Source: Candidatus Odinarchaeota archaeon (lineage in GTDB: Archaea; Asgardarchaeota; Odinarchaeia; Odinarchaeales; Odinarchaeaceae). From it: 32,000 nt of DNA. The stretch is from positions 5,159-37,158 of the forward strand of contig JAWBON010000004.1 in NCBI GenBank assembly GCA_038826135.1, written 5' to 3'. Both the position numbers and the translations under genes were made by a program. Below, one piece after another: positions 1 through 32,000 of the stretch (position 1 is the stretch's first letter; each line of letters starts with the position of its first letter). The notes beneath the pieces were generated by a model. The model was not told the DNA's origin and searched no databases. It was given only the letters and a program-made list of their open reading frames with translations.

Positions 1-25
1 CTGGGTTGATAAAAAGAGGGGGGAA

Positions 26-244
26 TTGGTAAAAACATTTAAAGAGGAGGGAAAGATTCCGACCAAGATAACCAGAATTATCGAATGCCCTTACTGTTCC
101 ACTAAGATAAGATTCACTATGGATTCAACATACTTTGAAAGCGTAGAAAACTATCCTGTCCCGTTTTCAATACAGCACGGTGATCACAGCTTCAAAGTCT
201 ATTTAGACGAGGATTTAAACGTGGTGAAGGTGGATAAAACATAA
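26..244 (+). CDS. Small putative Zn-binding protein (CxxC ... HxxH); may be the 3' end of a longer ORF
   Basis: CPYC plus HGDHSFKVYLD. GAGGGGGG lies just before the TTG at 26, but the frame is also open back to the window edge. Confidence 0.6.
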   Translation: MVKTFKEEGKIPTKITRIIECPYCSTKIRFTMDSTYFESVENYPVPFSIQHGDHSFKVYLDEDLNVVKVDKT

Positions 245-284
245 CATTAATTTTAAACATATCCTCGTCAACATTTTAGAATTA

Positions 285-1187
285 TTATAAGAGTAGACTA
301 TTAGCAGCTTCAACCATGTTAACAAGTTTAGCGTAAGCACTCTCAGGGGATAAAACTCTAAGCCCGCAGTCAGGGTGAACGAGAAAACGATGGGAGCCTA
401 TTATGGAAGCGGCTTTCTCTAAAATCTGCTTAATCGAGTTAACAGTTTCAACAGTATTATTTTGAGTATTAACGCATCCAACTCCTAGAATCTTACTATG
501 CCTATCTAAGTCACGTTTACTAATAACTGTAAAATTATCAGGGGAGGCTGCGAATTCAAGACTTAAAACATCCACCCCCTGTATGGAGATTACTTTACTG
601 AACACTTTCTTTATATTCCCACACACATGTAACCCGACAGGGATTTTAATATTCTCGGTGATTATTTTTATAGCAATCTCCCCTAACTCAATAGGCGCGC
701 CTACAGAGTAAAATGGTTCATCTATTTGTAGAAAAACAGCACCGCTCTTTAATAGAATTTCAACCTCTCTTTTAAGAGCTTCACCTAAGTCAACATATAG
801 TTTCTGATCTAAAAACCCTTTATAAGGCGATGATTTATCAATCTTAGAGGATGCTATTAACGTCACCGGCCCTGTTATAATAGCCTTAATAAAAGTACCC
901 TCTTTTAAAAGACTTTTAGCGTATATTAGATCTTGAAGTATAGGCGACTCTTTAGGCGGTGTTATTTTATCCGTTATCTTACACCGATTATCTTTAACTG
1001 TGAAGCCGGGTATGTGATCAGTAAAATATGTAACCATATCCTTCCTAGTCTGACCGTCACTTAACAGCTCCACACCAGCTTTTAACTGTTGCACCACAGC
1101 GTTATTAACCGCATCTAAACCTGTTAAATTGTTTACAGGATAGCTTCCAATAACTGTTTTTAGCAGAGGTTTTAATTCATTTAACAT
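285..1187 (-). CDS. metE: Cobalamin-independent methionine synthase, catalytic-domain-only (core MetE / Mes-type)
   Basis: TVIGSYP N-terminus, QIDEP, Zn ligands H-x-C (GLHVCG), Glu 24 residues after the His (LSLE) and PDCGL. 300 aa, with no N-terminal folate-binding half. Confidence 0.88.
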   Translation of the reverse strand: MLNELKPLLKTVIGSYPVNNLTGLDAVNNAVVQQLKAGVELLSDGQTRKDMVTYFTDHIPGFTVKDNRCKITDKITPPKESPILQDLIYAKSLLKEGTFIKAIITGPVTLIASSKIDKSSPYKGFLDQKLYVDLGEALKREVEILLKSGAVFLQIDEPFYSVGAPIELGEIAIKIITENIKIPVGLHVCGNIKKVFSKVISIQGVDVLSLEFAASPDNFTVISKRDLDRHSKILGVGCVNTQNNTVETVNSIKQILEKAASIIGSHRFLVHPDCGLRVLSPESAYAKLVNMVEAANSLLL

Positions 1188-1221
1188 ATTAAATTCCTTT
1201 TAACAATCATACTATATAATA

Positions 1222-2049
1222 TTAAGTGAGAACCATAAGTATAGAGATTAACGCTAAAACTATGCTGAATATTATTTTAAGTTTTCTCTGAGGCAGATTT
1301 AATGCCAGACGGGTTCCAATCTGTGAACCGACTATCAACCCGATTATTATAGGGATCGCTAAAGAAAAACTGATTAACCCGTAAAACGCGTAACCTGCAG
1401 TGGCGGATATAACTGTAAAAATAATCATTAGAAAACTGGTTCCTACAGCGAATATCATAGGGATTCCGCATATTAGATTCAAAAATGGAACCTTAACAGT
1501 CCCGCCAGCCACACCTATTAACCCCACAGTTAAACCTATAACAAACGAGCCGATAATAGTTAACGGAATGTTGATAACAGCGGTTGCTTTTTCACTCTTA
1601 TAATTATATTCACGCAACCAGAGATATCTTTTTAAAACCGTATTCCGAGTTTTACAACCGTCATCGGTTAAGTTATTCTTAGTACGAGTAGACCGTGCCA
1701 TATATACAGCTACTATAATAATAGCCGCTACAAATATATATGTTAAAATAACTGTGGGTAGTAAAACAGAAAGATGAGTTGCTAAAAACGCTCCAGGAAC
1801 CGCCCCCGCTTCCATTAACAGCCCTAACTTAAAATCCACAACCTTATTCTTAAAGTAAACGATAAAAGAGGATGAAGCCATAAAAAAAGAGCTGAAAATC
1901 ATTGTGGCAATAGCTATATGAATATCTAAACCCAGAAAAATAACTAGTATTGGAATAAACAGTGAGTTACCGCCTATCCCCACCATTGAAGATATTAAGC
2001 CTATTACAACCGCGGTTAGAAGAAGGAACGCGATTAAAAGCAAATCCAT
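1222..2049 (-). CDS. TauE/SafE family sulfite exporter-like membrane protein
   Basis: Two repeated hydrophobic halves with GIGGNSLFIP and GVAGGTVKVP motifs and AVGTS; about 8 TM segments. Confidence 0.85.
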   Translation of the reverse strand: MDLLLIAFLLLTAVVIGLISSMVGIGGNSLFIPILVIFLGLDIHIAIATMIFSSFFMASSSFIVYFKNKVVDFKLGLLMEAGAVPGAFLATHLSVLLPTVILTYIFVAAIIIVAVYMARSTRTKNNLTDDGCKTRNTVLKRYLWLREYNYKSEKATAVINIPLTIIGSFVIGLTVGLIGVAGGTVKVPFLNLICGIPMIFAVGTSFLMIIFTVISATAGYAFYGLISFSLAIPIIIGLIVGSQIGTRLALNLPQRKLKIIFSIVLALISILMVLT

Positions 2050-2118
2050 GGTTAAAACTGAAAAACATCAGTATAAAAGCATTATTAAATTAAAAACTAT
2101 TCAAACGGTTAATTAAAT

Positions 2119-3153
2119 ATGAGAGAGACTGTGAAGAAATTGTTTGAAGAAGGCAAAACCGATATTATACCTCTTCAAATAGAGGCGGGTGACCCTTTAA
2201 CTGAAAATATTTACAGTGACATCATAACTGTTTCTGGTAGAATTAGCAGATTCGAATATTTTTACAGGGACGGTGGGCCGTTTAAAAGAGCCTTGAAGCG
2301 TTCAGAATGGGCTGAAAAAATAAATATTAACAGTTATCAATGGCCTTCTGAGAGTGAGCTTTTACCAGATTTTGATAAAAAAATATCCGAGTTTATGGAT
2401 CTGTTAGCTGAAACAGGTAAGTTTAGAATGCTGAAAATATTAGGCCCGACTGAAACAGCTGAAGCGTTCTGCACCGTTAAGACTCCGAACCATCATTATT
2501 CTAAAGATAGATTATCTCACAACTTCGATTACTCATATTTATGTTGGGCTAATTTTCAAGCTGCTGAGGAAATCCATAACCGATTAACCGAGTACATATT
2601 GTACCTGTTAGAAAACTCTAACATGATTCGTTTATTCGATTCTGTGAGAATAGCTGACGACGTGTTTGACTATCACGGTTACCTTTACCCTCCGGAATTT
2701 ATAAGTAAAGTATGGAGACTAAACCATAAAAAAATCAGTTCAACTATTAAGAATCTAGGCGTAACCGCTGTTTTACATACAGACGGTGATCCCTCGCGAG
2801 AGATAGATTTCATAGAGTCAAATTATAACGGTCTCCATCCACTTGACATGATCTCTAAGAACAACTATAGTGAATTATTAGACTGGTTAAATTTAATAGA
2901 AAAACTTATCAGTGGTAGGAGAATAGTGGTCTTCACAGGTTTACCGATAAATTTCTTATATGGTAGTGAGGAGCAATTCACGGTTTTAAAAAAGTTTATA
3001 GTAGAGGATTTGCCGAGGCTTAGAACCATCAGGTTTATTTTAAGCACAACTCATAGACCCTACAGTACAGTAAATATTCGATCTGAAATTATAAAAAACC
3101 GGTATAATGAGATTAAAAAAATAAGAGATATTATTTTAGGTTTTACCCATTAA
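2119..3153 (+). CDS. Uroporphyrinogen decarboxylase-like (URO-D/MtaA-CmuA superfamily) TIM-barrel protein
   Basis: ADD-x-G-x3-PP-EF, LHTDGD and GLHPLD motifs typical of URO-D-like proteins; substrate not assignable. Confidence 0.65.
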
Positions 3154-3468
3154 AACCTTTATAGGGATACTCTGCGATTCCCCTGATGGGAGTACTCTTG
3201 TAACCATGATCGGCAGTATTAAACTGTTAAGCTCCTCCTCAGCTATTTGTATAGGGTCTAATTTACCCTGATAGTCTATAAGTATCGGAGCGCCCATAGA
3301 TATTTGCAACGCTCTTGCACCGATTATCCGACTCCTCTCATATCTTGTAAGGACAGGCGGGCCTATGTTAATAACAAACTCTGTGTCACCGATCTTCTTT
3401 ACTGAAGGTTTTTTAGCAGTTTTCCTCTTAGGGGTTGAAGCCCCTGTAACAGTGTTAGTATTCCTCAC
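3136..3468 (-). CDS. rpoK: DNA-directed RNA polymerase subunit Rpo6 (RpoK) with basic N-terminal extension
   Basis: [22 protein letters not shown] signature. The GTG at 3468 is the only canonical in-frame start upstream of it. Confidence 0.93.
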
Positions 3469-5098
3469 CGGTTTCAGCTCCTGAAGGGCTTGGTGGCTTA
3501 GGCGTTGTAGATTTGCCTGCAGCTATCATATCGTCAATCCTTAATATCATTTGCGCTGCTTCACTAGCTGATTTTATCGCCTGTTTTTTAACTGATGCTG
3601 GTTCCCAAATATTAAGTTTATCCATGTCAGCGACGCCGCCGTCTAGAATGTTCACTCCAGCCCATTTATGACCGTTTTCATGTTTAGCCTTCAACTGCAC
3701 TAGGATGTCAACTGGGTCTAAACCAGCGTTTTCAGCGAGAGCTCTTGGTATTGACTCCACAGCTTCAGCGAATTTTATCAGTGCAAGCTGTTCTCTCCCG
3801 CTTAAGCTCTCAGCGTAGTCGCGGAGATTTCTCGCAATCTCTATTTCAGGAGCGCCACCGCCGGCTAGAATCTTCGCCTCTACTAGAATATTTCTCACAA
3901 CACATAAAGCGTCGTGAAAAGCTCTTTCAGCCTCGTTAACAACCATTTCACTAGCACCCCTGATGAGTACGCTGACAGATTTCGGATTCCTGCAGCCTTC
4001 AACGAAAACCATCTGCTCGTCGCCTATTTTTTTCTCGTAAACAACCTCAGCGTCACCTAGATCTTTAGCTGTTATGTCATCGATGTTTGTTACAATAGCT
4101 CCACCAGTAGCTCTAGCTAGTTTATCCATATCGGATTTCTTTACCCGTCTTACCGCTAAAATCCCGGCTTTAGCCAAATAGTGTTGGGCTAGATCATCTA
4201 TTCCCTTCTGAGTGATGACTACGTTTGCACCAGCTGACTTAATTTTTTCCACCATATTTTTTAATATATTCTGCTCCTCTTCGAGAAATGCCTGCATCTG
4301 CTCTACCTTCGTGATATTGATTTTAGCGTCGAACTCTGTTTTTTCAACCTCTAAGGCGCCGTCTAATAAAGCTATTTTAGCGTTTTTAACCTTCTTCGGC
4401 ATCGCCTGGTGTACTACTTCTTTATCGAGAATAACGCCGTTAACGAGTGTAGTGTCCTCTATGCTTCCACCCTCTTTCTTATCAACTTTTACATTGTCTA
4501 TGTCAACTCTAAGCTCTCCGCCTATTTTCTCTGCTACTGCTTTAACAGCTTTAACAGCAAGGTCTGCTAGTAAATCCTTCGCACCGCTGACGAGTTTGGT
4601 ACCCATAGCTGTTACAGCAACGTTTTTCAAAGCCTGCTCATCCTCAGGGCTTACTTCCAAGGAGATTTCATCAATTATTTTAATAGCTTTCTCAGTAGCC
4701 TTCCTGTAGCCTGAAACAATAATTGTTGGGTGAATATTTTTATCTAATAATTCTTCAGCTTTTTTCAAAAGTTCACCGGCTAATACAACCGCTGTGGTTG
4801 TGCCATCGCCTACCTCTTGATCCTGGGTTTTAGCCACTTCCACCATCATCTTAGCTGCTGGATGCTGGACATCCATCTCCTTTAATATGGTGGCACCGTC
4901 ATTTGTAATTGTAACATCACCCATACTGTCAACCAGCATTTTATCCATCCCACGAGGACCTAGCGACGTCCTCACAGCTTCAGCTATGACCTTAGCTGCG
5001 GTTATATTAGCTCTTTGAGCTTCTCTACCTTTTGCTCTGCTTGTACCTTCCTTAAGTATAAGTATAGGAGTACCACCTAATTGCCCTACCTCGGCCAT
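3455..5098 (-). CDS. ths: Thermosome subunit (group II chaperonin)
   Basis: [30 protein letters not shown] motifs. Start moved from the GTG at 5107 to the ATG at 5098 (SD GAGGTG plus 6 nt). Confidence 0.97.
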
Positions 5099-5158
5099 AG
5101 TTAACACCTCGGTTCTTAAAAATTAATCATAAAATTTTGTGTGAATAGTATTTATACT

Positions 5159-5180
5159 TCTATATAAATTTTACTTTTAA
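5159..5180. promoter_or_regulatory. Candidate TATA box/BRE in the thermosome-corA divergent intergenic region
   Basis: TATATAAA at 5161-5168 (TTTATATA on minus), preceded on minus by purine-rich AAAAGTAAAA; about 60 nt upstream of the thermosome ATG. Confidence 0.4.
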
Positions 5181-5303
5181 CATATACATCAATAAAGTAA
5201 AATATCCGATTAAGATAAAACTCTAATTGTAATTAAATCATAGGAGGGGCACACTATCACAGGCGGTAAAGATAATTCCGGTGAAGAACCACCTATAAGA
5301 GTA

Positions 5304-6266
5304 ATGCAGTACAACGATAAAGAATTCTGGGAAAAAGAGTTCAAAAATGTTGAAGAAATTATTTTAGAGAAAAAGAGTGCAACAGTCACATGGATTAACA
5401 TAGATAAAGTAGCAGACACTAAGGTGACCGATAGCATAGGAAAAAGGTATAATATACACCCGCTTATCTTAGAAGATATAAGTAATACGGATCAGAGACC
5501 TAAAATTGATGTTCTTGAAAACTATATTTACGTTGTTGTAAAAATGCTTTACTCCGATACTGACAAGGACAAGACGGTAATAGAACAGGTGAGTTTTATT
5601 TTAGGCCAAGATTATGTGGTTTCATTCCAGGAAAGGCCGGGGGATGTATTCGACCATATACGTGAAATGATCAGGCATAATAAGGGTTTAATAAGAAAGA
5701 TGGGGGCCGACTACTTACTCTGCTCTTTAATAGACTCCATAGTTGATAATTACTTCAATATTTGTGACAGACTTGAGGAGAAAATCGAGTGTTTAGACGA
5801 CGAATTACTAGGTCAACCGTCCCAAGAAACTATTAACGAGATAAATAGTTTAAAACGGGAGATGATATTTATAAGAAAAGCCATATGGCCGCTAAGAGAG
5901 GTGGTCAATATTTTAGAGAGAACCGGCCCCCCACTGGTCTTACAGAAAACTATAATTCATTTGAGAGATGTTTACGATCATGTTATTCAAATAATAGACT
6001 TAGTGGAAACACTGCAGGAAATACTGTCAAGCATGGTTGACACTTACCTGTCCAGTATCAGTAATAGAACAAACGAGGTTATGAAAATACTAACAATTAT
6101 AGCTACAATATTCATACCGTTAACGTTTATAGCGGGTGTTTACGGTATGAATTTCAGATTCATGCCTGAACTTGAACTTATATGGGGTTACCCGTTAATA
6201 GTGGGCGTAATGTTTACTGTCAGCATTGTTATGCTACTATATTTTAGAAGAAAAAAATGGATTTAA
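5304..6266 (+). CDS. corA: Magnesium/cobalt transporter CorA (true start possibly ATC at 5256)
   Basis: WINI, HPLILEDI, QRPKID, YGMNF (GMN filter) and MPEL motifs; two C-terminal TM helices. Confidence 0.95.
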   Translation: MQYNDKEFWEKEFKNVEEIILEKKSATVTWINIDKVADTKVTDSIGKRYNIHPLILEDISNTDQRPKIDVLENYIYVVVKMLYSDTDKDKTVIEQVSFILGQDYVVSFQERPGDVFDHIREMIRHNKGLIRKMGADYLLCSLIDSIVDNYFNICDRLEEKIECLDDELLGQPSQETINEINSLKREMIFIRKAIWPLREVVNILERTGPPLVLQKTIIHLRDVYDHVIQIIDLVETLQEILSSMVDTYLSSISNRTNEVMKILTIIATIFIPLTFIAGVYGMNFRFMPELELIWGYPLIVGVMFTVSIVMLLYFRRKKWI

Positions 6267-6276
6267 ACGATAAAAT

Positions 6277-6843
6277 ATGCCTCACATTTTTAATCCTGAA
6301 AATATTAAGGTGCTCGAAGACCCTGAAAGAGAGAGCTTTCTTTCCACCATCTTGTTCGTAAAAATAATAAAAGAAGTCCTACACGAAGAAAAAAGAAACA
6401 TCGCCTGTGAAATAGGTGCGGGAACAGGGTATTTCACAATACCTTTAGCGAGATTATTCAAAAAAGTTTACGCTACAGATCTAAGCTTGGAAATGCTCAA
6501 CTACTTGAAAAACAAAGCTGAAGAGAAAAAAATACAGAACATCGTATTCATTCAAACCGATAAACCACCCAGAATAGACGAATACATAGATTTAATATTA
6601 TTCTCGAATGTCTTACATGAGTTAAATAATTTAGAAGAATATATTAAATGGGCTTCGGCAAAAACAAATATAATAGTAGACATAGACTGGAAAAAAGAAA
6701 ACACTCCAGGCGGCCCACCTTTAAAGGATAGAATTAGTTTAGAAGACGCCGTGAAAATACTAGTAAAACATGGCTTTAAAGTAAAAAATTATAACATTTA
6801 CCCCTACCATTATTTTTTGATAGGAGTTAAAAACACTAAGTAA
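6277..6843 (+). CDS. Class I SAM-dependent methyltransferase
   Basis: Motif I CEIGAGTG, acidic motif ATDLS, VLHEL, IDW and GPP. Confidence 0.85.
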   Translation: MPHIFNPENIKVLEDPERESFLSTILFVKIIKEVLHEEKRNIACEIGAGTGYFTIPLARLFKKVYATDLSLEMLNYLKNKAEEKKIQNIVFIQTDKPPRIDEYIDLILFSNVLHELNNLEEYIKWASAKTNIIVDIDWKKENTPGGPPLKDRISLEDAVKILVKHGFKVKNYNIYPYHYFLIGVKNTK

Positions 6844-6914
6844 ACCAGTAGTTAACTGTAACCCAGCACATTATTTTTAATAAATGAAATAAGATTAAAA
6901 AAAATAGAAGGAGA

Positions 6915-8444
6915 TTATATTTTTGGTTTGAGAAACTTGAACACTGCCACAACCACTATAACTCCGCCAGCGGCTGCTCCGCCTAAAACAGCTATAAGTG
7001 TGGAATCAACACCCTGCGGGGGCTGTTCAGGTTCTTCAGTTACAGTTATTTCAAATGTAGCATAATCATGCAAAGTGTTATTATAGTATATGTCTATTGT
7101 TAACGAATAGTTTCCAGGTGAACTTGGAGCTGTGAGAGTGAAACTCACCGTTTTATTTTCTTCGCTAAGAATTGTAACGGTTTTATTATTTATGCCGGAG
7201 AAGACGGTTGAAGACCAGTTAATAAATGCGTTAACAGCGTCAAGGTCTCCGTGATTACGGATATGTAATTCAATATTGAAGTCTGAGTTTACTGTGGGGT
7301 TAACAAGAGAAATCCCCTGTAAGGTTAAGATCACTGGAGTATACTCGTATTGGAAATTAGCAGAGGAAACAAGTAGCACAGTTTCTATATTCCAGTTGCC
7401 GGAGAGACATCTATCCGTGTACCAGTAGACTACAGCTCCGGTCTTCTCGGAGTAACCGACTGTGATATTCGTATAATATGCTATAACTTCAAAGTGAGAG
7501 TCATTGTAGTAGCTGAAAAATCGAACAGGAGTTAACTTGCCATCAATTAGCATATCCGCGCTCCAGTGAGAAGCAGTATAGTGAATTCCGTCTAGAGTAT
7601 TATTTTCTTGCCATACTAGCCAATGAGTATCCCAGTTAGTCATCACAACATGGTTAACCCAACCACCTGATTCGCTTCTAATATCCTGAGGATTCACAGC
7701 TAAATTCGAAACATAATGTGCTATTTTATAATCTGCGCAGTAGAAGTCTGTCACCAGGTTGTAACTAACATATGTCTCATTAGAAAACAATACCAGTACC
7801 TGATCTACTTGCTTCAAATCTTTAAACCCTGAAGGAAACAAGTATACGGAAGGTGGCTCCTGTTCACTGGAAGAAAGCCACACGACGTCTCTAATCGTTC
7901 CATTCGAACAGTAAAACGTCATATCCACCTGAAATTCAGCTACAGCCCCAGTCCACTCTTCAATGTCCAAAATGTTCCATTGTATAATATCAAAGTTTTT
8001 TGTTAGATTCCCCCCGGATGTTAAGTTCTGATTAATATTAGGCCACCGTGTACACCAGACTACATCCGGCGGACTAGAACTAAGTTCCATAATATCTAAG
8101 TCTATATATTTGATTAACACAGAGTCCACACCTGTACCAGTTAATGAGCCTACTTGCACAGTGAGATTACCTACATTATCCCTATACCAGCCGACCTCCC
8201 AGTAAATTTCATAATACATTTTGAATGTTAACGGAACTCCGTATATTGGATGGGAATAGGTTTTTTGACGCTGAACAAAATTATAGTATGTTGCGTTGCC
8301 GCTCAACACCCATTGTGAACCTGTTGGTAAAACGTAGTTTTCAGGCGGCGAATACGCGGATACTGTGAACGGTATCGCGATCCCTATAAACATGGCTAGG
8401 CAGAGAAGGGGTAATATAGATTTAAGCGGTTTTCTCAAAAGCAA
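6915..8444 (-). CDS. Secreted, C-terminally membrane-anchored surface glycoprotein with Ig-like (CARDB-like) domain
   Basis: Signal peptide ending in VSA, about 14 N-x-S/T sequons, beta-rich C-terminal domain (IRNHGDLDA...APSSPGNYSLTI), Pro/Glu linker, TM helix and basic tail KFLKPKI. Confidence 0.75.
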   Translation of the reverse strand: MLLRKPLKSILPLLCLAMFIGIAIPFTVSAYSPPENYVLPTGSQWVLSGNATYYNFVQRQKTYSHPIYGVPLTFKMYYEIYWEVGWYRDNVGNLTVQVGSLTGTGVDSVLIKYIDLDIMELSSSPPDVVWCTRWPNINQNLTSGGNLTKNFDIIQWNILDIEEWTGAVAEFQVDMTFYCSNGTIRDVVWLSSSEQEPPSVYLFPSGFKDLKQVDQVLVLFSNETYVSYNLVTDFYCADYKIAHYVSNLAVNPQDIRSESGGWVNHVVMTNWDTHWLVWQENNTLDGIHYTASHWSADMLIDGKLTPVRFFSYYNDSHFEVIAYYTNITVGYSEKTGAVVYWYTDRCLSGNWNIETVLLVSSANFQYEYTPVILTLQGISLVNPTVNSDFNIELHIRNHGDLDAVNAFINWSSTVFSGINNKTVTILSEENKTVSFTLTAPSSPGNYSLTIDIYYNNTLHDYATFEITVTEEPEQPPQGVDSTLIAVLGGAAAGGVIVVVAVFKFLKPKI

Positions 8445-8594
8445 AAACCTCCTAATCTATTTGCCTAATTGTATATGAGAAGTATTTAATAAATTTTTAC
8501 ACCAATTTATCCAGAAACTGCTATTTAATTAAAATAAGCAGTATTAAAACCACAAAAAATTAATTAAACAATAAAGTAATTAACTAAAAATAGC

Positions 8595-9245
8595 CTATAG
8601 ATAAATAGGAGCGTTTAAGGCTGCTGTTGAGACAGGCTTGTCCAGTCTAATTTTAACGTTAGAAGTGTTTCCGTGTTTACCTATTATTCTACCTTTCACA
8701 GAGATGTTTTTACCGTATTTTAACCAGACTTTAGCGCCTATCAACTCCTCTATCTTCTTTGAGGGGTCTAGGATGCGGGCTAAAACCTTGTTATTTGATA
8801 TTCTAGCCCCGCCTCTTTCAAATGAGTAGACTTTTCCTATCAGCTTTCTAATAGGTTCTGATGGTTTCGCTGAGATTTTAGGTTTTTCAGCCTTAGAAGG
8901 TTTCTTTAATTTTTCACTTTTAACTTCAGTTTTATGTTTCTCTTCTTTAACAGGTTTCTCTTTTTCACTAATCTTCTTAGAAGGTTTCTTGACTGTTCTG
9001 GTTTTTTCAGCCTTAGTTTTCTCCTTTGCTTTTTTAACCGGTGCAGTTTGAGCTTTCAACTCGTTAACTTTATCTAGTAAACGCTTCAAAGTTGTTTTAC
9101 TTAAATCAGGGATCTTACCCTGAAGCTCTTCTAAACTATACTTAGATAATTCTCTGATTGTCTTGATACCGGCTTTATCTAGTGCGTCAAGTGTTTTTTT
9201 ACTTAATCCTTTAACCTCGCTTAGCGGCGTTTTATTTTCGGCCAT
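8595..9245 (-). CDS. rpl35ae: Ribosomal protein eL33 (L35Ae) fused to an N-terminal helix-hairpin-helix domain by a Lys/Glu/Pro-rich linker
   Basis: The C-terminal 80 aa match the eL33 pattern (LIGAKVWLK...KGRIIGKHGNTSNVKIRL...AL). The N-terminus has an HhH pattern (VKGLSKKTLDALDKAGIKTIREL). SD GGTGAG. Confidence 0.75.
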   Translation of the reverse strand: MAENKTPLSEVKGLSKKTLDALDKAGIKTIRELSKYSLEELQGKIPDLSKTTLKRLLDKVNELKAQTAPVKKAKEKTKAEKTRTVKKPSKKISEKEKPVKEEKHKTEVKSEKLKKPSKAEKPKISAKPSEPIRKLIGKVYSFERGGARISNNKVLARILDPSKKIEELIGAKVWLKYGKNISVKGRIIGKHGNTSNVKIRLDKPVSTAALNAPIYL

Positions 9246-9452
9246 GAGAACTCACCGCGCTTATATGTAATTGTCGTACCATATATCGATTTATTATTTA
9301 ATCTTATTGTCAAAATCTAAGAGACTGTTTAATAAAGCAGCGATAGTTAATATTAACGGTAATGCTTATATTCACGCTTTATATTTTCTTTATATTAAAC
9401 CAGTTTTTAAACTGTTCAATGTTGAGTCTATAAGTAGTTGACGGTGTTTTAG

Positions 9453-10007
9453 ATGAGTAAAAGAGAGATAACGTATAAAGTTGAAAATGTCGTAGCGTCT
9501 GTGAGTTTGGATGATCGAATAGACCTTAACAAGCTTTCAAATAATATTTCCGAGGCGGAGTATGATCCATCTCAGTTCCCTGGTTTAGTTCTACGTTTGA
9601 AGGATCCGAAGGCGGCTATACTAGTTTTTAACACAGGTAGGATGGTTGTAACAGGTCTTAGAAGTGAGGAGGATGCTCCTAAAGTGGTTGCTAGGGTTAT
9701 TGAGAAAATTAAAACTGCGGGTATAGATATTAGAAGCGAGCCTAAAATACAGATTCAAAATATTGTGGCCTCAGGGAATCTGGGAGCTCGATTAGATTTG
9801 GAAGTAGCGTCTTTAACACTTGAAGACGCACTTTACGAGCCGGAGCAGTTTCCAGGTTTAATATACAGGGCGAAAGACCCGAAGGTGGTTTTCCTGCTTT
9901 TCTGTTCAGGTAGAATTGTATGCACGGGAGCTAAGAAGGAGACGAATGTTCAGGAAGCGGTTAATAAACTTGACAAGATGCTTACTGAATTAGAGATTTA
10001 CGCTTAA
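9453..10007 (+). CDS. tbp: TATA-box-binding protein
   Basis: Two repeats: ENVVAS / QNIVAS, YDPSQFPGL / YEPEQFPGL, VFNTGRMVVTG / LFCSGRIVCTG. Confidence 0.98.
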   Translation: MSKREITYKVENVVASVSLDDRIDLNKLSNNISEAEYDPSQFPGLVLRLKDPKAAILVFNTGRMVVTGLRSEEDAPKVVARVIEKIKTAGIDIRSEPKIQIQNIVASGNLGARLDLEVASLTLEDALYEPEQFPGLIYRAKDPKVVFLLFCSGRIVCTGAKKETNVQEAVNKLDKMLTELEIYA

Positions 10008-10068
10008 GTGAAAGAGTATTCTCCAGTATGGTTTTACACCGTACAATGCGCGCTATAATTTTATCATG

Positions 10069-10548
10069 TTAAATAATTTTTAAACTGTCTGCGAACCTTT
10101 TAAGCTTGCCCATATAATCACCGGTTGAAAGCTCTTTTACAGTGACTTCCATAGTAGCTAAAGATTTTTTACCGCATAAGTCCTCAATTTCCATAAATGC
10201 TTTAGTACTGTTTCCTTTACCGCTGCACGTGCAGAATAAGGCTGTTTGATTTATATGAGATCTAATTTTATCAATATAGGTTCTTATAGCGGGTGTAATA
10301 TTACCAGCCCAGATGGGTGTGCCTATTATCAATAGGTCATAGTCGGAGGCTTGTTTTTCAGGTTCTTTTATAGTGGTTTTTCTTTTTAGAGCCGCATCTT
10401 TACCAGCACCTAAAAAACCTGCGATACCGCTCCGCTTTTTAAGGTCGATTATTTCTTCTATGTCACATTGCACCAGTTCTAAGAGTTTATGAGCTACTGT
10501 TTTAGTTCGACCAGTTCTTGAGTAAAAAACTATGAGGGATTTTACCAT
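10069..10548 (-). CDS. Flavodoxin-family protein
   Basis: FYSRTGRT FMN phosphate loop and IGTPIWAG. Start moved to the ATG at 10548 because the longer ORF overlaps the upstream gene and precedes the fold. Confidence 0.85.
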   Translation of the reverse strand: MVKSLIVFYSRTGRTKTVAHKLLELVQCDIEEIIDLKKRSGIAGFLGAGKDAALKRKTTIKEPEKQASDYDLLIIGTPIWAGNITPAIRTYIDKIRSHINQTALFCTCSGKGNSTKAFMEIEDLCGKKSLATMEVTVKELSTGDYMGKLKRFADSLKII

Positions 10549-10576
10549 AAGATCACTAAATAAGAGTTTATTTAGA

Positions 10577-12178
10577 TTAAACCTTATATGCTTTCTGTAT
10601 GAGTTTTTCCTCAGATCGGGTTGTCTTGCTAAGCTTATTCGAGAAAATGTGGGATGCAACCCTCATAAGACGGCTTTCACCTTTCAAATCCTTTTCTTTC
10701 TGAGCTAGGAAAAACGCCATTAACCGTGTTAACACGGTTATCCCCAGTCCTGAAATAAAATTATGTTTCTCCGTTGTTAACTGGTATAATGGTTCTATGT
10801 ATCTTGCATTATGTTTCCAGCATGTTAAGAGAAGCTTCCAGTGTTCTTTAGACATGTAACCGGAGATGAATGCTTTCATGCCTTTAAGCGTTGTAAACTC
10901 CATTGGTACAAAGAATAATGGTATAAACAGCGACGGGTACTCGCTGAGGCTTTTTATTAAGTCAATAGTTTGGTTAACATCCTCTTTCTCCTCTCCCGGT
11001 AATCCCATCATAAGTGTTCCAACAGAGACCCATTTATTCTGCCACATTACTTTATGAGCTTCTCTAACAACCTCAGGCCATTCATCCGGTTTACAGGGAG
11101 CTGGTTTACCGGCCATATGAAGCTTCATAAGTCTTGAACTGCCAGTTTCTATACCGGGCTGGCAACCGTAATATTTATGCCCGTGTTTTCTGAGAAGCTT
11201 GGTAAGTTTAGCTATTACGTCTGGTTGACATACGAACGGTGATAGGCATGAATGAGTTATGAATATTTCTTTAACGCCTGTTTTAAACCCTTCTTTATAT
11301 AGTGTGAATAAAGCGTCCTCGTCTATTAGGAAATTCTTAGAGCCGTAGCGGAGTGTATCGTCTGAATGGAATGTGATAGCTTTAAAACCAGCTTTAACAT
11401 GAACTTTAATATCGTTTAGTATTTTTTCAAAAGGCATCATCCTCATTTTGCCGCTTGTAGCTGGAACACAGAATTTGCAGCCTCGACCGCAACCTCGAGC
11501 AACTTCAACCAATCCGAATACTGATGGTGTAAGCACGGGTGGGATGTCTTCAGGTTTAGCTATCGGCCCGTATACAACTCTTTCAGGATACTCGCCGCCA
11601 TCTAGTAGAGTGTTGAACACTTTTGGGATAGTATATTCTGCTTCATTAATTAGCAGATAGTCGATTCCAAGTTTGTCAGCAACGCTTATACGGTTTATCT
11701 GCCAGGCTCCAGGTCCGCCTACAATAATTTTTAAACCGTATTTTTCTTTCAATTCACGAACTGGGCCGAACATTAATCTTAGAAATTCCACTCTTGTATG
11801 TGGTATCCCGGAGAATAGCGTGCTCCAGGTTGTTGTTGACGGACCCAGACCTAACGGATCCATAACAGATATGGCTAAAATCTTAGTTTTCTCTGTTACA
11901 ACATTAGTTAGAAAATCAGGGTGAGCTATTTTAACCTCATCTTTAGATATATTGGCTCTGTGAATAACTATAGCTTCAGCTGTTGTTAAGGCTGGTGTAG
12001 CCATACTAACTGTTCCGTCAGGGTTTGAGGGAACAGGAGGGCAGAGTAGAGAGTAGTAAAGGGAGTCAGGGCATACATTAGTGGGAAGGGATGCAGCTAA
12101 CCCCATGTAAAGATTATTTCCATATGTTGTAAGAAGACTCCTATCGGAGGTTAATACTATTTTAGCTTCATCTTTCAA
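10577..12178 (-). CDS. Radical SAM protein with N-terminal B12-binding-like domain
   Basis: CxxxCxxC (RGCGRGCKFC), IIVGGPGAW in the N-terminal domain, GIETGS and MMGLPGE. Confidence 0.85.
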   Translation of the reverse strand: MKDEAKIVLTSDRSLLTTYGNNLYMGLAASLPTNVCPDSLYYSLLCPPVPSNPDGTVSMATPALTTAEAIVIHRANISKDEVKIAHPDFLTNVVTEKTKILAISVMDPLGLGPSTTTWSTLFSGIPHTRVEFLRLMFGPVRELKEKYGLKIIVGGPGAWQINRISVADKLGIDYLLINEAEYTIPKVFNTLLDGGEYPERVVYGPIAKPEDIPPVLTPSVFGLVEVARGCGRGCKFCVPATSGKMRMMPFEKILNDIKVHVKAGFKAITFHSDDTLRYGSKNFLIDEDALFTLYKEGFKTGVKEIFITHSCLSPFVCQPDVIAKLTKLLRKHGHKYYGCQPGIETGSSRLMKLHMAGKPAPCKPDEWPEVVREAHKVMWQNKWVSVGTLMMGLPGEEKEDVNQTIDLIKSLSEYPSLFIPLFFVPMEFTTLKGMKAFISGYMSKEHWKLLLTCWKHNARYIEPLYQLTTEKHNFISGLGITVLTRLMAFFLAQKEKDLKGESRLMRVASHIFSNKLSKTTRSEEKLIQKAYKV

Positions 12179-12225
12179 ACCGATTACCCCGCTTATAGTA
12201 AGAACAGAAATATTTTGATAGTATA

Positions 12226-13515
12226 TTAAGATTCTTTTTCGCGTTTAAGTTTAACACTGTTCCCGTTCACTTCAACTATGTTAGCTTCCGATAACTCATT
12301 TATAATTTTTTTAGTCATTAGAGGAGTGTAACCTATTGCAGTATTCAAAGCCTCGATTGAAATCTCGTTAACTGATTCCAGTATTTGTAAAACTTTGAAT
12401 TTAGGCTCTGACACTAAGATTTTTTTAAGTTTCTCTACTCTATTTAACTCCTCTCTCTGCTTAGCGTTGATGCGCTGCAGCTCAGCGTACTCCATTTGAA
12501 GCTGGTTTAATCTTTTATCATATTCGGATGCCCGCCCCAAATCTTTTTTAACTCGTTGCAGCTCGGATTCAAGCTGTTCTACTCTCATCTTACTCTCTTC
12601 AATCTTATTCTTTAATGAATTATTCTCATCAGTAAGTTTTGAAATCTGGTTTTCTAAATCCGCTGCTTGACTGTTTTTCTGAGATAATGCATCCTTTAAT
12701 ATTTTTATTTCAGCCTTGACTTTTGCAGCGTCAATTATATCTTCACCTGCAGGTTTTTCAGACCTCGCAGATTTAAGCTCGTTAAGCTTATTTGTTAAAA
12801 ACATATTCTCCGAGTGTGCTTCAGCTAATTGATTTTGCAGCGATTTCAGTTTATCGTCTACATTTTTTTGTTTGATATTTAACTCGTTTAACTCGTTTTT
12901 ATATATTTCATTCTGTTTTGTTAAAGTTGCAATCTTGGCTTCTAAACTTGCTTTATCTTCCTGGATTGCTAGGTATTCTCTATTTAAATCGTCGAATTTT
13001 CTCTTCAACTCGAGGTAGTCTTTTGCCACTGCATCTTTATCGAAAACATTCTTTTTAAGCTCGCCTATCTGGGCAACGTAGTCTTTTATTATTTTATCCC
13101 TTTTTTCAACTTCAGCTGTAAGGGAGGCTACCTTATCCTCTAGGCTTTTCTTCTCATACTCAAGTCTTTTAACATTGTCTTTCTCGGTTTCAATTATCCT
13201 ATCGAATGTTACGCTTATATCTTGCATTTTATTCGAGAATTTATCACGGACATTCTGCATTAAATATGTTAGGGCCTCTTTAATTTCAGATTTAAACTCG
13301 TTTTTAAGATCTTCAAAGTTTTCATTAATGATTTTATCATACGAGGATGATATCAGAGGAATCACGAATTTTAATCTAACTGTGTCAAACTGGTTTATCA
13401 AAGGGTCCTTTAACTGCTTTAACTGTTCGCTGAATTTAGCAAGCTCTTCATCGAGTGTTTTCATTATCTCCTCTTCAAGTTCGTCGAAAATAGGTTTCGA
13501 CTTATCCTGGCTCAT
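12226..13515 (-). CDS. Long coiled-coil protein with C-terminal winged helix, no ATPase motifs
   Basis: About 250 aa of heptad-rich L/E/K/Q sequence; the C-terminus PKFKVLQIL...ISIEALNTAIG...IINELSEANIVEV is wHTH-like. Likely start ATG 13515 (ORF track: TTG 13524). Confidence 0.7.
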   Translation of the reverse strand: MSQDKSKPIFDELEEEIMKTLDEELAKFSEQLKQLKDPLINQFDTVRLKFVIPLISSSYDKIINENFEDLKNEFKSEIKEALTYLMQNVRDKFSNKMQDISVTFDRIIETEKDNVKRLEYEKKSLEDKVASLTAEVEKRDKIIKDYVAQIGELKKNVFDKDAVAKDYLELKRKFDDLNREYLAIQEDKASLEAKIATLTKQNEIYKNELNELNIKQKNVDDKLKSLQNQLAEAHSENMFLTNKLNELKSARSEKPAGEDIIDAAKVKAEIKILKDALSQKNSQAADLENQISKLTDENNSLKNKIEESKMRVEQLESELQRVKKDLGRASEYDKRLNQLQMEYAELQRINAKQREELNRVEKLKKILVSEPKFKVLQILESVNEISIEALNTAIGYTPLMTKKIINELSEANIVEVNGNSVKLKREKES

Positions 13516-13529
13516 ATTTTTCAACCCCT

Positions 13530-14015
13530 TCAGCCAGATTTGCCCCCGGATTTAAGGCCTTCTTCTAATAATTTTAGAATTTCACTCCACTTCCACTTAC
13601 TTTTTTCGCTGAGCTCTATTTTCTGTCGCACACTCATTCTAAGAAATTTAGCTGTAAATAAGTCGAAGAACGTGTCAACCACGTTTTTAACAACTGGATC
13701 GGTCTTATCATAGTGTACGTAGTATACGTCAGGCTCAGGGTTTGAGAAGCCTATTTTCTCCCTGTCTATTTTAAACCAGTTTAAGACTGCTAAAAATTCT
13801 TTTAAATCTTTTTCCGATAATGTTAACTTTTCAGTTAATTTAGAGTTGACTGAGGTGAAAAGATTTTCTGGAAGGCTTTCAGGAATATTTATCAATGGCT
13901 TGTCAAGTTCTTTTAGAACCTCGTTTTTTGATAGATACTTATCCTCTGTTTTACCTATTATAAGGTTTAAAACCTCTTTTTTAAGGCGTTTAAGGTTTTC
14001 ACCGATCTTCTCCAT
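13530..14015 (-). CDS. Hypothetical soluble protein between pelG and the coiled-coil gene
   Basis: ATG with SD AGGTG overlapping the pelG stop; very short gaps on both sides; no family recognised. Confidence 0.65.
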   Translation of the reverse strand: MEKIGENLKRLKKEVLNLIIGKTEDKYLSKNEVLKELDKPLINIPESLPENLFTSVNSKLTEKLTLSEKDLKEFLAVLNWFKIDREKIGFSNPEPDVYYVHYDKTDPVVKNVVDTFFDLFTAKFLRMSVRQKIELSEKSKWKWSEILKLLEEGLKSGGKSG

Positions 14016-14023
14016 TTAACCAC

Positions 14024-15622
14024 CTAAAGCAGAGTTGAATAAGCCCTATACGGAAATTCCATTATATTCTTCCGTACTAGTTGTAATCCGATTACTGTGC
14101 CCAGCAGGAATGCTGCTATATAGCCGAATACAGCCAGATAAACTGAACCGCTTATAATAGCTAGCAGCGGGCATAAAACAATATTAGCCATAAATGTTAG
14201 TAACATAAGCCAGACGTTTAAACTATGCTGTTCCAGATACATTAAACCTAGGTAGCAGAGTATCGTAGCGGTATGGAATATAACCCCTACAGTAGCCATT
14301 CTGAAAACGAATAGCGCTGCGGGCATGGTTACGCCGAATATTGTTAATTTTGGAGTTAAAGGATCACTTAGATTCAGGAAAACGGATATAATATTCTCGC
14401 CGAAAATGTTTAGTATGATTGAGAAAACTAGTATAACTGACATAGATGTTAGTACTAGTTTTCTGAAAAACTTGTAAAAACCTTTAAGGTTTTCTTCAAG
14501 TTTTGGAAGAGGATCCTTGTATGTTCCTGAAACAGCCTTCTGAAAATTCGGGGTGAAAAGCTCCATTAGAACGGCGATTAATCCCACTCCCGGTATTAGA
14601 ATCCATTGAGCTATGTTTATACCTGTTTCGTAGAAGACGTTGAAAGCTATGAATAAACCGGATGTAGCTTGACCTGAAGAAAACCATATGAAAAATCTGT
14701 CAGCCCATAGAGTTGCGAAGTATAGAGTATTAGCTAAGAAAAGCGCTATAAAATTTTTTAGACTGCCAATTAAGCTAACCCCGCCCTGTCCACCGACTGT
14801 TTTAACCTCTGTTATGTCGTGTTCAATTTTTACCAGAAGTTGCCCGAATTCTTTAACAAGCTTCTGGTACTCTTCTAGGAATATCTCACCTTTTTCAAAC
14901 CTGTTTCGTATATCCTCTAAGATCTTGAAAAGAGCAACTCTTCTAGCAGCTAATTCCGCGGCGACATTCTTACCGCTTTTTAAAATAATGTTGAGATATA
15001 TGAATGTGCCAATAGATGCTGTGAAAAAGCCTAAGCTTTGAAAGGCTATAACCCCGCTCACACCGAATGTTAAAGCTCCTAAAACGGAGAGAGCGTAGCC
15101 TGCGATACTGCTTACTGCAAATATCGCTGTTAACTGGCCGAACTTTCTTAAACCTATTATAGGGGCGACTGCAACCCATAGAAACGATAATGCTGAGAAT
15201 TGAACTGCGAAAAGTAGACTGGTGAGTAAGCCGCCGGTTAACATGTTCTCTAAGCCGATAGCTATCGATGATGCGATTAAACAGAGAACCCCTGTTAACG
15301 CATATATTTTTAAAGTGAATCTTCCAGCGGTTTTATTATCACCCACCGCGATCTTATCTAAAACTATTTTAGTCTCTAAAGCTTGGAATCCTGCTGTTAA
15401 AATCAGGCTAAGAGGGGTTGCTAAGCTTATTACAAGACCTAAAGTTGCTCTTTCAGCCGGCAGTAGAGCTGAAGCTATGTAGTAACCAACTATTGTAGAA
15501 CATACTATTACGAGAAGCCATGGGCCGTTAGCAAGAATACTGTATGATAAAAACCTGCCTAAAAGCCTTATTTTAGTATCTTTTCTACGTTTAAGCTGTA
15601 TTTTCTCAATACTGGTTTCCAT
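14024..15622 (-). CDS. pelG: Pel exopolysaccharide transporter PelG-like, with a cytoplasmic helical insert
   Basis: PelG-type motifs ANGPWLL, LWADRFFIWF and YE...IA...IP; about 12 TM; adjacent to pelF. Start ATG 15622 (SD AGGTG plus 6 nt). Confidence 0.75.
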   Translation of the reverse strand: METSIEKIQLKRRKDTKIRLLGRFLSYSILANGPWLLVIVCSTIVGYYIASALLPAERATLGLVISLATPLSLILTAGFQALETKIVLDKIAVGDNKTAGRFTLKIYALTGVLCLIASSIAIGLENMLTGGLLTSLLFAVQFSALSFLWVAVAPIIGLRKFGQLTAIFAVSSIAGYALSVLGALTFGVSGVIAFQSLGFFTASIGTFIYLNIILKSGKNVAAELAARRVALFKILEDIRNRFEKGEIFLEEYQKLVKEFGQLLVKIEHDITEVKTVGGQGGVSLIGSLKNFIALFLANTLYFATLWADRFFIWFSSGQATSGLFIAFNVFYETGINIAQWILIPGVGLIAVLMELFTPNFQKAVSGTYKDPLPKLEENLKGFYKFFRKLVLTSMSVILVFSIILNIFGENIISVFLNLSDPLTPKLTIFGVTMPAALFVFRMATVGVIFHTATILCYLGLMYLEQHSLNVWLMLLTFMANIVLCPLLAIISGSVYLAVFGYIAAFLLGTVIGLQLVRKNIMEFPYRAYSTLL

Positions 15623-15631
15623 TGAAGACAC

Positions 15632-15744
15632 CTATAATTTTTATGAAGATTATAATAATATTTAATGATATAATTTTATATTTAAGAATATGACAATAAA
15701 TATAATAAAGTTTTGCGAAAAATATAGTGCTCAGGTGAATTGAA
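15632..15744. promoter_or_regulatory. AT-rich divergent promoter region shared by pelG and pelF
   Basis: 113-nt head-to-head gap with several TATA-like tracts (TTTTATATTTAA, TATATAATAAA). Confidence 0.45.
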
Positions 15745-17154
15745 TTGAAAAATCTCAGAGTTTGCCTAGTCACAGAGGGAACTTACCCTTACGTGGTTGG
15801 CGGTGTAAGTTCATGGGTTCACAGGTTAATTACACAGTTAAAGGATGTAACATTCGAAGTTCTCGCTATAGTTCCGGCAGGTGAATTAAAAGAGAAGTAT
15901 TCTATTCCGCCGAACCTGAAAAATATTTACAGGATCCCGATAATTGATGAAGAGAAATTCACTCAACCCAAGATTAAAACCGGAGAGTACTATGAGAAAT
16001 ATATCCGAACAGTTAAATGGCTCCACCAGTATCTTGGTGAAGATGACTTCAATAACGCTTCAGAATACTTGGTGAAGCTGCACTCACAGCTTGAAAACGA
16101 GAGACCACGGTTTTGGGCTAGTAAACCAGGATGGGAATACTTGAAGAAGCAATACTCTAACCTTAAAGAAGCCCCTTCAATGATCGAATGGATACTTGCG
16201 TGGAAGGATACCCATATACCTTTATTGAATCTAACAGCCAGTCTTATACCTGAAGCTGATATTTACCACGCTACTAACAGCGGGTTCGCCGGGTTTTTAG
16301 CTATTATAGGAGCTATGAAACATAATAAGCCGTCCATAATAACAGATCACGGGATATTCTTAAGGGAAAGACTTATGGAGTTGAGCAAAGCTAAAATAAA
16401 AGGTTTAGCTGAAGAAATGTGGCTGGATGTTTTAACCGGTCTTAGTAGACTAATATACACTAACGCAACCCTGGTAACATCTGTATGTAATTATAATGTT
16501 AACTGGGTTACTGAGAAGCTGAGAATACCACGCGATAAATTCAAGGTAATATATAATGGAGTTGATCCTGAACGGCTAAAACCTGTAGAAACACCTAAAC
16601 CACCTTATAGAGTGGTTGGAAGCATAAGCCGCGTCCACCCGATTAAAGATATAAAAACGTTCATAAAAGCAGCGGACATAGTTTTGAAAAAGGAAGGTAA
16701 TGTAAAATTCTTCGTAGTAGGACCTGTAGACGATCAGAAATATTATAAAGAATGCTTAAATCTCATCAAGAAATTAGGTATAAGCGAAAACTTCATTTTC
16801 ACAGGCTCGAGAGGAGAGGACATATTATACTGGTATAATCTCTTCGACATATTTGTTTTATCAAGCATTTCCGAGGGGTTCCCGATGTCAACGATTGAGG
16901 CGATGGCCTGCGGCACACCGGTTATAGTAACAGATGTCGGTGGAGCTGCAGAGCCTGTTGAAGACTGCGGTTACGTTATACCTTCCGGAGACGCGGAGCA
17001 GCTTGCACAGCGAATACTTGAAATACTTCAAAGCAAAGAGGTAGCGGAAAAATTCTCTGAAAACGCCCGGCGAAAAGTAGTAGAGAAATTCTCATTATCA
17101 AAAATCATGAGCGAATACGAGAAGGTCTACCAGGAGTTAGCGGTTAAAAAATAG
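15745..17154 (+). CDS. pelF: GT4 glycosyltransferase PelF-like (DUF3492-type N-terminus plus GT4 domain)
   Basis: TEGTYPYVVGGVSSW, YHATNSGFAG, TDHGIFLRER, RVHPIKDIKTFI and E-x7-E (EGFPMSTIE). SD AGGTGA plus 6 nt before the TTG. Confidence 0.85.
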   Translation: MKNLRVCLVTEGTYPYVVGGVSSWVHRLITQLKDVTFEVLAIVPAGELKEKYSIPPNLKNIYRIPIIDEEKFTQPKIKTGEYYEKYIRTVKWLHQYLGEDDFNNASEYLVKLHSQLENERPRFWASKPGWEYLKKQYSNLKEAPSMIEWILAWKDTHIPLLNLTASLIPEADIYHATNSGFAGFLAIIGAMKHNKPSIITDHGIFLRERLMELSKAKIKGLAEEMWLDVLTGLSRLIYTNATLVTSVCNYNVNWVTEKLRIPRDKFKVIYNGVDPERLKPVETPKPPYRVVGSISRVHPIKDIKTFIKAADIVLKKEGNVKFFVVGPVDDQKYYKECLNLIKKLGISENFIFTGSRGEDILYWYNLFDIFVLSSISEGFPMSTIEAMACGTPVIVTDVGGAAEPVEDCGYVIPSGDAEQLAQRILEILQSKEVAEKFSENARRKVVEKFSLSKIMSEYEKVYQELAVKK

Positions 17155-17164
17155 TATAGGGGGC

Positions 17165-17860
17165 TTATACCGCAACCCCCTCGTCAGGCTTAAACATTGG
17201 TTCAAGAGCACTAGGCGCTTTCTCTGGTTTCTTCTCCTCGCTTTTAGCAGCCTTCTCTTTTTTAGGTAGAATATAGCCGCCGATCTTCCCCCCTATAGCT
17301 CCGAAAACTATTGCTAGAACAACGTTTACTACAAGTGCCATTAATAACGGCTGAATAAAAGTGCCTATTAAAGTTGATATGTCAAAGCCACCGCCCATAC
17401 CTGATAATACAAAAGTGATTATTGAGTCGACTAGGCCGCCTATAACGGGAGCGCTTAAAATTTTAATAATATCAACCCCTAACGGGGGGCTTGTTATAAG
17501 AGACATTAACTGGGCTTGAGCGGTTGGATTAGTCATAACCGTGAAAAAGCTTAGAACTCCGAAACCGACCATTAATATGAATCCGAAGAACAGTGTTGAA
17601 ATAGCTACAGCGATACCGCCTTTAGCGCTACCGGCTATTAAACCACCTACTAAAGCAGCTCCTATCAATATAGAAATATGAAGAAGATCATCATAGGGGC
17701 CTATTAAAGCGTAAAACCCTGTTAAAATAACAGTTAGATTTAATCCGAAAACTGGCTCAAACCAGGTTATCAACATAGAATAGCCTTCAGGTAGGAACAA
17801 TAATGTTAAACCGAATATCATCGCTAAAGCTACGATCCAGCCTAATAGTTTACTACCCGT
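17165..17860 (-). CDS. Multi-pass membrane protein of unknown function, probably starting at ACG
   Basis: 5-6 Gly-rich hydrophobic segments and a charged C-tail. SD GGAGGTG lies 5 nt before the in-frame ACG at 17860, which completes TM1 (MGSKLLGWIVALAMIFGLTLLFLP); first ATG is 17821. Confidence 0.7.
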   Translation of the reverse strand, partial: TGSKLLGWIVALAMIFGLTLLFLPEGYSMLITWFEPVFGLNLTVILTGFYALIGPYDDLLHISILIGAALVGGLIAGSAKGGIAVAISTLFFGFILMVGFGVLSFFTVMTNPTAQAQLMSLITSPPLGVDIIKILSAPVIGGLVDSIITFVLSGMGGGFDISTLIGTFIQPLLMALVVNVVLAIVFGAIGGKIGGYILPKKEKAAKSEEKKPEKAPSALEPMFKPDEGVAV

Positions 17861-17996
17861 GGTAACACCTCCAATATATTGGATATTAAAAGATTTTTAA
17901 ATAGATATATTATCAATTTAATACGCTTCGTATAAATATAATGATATCGCTAAACTACACTAAAAAGAAAAATATAAAACAGTTTATTTATTAATA

Positions 17997-19515
17997 CTAA
18001 GCCATAAGTTTGTTAATAGCTTCAATTATAGCTTCAACACCGGCAATCACTATATCTTCACTAGAACCTCTGGAGGTAAAAACCCTCTTATTTTCATCCT
18101 CGATTGTGACAACAGTCTCAGCGACGGCTTGAGTTCCCCCTGTTATCGCTTCTAATCTAAACTCTTTAAGTTTGAACGGCGCAACCTCCTCGCTTGCGTT
18201 TCTTATAGCGTTTATAGCAGCATCTATAGGACCCACACCGTTAGCTGCAACTATAACAGGTTTACCCCCTATGTGAAGTTTAACAGTGGCGGTGGGGTTT
18301 ATCCTATTACCTGTAACCACTAGAATATCTTCAAGCTTAATCCTTTTCATATCCGGTGGCAGACTTTGAATAACCGCCCTAGCGATCGAACTTATATCCG
18401 CATCTGTAACCGTGATCCCCTTATCACCTAGTGATTTTATCTTTTCAACTATTATTTTTAACTGTTCAGGCGTGTATTTGAAACCTAAATTATCCAGGAT
18501 TTTACCAACACCGTGACCTCCACTCTGCTTCCCTGCAACTATCCTGCTTTTAGCCCCTATCTCCTCAGGCGATATGGGTTCATACGTCATAGGTGATTCT
18601 ATAACACCGTGAGCGTGAATCCCACTTTCATGTGAAAAAGCATTCTGGCCAACTACCGCCTTATTCGGAGCCAAAGGAATTCCTGTAATTCGCATTATTC
18701 TCTGGGAGGTTTCATAAATCTTCGAGTAATCTAGGTTAAGTTTAACCCCATACATGTATTTTAACGCTACAGCTACTTCTTCAAGAGAGGCGTTACCGGC
18801 TCTTTCTCCAAGACCGTTAACACAGCAGTGAGGTTGAACAACCCCCTCCTCTATTCCAGCTAAAGTATTAGCCACCGCCAAGCCCATATCATTATGGCAA
18901 TGTACAGAGATATTAGCTCTTGTAATGCTTTTAACTTCGCGCACTATTTTTTTCATAGCTATCGGGATAGCTACACCTACAGTATCAGGTATATCAAGGT
19001 ATGCGGCGCCGGCTTCGGAGACCTTTCTAAAAACCTCTTTTAAAAAGTCAAGTCTAGTTCTTGTAGCATCTTCAGCTGAGAATTCAACTTCTATTCCATG
19101 ATCTCTGATATATTCAACAGCCCAGACCGCTCTCTCCACAACCTGTTGGGGATCCATGTGCAGCTTATATTTCATGTGAATTTCGCTGGTAGCTATAAAA
19201 GTATGAATCCTAGATACACTGCAATCTATGGCTTTATCAATATCCTCTTTCTTAGTTCTAGCTAAAGCGCATATTTTCGCTTTAAGCCCCTCATTAGCTA
19301 TCTGCCTGACTGCTTTAGCCTCACCCTCACTTGCAATCGGAAAACCCGCTTCTATAACATCAACCCGTAGTTCATCTAGTAAATGAGCTATCTCTACTTT
19401 ATCATCACTTGTTAAAGCAACACCAGGAGTTTGCTCACCATCCCTAAGTGTTGTGTCAAAAACATATATTTTTTCAGGTAAACTATCAAAGGAGAAAAAT
19501 ATTCCTCCACGCCAA
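17997..19515 (-). CDS. leuA: 2-isopropylmalate synthase; needs a +1 frameshift near codons 7-9 (about 505 aa)
   Basis: DTTLRDGEQTPG, IEAGFP, RIHTFIATS, HCHNDMG, GERAGNA, FSHESGIH and a C-terminal regulatory domain (GVGPIDA). The catalytic frame is open from 19487 with no ATG/GTG/TTG until 19175. CimA is not fully excluded. Confidence 0.8.
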
Positions 19516-19526
19516 TTTCCACACCT
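19483..19526 (-). promoter_or_regulatory. Candidate leader and +1 frameshift cassette of leuA
   Basis: AGGTG, 6 nt, then TTG GCG TGG AGG AAT ATT TTT CTC CTT TGA TAG. The +1 frame continues TTC TCC TTT GAT AGT TTA CCT GAA AAA. Confidence 0.4.
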
Positions 19527-19585
19527 ACCAGTATTATATCTTTAAAAACGGTGTCTAAAACAGTATATTAACCTTATTCCGGTGT

Positions 19586-19957
19586 TTAATTTAATCGTAT
19601 AAGATGCGAGCCGCATTTACTCTCACAATCTGAGGAGCCGAATCCTGGAATAAAAACCCCTAGCCCAGCTATTTTTTTAATAAAATCGCATTCACTCAGA
19701 CATTGGCCTTCAATAATGCATAAACCTTTAATTTTAACATGACTCGATGAGAGCAAATAGTCTATATGCCAGCGTGTTTTTTTACAGGCCCGTAAATGTC
19801 GTAAAACCCTATTCACCAGCTCAGAACCCCCTCTCTTACCTTTACCGGAGCCTACGTAAACGTATAATCCTTTTTTGAAATCCACTAAGCCGAGAGAACC
19901 TGTTTTAAGTTTGAACCCCTTACTAACACTTATTAAAAGATAATATATCCCTTTCAA
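19586..19957 (-). CDS. DUF123 / GIY-YIG (Uri) superfamily putative nuclease
   Basis: KGIYYL, GLYVYVGSG, RVLRH, KKTRWHIDYLL, EC and GFGSSDC motifs. Confidence 0.85.
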   Translation of the reverse strand: MKGIYYLLISVSKGFKLKTGSLGLVDFKKGLYVYVGSGKGKRGGSELVNRVLRHLRACKKTRWHIDYLLSSSHVKIKGLCIIEGQCLSECDFIKKIAGLGVFIPGFGSSDCESKCGSHLIRLN

Positions 19958-20181
19958 CCTTTAACCTCTTACAGCTTTATTCATATAGGAGGCACTCCAC
20001 AACGCTTATAATAAATAAAGTAGAGATTTCACGTCAAACTCTATTATCTATTATAATATTTAAAAAATTATTTTGAAGCTTAGTAGGCTGCTTTAAAGTA
20101 AAAGGTTAGTATATAAACAGCCTGGTTGAAGTTAAAATAGTTTAAGTGAACAGTTTATATTTGGAATAGTGGATTACCTTT

Positions 20182-21129
20182 ATGAACGGGGGGTTCGGAA
20201 TAATTCATAACATATACATCTTAGACACTAACGGTATTCCCATCTTCACCCGTATTTACGGTGAGATAAAGGTGGATCCGACTTTAATCTCAGGGTACAT
20301 CAGCGCGCAGAGCTCGTTCTTTAAAGAGATTACAGGCCAGGACCTAGAAATGTTCGCAACTAAAGATTATAATTTCTGGCTTAGAAGAGTCGGCAGATTT
20401 CTCATAGTAATCGTCACTAGTAAAGACGTTGACCCGAAAATCATGAAGTGGAAACTATCTCAGATTCAACTAGCATTTATTATGAACCTTGAAAAAGATT
20501 CTTTAAAAACGATGATCGATTCAGTCACATTTAACTCCCTTAATTTTATTTTAGATAACACCAGGTCTGATGATTTAACCACTATAATTAAACATTTAAT
20601 CTTAGGAATCACTATTATAATAGTGGGACAGAATAGGGAGAGCGTTGCTAAATATATTTACACATTATTAACTGTCTCACCTGTTTATAAGGAAACATAC
20701 TTTTACGAGGATAGAAATGTTTTTTCAGATGGGGCTATAATAGGATCGATTAAAACAGATATAAACAGTATTTTAAGCGATAAAAGTTTCCTTTACTATG
20801 AATTTGAAACCAGCATTATTAAACTTAACAATTTAACCTTTGATTTAAATAAAAAAGCTTTAAGCGATTTCATAAGCGACTTGATCTCAAAGTGCAGAAG
20901 TATGAGTGAGATAACAGGCATAGATTTTATCAGAAATAATCTGAGGAGAATACTGAGAGGAAAGACCGCTATTAAAGAGATAATTATTAAGAAGGGAAAA
21001 CTAAGATTTGAAGACATAATAAACAGTTTAAAGATAAGTGAAGATGATTTTCCAGCAATTTTAGAGCTGTTGCAAGATGATTTAAAAAACATTATAATTG
21101 AAGATGACTCTATTTATTATCAAGGGTGA
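20182..21129 (+). CDS. Longin-domain protein with DENN/folliculin-like middle region and C-terminal winged helix
   Basis: Longin pattern IHNIYILDTNGIPIF...LISGYISAQSSFFKEITG; middle HLILGITIIIVG...YTLLTVSP; C-terminal KEIIIKKGKLRFEDIINSLKIS...ILELL. Confidence 0.65.
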   Translation: MNGGFGIIHNIYILDTNGIPIFTRIYGEIKVDPTLISGYISAQSSFFKEITGQDLEMFATKDYNFWLRRVGRFLIVIVTSKDVDPKIMKWKLSQIQLAFIMNLEKDSLKTMIDSVTFNSLNFILDNTRSDDLTTIIKHLILGITIIIVGQNRESVAKYIYTLLTVSPVYKETYFYEDRNVFSDGAIIGSIKTDINSILSDKSFLYYEFETSIIKLNNLTFDLNKKALSDFISDLISKCRSMSEITGIDFIRNNLRRILRGKTAIKEIIIKKGKLRFEDIINSLKISEDDFPAILELLQDDLKNIIIEDDSIYYQG

Positions 21130-21148
21130 AATACTGGTTGGTAAAGAT

Positions 21149-21922
21149 ATGATGGAATTTCAAATAAAACAGTTTTTAAAAATCAACCCGGAGTGTTTGA
21201 ATGAGCCTATAGCCATAGTTGGTATGCCAGGTATAGCTAACGTTGGCAAAAATGTTGTAATGACATGTGTTGAAAGCTTAAAAGCGGATAAAGCTCTAGA
21301 GATATTCTTTCAAGATTTTCCAGCTCAAGTATTAGTGGACAGTAACGCTGTATTAAATATTCCTTCAGCAACGATATACCACTCTAAGAATACGGTTGGA
21401 GCTCAGGATATATTCTTTTTAACAGGTGATTTCCAGCCTTCAACACCTAAAGGAATATACGAGCTCTCTGAGAGAGCGGCTCAGATATTCTCTAATTTTA
21501 AAACTAAACTAATCATCTCCACAGGCGCCTTTATGACCAACACTCAAGTTCTCAGCCCGAAAGTTCATGTATCCGCAACATCCCCGGAAATATTGCACTT
21601 ATTCATCTCATATAGGGATGCTGTTATCATGGATTACGGGACAATCAGCGGAGCTAACGGTTTAATACCTGTAATAGCTAATAAAAAATTTGGGATAGAC
21701 GGAGCATGCCTGCTAGCTGATACGAATCCTATGGTTATGATAGATCCTCTAGCTTCAAAGACAATCATCAACTTACTAAACCAGGTTTTTAACTTAAACG
21801 TTGATGTAACCAGCTTACTAGCTCAGATAAGGAACATGGAGGAATTATTAGAAGAAATAAAAACACAGTTTATGAGCAGGAAACCGTCAGAGGATTTAAA
21901 GCGGCAATCATATATAAGTTAA
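21149..21922 (+). CDS. PAC2-family (proteasome assembly chaperone-like) protein
   Basis: IVGMPGIANVGK, FFQDFPAQV, GDFQP, ISGANGLI, CLLADT and DPLAS motifs. Start moved to the ATG at 21149. Confidence 0.88.
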   Translation: MMEFQIKQFLKINPECLNEPIAIVGMPGIANVGKNVVMTCVESLKADKALEIFFQDFPAQVLVDSNAVLNIPSATIYHSKNTVGAQDIFFLTGDFQPSTPKGIYELSERAAQIFSNFKTKLIISTGAFMTNTQVLSPKVHVSATSPEILHLFISYRDAVIMDYGTISGANGLIPVIANKKFGIDGACLLADTNPMVMIDPLASKTIINLLNQVFNLNVDVTSLLAQIRNMEELLEEIKTQFMSRKPSEDLKRQSYIS

Positions 21923-21950
21923 ATCAATTATTTATCTTGGTAGTGTTTAA

Positions 21951-22316
21951 ATGAGTATTAGAATAATAGCTGAAAAACTGATTAAGTTATATGAGAAGTT
22001 TAAAGACCAGGGTAAACAAGATTTTATGTTGAAAAGTTTAGGAGGCATTACGGTTCGGGTGTTTGCCAGCGACACCGGTGAGTGTTTTAATATAGTTATA
22101 GGTGATGGTGTTCACATTGAAGACTGCTCGCAGAAAAAGCCTAATATTACTATAGAGGGGTGCAGCGGGGTGTTAAAAGAGGTTTTGGAGAGTAAGAGTC
22201 AGGCTTTCTATGATAAGGCTCAAACGGAGGGTAGGATTAAATTAAGGACCTGTAATATTCGTGGTAGATTGTTTTATTCACGTTTTAAGAAGTGGCTAAA
22301 TTTCAACATTATGTAG
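21951..22316 (+). CDS. SCP2 sterol/lipid-carrier-like domain protein
   Basis: 121 aa with SCP2 pattern (F-x-I-x-I-x-DG ... PNITIEG ... A-x2-EGRIKL). Confidence 0.6.
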   Translation: MSIRIIAEKLIKLYEKFKDQGKQDFMLKSLGGITVRVFASDTGECFNIVIGDGVHIEDCSQKKPNITIEGCSGVLKEVLESKSQAFYDKAQTEGRIKLRTCNIRGRLFYSRFKKWLNFNIM

Positions 22317-22372
22317 TAGCATGACAAAATTAATAAGCTAGTATATCTACAATATTACGAGCGTGTTTCAGT

Positions 22373-22738
22373 ATGCCACTAGGCGTAATAATAATAAAAT
22401 GGGATAACAAACTAGGCGGAGTAGTGGAGTCAAGGTATCTTAGGCGAGGGTGGATTCCACCATCGCTTCCAACAACACTGCTTTCAATGCATTTTCCAAC
22501 CATGAAAATTGATCAGAAAGCAGTAGACTTTGTAACCACTAAGATCGGTAATGTGAGAGTTTTAAGCTATTTTATAGGTACAAAAGCGAAAAGGTCAGTA
22601 GCTCTCATACTAGAAGAAACTGAGGAGCCTGATATTTTCAAGGATAAAATTATAAAATTTTCTGAAAAAATAAGCAGCGAGTTTGAAAAATGTAATTCGA
22701 AAATAGCTAAGTATTACGGGGAAGTTTTTGAAAAATAA
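22373..22738 (+). CDS. Stand-alone longin/uDENN-like domain protein
   Basis: MPLGVIIIKWDNKLGGVVESRY and VLSYF...VALILEETEEPDIF, a pattern I associate with Asgard longin-like families. Confidence 0.55.
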   Translation: MPLGVIIIKWDNKLGGVVESRYLRRGWIPPSLPTTLLSMHFPTMKIDQKAVDFVTTKIGNVRVLSYFIGTKAKRSVALILEETEEPDIFKDKIIKFSEKISSEFEKCNSKIAKYYGEVFEK

Positions 22739-23406
22739 TTATTATTTATGAAATCTATCTTCCCCTGAAGCTCGTATAAATCGCCTATGACAAGCGGATC
22801 CTTTAACAGCTTATTATCCACCCCTCTAATAATTCTAACTGTTGTTATACCAGCTTTTTCACCAGCCTCCAAATCTATCTCAAGATCCCCTATGAAAACA
22901 GCCTCAGATTTTTTAAGATTCAACTGTTCCAGGCACCAGATCACCCCCTGAGGCTCAGGCTTAGCGTAATCCTGGTTTTCAGTTCCAAGTACTATAATTG
23001 ATTCAAAAAAACCTCTAAGATTGAATTCCTCTAATTCAAGTTCTACAACCCTCCTGGAAGAATTACTTACTAAACCAAGCTTATACTTTAATTTTAACTA
23101 GTTTAAAACGCTAACATCTTCGAAAACACTTATTCCACCTGATCTTATCAGCTCAAGTCTTAGCTGATAGTCTTTTTCATCAAACCTTCTCCAAAAAACA
23201 CGTGGATCGCTTATACCCCAGTTTTTAAGCAGCTCCCGGTGTTTTCTACCGCTATTCCAGAATTCGTTAATAATAACACTGGTTTTTGCCTCCACACCTA
23301 ATTCCCTTAAAGTATCGATAAGAATTTTATTTAACATAGGTATACCAGGGCTTTTAACTAGGGTGCCGTCTAAATCAAAAATCAAACCATGAATCGGCAT
23401 AATCAC
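22714..23406 (-). pseudogene. HAD-family hydrolase interrupted by one in-frame TAG (nonsense allele or read-through)
   Basis: Motifs I FDLDGT, II LVSNS, III AKPEP and IV IGDLEID are all in one frame; TAG at 23098-23100 (VLN*LKLKYKLG). SD GAGGT plus 6 nt before the GTG. Confidence 0.8.
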
Positions 23407-23554
23407 GAGTCTACCTCAAACAGTTATGTCATCCACAGTTAAAGCTTCTAACAACACATATTCTCGAATACAACTGTGTTTTACATACTTTAATTTTTTC
23501 AAATCAACCCTAAACCTTAGCTTAAATATATTTTCCTATAAAGTGTTTTAGCCT

Positions 23555-25528
23555 TCAAAACATAATTGTTAAAATCGTGTTTGCTAAACCGCCGATAATT
23601 AAAGCGGTTATAATTGTTCCAATAGGGATTATTAACGCATATTTTAATCCAAGCTCCCTCCCTATAACTGCAAATGTTGCAAGACATGGAACATATAAGC
23701 TTATCACAAGCCCGAACACTACCAGGTTTATCGGTGTTAAAACCGTTAATAAGTTTGCTGTTCCAAGAACCTCTATAAGCATAACAGCGGCTAATTCTTT
23801 TCTCAAAACCCCGAAGATTAAAACCACACCTGTTATAGCCGGTAAACCTAGAAGTCCAGTTGTTATAGGAGAGAAAATATTTGAGATAAAAATTAACATA
23901 TTTAGATAAGTTAAGGCGCCCAGGATGATACTTCCCAGTATTATAATAGGTAAAGCAACCGTTAAGAAGTCTTTCATTCTAAGCCATGTTTTCTTTAGAA
24001 TATTTTTAGCTTGAGGAGCACGGTAGGGTGGAATCTCCATCACTAAACCTGTTTTCTCACCTTTTAAAAATCTGTTTAAAATATAACCTGCTAGGAAAAC
24101 TATTCCAATAAGAAACGCGTATACTAGTATAACAGGCAGTAAACCTATATTGGAACCTATTACTGCTAGTATAACTGATGTTCTAGCTGAGCATGGTATT
24201 AAAGTTATTATAAATGATGCGATGACACGCTCCCGCTTACTCGCTAAAATCCTAGTGCTCATAATAGCTGGAACACTGCATCCTAAGCCCATCATAAGCG
24301 GTATTACCGATTTACCGTGTAACCCTAGTTTATGCATTACACTATCTGTTAGGAAAGCGATCCTTGTAAGATAACCAGTATCTTCTAAAATACCTAAAAT
24401 TATATAGAAGATGAAAACGTAAGGTAACACTATTGAAAGTGTGGCTTCAACACCGAGGCTTAAACCGTTTATGAACACTATGTTTACTACATTATTCGAA
24501 ATTAAATTAGATATATAGTCCACTGCCGGCTTTACTGTAAACCCCCACGCTGTTGCGAAAAGCTCTTCTAATAAACCGCCTCCGAATACTAAAAAAGAGA
24601 ATAAACCGGTTAAAACAATCACCATTATAGGTATCCCAGTTAACGGTCTAGTAGTTATTAAATCTAATTTATCTTTGAAACTCTGTTCAGGCTTGTAGGC
24701 TTCTTTAACCATACTTGCTATGTGAGTTGCTAACGCATTCCTCTCTTTAACTATCCTAATCGCTGAACTCTCGCCGTGTTCAGCCTCTATCACTTCAGAG
24801 AGTTTATCCGCCTCTCCGTATATAGAAGGGTAGTTTTTCATAAATTCTTCGAGGATAAGCGGGTCTTTTTCAAGCAGCCTGAGAGCTATCTCTCTTTTAG
24901 AGAAGCTTACACTAGCTTCGAATTTACTGTTCTCTAGCGTTTTTACAAGCGATTCAATTTTTTTCTCAATGTCTTTACCCAGTTTGAACTTTACAGGCTT
25001 TAACACAGTTTTACCTTCATAAATTGCTATAACAGTTTTTATAAGTTCATCTACACCATACCCTCTTATGGCCACGGTGGGGATGACAGGTACTCCGAGA
25101 GCATGCTGCAGTTTGGTGTAATTTATTTTTATCCCTTTCTTCTCAGCCTCATCAATCATGTTCAAACATACTATAAGCGGTACTCCAAGTTCAAGCAATT
25201 CTATTGTAAGAATTAGATTACGCTCAAGGTTTGAAGCGTCAACCACATCTATTATTATAGATTTATCTTTCAATTCAAGTATTTTATTCCGTGTAACTGT
25301 TTGTTCTATTGAATTAGTGCTTAGAGAATAAATCCCTGGTAGATCCAATATTTTAAACTCAAAATTTTTTAGTTTAGAATGCCCTTCCGTGAAGTCTACC
25401 GTTGTTCCCGGATAGTTTGAAACCGTGACGCCCATTCCAGTTATAGAGTTAAATAGTACAGATTTCCCAGTGTTAGGGTTACCTACTAATAAGATTATAG
25501 GTTTAGTCACAGTCTCCATTTCAACCAC
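23555..25528 (-). CDS. feoB: Ferrous iron transporter FeoB
   Basis: G motifs GNPNTGKS, NYPGTTV, DLPG and NMID; membrane domain GLGCSVPA, IPCSAR, YVPC. Start may be ATG 25519. Confidence 0.97.
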   Translation of the reverse strand: MVEMETVTKPIILLVGNPNTGKSVLFNSITGMGVTVSNYPGTTVDFTEGHSKLKNFEFKILDLPGIYSLSTNSIEQTVTRNKILELKDKSIIIDVVDASNLERNLILTIELLELGVPLIVCLNMIDEAEKKGIKINYTKLQHALGVPVIPTVAIRGYGVDELIKTVIAIYEGKTVLKPVKFKLGKDIEKKIESLVKTLENSKFEASVSFSKREIALRLLEKDPLILEEFMKNYPSIYGEADKLSEVIEAEHGESSAIRIVKERNALATHIASMVKEAYKPEQSFKDKLDLITTRPLTGIPIMVIVLTGLFSFLVFGGGLLEELFATAWGFTVKPAVDYISNLISNNVVNIVFINGLSLGVEATLSIVLPYVFIFYIILGILEDTGYLTRIAFLTDSVMHKLGLHGKSVIPLMMGLGCSVPAIMSTRILASKRERVIASFIITLIPCSARTSVILAVIGSNIGLLPVILVYAFLIGIVFLAGYILNRFLKGEKTGLVMEIPPYRAPQAKNILKKTWLRMKDFLTVALPIIILGSIILGALTYLNMLIFISNIFSPITTGLLGLPAITGVVLIFGVLRKELAAVMLIEVLGTANLLTVLTPINLVVFGLVISLYVPCLATFAVIGRELGLKYALIIPIGTIITALIIGGLANTILTIMF

Positions 25529-25568
25529 TCATAGGTCGATATAATAGGCAAGGATTCTATGTCATTTT

Positions 25569-26114
25569 CTATATGCGTTTTACAAGTATACGGTGCGTGA
25601 TGTTCCGGCTTAACGCTACTTCGAAGCCGCTTATTTTCAGAATTGTTGTTCCACCGAATTTAGATTTTGTGAGAATCTCTGCTTTTACACCCGGAATTAC
25701 ACCTATGCAAAGCAATTGTTTTTCAATCATGGGATTGCCGGGCAGTATTTTAACTATTTCAACTTTAGCCGGTGGCTCCAAATCCATAAGTCTGTATATT
25801 TGCGCCTCTCCTAAGCGGTTTTCTTTAACATTAATATCGGTTTTTTCACCTTGAAGGATGGGGTTAATATTTGCCTGATCTTTTATTGCAAGAACTGTAG
25901 CCCTGCCTTTATTTGTAAGATGAATTCTCCCCCGCCAGTTTATTCTAATTAAATGCATTTCTTCAAGAAGCGTAAGAGTTTTTTGAAATTTTTCTTTATC
26001 TTCAAGATTTAAAACTCGTTGAATAGCTTCTAAGCTAACGGTTTCATCCATGGTTTCAAATCTGTAGATCTCTTTAAGAATATTACAAAGTTCGCTGCTT
26101 ACAAGTTTATCCAT
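25569..26114 (-). CDS. feoA: FeoA domain fused to an N-terminal winged helix
   Basis: C-terminal FeoA pattern (QLLCIGVIPG...ISGFEVALSR...ILV); N-terminal wHTH ending HLTNKG. Start ATG 26114 or GTG 26123. Confidence 0.8.
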   Translation of the reverse strand: MDKLVSSELCNILKEIYRFETMDETVSLEAIQRVLNLEDKEKFQKTLTLLEEMHLIRINWRGRIHLTNKGRATVLAIKDQANINPILQGEKTDINVKENRLGEAQIYRLMDLEPPAKVEIVKILPGNPMIEKQLLCIGVIPGVKAEILTKSKFGGTTILKISGFEVALSRNITHRILVKRI

Positions 26115-26170
26115 AATTATCACGGTGATTTTATTGAGACGGGGACGGAATATATTTAAATAGTATTAGC

Positions 26171-26211
26171 TAATAAATATTTCGTATACACGAAAATTTA
26201 TTATTCGTATA
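26171..26211. promoter_or_regulatory. Palindromic candidate DtxR-family operator between feoA and the regulator
   Basis: TTTCGT-ATAC-ACGAAA at 26180-26195, extendable to 26171-26203 with a 1-nt bulge; second TTCGTATA at 26204-26211. Confidence 0.65.
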
Positions 26212-26220
26212 ACCAAATAA

Positions 26221-26892
26221 ATGATGGATATGGTTAAAGAGAGCAACCTCACACATATGGCTGAAGACTATATAACTATAATTTACAGACTTCACGAAAA
26301 AAATAACACTCTCGTAAAACTTTCAGAGCTGTCAACATATATTAAGAGCTCACCGAGCACAATCACAGAAATGATTCAAAGACTAGCCGCTAAAAAATAC
26401 TTAGAATACGAGCCTTTTAAAGGAGTTAAACTCTCTAAAAAAGGAGTAGAATTAGCTGAAAAAATATTGAGAAGACATAGGATAGTGGAGAGATTCTTAA
26501 CAGATATTTTAGATGTAAGCCCGGCAGAAGCACATATTGAGGCATGTAAACTGGAACATACAATCTCCCCCATTATTGAGGAGCGATTATACACTGTATT
26601 AAAAAATCCTGTATCCTGCCCTCACGGAAACGAAATAGATGCTAGGATGAAAATAAGCTGTGTAATAAATATGTTCGAATTAAAAATAAATGAGAAAGCT
26701 ATTATAAAGAAACTGGTTGATGAACGGGAGGAGATTTTAAATTCAATATATTTTTTAGGTTTAAAAATAGGCTCAGCTTTTACAGTTTCACAAAAAGATT
26801 CTGAGAGGATTCTAATAGATTTGGAGGAAAAGGGGCCGACCCTAATAGATAGGAAACTGGCTGAAACAATAATGGTTGAGAAAATTATTTAA
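26221..26892 (+). CDS. DtxR/MntR/IdeR-family metal-dependent transcriptional regulator with C-terminal FeoA-like domain
   Basis: EDYITIIY, PSTITEM, RRHRIVERFL, EACKLEH and CPHGN motifs. Confidence 0.93.
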   Translation: MMDMVKESNLTHMAEDYITIIYRLHEKNNTLVKLSELSTYIKSSPSTITEMIQRLAAKKYLEYEPFKGVKLSKKGVELAEKILRRHRIVERFLTDILDVSPAEAHIEACKLEHTISPIIEERLYTVLKNPVSCPHGNEIDARMKISCVINMFELKINEKAIIKKLVDEREEILNSIYFLGLKIGSAFTVSQKDSERILIDLEEKGPTLIDRKLAETIMVEKII

Positions 26893-27652
26893 TGGTCCGC
26901 TTAGCTATTAAAGCCGCACTTATACCGGCTGAAATACCATTATCAATGTTAACAACAACCAGCCCGGTTGAACATGATTGAAGCATAGAATATAACGCAG
27001 CTTCCCCCCCGCCACCAGCCCCATAACCTGTGGATACAGGCACACCTATTACCGGTATATCCACCAGCCCCGCAACCACGGAGGCTAAAGCACCCTCCAT
27101 GCCAGCGGCTACTACAAGACAGGCAGCGTCCTCTTCAATTACTTTTTTCAAGAACGGAAAAAGCCGGTGAATACCTGCAACACCTATATCATACGCGGCG
27201 ATAACCCTGCAATTCATATACTCCAAGATCATTCTACACTCTTCAGCCACGGGGATATCACTGGTTCCGGCGGTTATTACACCTACAACCGGTTTCTTAT
27301 CAACCACACTAGGATGATTATTGAAAACTATTATCATTCTAGCTTTATCATTTAAAACAAGTTTTTCAGCTGGAAAATGAACTTTTACAGCTTCAAATTG
27401 TTCCTTATTCAAGCGGGAAACTATTATATCCCTCTTCTTAGAGTCTAGAACACGCATAATCTCTATTAGATCATCTGTGGTCTTACCCTCTGCAAGTATT
27501 ATCTCCGCAATTCCTTTACGAATAACCCTATTAATGTCAATAGCAGCTATCTGACCTATTCTTTCAACAGCGTCAGCTTTCAAAAGCTTCTCCGCTTCCT
27601 CCAAAGATATTTGATTTCGCTTAACCTTTTCTAAAATTTCTCTAATACTCAT
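26885..27652 (-). CDS. larB: Nickel-pincer cofactor biosynthesis protein LarB
   Basis: IILAEGKT, AGTSDIPVAEE, AGMEGALASVVAG, PVSTGYG and VNIDNG motifs. Confidence 0.92.
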   Translation of the reverse strand: MSIREILEKVKRNQISLEEAEKLLKADAVERIGQIAAIDINRVIRKGIAEIILAEGKTTDDLIEIMRVLDSKKRDIIVSRLNKEQFEAVKVHFPAEKLVLNDKARMIIVFNNHPSVVDKKPVVGVITAGTSDIPVAEECRMILEYMNCRVIAAYDIGVAGIHRLFPFLKKVIEEDAACLVVAAGMEGALASVVAGLVDIPVIGVPVSTGYGAGGGGEAALYSMLQSCSTGLVVVNIDNGISAGISAALIAKRTIK

Positions 27653-27712
27653 AATTCACCACTAAATTTTTTATTTATAATTGAATAAATTATAGGGGAT
27701 AATCTAGGAAGT

Positions 27713-29008
27713 TTGAAGATGAGTCACGGTAAGATACTTTTCATCGACACAAGTTTAAGCGGCCTATCAGGTGACATGTTACTCTCCGCATTCCTTGACA
27801 TGGGATTCACCGAGGAGACGTTATATAATATATTCTCAATAATAAATAAGAATTATCCATCCCCTTTCTTTAAAGAGTTTAAAACTGTTTCAATAAAAAG
27901 AGAGGGAATAGCCGCTAAAATGCTGATCACAAAGATACTGGATAACACAAATCTTTTACAAACAGATGATTTCAAAGAAATATTATCTAAATCTCTTGAA
28001 AATATTAACTTGAAAGATGTGTACAGAGATTACGCTTTGAAAGTTGCTGAAACATTAATTAGCTCCGAGAAAACTGTACATAAATCTGACACTGAAAACA
28101 CACATCTACACGAGTTATCCTCCCCGGACACGTTATTCGATATTCTAGGAGTCTCAGCAGCCCTCCAGTATTTTTCAATACTAGAGGAAGCTGATATCTA
28201 TGCTACACCTCTACCAGTAGGAGGGGGAACGGTTAAATTTTCACATGGTGTTTTAAACGTTCCCGCTCCAGCCGTGTTAGAAATCCTTAGAGAATACGCT
28301 ATCCCGTTTCATTTCGGTCCAGTTAAGGAGGAGATTTTAACACCTACAGGTGCAGCGCTTTTAGCTAATTTAAACCCGGTATTCAAAGAGATCCCGGTAA
28401 ACATGGTGGTGGAGTCGAAAGGATATGGTGCTGGAAACCGGGCTATTAACAATTTCCCGAACATTCTGAGATTAATAATAGCTAGTAGAGCAGACCTTAA
28501 AGCCGCAGGTCCCCTTGAAACCGATTTCGCAATAGTGCTTGAAACAAATTTAGATGATGTTTCAGGTGAACAGATCGGTTACGCTATTGAAAAACTTATG
28601 AAAGCAGGGGCTTTAGATGTTTCCGTGACCCCGGCTTTCATGAAAAAAGGAAGGTTAGGATACATTGTAAAAGTAATATGTCCTGTCAAAGCCGAGGGGG
28701 AAATGGTTTCAGCCATGTTTAATTACACAAATACTCTCGGCGTTAGGCGCTCCGTTTCTTTACGATATAAGCTTAGAAGAGAGATTGAAACGGTGAAGGT
28801 GAAGATTAAAGGGGAAACATTTACTGTAAGAGTTAAAAAAATCTATAGCCATGAAGGTATAATAAGGTATAAACCTGAGTTTGACGATATCTCTATGATT
28901 TCAGAGAAGGTTAAACTCCCTTTAAATGATGTTTTAACTATTGTAAACAGGCTGGTTGATCAAACACTCCGCCGAACAGATTTTATAAATCAAGATTCTG
29001 GTTTATAA
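27713..29008 (+). CDS. larC: Nickel-pincer cofactor biosynthesis protein LarC (Ni insertase)
   Basis: GLSGDM, HLHE, PAPA, TPTGAA, GYGAG, ETNLDD, MKKGR and TLGVR motifs. Start may be ATG 27719. Confidence 0.92.
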   Translation: MKMSHGKILFIDTSLSGLSGDMLLSAFLDMGFTEETLYNIFSIINKNYPSPFFKEFKTVSIKREGIAAKMLITKILDNTNLLQTDDFKEILSKSLENINLKDVYRDYALKVAETLISSEKTVHKSDTENTHLHELSSPDTLFDILGVSAALQYFSILEEADIYATPLPVGGGTVKFSHGVLNVPAPAVLEILREYAIPFHFGPVKEEILTPTGAALLANLNPVFKEIPVNMVVESKGYGAGNRAINNFPNILRLIIASRADLKAAGPLETDFAIVLETNLDDVSGEQIGYAIEKLMKAGALDVSVTPAFMKKGRLGYIVKVICPVKAEGEMVSAMFNYTNTLGVRRSVSLRYKLRREIETVKVKIKGETFTVRVKKIYSHEGIIRYKPEFDDISMISEKVKLPLNDVLTIVNRLVDQTLRRTDFINQDSGL

Positions 29009-29954
29009 TGCTCCAACGGATTTTCTCCTCTTTGACATGTTGAGAACGCGATTTTTGAATATAACCCGCCTCTTCCAAAAACTCCAGTATTTTTAAAATT
29101 GTCGAGTGATTTTCCAATTTCGAAATATGACTATCCCATTTAACATTAAAACATTTAAAAACATAGTTTTCTATCTCTAATACATCAGCTTCGATATGTA
29201 AAGTAAGATAGTCTAAAACAGCTGTCCGCCAACATTTTTGGATCTCTAAAGCCTCGCTTATACTCTCATCTATATTTGACATAACAGGGATATCATGCGC
29301 TTGACATATTATCTTAGGTTGAAGTTCCCTGAAAATTTCTAAAGCATACTCCCTTTTTGAAACCGAACCGGTTCTATCAATCATAATCATATTTCTATTA
29401 TTAGGGTGGCAGTATAATTCATCCCCTGAAAAGAGAATATCATCGCCAGGAATCCAGTAACAGAGATGGCCGTTACAGTGACCCCCAGATTCCACTACAA
29501 TAATTTTTTCTCCACCTAAATTTATTAAATTCCTATGTTCGAGCAGTCGCCCGGCTTTTAAAGATTTAAAATTAACACTAATTCCTTTATGTCGAAGTAG
29601 AAGATTATAGTTCTTACTTAAGTTAAAACTTTTCACAAGAATTTCTTCAAAATTTGCTAACATATCCGCTGTCACACGGCTGCAGCAGACAGTCGCGCCT
29701 GTTTTCCCGCTAAGCCAGTTAAGACCGCCTAATATATCCGGATGCGCGTGAGTTAACAAAATATATTTTATATCTTTTAAATCTCTATTAGCATGGTGGA
29801 GAGCTTCTATTATACTCCTCGGTTGGGCGGTTAAACCTGCATCTACAAGTATAACCTGTTCTCCCAGAATTAGATAACTATTAGAGAACCCGATATCACT
29901 CCGGTAATCCTCATAAACTCTTAAAACTTTAGGGGTTATATATTCGTAGACCAT
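28983..29954 (-). CDS. Metallo-beta-lactamase-fold hydrolase with degenerate metal motif and C-terminal winged-helix-like domain
   Basis: SNSYLI, LVDAG, THAHPDI, GHCNGH, FSGDE and QAH motifs. Confidence 0.82.
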   Translation of the reverse strand: MVYEYITPKVLRVYEDYRSDIGFSNSYLILGEQVILVDAGLTAQPRSIIEALHHANRDLKDIKYILLTHAHPDILGGLNWLSGKTGATVCCSRVTADMLANFEEILVKSFNLSKNYNLLLRHKGISVNFKSLKAGRLLEHRNLINLGGEKIIVVESGGHCNGHLCYWIPGDDILFSGDELYCHPNNRNMIMIDRTGSVSKREYALEIFRELQPKIICQAHDIPVMSNIDESISEALEIQKCWRTAVLDYLTLHIEADVLEIENYVFKCFNVKWDSHISKLENHSTILKILEFLEEAGYIQKSRSQHVKEEKIRWSIINQNLDL

Positions 29955-30122
29955 AAATTGAACCTCTCCCTACTATTTCACTCAAGTTATACTTTTAACC
30001 TATAATCTCCATTATATGTATATCAGTCTTCAACTAGAATATATATACGGGGAATATATGTCTTTAACGCAAAGACGGGGAACATCGGTTAATATTGGTT
30101 AGAAATTGTTTAAGAGAGTGAT

Positions 30123-31802
30123 GTGATGGTTTACCCTGAATTAATAGATAAGGGAACAATAAATATAAAAATAGATGATATAGAAAAGAGGAAGCCTCTC
30201 TCAAAGGAGGATGAACTTCATTTTAAAGGTGTTTCAGTAGGTGTAACCTACAGCTTCAACCTCTGGGTGAGTGAAAAACACAGGGGGAGGTACGGTTCAA
30301 GATATTTATACGGGGATAAATTTATAGATTTTAATTCCGGTCCTTTTAACAGTGAAAGACTTGAAAAAAAACTAGAAAATATGTTATACTGGAAAGAGGA
30401 TAAAATAGAACTTCTAAAAAAAATATCAGGTTCAAACTGGGGTATTTACTGGTCCGGTGTTACCGGTGGCCAGGATAGGGTTGACAGAATACTTTTCTCA
30501 GAAACTTATTTAAATAACACACCGTTTATACATTTTGAACTGGAACCTATTGAAATAATCAACCCATTATCTCTTAAAGCATACGATACTACGGTTAACG
30601 ATTGGAAGACTACAGGCAACAGTGTTAAAGGCTATATTAGAAGACTTCTAACAGTTTACAGGTGCGGGTTTATAAATTTAACATATTTTTTGATTTTAAG
30701 CTCTGTTAGAAAAGAGTGGCTGGATAGAGTACCCCATTTAACTGTGAAACAGGGTTTAACAGTCGATGAATTAATCTTTATTTTAATAAAGAAATTAAAA
30801 GGTTTTAAACCTAGAATAGGTGAGAAGACGAATTTAGACCAGCAGGCTATAACCGACTTTATAGAGATAATCGGTAAAATTTATGATTTAGATGAACAGG
30901 AAAGTAAGAGTATTATTGATTATTTAGTGGATAAAACATCTATTAACTACTATTCGATATGTATATGGGATGTAGAGTGTAAATGTGAAGAGAAGCATTT
31001 GAATGCTGTAGATATTATCAGAAACCATCCTTGGGAGATATACGGGTTAAGAGGACCTGACAGGCAGTGGATGAATAGAAAATCAGAATATATAATTGAT
31101 TCAGTTTCAGACTGGTTTAACCCCTATTCAGACATAGTGTTTAAACCTTTCCCACGAGTACATGTTGAGGTAACATTCCCTCTTATAAGACGCAGATCAC
31201 TTATCTCGATGGGTCCTTTTTCACCCCCTCAAAGACTCTGGGAGTTGAGAATTGTACAAGAGAAGGTTTTAAGAACATTTAACAAAATGCTTAGCGAGGA
31301 GACTTCTAAACTTTCAAAAACACTTAAAGTTGAGGATTTAATTGAAACTGTTAAGAATGTTACAAGTATTAGAAGAAGAATCATAGGTGTCTTAGAAGAT
31401 TTATACTGGTTGTCTAATAACATCAACCATATACCTGATAGAAATTATCTAAATTACACTCAAGCAGTGGCTGGCTTAAATAATATGAAGAACACGCTCT
31501 TCGAGAAAATAAACCATTTAGTGGAGATATCTAGAGATGAGACTAATATAGCCAATCTAGATGTAGGTTCAAGAATGAGTCTGATAAGAACATACGCTTC
31601 TGTGCTCAGCATATTTTTAGCAACCATAATTACACTGGCGAATTCGCTTTCTAACATTTATATCTGGATGCTGGGGCCTAGACCGGAAGTGCTGACACTA
31701 CCAGAGCAGCTTATGATAATCTTACAAATATTCGGGTTAAACGCCGCTTTCCTAGTGCCTGTTATTATAATAATATGGAGAATATTCAAGAAATTTAAGT
31801 AG
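30123..31802 (+). CDS. Hypothetical protein: large soluble region, helical bundle and two C-terminal TM helices (distantly CorA/RMD1-like architecture)
   Basis: 559-aa ORF with amphipathic helices before two hydrophobic segments and a basic tail; no GMN motif. Confidence 0.55.
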   Translation: MMVYPELIDKGTINIKIDDIEKRKPLSKEDELHFKGVSVGVTYSFNLWVSEKHRGRYGSRYLYGDKFIDFNSGPFNSERLEKKLENMLYWKEDKIELLKKISGSNWGIYWSGVTGGQDRVDRILFSETYLNNTPFIHFELEPIEIINPLSLKAYDTTVNDWKTTGNSVKGYIRRLLTVYRCGFINLTYFLILSSVRKEWLDRVPHLTVKQGLTVDELIFILIKKLKGFKPRIGEKTNLDQQAITDFIEIIGKIYDLDEQESKSIIDYLVDKTSINYYSICIWDVECKCEEKHLNAVDIIRNHPWEIYGLRGPDRQWMNRKSEYIIDSVSDWFNPYSDIVFKPFPRVHVEVTFPLIRRRSLISMGPFSPPQRLWELRIVQEKVLRTFNKMLSEETSKLSKTLKVEDLIETVKNVTSIRRRIIGVLEDLYWLSNNINHIPDRNYLNYTQAVAGLNNMKNTLFEKINHLVEISRDETNIANLDVGSRMSLIRTYASVLSIFLATIITLANSLSNIYIWMLGPRPEVLTLPEQLMIILQIFGLNAAFLVPVIIIIWRIFKKFK

Positions 31803-31998
31803 GAGACGACTCGAAAAACCCTACCAGTCTAGATATACCTTCTTTCAACTCCTCGTCCGGGATAGCATAACAGATTCTAAAATTGTATTCAGATCCTTTT
31901 CCGAAGATTGCTCCTGGTGTGACGGCTACGTGCGCCTTATTTAAAAGCTCAATTGACAGCGTCTCCGAGTTAACGCATTCTGAGTCACGTGGGAAAAG
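31795..31998 (-). CDS. C-terminal fragment of a class I/II PLP-dependent aminotransferase (continues beyond the window)
   Basis: Manual translation, absent from the ORF track: ...ELLNKAHVAVTPGAIFGKGSEYNFRICYAIPDEELKEGISRL...SPT*. Confidence 0.85.
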   Translation of the reverse strand, partial: LFPRDSECVNSETLSIELLNKAHVAVTPGAIFGKGSEYNFRICYAIPDEELKEGISRLVGFFESSPT

Positions 31999-32000
31999 CT

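What the first reader, a model, noticed from the sequence alone, without database searches (positions are those of the whole stretch)
14024..17154. Pel-like exopolysaccharide synthase module in a probable Asgard archaeon
Seen: clear PelF and PelG motif sets, head-to-head across 113 nt; no pelD, pelE, pelA-type deacetylase or epimerase in the window. Established: bacterial Pel synthesis uses a PelDEFG complex activated by c-di-GMP binding to PelD and makes an alpha-1,4 GalNAc-rich polymer; fungal galactosaminogalactan is a similar polymer made by a GT4 synthase. Inference: a minimal, differently regulated archaeal matrix or glycocalyx system. I know of no characterised archaeal Pel pathway.
Basis: partly seen in the sequence, partly recalled or inferred. 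Interest (0 to 1): 0.78.

Follow-up and report, generated by a model that had tools for sequence, protein, structure and literature searches.

The report
Pel-like polysaccharide cassette in Odinarchaeia
A hot-spring Asgard archaeon (Odinarchaeia) carries real but very divergent relatives of the bacterial biofilm-sugar genes pelF and pelG, inherited as a four-gene block without the bacterial c-di-GMP control parts; this is a new variant of a known system, so far supported only by computation.

Summary
Window 14024-15631(-) encodes a PelG-family membrane protein (Pfam 90 bits, cut-off 29). Window 15745-17154(+) encodes a PelF-family GT4 glycosyltransferase (NCBIfam 243 bits, cut-off 100) with intact R-x4-K and E-x7-E motifs. 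The genes are head-to-head across 113 nt (122 nt from the likelier ATG start). Close homologues are named Candidatus Odinarchaeia, so the host is an Asgard archaeon.

The system is not minimal. The sister family has the two flanking genes directly adjacent, so pelG and pelF are gained or lost together with two unknown cytoplasmic genes (orf161 and a coiled-coil/winged-helix protein) as one four-gene block, 12226-17154. Another contig carries a second PelF, a 1298-aa protein joining a deacetylase-like ectodomain to a PelG-like membrane domain, and a GalE-like epimerase.

Among 400 Asgard species genomes, PelF and this PelG type occur in the same six. No GGDEF or GH114 was found, and the PelD search was uninformative. 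Asgard PelGs share a ~60-residue cytoplasmic insert that bacterial PelGs lack.

The gene names are already in public annotation, and a 2021 paper mentions the Odin PelG homologues in one sentence. This scan had already described the second locus. Product and regulation are inferred. Verdict: new variant of a known kind, moderate interest.

The parts
12226..13524 (-). Gene for a 432-aa cytoplasmic coiled-coil protein ending in a winged helix (P0004); last gene of the pelG operon
   Evidence: No hydrophobic segments and only coiled-coil-type Pfam hits. The L011 orthologue (27% identity, E 8e-33) hits HTH_24 at its C-terminus, 22.8 bits against a cut-off of 21.9; the window's own copy gives only MarR at 14.7 bits. 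There is a 5-nt gap to orf161. The gene is part of the block missing from the sister family.
13530..14015 (-). orf161 (P0003): soluble alpha/beta protein of no known family, 8 nt downstream of pelG
   Evidence: No Pfam, NCBIfam-type or PADLOC hit. The AF2 model has pLDDT 80.8 and pTM 0.71, with no convincing fold match in PDB or the Atlas. It is conserved in every Odin-type pel locus in which that flank of pelG is on the contig (34% identity in L011). It was found in 4 of 4 genomes of the Pel-positive genus and 0 of 3 in the Pel-negative sister family.
14024..15631 (-). pelG: PelG/EPS-E family polytopic membrane protein (MOP superfamily); likely start is the ATG at 15622
   Evidence: PF16933 at 90.2 bits, cut-off 29. 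Hydropathy shows about 6 + 6 hydrophobic segments. An exhaustive search found only 22 relatives at E<=1e-3; the full-length ones, where named or placed, come from Asgard archaea.
14744..14980 (-). Asgard-specific insert of about 60-75 residues in PelG (residues ~218-296), between hydrophobic segments 6 and 7; inferred to be cytoplasmic
   Evidence: Alignment A1 shows the insert in all 9 Asgard-type PelGs and in none of 5 bacterial PelGs. It is hydrophilic and helical-looking. The N-terminal tail has 8 Lys/Arg and the insert follows six segments, so it is placed inside by the positive-inside rule, which is an inference. No Pfam match.
15674..15717 (.). Conserved AT-rich 44-nt block in the pelG/pelF intergenic region; candidate shared divergent promoter (TATA-like runs) and operator
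   Evidence: Alignment A5 of six loci shows most of the intergenic invariant columns within this block, and the block is kept in L011, whose PelF is only 58% identical. Its function is inferred, not shown.
15745..17154 (+). pelF: cytoplasmic GT4 glycosyltransferase with the PelF-specific DUF3492 N-terminal domain
   Evidence: NF038011 at 243 bits, cut-off 100; DUF3492 at 213 bits. TEGTYPYxxGGVSxW, R296-x4-K301 and E377-x7-E385 align with bacterial PelFs. dN/dS is 0.05 against the congener G303.
17165..17821 (-). Flanking gene, not part of the cassette: 218-aa Gly-rich polytopic membrane protein (P0005), convergent with pelF
   Evidence: Present in all 7 genomes of the class, including the three Pel-negative ones, where it lies directly beside the radical-SAM gene.

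Best explanation
The finding is the core of an Asgard-type, c-di-GMP-independent Pel-like polysaccharide synthase.

Shown. pelF encodes a PelF-family retaining GT4 with its catalytic motifs intact. pelG encodes a very divergent PelG-family polytopic membrane protein. The two are divergently arranged around a conserved 44-nt AT-rich block. They form one heritable four-gene cassette (12226-17154) with orf161 and a coiled-coil/winged-helix protein. The cassette co-occurs with a second locus holding PelF2, a CE4-like ectodomain fused to a PelG-like membrane domain, and a GalE-like epimerase.

Inferred mechanism. PelF polymerises a UDP-hexose, most likely UDP-GalNAc or UDP-GlcNAc, at the cytoplasmic face of the membrane. 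It is held there by PelG, possibly through PelG's Asgard-specific cytoplasmic insert and the two accessory proteins, which would stand in for bacterial PelD and PelE. PelG passes the chain across the single archaeal membrane. Outside, the CE4-like ectodomain of the second locus partly deacetylates it, giving a cationic, adhesive surface or matrix polymer. Control is not by c-di-GMP. It is probably transcriptional or by scaffolding, through the winged-helix coiled-coil protein.
For: Family scores are over the curated cut-offs, and the PelF motifs are conserved.

The four-gene block is a clean indel. In three genomes of the sister family, TBP, the radical-SAM gene and the 218-aa membrane-protein gene lie directly adjacent. 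In the own genus the coiled-coil gene, orf161, pelG and pelF lie between the last two. orf161 occurs only where Pel occurs. The accessory genes keep their places in L011, where the outer flanks differ, although the adjacent 218-aa membrane-protein gene is shared.

Phyletic profile over 400 Asgard species genomes: Asgard-type PelG in 6, plus one spurious partial hit, and PelF over its cut-off in the same 6.

Second locus: PelF2 scores 195 bits on the PelF model. The C-terminal 470 aa of the 1298-aa protein align to the Asgard PelG profile (hhalign 95.6%, E 1.3e-8, 420 columns). Its ectodomain is homologous (E 8e-50) to a 665-aa protein beside pelG in another presumed Asgard locus, and that protein passes the Polysacc_deac_1 cut-off. 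S-H-S-x-T-H is invariant. The 1298-aa protein was not found in the Pel-negative sister family but was found in G001.

GlmS and a GalE-like epimerase are present. No GGDEF was found in five Pel-positive genomes, while 8 control genomes rang. dN/dS is 0.05-0.10 for all four cassette genes.
Against: No expression, product or binding data exist. The substrate is inferred only by analogy with bacterial Pel.

PelG is so divergent that no NCBIfam model matched it, and bacterial PelGs match only at E 1e-9 to 1e-4. The transport role of PelG is itself unproven in bacteria (my knowledge).

The window genome's own CE4-like region scores below the Pfam cut-off (17.7-19.3 bits), its first Asp motif is D-x-D rather than D-D, and its AF2 model failed.

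orthologues of orf161 and the coiled-coil protein are confined to Odin-type loci, so they are not general Asgard Pel parts. dS is near saturation, so the dN/dS values are rough. The PelD_GGDEF search rang in no control genome, so its blank says little.
Confidence: 0.65

Rival explanations
1. The pair acts in a lipid-linked glycan pathway rather than in synthase-type exopolysaccharide secretion. PelF adds sugar(s) to a dolichol-linked or membrane-lipid acceptor, and PelG, a MOP-superfamily member like the Wzx flippases, flips the product for protein or S-layer glycosylation or for a glycolipid.
For: PelG belongs to the MOP flippase superfamily (TC 2.A.66.6, PMC7997004). The second-rank NCBIfam hits of PelF, all far below their cut-offs, include glycolipid and small-acceptor GT4s such as BshA, MshA and GlcNAc-phosphatidylglycerol synthase. 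No polymer-specific accessory such as a hydrolase or a TPR scaffold was found.
Against: PelF matches the PelF equivalog model end to end at 243 bits, while all other GT4 models stay far below their cut-offs. The PelF-specific DUF3492 domain is present. Co-occurrence with an extracytoplasmic CE4-like domain fused to a PelG-like domain fits modification of a secreted polymer.
Confidence: 0.17
2. The cassette is an inactive or decaying remnant of a gene transfer from bacteria and has no present function.
For: Distribution in Asgard archaea is patchy: 6 of 400 species genomes, absent from the sister family. The Asgard PelFs group with a Fervidobacterium/Spirochaete-type bacterial PelF clade (SH-aLRT 99), consistent with an inter-domain transfer at some time.
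Against: All four ORFs are intact in every Odin-type locus seen. dN/dS is 0.05-0.10. The catalytic motifs are intact. The Asgard PelF1 rows group together (SH-aLRT 82) and the insert-bearing PelGs, where named or placed, come from Asgard archaea, so the genes have been resident for a long time. A 44-nt intergenic block is conserved.
Confidence: 0.05
3. The GT4 is part of a conflict or defence system that glycosylates a phage or cell target. This is suggested by the Pfam 'GT4-conflict' hit and by the SMC-like coiled-coil neighbour.
For: PF20706 GT4-conflict scores 30.9 bits against a cut-off of 26 on PelF. The coiled-coil protein gives weak hits to the JetC and LmuB coiled-coil regions in PADLOC.
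Against: The GT4-conflict hit lies under far stronger general GT4 and PelF matches. PelF, PelG, orf161 and P0005 have no PADLOC hit. The JetC and LmuB hits cover only coiled-coil stretches, and no ATPase-head domain turned up in the Pfam or PADLOC scans. A polytopic PelG partner is not a feature of the defence GT4 systems I know of (my knowledge).
Confidence: 0.03

Closest known systems
Gram-positive pel operon, pelDEA(DA)FG of Bacillus cereus (PMC7112194 and its companion paper)
   Same: It has a PelF GT4 synthase and a PelG membrane protein, needs a separate CE4-type deacetylase, has no outer-membrane parts (PelB, PelC), and works across a single membrane.
   Different: The bacterial system has PelD (GAF plus degenerate GGDEF, a c-di-GMP receptor) and PelE. 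Here no GGDEF domain was found in five genomes, the PelD_GGDEF search was uninformative, and the cassette has no membrane-anchored partner. Instead it carries orf161 and a coiled-coil/wHTH protein. PelG carries a ~60-residue insert. The genes are split over at least two loci, and the deacetylase-like domain is fused to a second PelG-like domain.
Pseudomonas aeruginosa pelABCDEFG (PelDEFG synthase complex, PelA, PelBC export)
   Same: PelF has the same domain architecture and the same R-x4-K and E-x7-E motifs, and PelG belongs to the same Pfam family.
   Different: No PelA GH114/GH166 hydrolase was found. PelB and PelC are not expected in an archaeon and were not tested. There is no sign of c-di-GMP control. 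Bacterial PelGs match this PelG only at E 1e-9 or worse.
Thermotogota/Spirochaete-type pel loci (L022, L023), the nearest bacterial PelF clade in the tree
   Same: PelF groups with the Asgard PelF1 and PelF2 rows (SH-aLRT 99). These loci also use a non-PelA, deacetylase-superfamily ectoprotein (DUF2194/DUF2334) next to pelF.
   Different: L023 still has a GAF protein in the PelD position, a canonical 458-aa PelG without the insert, and a TPR PelB-like protein. The Asgard CE4-like ectodomain shows no BLAST-level similarity to DUF2194.
Other Asgard Pel-like loci (Heimdall-type L013/G397; L012, L019, L020, L021)
   Same: They share the PelF1 group, the PelF2 paralogue, the insert-bearing PelG and the CE4-like ectodomain protein.
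   Different: In those loci the neighbours are TackOD1 plus an Arf/Ras-like small GTPase, and in the Heimdall type PelG is itself fused to the CE4 domain (1353-1387 aa). orf161 and the coiled-coil/wHTH protein were not found in the fetched stretches. In this genome the TackOD1-GTPase pair lies on another contig.

Membership tests
PelF (NCBIfam NF038011; GT4 with DUF3492) | Full-length match to the PelF equivalog model above its 100-bit cut-off, with the DUF3492 N-terminal domain | tested here: met
   243.1 bits, residues 6-462 on profile positions 2-489; DUF3492 at 213 bits
PelF (NCBIfam NF038011; GT4 with DUF3492) | GT4 catalytic and nucleotide-sugar motifs R-x4-K and E-x7-E | tested here: met
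   R296...K301 and E377...E385 align with six bacterial or archaeal PelFs
PelF (NCBIfam NF038011; GT4 with DUF3492) | Uses UDP-GalNAc to make an alpha-1,4 GalNAc/GalN polymer | not testable with these tools
   Needs an enzyme assay or analysis of the product
PelG (Pfam PF16933, TC 2.A.66.6 EPS-E) | Match above the 29-bit gathering score over both halves of the profile | tested here: met
   90.2 bits in two stretches; six-frame hits on profile positions 28-214 and 223-451
PelG (Pfam PF16933, TC 2.A.66.6 EPS-E) | Twelve transmembrane segments with no large soluble domain | tested here: inconclusive
   Crude hydropathy gives about 6 + 6 hydrophobic segments, but a ~60-75-residue hydrophilic insert that bacterial PelGs lack splits them. 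No NCBIfam model matched at E<=0.01.
Bacterial PelDEFG synthase complex | PelD: membrane-anchored GAF plus degenerate GGDEF c-di-GMP receptor | tested here: not met
   PF16963 gave no hit in the genome, but it rang in no control either. GGDEF PF00990 gave no hit in 5 Pel-positive Asgard genomes, one of them complete, while 8 of 14 controls rang.
Bacterial PelDEFG synthase complex | PelE: small inner-membrane protein with TPR-like repeats, encoded in the operon | tested here: not met
   Both extra cassette proteins lack hydrophobic segments and TPR hits. No PelE model was available to search the whole genome.
Pel modification and export (PelA, PelB, PelC) | PelA: GH114/GH166-type hydrolase joined to a CE4 deacetylase | tested here: not met
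   GH114 PF03537 gave no hit in the genome, while controls rang in 3. Only a CE4-like domain exists, on the 1298-aa protein of contig C17. It scores below the Pfam cut-off in this genome and above it in two homologues.
Pel modification and export (PelA, PelB, PelC) | PelB/PelC outer-membrane TPR porin and lipoprotein | not tested
   Not expected in a single-membrane archaeon. No TPR protein was seen among the window ORFs scanned.
Fungal galactosaminogalactan cluster (Gtb3, Agd3, Ega3, Sph3, Uge3) | Large membrane-embedded synthase together with Agd3 deacetylase and GH135/GH114 hydrolases | not tested
   No fungal sequences were compared. GH114 is absent from the genome. The resemblance is functional analogy only.

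The most novel reading that the evidence does not exclude
Asgard archaea run a Pel-like surface-polysaccharide synthase under lineage-specific, non-nucleotide control. In most Asgard loci a TackOD1 zinc-ribbon protein and a eukaryote-like Arf/Ras small GTPase sit beside pelG and pelF. In Odinarchaeia they are replaced in the cassette by orf161 and a coiled-coil/winged-helix protein, and PelG's Asgard-specific cytoplasmic insert is the docking site. [quoted passage not shown]
Probability: 0.2. Interest if true: 0.8.

Novelty: new variant of a known kind. Interest (0 to 1): 0.55.

Why it matters
I know of no Pel pathway characterised in archaea, and the papers I searched describe none. The systematic survey of pel operons never mentions archaea (PMC7112194).

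Asgard archaea are thought to live in tight physical partnerships, and what they put on their surface bears on models of eukaryogenesis. A conserved, selectable cassette for an adhesive, probably cationic polymer gives a concrete target for lectin staining, glycomics and heterologous expression.

The system also offers a natural experiment on how a synthase of this type is controlled without c-di-GMP. The clean presence/absence of the cassette between sister families gives a ready comparison.

Tried and rejected
- Complex prediction of PelG with orf161 gave no answer (score 0.00). This is neither for nor against binding.
- AF2 of the CE4-like region of the 1298-aa protein failed with only three sequences (pLDDT 36.8). 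A profile search of PDB gave only weak hits (E 0.06-0.4), three of the four to NodB/CE4 deacetylases.
- orf161: the Atlas feature search gave no usable hit. Foldseek against PDB gave nothing at E<=0.001. The Atlas shape search gave TM<=0.5 to unrelated DUFs.
- P0005: the Atlas gave no hit. I first took it for a fifth cassette gene and rejected that.
- RNA evidence: no RNA holder is listed. One hot-spring run labelled metatranscriptomic but probably DNA holds >=99%-identical fragments of the coiled-coil gene, orf161 and pelF. It shows no pelG, but contigs prove nothing either way.
- BLAST of the Asgard CE4-like ectodomains against bacterial DUF2194 proteins found no similarity.
- TackOD1 as a Pel-specific marker: rejected, since it occurs in 107 of 400 Asgard genomes.
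- Defence-system reading: PADLOC gave no hit for PelF, PelG or orf161.
- The PelG insert and the N-terminus of the coiled-coil protein gave no meaningful Pfam match.
- One outgroup row in the tree (OUT_GT4_C52_2) was a non-GT4 membrane protein that I added by mistake. Its placement should be ignored.
Full report
**Observation**

ORF 14024-15631(-), 535 aa, matches Pfam PelG (PF16933) at 90.2 bits against a cut-off of 29. ORF 15745-17154(+), 469 aa, matches the NCBIfam PelF equivalog NF038011 end to end at 243 bits against a cut-off of 100, and carries the PelF-specific DUF3492 domain plus GT4 domains.

The gap is 113 nt. Orthologues start at the Met aligned with residue 4, so the real pelG start is probably the ATG at 15622, which makes the gap 122 nt. 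pelF starts at a TTG behind a GGTGA site.

PelF keeps the TEGTYPYxxGGVSxW box, R296-x4-K301 and E377-x7-E385, aligned with bacterial PelFs.

I scanned 37 window ORFs against Pfam: every ORF of 120 aa or more on the list except four embedded inside larger genes on the opposite strand. They are housekeeping genes or unknowns (TBP, thermosome, CorA, FeoAB, LarC-type nickel insertion protein, LeuA and others). None is a further polysaccharide gene.

**Organism**

The closest PelF and PelG homologues (66-95% identity) are named Candidatus Odinarchaeia. The genome is 1.26 Mb in 105 contigs at 93% completeness. A congener, G303, is a complete single contig of 1,418,269 bp. 'Probable Asgard archaeon' is therefore correct.

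**The unit is four genes, not two**

Downstream of pelG lie orf161 (8-nt gap) and a 432-aa coiled-coil protein (5-nt gap).

- Both are conserved in L011, a relative whose PelF is only 58% identical and whose outer flanks differ: 34% identity (E 5e-27) and 27% identity (E 8e-33).
- The L011 coiled-coil orthologue has a C-terminal HTH_24 hit over the cut-off.
- Neither protein has a hydrophobic segment.

The decisive result is synteny in the sister family (three genomes, Pel-negative). There, TBP, the radical-SAM gene and the 218-aa membrane-protein gene lie directly adjacent. In the own genus the block coiled-coil gene / orf161 / pelG / pelF sits between the last two.

- orf161 is found in 4 of 4 genomes of the own genus and 0 of 3 in the sister family.
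- The 218-aa membrane protein is in all 7 genomes, so it is a flanking gene rather than a member.
- dN/dS against G303 is 0.05-0.10 for all four genes; dS is 1.7-2.0, near saturation.
- A 44-nt AT-rich block in the divergent intergenic region (15674-15717) is conserved even in L011.

**A divergent, Asgard-type subfamily**

An exhaustive HMMER search of 1.84 billion representatives found only 22 proteins at E<=1e-3. Seven matched over essentially the full length of PelG, six of 505-528 aa and one a 1379-aa fusion. Typical bacterial PelGs appear only at E 1e-9 to 1e-4. The nine Asgard-type PelGs aligned share a ~60-residue hydrophilic insert between hydrophobic segments 6 and 7 that five bacterial PelGs lack. 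By the positive-inside rule it faces the cytoplasm, which is an inference.

In a quick maximum-likelihood tree of 65 rows:

- the Asgard PelF1 sequences form one group (SH-aLRT 82);
- a shorter paralogue, PelF2, forms another (96);
- both join a Fervidobacterium/Spirochaete-type bacterial PelF clade (99);
- a Hecatellales archaeal PelF lies elsewhere.

The PelF2 rows have long end branches and the tree tool flags long-branch joins, so their placement is provisional.

This fits one old inter-domain transfer followed by duplication. Direction and date were not tested.

**Distribution**

Among 400 Asgard species genomes, the Asgard-type PelG occurs in 6, plus one spurious partial hit, and PelF over its cut-off occurs in exactly the same 6. 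These are the four members of the own genus and two distant families, one of which has PelG fused into a 1387-aa protein. The system is rare and patchy, and its parts are strictly linked.

**Second locus**

On contig C17 lie PelF2 (436 aa; 195 bits on the PelF model), a recombinase-like zinc-ribbon protein, a 1298-aa ORF, a KaiC-like ATPase, and a GalE-like SDR epimerase (212.6 bits, below the GalE cut-off of 262.3).

- The C-terminal 470 residues of the 1298-aa ORF align to the Asgard PelG profile (hhalign 95.6%, E 1.3e-8, 420 columns).
- Its ectodomain is homologous (E 8e-50) to a 665-aa protein encoded beside pelG in locus L021.
- That protein and the N-terminus of the Heimdall-type fusion both pass the Polysacc_deac_1 cut-off (25 and 30.9 bits). 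The window genome's own copy scores 17.7-19.3 bits.
- S-H-S-x-T-H is invariant.
- The 1298-aa protein was not found in the Pel-negative sister family but was found in G001.

I reached this before reading the scan's earlier notes, which describe the same locus. A structure model of the CE4-like region failed, so deacetylase activity remains a reasonable inference and is not a finding.

**What is missing**

- No PelD_GGDEF hit. That model rang in no control genome, so the blank is weak.
- No GGDEF domain in five Pel-positive Asgard genomes, one of them complete, while 8 of 14 controls rang.
- No GH114.

c-di-GMP control is therefore very unlikely. GlmS is present.

**Other Asgard loci**

In L012, L013, L019 and L020 the pel genes sit beside a TackOD1 zinc-ribbon protein and an Arf/Ras-like small GTPase. 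In this genome that pair lies on contig C10. TackOD1 occurs in 107 of 400 Asgard genomes, so it is not Pel-specific. Its function is unknown (PMC5847659). orf161 and the coiled-coil protein were not found in the fetched stretches of those loci. The accessory and regulatory layer therefore differs between Asgard lineages.

**Mechanism**

Shown: family membership, intact motifs, cassette inheritance, co-occurrence with the second locus, and purifying selection.

Inferred: PelF polymerises a UDP-hexosamine at the membrane. PelG translocates the chain, with its insert, orf161 and the coiled-coil protein acting as scaffold or regulator in place of PelD and PelE. The CE4-like ectodomain deacetylates the polymer outside the cell.

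Rivals: a lipid-linked glycan pathway (0.17), a dead transfer remnant (0.05) and a defence GT4 system (0.03).

**Prior knowledge**

NCBI already names the homologues PelF and PelG. PMC7997004 (2021) notes that Odin alone among the Asgard MAGs it studied has EPS-E family homologues and may use them in biofilm formation. The systematic pel survey never mentions archaea (PMC7112194). Searches for Asgard or Odinarchaeota with Pel, polysaccharide or glycosyltransferase terms found no analysis of this system.

**Verdict**

This is a real feature: a new variant of a known kind, of moderate interest. The system is not minimal, and it is not unannotated.

Noticed in passing
window 17997-19541 (-): The LeuA/isopropylmalate-synthase-like gene is open for 514 codons, but its first ATG/GTG/TTG is at 19175 (392 aa). 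The 122 codons upstream encode the canonical N-terminus, including IYVFDTTLRDGEQ. The complete congener G303 shows the same, with a conserved GGAGGA-ATA just upstream, so a non-canonical start (ATA?) is possible.
   Followed up: partly
L016 7780-9617 (G000:C10); loci L012, L013, L019, L020: A TackOD1 zinc-ribbon protein paired with an Arf/Ras-like small GTPase lies next to pelG/pelF in four non-Odin Asgard loci, but on a separate contig in this genome. TackOD1 is in 107 of 400 Asgard genomes.
   Followed up: partly
L013 12837-16898; G397:C38: A Heimdall-type single ORF of 1353-1387 aa fuses a CE4 deacetylase domain (over the Pfam cut-off) and Ig-like domains to an insert-bearing PelG.
   Followed up: partly
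window 20182-21129 (+): A 315-aa protein with a Fuz/MON1/HPS1-type first longin domain (26.3 bits, cut-off 26.1), a eukaryotic-signature-type protein. A homologue lies near the same place in the sister family.
   Followed up: no
window 10069-10659 (-) and 10577-12178 (-): The flavodoxin-like ORF as listed overlaps the 533-aa radical-SAM gene by 83 nt. The homologue in L010 is 159 aa, so the real start is probably further downstream.
   Followed up: no
L015 3247-4254 (G000:C17): A phage-integrase-fold protein with a C-terminal double zinc ribbon sits between PelF2 and the 1298-aa fusion. An earlier scan note says its catalytic residues are replaced.
   Followed up: no
window 6915-8444 (-), 2119-3153 (+), 30123-31802 (+): Three sizeable ORFs (509, 344 and 559 aa) have no Pfam family over its cut-off. 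The first has a weak CARDB hit.
   Followed up: no

Follow-up and report, generated by a model that had tools for sequence, protein, structure and literature searches.

Introduction

The bacterial release factor 2 gene, prfB, is read with a +1 frameshift at CUU UGA C, with a Shine-Dalgarno (SD)-like AGGGGG inside the gene at 3-nt spacing. In the yeast retroelement Ty1 (CUU AGG C), the P-site tRNA slips on NUU while a sense codon in the A site awaits a scarce aminoacyl-tRNA, yielding a fixed-ratio fusion; efficiency there, as in hungry-codon shifting, is set by tRNA availability, and the hungry-codon shifts of Escherichia coli are non-programmed errors. Hungry-codon +1 frameshifting has been described (PMC8211752, PMC2377451), as has the +1 frameshift of antizyme, which is both sensor and effector of a metabolic (polyamine) feedback loop (PMC8211752). 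A different coupling is found in leuL, the leader of the bacterial leu operon, where four consecutive Leu codons in a 5' short open reading frame (ORF) link tRNA-Leu charging to output by acting on transcription termination through alternative RNA hairpins.

Within the archaea, the only experimentally shown cellular frameshift is that of Saccharolobus solfataricus fucA1 (PMC8211752, PMC1616953), a −1 shift on an A_AAA_AAT heptamer in one species. Reviews of 2016 and 2021 list it as the sole demonstrated case and give no cellular +1 event, adding a putative Mg-chelatase case and a +1 shift only in a haloarchaeal virus. A full-text literature search found no prior report of a leuA or an Asgard frameshift. 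Here, we report a leuA gene of an Odinarchaeota archaeon whose expression probably depends on a programmed +1 ribosomal frameshift at the seventh codon, resembling those of prfB and Ty1 (estimated probability, roughly 0.8). Conservation of a +1 site across several Asgard families would make it the first known from a cellular archaeal gene; the gene is one of core biosynthesis, and its lineage is the archaeal one nearest to eukaryotes.

Results

The window, that is, the whole stretch of DNA analyzed, comprises 32,000 nucleotides of contig JAWBON010000004.1 (Candidatus Odinarchaeota archaeon); the source assembly is a fragmented metagenome-assembled genome of 105 contigs. A LeuA frame of 514 codons occupies the minus strand between 19541 and 17997 (bounding stops, 19544-19542 and 17999-17997) with no internal stops. 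Its earliest ATG, GTG, or TTG is the ATG at 19175, which lies 122 codons past the upstream stop and 107 codons past the proposed shift site. The initial annotation had noted a frame without a canonical start reaching far upstream of the first ATG; the long lead was confirmed, and its figure of 104 start-less codons proved approximate. Initiation at ATG 19175 would delete the catalytic-site motif DTTLRDGEQ (19431 to 19457, minus strand), 85 codons upstream. Start-less leads of at least 80 codons occurred in only 3 of the 605 open frames of 250 codons or more in this genome, leuA having the second longest, and an arrangement that rare is beyond chance.

The coding region that begins at the shift site and ends with the stop 17999-17997 (17997 to 19496, minus strand) matched 2-isopropylmalate synthase profiles. 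Its product scored 540.8 bits against the NCBIfam equivalog NF002086 (cut-off, 532) and 639 against NF002085 (cut-off, 517), with Pfam matches to HMGL-like (PF00682), HCS_D2 (PF22617), and LeuA_dimer (PF08502). A catalytic domain carrying DTTLRDGEQ, a C-terminal LeuA allosteric domain, and an equivalog score above cut-off together identify the predicted product as 2-isopropylmalate synthase, LeuA. Its specificity for isopropylmalate versus citramalate is assigned from profile scores only.

Upstream, a candidate TATA-like box, TTTTTAAA (19541 to 19548, minus strand), was read from the sequence and may be an element of the leuA promoter; TTTAAAG-type boxes occupy the equivalent position in three sister genomes. 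It is followed by an SD element, AGGTG (19522 to 19526, minus strand), 6 nt before a TTG start codon (19513 to 19515, minus strand), and GGTAGGTG at the SD region is kept in all eight loci of the Odinarchaeia (Odin) clade. Because GGTG is enriched 5 to 8 nt before start codons throughout this genome, AGGTG plus 6 nt plus TTG looks like a normal initiation site. The aligned position is TTG, ATG, or GTG, each SD-spaced, in every locus with the frame arrangement described here (frameshift-type loci). From this TTG, the 0 frame (−1 relative to LeuA) reads TTG GCG TGG AGG AAT ATT TTT CTC CTT TGA TAG, or MAWRNIFLL followed by two stops; the ORF including TGA spans 19486 to 19515 (minus strand), and the second stop, TAG, follows directly at 19485-19483. 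The initial annotation had read the same SD-spaced TTG and MAWRNIFLL-stop in a frame other than that of LeuA, and this reading holds. Most frameshift-type loci have a 0-frame stop 2 to 3 codons past the shift site.

All 8 Odinarchaeia-clade assemblies examined had the frame split, as did 19 loci from other Asgard lineages or metagenomes, 27 in total. Three sister species with 90 to 92% protein identity share it (site sequences ATATCTTTCTCC, ATACCTTTCTCG, and ATCTTTTTCTCA), and one of these genomes is a closed chromosome of 1.418 Mb, for which NCBI gives the LeuA cluster the name Ca. Odinarchaeum yellowstonii. Four more Odin-clade assemblies (71 to 97% identity) keep the split: L087, an independent ENA assembly with a 97%-identical gene, carries the exact window sequence including its run of five Ts, and three contigs (86, 76, and 71%) start with TTG, ATG, and GTG, respectively. 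Further Odin sequences were sought among metagenome contigs, and none were found. The split reaches further, being found in loci at 57 to 64% identity (L021, L022, and L092 to L095), in family f3, and, within the same phylum, in families f7 and f24; for f24 there is a closed genome of 3.58 Mb. Ordinary in-frame leuA starts are found in other Asgard families, Nitrososphaerales, and bacteria.

These comparisons bear on whether the split is real. The initial annotation had named one extra T in the T5 run (19499-19495) as the main alternative, and such a run in a fragmented genome might indeed raise the suspicion of an artifact of sequencing or assembly, or of a gene that has recently become a pseudogene. 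That explanation is refuted for the extra T and has, overall, a negligible probability: the independent assembly L087 has the same run, and the split is kept where there is no T5, as in ATATCTTTCTCC, ACCTTTCTCG, and CGTATTCTCT, most split loci lacking a homopolymer there (a T3 at most). The 27 loci also come from different projects and technologies and include two closed genomes, and the remainder of the gene is stop-free, with purifying selection on both halves. Comparison of leuA 5' ends, to which the initial annotation had pointed as a check, showed an out-of-frame leader conserved across the 27 loci. Comparison thus indicates a frame disruption conserved between species, with both parts under purifying selection.

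The short ORF has a counterpart in relatives that need no shift. In-frame LeuA orthologues from Bathyarchaeia and other Thermoproteota open with MAWRN(L/M)(L/I)S (starts seen, MAWRN, MAWRS, and MAWRK), and the predicted trans-frame product of the window, MAWRNIFSFDSLPEKI, opens with MAWRNIFS. M(A/V)W(R/K) starts in frame with LeuA were found in 21 of the 120 nearest protein clusters, those named by source being mostly labeled Bathyarchaeia or Thermoproteota, and in 14/30 Thermoproteota genome loci (e.g., MAWRNLLSGEYNLPERV, MAWRNMISGESKLPEKV, and MAWRSLFSEEYKLPEKV). Reading seven codons in the 0 frame, skipping one C, and continuing in the LeuA frame gives MAWRNIFSFDSLPEKIYVFDTT, which matches in-frame orthologues in length and in pattern (MAWRN, two hydrophobic residues, Ser, and then LPEK). 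Likewise, the L095 trans-frame product, MAWRNSVSSECLLP, can be set against the in-frame MAWRSMLSRECHLP. The two overlapping ORFs jointly match, as judged by alignment, one protein that is continuous in relatives, and the comparison indicates that the short ORF is, in its first 7 codons, the authentic LeuA N-terminus. The LeuA-frame W-x-G-G-I and its apparent near-cognate codon (ATA, ATC, and others) are, on this basis, shadows of start codon-GCN-TGG-AGG-AAT in the 0 frame.

The point of frame change was located from the pattern of variation. Upstream, differences among loci are silent in the 0 frame: the start varies between TTG, ATG, and GTG, and the Ala codon between GCG, GCT, and GCA, which in the LeuA frame would read Arg, Leu, and His; in family f24, GAC TTC and GAT TTT are synonymous in the 0 frame only. 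Downstream of the site, variation of the Ser codon (TCC, TCG, TCA, or TCT) is silent in the LeuA frame. The LeuA frame has a TAG one codon before the site in L007 and a TGA directly before GGA GG in family f24, so it cannot be entered upstream. The switch in synonymous variation, together with these stops, places the junction at NTT-C-TCN, 19497-19491.

The proposed +1 shift site is therefore UUU CUC (19492 to 19497, minus strand), for which the conserved NTT_C, the switch in variation, and the match of the product agree. UUU (19497-19495) would occupy the P site, re-pairing on UUC (19496-19494), with the 0-frame CUC (19494-19492) in the A site; the base read twice or skipped would be C 19494. 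A second, prfB-like slip candidate, CUU_UGA (19486 to 19491, minus strand), may act as a back-up. NUU followed by U or C is present at this second codon in 8/8 Odin-clade loci and absent from more distant frameshift-type loci, and a shift at CUU_UGA would lose the conserved Ser. Both slips had been proposed in the initial annotation, UUU_C at 19497-19494 and CUU_U at 19491-19488, and both do lead into the LeuA frame; comparative evidence and in-frame homology favor the first, in which UUU gives way to UUC while CUC fills the A site and the product would be MAWRNIFSFDSLPEK. Other routes were considered and rejected. For the third frame (GTG 19510; A6 run), which would require a −1 shift, neither the start nor the A run is conserved; a shift at AGG or AGG-AGG codons is disfavored by the L007 LeuA-frame TAG downstream of AGG; and for termination-reinitiation there is no start codon near the 0-frame stop.

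NTT_C was found at the site in 16/16 loci of clade A and 7/10 loci of clade B of the LeuA tree (described below), 23/26 in total; the remaining three loci, from f24 species, have TTC_C with an adjacent CTT_T that is the better slip. The overlap thus holds a conserved shift-prone site. P-site re-pairing is good for UUU_C only, the first position being mismatched for GUU_C and AUU_C; given these mismatches and UUC_C in the three f24 species, the exact site may differ between lineages. The 0-frame A-site codon CUC is rare in this genome (8% of Leu codons, about 8.3 per 1,000 codons).

A candidate stimulator, the internal SD-like GGAGG (19504 to 19508, minus strand), lies within Trp-Arg TGG AGG, 6 nt before the shift codon, and is invariant: every frameshift-type locus has GGAGG, GGCGG, or AGAGG exactly 6 nt upstream. 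The Arg codon behind it was NGG in 27/27 frameshift-type loci (25 AGG and 2 CGG), against AGG in 6, AGA in 7, CGA in 1, AAA in 2, and AAG in 1 of 17 in-frame relatives, the loci in these counts not being phylogenetically independent; genome-wide, AGG supplies 19% and AGA 51% of Arg codons. GAGG lies 7 to 9 nt before start codons throughout this genome, so the internal GGAGG at 6 nt is one base too close, and a +1 move would restore the preferred spacing. We infer that GGAGG may act as a frameshift stimulator by the logic of prfB. GGAGG is also merely the Trp-Arg codons inherited from in-frame ancestors. When GGAGG-N6-NTTC at a frame change was sought in the other genes of this genome, leuA remained the only case. 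Alignment folding found no downstream stimulatory RNA structure; the sole fold was a 5- to 7-bp hairpin of GGAGGAA with UUUCUCC, which forms no terminator and shows no covariation, its arms being invariant and covariation therefore uninformative.

Discussion

We propose that ribosomes would be positioned by the SD AGGTG to initiate at TTG 19515 and would first read M-A-W-R-N-I-F in the 0 frame. With peptidyl-tRNA-Phe on UUU while the rare Leu codon CUC occupies the A site, and with the internal GGAGG, just 6 nt upstream, bound by the anti-SD, the P-site tRNA would re-pair one base forward, onto UUC. Decoding would resume at UCC (Ser) and follow the LeuA frame to 17997, giving a normal-length enzyme opening with MAWRNIFSFDSLPEK, and ribosomes that do not shift would terminate at UGA-UAG two codons on, releasing a 9-residue peptide.

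Alternatively, LeuA might start in its own frame, without any frameshift, at a non-canonical ATA (19502-19500), with MAWRNIFLL as a separate, overlapping regulatory upstream ORF. NCBI annotates the Ca. Odinarchaeum yellowstonii gene, from the closed genome, from this ATA (P0002, MPFSFNN...) and another Odinarchaeia gene (P0006) from an ATG at the same codon; a primase gene of this genome may use an SD-spaced ATA; and LeuA-frame codon 3 is ATA, ATC, ATT, ATG, ACG, or CTG, hence ATG or one step off, in 27/27 loci. A usable in-frame ATG is present in L091 (at LeuA codon 3), L008, L024, and L026, and L095 has one upstream. Against this stands the lack of a fitting initiation signal, as the only nearby SD-like element ends 1 nt before the ATA, whereas the genome places GAGG 7 to 9 nt away, and the real SD is 19 nt distant. 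In L007, moreover, an ATG is followed by TAG in the LeuA frame of an otherwise intact gene, and the AT(N) pattern can be read as the shadow of a conserved 0-frame Asn/Asp codon (AAT/GAT). A mere regulatory upstream ORF would keep neither the MAWRN of the orthologues nor variation that is synonymous only in its own frame, and we regard an own-frame start as unlikely.

A frame change on the ribosome is not the only way to ignore one base. Transcriptional slippage, one-base RNA editing, or a tRNA reading a four-base codon (NUUC or CUCN) could correct the frame instead. What the comparison establishes is that one base of NUU-C-UCN goes unread, not the mechanism; a T5 run is present in the window, and the intron-rich tRNAs of this genome are poorly handled by ARAGORN (12 tRNAs with introns disallowed and 31 dubious ones when they were allowed). 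Most loci, however, have no homopolymer at the site, and one-base RNA editing is not known from archaea. The codon preceding the skipped C varies (UUU, AUU, GUU, and CUU/UUC in f24), so one quadruplet tRNA cannot serve all loci, except by reading CUCN, and clade B lacks CUCN. Such correction at the RNA level or unusual decoding seems very improbable, less probable than an ATA start, and we infer that the frame change occurs on the ribosome.

The proposed leuA frameshift shares with prfB an early +1 shift in which a P-site NUU re-pairs forward on UUY, an upstream SD-like element within the ORF, a slow A site that competes with slippage, a nearby 0-frame stop, and the logic of a self-regulating sensor; in the Odin clade, a literal NUU_UGA/UAA even follows two codons past the main site. 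At the conserved main site, by contrast, the A-site codon is a sense codon (CUC, CUU, or CGU) rather than a stop, and the SD-like spacing is 6 nt rather than 3, so this site is not of the prfB type. The gene is, moreover, archaeal and encodes a biosynthetic enzyme, and the quantity sensed would be charged tRNA-Leu rather than the gene's own product. Slippage of a P-site tRNA on NUU beside a sense codon awaiting its aminoacyl-tRNA is the feature common to Ty1 and leuA, although the leuA shift, unlike those of the retroelement and of hungry codons, would be obligatory for an enzyme of an essential pathway and is conserved across families. As with fucA1, an archaeal cellular gene lies in two overlapping ORFs with full-length in-frame homologues elsewhere; the fucA1 shift, however, is −1, whereas that of leuA would be +1 and spans several Asgard families.

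More tentative, plausible though less likely than not, is the suggestion that the frameshift is a leucine sensor, with slippage and LeuA rising at low charged tRNA-Leu(GAG) and falling when leucine is plentiful, and that it arose on two or more occasions in Asgard archaea at one and the same leuA position. Since slippage would be in competition with decoding of the A-site CUC, a shortage of charged tRNA-Leu(GAG) may raise output, and such dependence on tRNA charging would be expected kinetically from hungry-codon frameshifting (PMC8211752, PMC2377451). The 0-frame A-site codon was CUC or CUU in 23/26 loci and CGU in three loci of family f7 (L007, L025, and L026). CUC is, however, largely a by-product, since it consists of the skipped C and the first two bases of the Ser (or Phe/Leu) codon, and that Ser (TCN) is already conserved in in-frame relatives. 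leuA encodes the committed step of leucine synthesis.

Such a loop would share its feedback logic with antizyme, which differs in being eukaryotic, in having an A-site stop codon and a downstream pseudoknot, and in sensing a small molecule rather than tRNA charging. It would also resemble leuL in that Leu codons in a 5' short ORF couple tRNA-Leu charging to output, but leuA has only 1 to 2 Leu codons, its short ORF overlaps the enzyme gene and encodes the N-terminal residues of the enzyme, and choice of frame would determine output. The locus has neither the separate leader ORF, nor the codon run, nor the alternative hairpins of leader-peptide transcription attenuation. If true, leucine sensing of this kind would be a translational, attenuation-like feedback on an amino acid pathway, with supply sensed through frame choice. 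Current annotations are truncated or ATA-started, and Asgard pathway reconstructions may consequently score leuA as broken.

In a LeuA tree of 137 sequences (SH-aLRT supports), frameshift-type genes fell at three positions. Clade A (Odin, L092, G104, G344/P0011/P0013, and f3; support, 97) is sister to an in-frame MAWR clade, and clade B comprises f7 and f24 (support, 99) and has the canonical Asgard clade as its sister group. A single frameshift clade, a group defined after inspecting the data, was 133 log-likelihood units worse and was rejected (AU test, p = 0.001). Separate clades, with a single clade rejected, imply that the arrangement was gained two or more times, or lost several times, at one codon, and two clades with the same codon argue for function over accident. 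For each clade, the N-termini of adjacent in-frame relatives match the short ORF of that clade. The short ORFs of clade B (MRRSDF and MQRDGV) resemble the in-frame N-terminus MKRSVF of P0121, a more distant relative in a separate in-frame clade. P0039, an ambiguous sequence, falls inside the in-frame MAWR clade.

At the proposed +1 shift site of leuA, the sequence UUUCUCC can pair with the internal GGAGGAA upstream of it (window 19491-19508, minus strand), giving a stem of 7 bp closed by a 4-nt loop. This hairpin recurs, in a form of 5 to 7 bp, at all loci of clade A, the clade of frameshift-type leuA genes that includes those of Odin. Because both arms, GGAGGAA and UUUCUCC, are invariant, covariation provides no test of the structure. 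The Asn codon is uniform across the frameshift loci of MAWRN type, being AAT in 14 of 14 and AAC in none.

Public records of two sister Odinarchaeia genomes place the start of LeuA (P0002, from the closed "Ca. Odinarchaeum yellowstonii" genome, and P0006) immediately 3' of GGAGGA, at a LeuA-frame ATA (read as Met) or ATG, and other gene callers shortened the LeuA proteins by up to 120 residues. The exon-like MAWRN start was absent from all of these annotations and gene calls.

Directly upstream of leuA lies a DUF123 gene (window 19586-19957, minus strand), and this neighborhood was preserved in two more Odin-clade contigs (L088 and L089). In more distant relatives, leuC (aconitase family) directly follows leuA; the window has no leuC at that position.

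A LeuA frame with no visible canonical start was also observed at an AT-rich leuA locus of a Thermoproteota genome (L131; G530:C9), with TTG/GTG in another frame adjoining T6 and A6 runs. This may reflect an assembly error, or else a frame problem of another kind.

Outside the window, the same genome carries a DNA primase small-subunit (PriS-like) frame that runs 85 codons without a canonical start (contig C47:7585-8880, minus strand, equivalent to L144:186-1481). The frame opens immediately past a TGA within the final codons of the upstream PriL-like gene, with the overlap GTGAAAGAAAATAGATGA. The closed Odin genome (L145) has the same PriL-like/PriS-like layout, and both genomes have GGTGA followed after 6 nt by ATA. 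Either an SD-spaced ATA start or a +1 shift out of the PriL frame would explain this layout.

Elsewhere in the window, a 315-amino-acid protein (20182-21129, plus strand) gave a weak match (E = 1e-5) to the FUZ/MON1/HPS1 first longin domain. This domain is eukaryote-like and of trafficking type, as fits an Asgard genome.

Follow-up and report, generated by a model that had tools for sequence, protein, structure and literature searches.

The leuA gene in the 32,000-nucleotide stretch of Candidatus Odinarchaeota archaeon DNA analysed here (the window) is probably translated by way of a programmed +1 frameshift at the sequence UUU_CUC (19497-19492), which most likely senses the charged tRNA of the pathway end product. 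Comparison with other archaea reveals an out-of-frame architecture that is deeply conserved, a nearly invariant shift core and an A-site codon matching the end product of the pathway, and from these sequences we infer that ribosomes do shift at the site, the efficiency of the shift and its dependence on the supply of aminoacyl-tRNA. The leader looks like a previously undescribed feedback switch, and no prior description of such a leuA or cimA frameshift leader was found in the literature searched. The chances seem about even that an ancient archaea-wide principle lies behind it, in which a 'hungry-codon' +1 frameshift turns on LeuA and CimA, the enzymes that open the leucine and the isoleucine pathway, within a leader of 5-25 codons whose single 0-frame A-site codon specifies their own end product, a device that would probably be older than the LeuA/CimA duplication and repeatedly lost via one-base deletions.

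The leuA gene and its leader region

leuA is located on the minus strand, as are all the features described below, with its stop at 17997, and the frame is open from 19541, after TAA 19544-19542. The whole protein scores above the cutoff of the family models NF002085 (639 bits, cutoff 517) and NF002086 (541 bits, cutoff 532), and the gene is therefore a 2-isopropylmalate synthase (LeuA) gene; in the tree its product is placed among the LeuA clades, separate from the CimA clade. The conserved FDTTLRDGEQ is found in this frame from 19460, and the first canonical in-frame start, an ATG at 19175 (19173-19175), is implausible as the LeuA start because it lies 95 codons 3' of the catalytic DTTLRDGEQ. 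The initial annotation had noted that the LeuA frame has no canonical start, which holds, but its figure of 104 codons leaves out the stretch that overlaps the leader; in full, 122 in-frame codons without ATG, GTG or TTG cover the conserved N-terminus of LeuA. A genome-wide scan gave no second real gene with an equally long start-less 5' stretch. PriS, a Mtq2-like gene and a CinA-like gene in the same genome are apparently without a canonical start, and have an SD-spaced ATA or ATC.

A Shine-Dalgarno-like sequence GGTAGGTG (19522-19529, with AGGTG at 19526-19522), invariant in four congeners, is found 6 nt before a TTG start codon (19513-19515) that opens another frame, just as had been noted at first, and relatives have GAGGT, AGGTG or GGAGG 6-8 nt 5' of the homologous out-of-frame start. 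The leader ORF (19486-19515) has nine sense codons and reads TTG GCG TGG AGG AAT ATT TTT CTC CTT TGA TAG, encoding MAWRNIFLL followed by TGA (19488-19486) and a second stop TAG (19485-19483). The TTG is homologous to the ATG or TTG at the M-A-W position of relatives, both shifted (L131, L132, L137, G237) and in-frame (L136, L076), and since homologs begin at this position the leader start is assigned to TTG 19515 and not to a further GTG of the leader frame (19524-19522), which directly follows TAG 19527-19525. A TATA-like box TTAATATA (19565-19572), kept in 4/4 Odinarchaeia genomes, is a candidate element of the promoter, and transcription directed by it would leave a 5' UTR of about 27 nt; an alternative TATA-like sequence TTTTTAAA is located at 19548-19541.

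The LeuA frame is +1 relative to the leader frame, and from the first post-shift codon TCC (19493-19491) to the stop (17997-19493) it is collinear with in-frame homologs; the predicted product has 505 amino acids including 7 leader residues and begins MAWRNIF followed by SFDSLPEKIYVFDTTLRDGEQ. The proposed shift site (19492-19497), invariant in four congeners, consists of the P-site Phe codon UUU (19497-19495) and the 0-frame A-site Leu codon CUC (19494-19492), with re-pairing on UUC (19496-19494), and a T5 run is found at 19499-19495. CUC is the second-rarest Leu codon of the genome, with 8% of the Leu codons; the ARAGORN tRNA inventory of the MAG (31 genes) is incomplete, with unreliable intron calls, and was excluded from the evidence. 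An internal SD-like GGAGG (19504-19508) 6 nt 5' of the P-site codon is a possible stimulator of the shift, as in prfB, and is also the 5' arm of a local hairpin (19491-19508) formed by GGAGGAA (19508-19502) and UUUCUCC (19497-19491) with the loop UAUU, present in both the MFE and the centroid fold and retained with 6-7 bp in four congeners. Beyond this 7-bp hairpin, folding of 19420-19560 gave no significant structure (z = -0.46 versus shuffles), and an Rfam scan of the whole window gave no match. Other lineages keep a purine-rich GG(N)GAUC-like tract, which in Methanomicrobia ends 2-3 nt upstream of the shift codon.

According to the proposed mechanism, translation would start at the SD-spaced UUG (19515), in frame -1 relative to LeuA, and read M-A-W-R-N-I-F until peptidyl-tRNA-Phe is positioned on UUU (19497-19495) with the Leu codon CUC next to be decoded. 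When leucine is ample, charged tRNA-Leu would be fast enough to keep decoding in frame, and with UGA UAG two codons on only a 9-residue peptide and no LeuA would be made. When leucine is scarce the A site would be empty and tRNA-Phe (anticodon GAA) would slip +1 onto UUC, where the pairing is better, with G34-C instead of G34.U. UCC would then be read in the LeuA frame, giving full-length 2-isopropylmalate synthase that begins MAWRNIF-SFDSLPEK, with the predicted junction peptide MAWRNIFSFDSLPEK (alternatively MAWRIFFSFDSLPEK); the upstream GGAGG may stimulate the shift like the SD-like element of prfB. The same device with UUU_AUY in cimA would sense isoleucine.

Conservation of the frame relation and of the A-site codon

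Three further Odinarchaeia genomes, one of them a closed single contig, share the frame relation and have 89-91% amino acid identity in LeuA. Their leaders encode MAWRN-(I/T/L)-F-L-(L/V/I)-stop, and the first +1 codon among the four congeners is TCC, TCC, TCG or TCA, which are synonymous. As the chief rival to its own reading, the initial annotation named one T too many in the T5 run, from sequencing error or mutation; the corresponding sequences in the four genomes are ATTTTT, ATCTTT, ACCTTT and CTTTTT, and because the congeners keep the frame relation although the run is not conserved, this explanation fails. The frame is intact and the break is shared, so there is no sign of a decaying pseudogene among these genomes. 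A metagenome scan gave no closer Odinarchaeia relatives, the best matches having at most 59% identity. A conserved junction of two frames with the downstream frame under purifying selection is the pattern by which a programmed +1 frameshift is recognized, and it is seen in the four congeners as well as in the Asgard families, the 107 distinct Methanomicrobia sequences and the other lineages described next.

The comparison of leuA 5' ends in related genomes that had been called for was carried out, and an out-of-frame leader with a Leu codon proved to be conserved in more than 150 archaeal genomes. An out-of-frame SD, start and short ORF are found in the other Asgard families G237, g3, f7 and f19, and the same architecture is present in the metagenome relatives L131, 132, 134, 135 and 137, and outside Asgard in Methanotrichaceae, Halorutilales and the class Methanomicrobia. 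The ortholog is found in 145 of the 151 Methanomicrobia genomes, and all 107 distinct leuA 5' regions examined have the architecture. In most of these a TATA box starts 30-32 nt 5' of the out-of-frame AUG, indicating that the mRNA should be leaderless with this AUG at its 5' end. None of the 49 bacterial leuA genes was flagged with the architecture, the one bacterial gene (L075) picked up by the loose classifier having an ordinary SD-ATG; the same classifier called L346 and L351 'Leu' from an upstream GTT CTC, where the real site is TTT ATC, and G183, whose 5' region was not recovered, stands outside the comparison.

Homologs with a single frame support the predicted fusion. Those beginning MAWRGYFTESELPEK are collinear with MAWRNIF-SFDSLPEK, and the same length as the fusion is found for MAWRGYFTESELPEKVVLFDTT (L133, 136, 138, 139, 157, 181), a group nested within the shifted clade of the tree, and for MAWRNMISGESKLPEKV (L076). 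In the Asgard genome G011 an own-frame TAG is located directly 5' of TTC, and entry into the LeuA frame must therefore be at or after that point.

In the shift core of leuA a Leu codon comes directly after NUU; it is CUU, CUC or CUA, and in one lineage UUG. Counting the UUG variant, 128 of the 131 shifted genes have Leu in the 0-frame A site. T6, C7 and T8 are invariant in the 107 Methanomicrobia sequences, the A-site codon being CTT in 98, CTC in 6 and CTA in 3. Changes at position 9 are silent in the leader frame but alter the LeuA-frame amino acid, and from position 10 on it is the other way round. At the first base of the P-site codon 55 sequences have T, 49 have C, 3 have A and none has G, the distribution predicted if G34-A35 tRNAs re-pair on UUC. 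UUU_Ynn is a documented +1-prone motif (PMC5009743), and in Odinarchaeia the P-site tRNA could re-pair in the +1 frame, from UUU to UUC; cimA (UUU to UUA, where UUU_A gives poor re-pairing at the wobble position), the Asgard GUU and the f19 UUC variants fit less well.

The paralog cimA encodes citramalate synthase of the isoleucine pathway, and its clade, with 100% local tree support, contains named (R)-citramalate synthases. Here UUU is followed by AUU or AUC (Ile) in 69 of the 70 shifted genes (Odinarchaeia 4/4, g3 2/2, Bathyarchaeia 31/31, Methanomicrobia 29/30 and three others); within Asgard the gene was found in only two genera. The idea that a Leu codon occupies the leuA A site is thus borne out by comparison, with Leu in 128/131 leuA as against Ile in 69/70 cimA genes, a correlation of clade and codon that goes back to few independent evolutionary events. 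Leaders carrying codons for the end product of their own pathway, Leu in leuA and Ile in cimA, are what would be expected of an attenuator-type control.

Alternative explanations

A constitutive +1 shift at UUU_C is unlikely, but it accounts for part of the data. It would have a fixed efficiency and give a low expression level, or represent a tolerated 'frozen' indel, and the Leu and Ile codons would be by-products of a hydrophobic N-terminal peptide (F-F in LeuA, L-S/F in CimA), with no sensing. TTC TTC in the LeuA frame automatically yields NTT CTT in the leader, and TTA TNN in the CimA frame yields TTT ATN; moreover, the A-site codon is Arg (CGT) in 3/5 genomes of Asgard f7, and one Methanomicrobia cimA (G321) has CTT instead of ATY. 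However, the own-frame Phe codon is always TTC (107/107), and the own-frame Leu codon at the cimA site is always UUA (about 70/70) despite six-fold degeneracy, so that what is constrained is the nucleotides or the leader frame and not the peptide of LeuA or CimA. Halorutilales have UUU UUG, and thus keep Leu by a different route though the LeuA-frame residue becomes Trp, and the F-F or L-S motif is absent from in-frame homologs. The pairing of Leu with leuA and Ile with cimA in several phyla would also be hard to obtain by chance, and a shift that depends on the end product is the reading we prefer.

That there is no frameshift and translation of LeuA begins in its own frame, at a codon that is non-canonical or peculiar to a lineage, for example AUA 19502-19500, with the out-of-frame ORF as a separate regulatory uORF, is improbable. 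Such codons do occur: at this place one congener has AUC and Asgard f7 has AUG, many Methanomicrobia carry a UUG, CUG or AUG slightly further upstream, within a few codons, almost every lineage has AUH or AUG as the own-frame codon following GGN, and three other genes of this genome apparently use SD-spaced ATA or ATC, as mentioned above. Close to the leader, many leuA and cimA genes of Methanomicrobia and some Asgard genes also have ATG, GTG or TTG in their own frame, and could therefore be expressed without shifting. Against this, the AUA of Odinarchaeia follows GGAGG at a distance of 1 nt and AGGTG at a distance of 19 nt, a bad SD geometry, while the spacing of the UUG is ideal. The positions of own-frame starts are not conserved, and stops are met in relatives, with an own-frame TAG two codons before TGG in G002 and ATG TAG at this place in G011. 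On the predicted leaderless mRNAs of Methanomicrobia only the out-of-frame AUG is 5'-terminal, and according to the in-frame homologs MAWR(N) belongs to the protein. A ribosome stalled in the uORF would furthermore occlude such a start, giving the wrong regulatory sign. The SD geometry, the stops of relatives and the in-frame homologs thus all speak against ATA or ATC as the start, and initiation at the out-of-frame UUG followed by a shift is retained.

It is very doubtful that the shift takes place elsewhere in the overlap, either three codons earlier at AGG_A, GGG_N or CGG_G, with an Arg or Gly tRNA moving onto GGN, or at CUU_UGA before the leader stop as in prfB. In the three codons 5' of the P-site of Methanomicrobia the variation is mostly at leader-frame first positions, with GGN-ATY-GTY varying synonymously, which resembles LeuA-frame third-position variation (G-I/V-V/A-F) and may mean that ribosomes enter the LeuA frame before this site or that the sequence is constrained in both frames; Asgard f19 has AGG AGG tandems, and G000 and G003 have CUU_UGA or CUU_UAA, the same form as prfB. 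On the other hand, 34 of the 107 Methanomicrobia sequences have GCA GGT CGC at the earlier position, with nothing slippery, the own-frame TAG of G011 comes after that point, and N or D at leader codon 5 is conserved, also in the in-frame L076; NGG_N is accordingly rejected as the shift site, being impossible in these sequences. The initial annotation had offered two adjacent slips, of which UUU to UUC with CUC in the A site stands and is conserved across phyla, but CUU before UGA is rejected as not conserved, the last sense codon and stop of congeners including GTT_TAA and ATT_TAA (CTT, GTT or ATT in the four congeners; ACC, CGT, GAG or TTC elsewhere).

An artefact or decay (sequencing or assembly error, pseudogene, or a correction made in the RNA, through polymerase slippage or editing) is hardly credible in spite of the MAG of 105 contigs and the T5 run at the site, given the frame relation in four independent Odinarchaeia assemblies and more than 150 other genomes without a conserved homopolymer, a LeuA frame of 498 intact codons under purifying selection, and no conserved run of at least 6 identical bases, on which ground transcriptional slippage is rejected.

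Relation to known recoding and attenuation systems

The proposed leuA device has a close likeness to prfB, the gene for bacterial release factor 2 with its +1 shift at CUU_UGA. There too a short 5' ORF with a nearby stop precedes a main product in the +1 frame, and an SD-like purine tract is located upstream. As proposed for leuA, a slowly filled A site lets the P-site tRNA of prfB move forward by one base, and filling of the A site depends on the end product of the gene's own function, giving negative feedback. The A-site codon of leuA is however a sense codon for an aminoacyl-tRNA, where prfB has a stop codon for its own protein product, the P-site is NUU_C and not CUU_U, and the SD-like spacing is 6 nt in Odinarchaeia and 2-3 nt for the GAUC tract of Methanomicrobia as compared to 3 nt in prfB; the leuA system is also archaeal and encodes a biosynthetic enzyme. 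Bacterial leader-peptide attenuation (leuL, ilvL, hisL, trpL) likewise has a short leader ORF with end-product codons, the cognate codon for each pathway, and stalling at scarce charged tRNA turns the biosynthetic gene on. Unlike these, leuA would work without terminator/antiterminator RNA and without a need for transcription-translation coupling; no such alternative structures were found at its leader, which overlaps the coding region, folds with the z value given above and has no Rfam match. leuA would also use a single regulatory codon instead of a run, its leader overlaps the gene and becomes the N-terminus, and the output would be a change of reading frame and not transcriptional read-through.

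At UUU_Y sites (influenza A PA-X UCC_UUU_CGU, Yersinia YopN-TyeA, amalgaviruses) tRNA-Phe moves from UUU to UUC before a slow codon, and shifting at the yeast Ty1 site (CUU_AGG_C) requires that the tRNA reading the A-site codon be scarce; in those cases the codon is constitutively rare and two products are made in a fixed ratio, whereas in leuA the A-site codon specifies the amino acid made by the pathway, and translation in the 0 frame would yield no more than a 9-residue peptide. The 'hungry codon' frameshifting provoked experimentally in E. coli by amino-acid starvation also involves aminoacyl-tRNA limitation that empties the A site and leads to P-site slippage, but it is described as an error or laboratory effect, and leuA would be a conserved, selected regulatory device; according to a review the natural use of hungry-codon frameshifting is unclear (PMC5009743). 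The fucA1 gene of Saccharolobus solfataricus is also a cellular archaeal gene with two overlapping frames and recoding, and according to a review of 2021 no other cellular frameshift has been demonstrated in archaea (PMC8211752). There, however, the shift is -1, on A_AAA_AAT in the middle of the gene; it concerns one species and is not known to sense anything.

If the proposed leuA switch is real, a single codon and a slippery P-site would provide direct feedback at the ribosome, a structure-free functional analog of bacterial attenuation that works on both leaderless and SD-led mRNAs, with conservation reaching from Asgard archaea to methanogens. A programmed +1 frameshift in a cellular gene would then be known from archaea for the first time, beside the one known archaeal recoding case of such type. 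The switch would also be a natural, selected use of hungry-codon frameshifting, and would correct hundreds of leuA and cimA annotations that now have truncated or arbitrary starts or are flagged as broken. To our knowledge archaea have no classical bacterial attenuators or T-boxes, and the coupling of their amino-acid supply to biosynthetic gene expression is largely unknown. The hypothesis is directly testable in cultured Methanomicrobiales.

A scan of the same genome for the leader architecture recovered only leuA and its paralog cimA. Two leader-like candidates, C70 (a coiled-coil protein) and C12 (prephenate dehydratase-like), were rejected as they have ordinary own-frame starts, and the third paralog, which is homocitrate-synthase-like, also has an ordinary start.

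The frame break in leuA

The gene for 2-isopropylmalate synthase, leuA (NF002085, 639 bits against a cutoff of 517), is located on the minus strand, where the LeuA frame is open from 19541, carries the FDTTLRDGEQ motif from 19460 and ends at 17997. The ATG at 19175 is the first ATG, GTG or TTG of this frame; 122 open codons precede it, and it lies 95 codons past the catalytic motif. An SD-like AGGTG (19526-19522, minus) is found 6 nt before TTG 19515, which on the same strand opens the leader TTG GCG TGG AGG AAT ATT TTT CTC CTT TGA TAG with LeuA in the +1 frame relative to it, and the frame break described in the initial annotation, an SD-spaced leader out of frame with a LeuA that has no nearby start, is therefore correct. 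CTC is the second-rarest Leu codon of the genome (8%), whose tRNA genes were detected incompletely. The leader region folds no better than shuffled sequence, and an Rfam scan of the window gave no match. A 7 bp hairpin (19491-19508, minus) can form between the shift-site tract UUUCUCC and an SD-like GGAGGAA inside the leader; all four Odinarchaeia genomes retain 6–7 bp of it, and relatives could form a comparable purine/pyrimidine pairing.

The source MAG has 1.26 Mb in 105 contigs, and among named relatives a Candidatus Odinarchaeia MAG is the nearest (91% amino acid identity). leuA is present at 89–91% identity in three further genomes of the same genus, one of them a single contig, and all congeners show TTGGCGTGGAGGAAT-NNN-TTTCTC-NTT-T(G/A)A with LeuA in the +1 frame. 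An extra T inserted by sequencing into the T5 run, the main alternative proposed earlier, is excluded since the run differs among the four congeners (ATTTTT, ATCTTT, ACCTTT and CTTTTT) while the frame relation is shared. The first LeuA-frame codon past the proposed slip is TCC, TCC, TCG and TCA, all synonymous. Two adjacent slip sites had been suggested, of which TTT_CTC is conserved among the congeners, but the prfB-like CUU_UGA is not, the last leader codon being CTT, CTT, GTT and ATT.

Spread of the leader among archaea

Comparison of leuA 5' ends finds the out-of-frame leader, mostly with its Leu codon, in many relatives. Orthologs in other Asgard families, with 51–63% identity, follow the same plan: a strong SD 6–8 nt before a TTG or ATG in frame -1 to LeuA, and then a short ORF with an NTT codon followed by CTN (for example MVWRNSFLI-stop, MVWRDRVLLRT-stop, MQRDGVLR-stop and MRRPDFLC...). 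It is also found in five metagenome relatives (MAWRNCVLE-stop) and, outside Asgard archaea, in Methanotrichaceae, Halorutilales and the whole class Methanomicrobia. A leuA ortholog is present in 145 of the 151 Methanomicrobia genomes sampled, and the out-of-frame start with its short ORF is seen in every one of the 107 distinct 5' regions retrieved. In most of these a TATA box begins 30–32 nt upstream of the out-of-frame AUG, a spacing that predicts a leaderless mRNA with its 5'-terminal AUG out of frame with LeuA. Ordinary in-frame starts are found in other Asgard families (e.g. MNEKNDIMVSDMMEK...), in Nitrososphaeria and in most Bathyarchaeia copies, and among bacterial leuA genes, likewise with ordinary in-frame starts, 0 of 49 were flagged by a loose leader classifier. 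Scanning the MAG in full for this leader architecture gave leuA and cimA only; a third paralog has a normal start.

Uninterrupted close homologs exist, MAWRGYFTESELPEKVVLFDTT at six metagenome loci and MAWRNMISGESKLPEKV in Geocrenenecus, and match the predicted Odinarchaeia fusion of MAWRNIF to SFDSLPEKIYVFDTT in length and register, which is evidence that the leader encodes the N-terminus of LeuA. The MAWRGYF group is nested within the shifted clade of Odinarchaeia and Asgard g3 (FastTree local support 96), so that the uninterrupted form looks like a one-base loss.

Proposed slip site and awaiting codon

The frame break in leuA is real, ancient and selected, and in Odinarchaeia LeuA can very probably be made only if the ribosome changes frame within the leader. 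In the best-supported mechanism the P-site tRNA would slip by +1 at NUU_C, in the window at UUU_CUC (19497-19492), while the A-site Leu codon is slow to fill. UUU_Ynn is a documented +1-prone tetranucleotide (PMC5009743). When the 107 Methanomicrobia sequences are anchored on the motif, with leader-frame codons [NAT][YGY][YTT][CTN], T6, C7 and T8 are invariant. The P-site first base is T in 55, C in 49, A in 3 and never G, as would follow from a G34-A35 tRNA (Phe, or Leu-GAG) having to re-pair on UUC. Changes at position 9 (T, C or A) are silent in the leader frame but make the LeuA-frame residue F, S or Y; from position 10 onward it is the LeuA frame that changes silently and the leader frame that changes radically. 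In one Asgard genome a LeuA-frame TAG stands directly 5' of TTC.

The A-site codon is Leu in all 107 Methanomicrobia leuA genes (CTT 98, CTC 6, CTA 3) and in 21 of the 24 other shifted ones, Halorutilales included, where TTT TTG gives Leu by a different route and the LeuA-frame residue becomes Trp. The exceptions are three genomes of the Asgard family f7 with CGT, a family in which most members also have an in-frame ATG. The cimA paralog of this genome lies outside the window (contig C21:14104-15625, plus strand, loci L002/L321), in the (R)-citramalate synthase clade with support 100, its best named relatives being Methanocaldococcus and Methanothrix CimA. Its out-of-frame leader, ATG AGG GAT TAT TTT ATT GGA TAG, has an Ile codon in the place of the Leu codon of leuA, an arrangement kept in Bathyarchaeia, Methanomicrobia and Methanotrichaceae. 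TTT ATY (ATT or ATC) is found in 4/4 shifted cimA genes of Odinarchaeia, 2/2 of Asgard g3, 31/31 of Bathyarchaeia, 29/30 of Methanomicrobia and 3/3 of others, and the CimA-frame Leu codon at the slip spot is TTA without exception. A cimA-clade gene in one compared genome, G321, has TTT CTT (Leu) instead. leuA and cimA are divergent neighbours in several Methanomicrobia genomes (loci L405, L407, L410, L419 and L429 in genomes G322, G348, G326, G353 and G321), with some 300 bp between them and a frameshift leader on each of the two genes.

The awaiting codon thus specifies the amino acid of its own pathway, leucine in leuA and isoleucine in cimA, the same logic as in bacterial leader peptides, here applied to a frameshift. 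The correlation is maintained across phyla through extensive synonymous turnover, but the clades are few, and so are the independent events behind it. The complete model, leucine sensing included, is held with moderate confidence, a constitutive shift at the same site being one remaining rival. Another is initiation of LeuA in its own frame at a non-canonical codon; three other genes of this organism have a well-spaced SD before ATA or ATC. A slip at a different position is the third; the three codons before the P-site do vary in Methanomicrobia as though read in the LeuA frame, but an earlier slip at AGG_A or GGG_N is argued against by 34 of the 107 sequences, which have GCA GGT CGC there, with nothing slippery.

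Full-text literature searches gave no account of a leuA or cimA frameshift, and such a shift is absent from a 2021 review of archaeal recoding (PMC8211752), a 2016 frameshifting compendium (PMC5009743) and the GeneTack survey (PMC3711429). According to the 2021 review, the single demonstrated cellular frameshift in archaea is the -1 shift of fucA1 (PMC8211752).

Other recoding-like genes and the surroundings of leuA

The three genes with ATA or ATC belong to five conserved ones that have no ATG, GTG or TTG near their expected N-termini, on contigs C47 (PriS), C35 (Mtq2/HemK-like), C93 (CinA-like), C25 (phosphoesterase) and C10 (UvrC). This organism may now and then use non-canonical start codons, unless the assembly is wrong at these places. 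A CitG-like gene (triphosphoribosyl-dephospho-CoA synthase-like; contig C79, about 1037-2094, plus strand, locus L397; congener locus L400) is broken after ...EVSGWPKP (CCT) by TGA and a gap, of 22 nt here against 24 nt in the congener whose genome is closed, and restarts at a matching Pro codon (PGNIHR...). A stem-loop with compensatory changes carries the take-off codon and the stop in its 5' arm, and the break resembles translational bypassing of the T4 gene 60 type, or a mini-intron.

In this genome leuA stands outside any leu operon: a DUF123 (GIY-YIG-like) gene (19586-19957, minus) lies upstream and a 218-aa ORF without a Pfam match (17165-17821, minus) downstream, with a glycosyltransferase (DUF3492 plus GT1) and a PelG-like exporter farther out. 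At 20182-22738 (plus) the genes form a eukaryote-like neighbourhood of the kind typically seen in Asgard archaea: a longin-domain protein of Fuz/MON1 type (weak Pfam hit) and, overlapping with it, a PAC2 proteasome-assembly-chaperone homolog, followed by two 121-aa ORFs without Pfam matches.

Follow-up and report, generated by a model that had tools for sequence, protein, structure and literature searches.

The question raised by this locus is whether one short archaeal protein can unite two regulator architectures that are treated as separate in eukaryotes. DENN modules are tripartite, with a longin, an alpha/beta DENN domain and an all-alpha d-DENN domain, all three of which touch the GTPase in solved complexes (PMC3521125), whereas in NPRL2 and NPRL3 the position of DENN is taken by two or three winged helices in tandem (PMC3521125, PMC3747258). 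A preliminary description of a 32,000-nucleotide stretch of a Candidatus Odinarchaeota archaeon genome (assembly GCA_038826135.1, contig JAWBON010000004.1; hereafter the window) had read one gene product as a longin followed by a folliculin/DENN-like middle and a winged-helix end, and had proposed that it combines both architectures in a possible ancestral nutrient-signalling GAP or GEF. Here we examine its fold, its genomic context, its relatives and its probable function.

Gene model

The open reading frame at 20182..21129 (+) was borne out at 315 aa (protein P0001, encoded by what we call the longin-DENN gene) in a host genome of 1.26 Mb that is 93% complete. Contigs from a hot-spring sample, belonging to a near-identical strain, span much of the gene and show few differences. 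The true start may be an ATA or ATT codon at 20200/20203, six residues past the ATG at 20182; this start is proposed from sequence because one orthologue has no ATG, GTG or TTG ahead of the conserved N-terminus and offers just ATA/ATC after its ribosome-binding site.

A longin domain of the GEF-associated class

Residues 7-115 (20200..20526, +) form a longin domain of the Mon1/Fuz/HPS1 type, as judged from Pfam, the structural model, longin/roadblock matches and motif columns. Pfam Fuz_longin_1 (PF19036) matched residues 10-82 just above its cut-off (26.3 bits versus 26.1; E 9.6e-6) and was also matched by all eight orthologues tested, and the model returned longin/roadblock structures at Z 8-11 over residues 5-112, so that the N-terminal longin of the preliminary description stands. 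The Fuz/Mon1/HPS1 class is the GEF-associated type. The tri-longin GEFs Mon1/Ccz1, Fuzzy and HPS1 contain three tandem longins, whereas P0001 has a single longin with a DENN lobe behind it.

The longin GAPs of eukaryotes carry a GP motif and an arginine finger, as does one class of longins in Asgard archaea, and non-GAP longins reportedly lack the GP motif (PMC12290439). The GP motif before strand 2 is absent from P0001, and all orthologues carry a Mon1-type G-I/L-P after a short turn. We take the arginine finger of catalytic longin GAPs to lie in the beta4-beta5 loop; in P0001 and its orthologues this is a two-residue turn varying among R, K and D, with no conserved arginine, and strand 2 carries R24, the sole arginine conserved among the orthologues. 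Helix 1 and strand 3, the usual longin dimer surface, are nearly invariant among orthologues.

The DENN and d-DENN domains

The central alpha/beta DENN domain, with five predicted strands, occupies approximately residues 117-220 (20530..20841, +) and is followed by d-DENN helices at residues 225-300 (20854..21081, +), arranged as a long hairpin and a subsequent helix-turn-helix, which doubles as the core of a winged helix. An AlphaFold model of P0001, built with 10 sequences, had a mean pLDDT of 77, with values of about 77-94 across residues 120-315; how the longin sits against the DENN lobe was poorly predicted (pTM 0.65, linker pLDDT <50). The five strands modelled within residues 145-216 correspond to the five-stranded DENN sheet, and the modelled d-DENN helices (225-238, 243-271, 276-282 and 290-300) form two helical hairpins, with an extra beta-hairpin after them.

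Structural comparison of the full model with the PDB placed chains of DENND10, DENND1B, C9orf72, DENND1A and folliculin in the nine best Foldseek rows (E 2.5e-7 to 2.8e-4), with best values of 2.5e-7 for DENND10, 9.1e-7 for DENND1B, 6.0e-6 for C9orf72 and 8.9e-6 for FLCN. The exhaustive aligner VIA gave Z 12.8 for DENND10, 12.3 for DENND1B (rmsd 3.7, 167 aligned), 12.1 for DENND1A, 11.4 for SMCR8, 10.6 for C9orf72 and 7.7 for FNIP2. The folliculin C-terminal domain scored Z 11.9 (rmsd 4.2 A), with 177 of 186 residues (117-302) aligned to folliculin 346-555; for C9orf72 196-467, the alignment took in 196 of 202 residues (109-310) with an rmsd of 5.3 A, both fits being loose. An independent ESM model of residues 108-315 matched nine eukaryotic clusters, among them DENN, DENND10, Avl9 and DENND6, at TM 0.54-0.69. 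Identity to eukaryotic DENNs is 9-15%, and consequently no catalytic residue can be transferred from them.

At the sequence level, P0001 itself gave no DENN-family Pfam match with the DENN, C9orf72-like and NPR2 models tried, and PDB sequence searches with the protein and with profiles returned nothing significant, including an SMCR8 row at E 0.88. Among eight orthologues, three matched Folliculin_C positions 3-63 (best E 3.1e-4) and one each matched Avl9 and FNIP_C, all below cut-off. Across two whole genomes the longin-DENN orthologue was the only Folliculin_C match, and none of 14 control genomes gave one. With no Pfam DENN match in P0001, the DENN assignment is thus based on structure together with the sub-threshold Folliculin_C matches. 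The models place longin, DENN and d-DENN in a three-part fold, and the folliculin/DENN-like middle previously proposed held when tested by structure (Z 10.6-12.8; Foldseek E down to 2.5e-7), the suggested Foldseek comparisons matching both FLCN and C9orf72. The middle segment quoted at that stage is found at residues 137-167 (20590-20682), while the start given for it, 20566, is residue 129 and falls eight residues early.

The C-terminal winged helix

A beta-hairpin "wing" at residues 304-313 (21091..21120, +) completes a winged helix over approximately residues 255-315. Folded alone, residues 222-315 reached a pLDDT of 91 in the order helix-strand-helix-helix-hairpin and superimposed on winged helices at Z 6-7.7 (rmsd ~2 A over ~60 residues), the best matches being cullin WHB, UFL1, RPA2 and PCI-type domains, with ScpB and many transcription factors also matched. 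The winged-helix-like C-terminus noted earlier is thereby supported, at a Z of about 7 that in the model identifies the fold and not a family.

The same residues belong to the DENN module. Superpositions on DENN structures end at model residues 299-310, and their coverage, 177 of 186 and 196 of 202 residues, is too complete for helices 276-282 and 290-300 to have been left out. Other Asgard DENN homologues have the same terminal helix pair followed by a proline-containing stretch without a hairpin, and one group stops before the pair. By sequence pattern the hairpin is limited to six proteins of a single Odinarchaeia family, P0001 being the one modelled, and is missing from the orthologues P0005 and P0010. 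The winged proteins form one clade (94/91) in a tree that includes the wing columns; once those columns are removed, the tree is unresolved between one and three changes.

Because its helices lie inside the d-DENN superposition and recur wingless in other Asgard DENN proteins, the modelled tail is the end of d-DENN plus a wing and no separate NPRL2-type module. A profile match to Asgard NPRL2-like proteins covered 33 columns (probability <3%, E 0.02); no NPRL2/NPRL3 or DENN chains appeared among the best 50 matches listed for the tail-only model, and NPRL2/3 were not among the matches listed for the full model, although absence from such lists rules out nothing. The idea of one chain uniting the FLCN and NPRL2/3 architectures is not supported, the tail helices being the last d-DENN helices and forming one winged-helix unit in place of tandem repeats. 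Nor is the term "ancestral" borne out, as only one family has the winged form and the tree leaves gain and loss of the wing equally open. It is conceivable, if rather doubtful, that the d-DENN terminal helix pair is a worn-down winged helix that is complete in Odinarchaeia, and that DENN modules and NPRL2/NPRL3 share an archaeal longin-(alpha/beta)-winged-helix ancestor; two parallel fusions, one for DENN-type modules and one for NPRL2/NPRL3, have been proposed as an alternative origin (PMC3521125). None of the papers searched mentioned d-DENN together with the winged helix, which is weak evidence of novelty. Should a structure bear out the overlap, two regulator architectures treated as separate would become linked.

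Genomic context

Downstream of the longin-DENN gene by about 20 nt lies a gene for a PAC2-family proteasome assembly chaperone (21149..21922, +; PF09754, E 8.9e-29), followed by a conserved third gene of 121 aa (21951..22316, +) that resembles SCP2 (sterol-carrier) proteins by eye, with no Pfam support. Both families of the class preserve the gene order DUF123 (reverse), longin-DENN, PAC2, 121-aa gene. PAC2 adjoins every full-length orthologue with enough flanking DNA except one, at a spacing of 19-75 nt in orthologous loci; on the short contig of P0011 there is another neighbour. The conserved block also includes the unrelated feoB and a HAD hydrolase, and the synteny therefore points to no specific partner. 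The HAD hydrolase gene (22714-23406, -) is interrupted by an in-frame TAG at 23098-23100 that is peculiar to this assembly, the gene being intact in relatives; one low-depth contig of the near-identical strain has CAG at that position, and the TAG is either a strain-specific nonsense change or an assembly error.

Next on the same strand is a stand-alone longin of 121 aa (22373..22738, +) of the Asgard NPRL2-like or "WD" type. It is homologous to the N-terminus of Asgard NPRL2-like proteins, and the genome holds five such longins; an invariant Trp-Asp after strand 1 is reminiscent of W33-D34 of C9orf72. This gene is directly next in the family f1, and a few genes off, separated or inverted in more distant relatives (L064, L094).

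No small-GTPase gene was found near the longin-DENN gene at any orthologous locus examined, and the loci read held no roadblock and Rab-like pair beside it, the neighbours being DUF123, PAC2, the 121-aa gene and the small longin. In Asgard archaea, operon context is known to say little about which regulator pairs with which GTPase (PMC10933270).

A link to leuA was rejected. The gene is divergent and two genes away, and it is adjacent only in genus g1 and at the P0003 locus, the adjacency being missing in P0004, P0010 and family f2; a DNA-pattern scan of metagenomes for the leuA junction gave no match. Its closeness is thus a coincidence, as the preliminary description had allowed. The 5' end of the leuA-like gene (19457-19520, -) has a peculiarity of its own: in five genomes (the window and L031, L034, L067 and L093) no in-frame start precedes the conserved N-terminal motif. 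A well-placed start opens a short frame that ends in an invariant TTT CTC and a stop, leuA lies +1 to this frame, and third-position variation changes frame at the TTT CTC stop. The arrangement suggests a conserved +1 frameshift on a leucine codon. Elsewhere in the window, PelG-like and glycosyltransferase (PelF-like) genes occupy 14024-17154, as recognized from Pfam matches on the L031 orthologues.

Distribution among Asgard archaea

Full-length orthologues were found only in the protein's own class, where six of seven genomes have a single copy each (31-67% identity), and are joined by a few metagenomic proteins. The closest homologues (P0004, P0010) bear the source label Candidatus Odinarchaeia. 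The longin alone was matched in 376 of 400 Asgard genomes, owing to the known expansion of longins in this group. A profile of the C-terminal half reached distant Asgard proteins, including longin-DENN proteins labelled Heimdall/Hodarchaeota and Zn-ribbon-DENN proteins, and profile-profile comparison with the Heimdall-group longin-DENN set gave a probability of 96% (E 2.4e-9, 158 columns). The tally for profile A8, 39 of 400 genomes, is partly circular, as members of two distant families were built into the profile.

In the congener G302, a genome 93% complete, DUF123 and PAC2 lie 423 bp apart on one contig (L093:6770-7194 on C14), with no trace of the longin-DENN gene at the locus, and no copy was found elsewhere in the genome. 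Because of this absence the gene is probably dispensable and accessory. Two GTPases may have been lost from G302 as well, a longin-GTPase fusion (C2) and a Rab-like protein (C5); both loci fall at G302 contig ends and so permit no inference on co-loss.

Asgard DENN proteins, some with the domain organization of folliculin, and NPRL2-like proteins have been reported, with expansions in Heimdall, Loki and Hel lineages and a roadblock-Rab-DENN operon (Liu et al., bioRxiv 10.1101/2020.10.19.343400). Archaeal longin-DENN proteins were thus already described in 2020-21, and what is unusual in P0001 is only the winged-helix hairpin on its last helices. P0001 shares with the proteins of Liu et al. (2020) the fusion of a longin to a DENN module, as well as profile homology to Heimdall-group members, but it is single-copy in Odinarchaeia, stands outside the roadblock-Rab-DENN operon and ends in a wing. 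The Heimdall-group relatives are about 50 aa longer, and at one locus (L063) the longin-DENN gene lies tail-to-tail with a Rab-like gene. Among them the same DENN half is joined to a GP-type longin in some proteins and to a Mon1-type longin in others; the longin type is therefore exchangeable, and the Odinarchaeia combination is not unique. In family f11 (L103, L105-L117), paralogous longin-DENN proteins have a longin of either the GP type or the Mon1 type, the two frequently occurring together in a genome, and are by sequence a candidate archaeal FLCN/FNIP-like pair. Another Asgard protein (L023:122-1378) has one longin and then two tandem DENN-like lobes without the terminal helix pair.

Functional interpretation

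The closest structural counterparts of P0001 are DENND10 and DENND1A/B (PDB 8P0V, 3TW8, 6EKK), which are likewise single chains with a longin lacking the GP motif and with the same c-DENN/d-DENN order, although identity is 9-14%, the P0001 longin is of the Mon1/Fuz class and not a uDENN, and P0001 has the extra wing. Folliculin, SMCR8, C9orf72 and FNIP resemble it in a C-terminal DENN lobe that superimposes to the last helices and in the weak Folliculin_C and FNIP_C profile matches of orthologues; unlike them, P0001 has no GP motif, conserved arginine finger or long insertions, and no second DENN partner was found in the genome. With NPRL2/NPRL3 of GATOR1 and the Asgard NPRL2-like longin/tandem-winged-helix proteins it shares an N-terminal longin and a C-terminal winged-helix fold, but it differs in its full DENN domain, in the single winged-helix unit overlapping d-DENN and in longin class. 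The host genome encodes separate NPRL2-like proteins with a longin and tandem winged helices (G000 C95 and C13).

Since the GP motif and a conserved arginine finger are absent, it appears more likely that the protein serves a small GTPase as a DENN-type GEF or scaffold than that it is a nutrient-signalling GAP. We envisage a compact single-chain archaeal DENN module of longin, DENN and d-DENN on which a small GTPase would sit against both the DENN lobe and the longin, as in DENND1-Rab35. It would work by nucleotide exchange or, like DENND10, FNIP or C9orf72, as a scaffold without catalytic activity, and not as a GAP relying on an arginine finger of its own. We rate this reading, with GTPase binding and exchange-factor or scaffold function, as slightly more probable than its opposite. 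The likely clients would be among the genome's Rab-like GTPases, about nine of its 16 Ras-family matches, or its longin-GTPase fusions. The winged end, composed of the d-DENN terminal helix pair and the lineage-limited beta-hairpin, would most likely be a protein-docking surface. In the closed genome G303, one Rab-like GTPase gene is seemingly in two pieces (C1 20778-21247, L148/L149).

Against any role as a GTPase regulator counts the report that longins can also act without GTPases (PMC10933270). An adaptor of this kind tied to proteasome assembly, or a nucleic-acid binder acting through the winged helix, would accord with the closely following PAC2 gene and with the cullin WHB, UFL1, RPA2 and PCI-type domains that best match the tail. 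We nonetheless regard it as quite unlikely: the PAC2 adjacency is unspecific, the whole block with feoB, the HAD hydrolase and DUF123 being conserved, PAC2 persists after loss of the DENN gene, the more distant DENN homologues in Asgard genomes have neighbours other than PAC2, the tail scores are generic for the fold, and most homologues have no wing. Still less probable, indeed very improbable, is that the protein is a FLCN/NPRL2 hybrid of ancestral type and itself supplies the GAP catalysis in a nutrient-sensing pathway. FLCN, SMCR8, C9orf72 and FNIP2 do occur among the structural matches and the tail does fold as a winged helix, yet the GAP hallmarks are missing from the longin, where R24 is the only conserved arginine, the single winged helix overlaps d-DENN, leuA is divergent with a lineage-limited adjacency, and nothing links the gene to nutrient signalling; this part of the earlier proposal is not upheld.

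The protein might instead be the non-catalytic half of a heterodimeric longin GAP, in the role of FNIP, C9orf72 or NPRL3, with the WD-type longin or the NPRL2-like proteins of C95/C13 as partner. The nearly invariant helix 1 and strand 3 would suit such a dimer, the WD-type longin is encoded 1.2 kb downstream and remains only a few genes away in every family-level relative seen, and the Heimdall-group genomes place GP- and non-GP-type longins on the same DENN half. This arrangement nevertheless seems unlikely to us, as the neighbouring longin has GG, not GP, and a short loop, is retained in G302 despite the missing DENN gene, and is separated or inverted in L064 and L094, and as no second DENN protein was found in the 93%-complete genome. 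Co-folding of P0001 with this 121-aa longin, a single pair, scored 0.00 against a mark of 0.32 and is counted neither for nor against the pairing.

With 315 residues, an origin in a hot-spring lineage and no long eukaryotic insertions, P0001 is a convenient subject for determining the structure and activity of an archaeal DENN module for the first time, and the small genome limits the candidate clients to 16 Ras-family GTPases, most of them conserved across three congeners. The function of archaeal DENN proteins, as GEFs, as GAP scaffolds or as neither, bears on the origin of eukaryotic membrane traffic.
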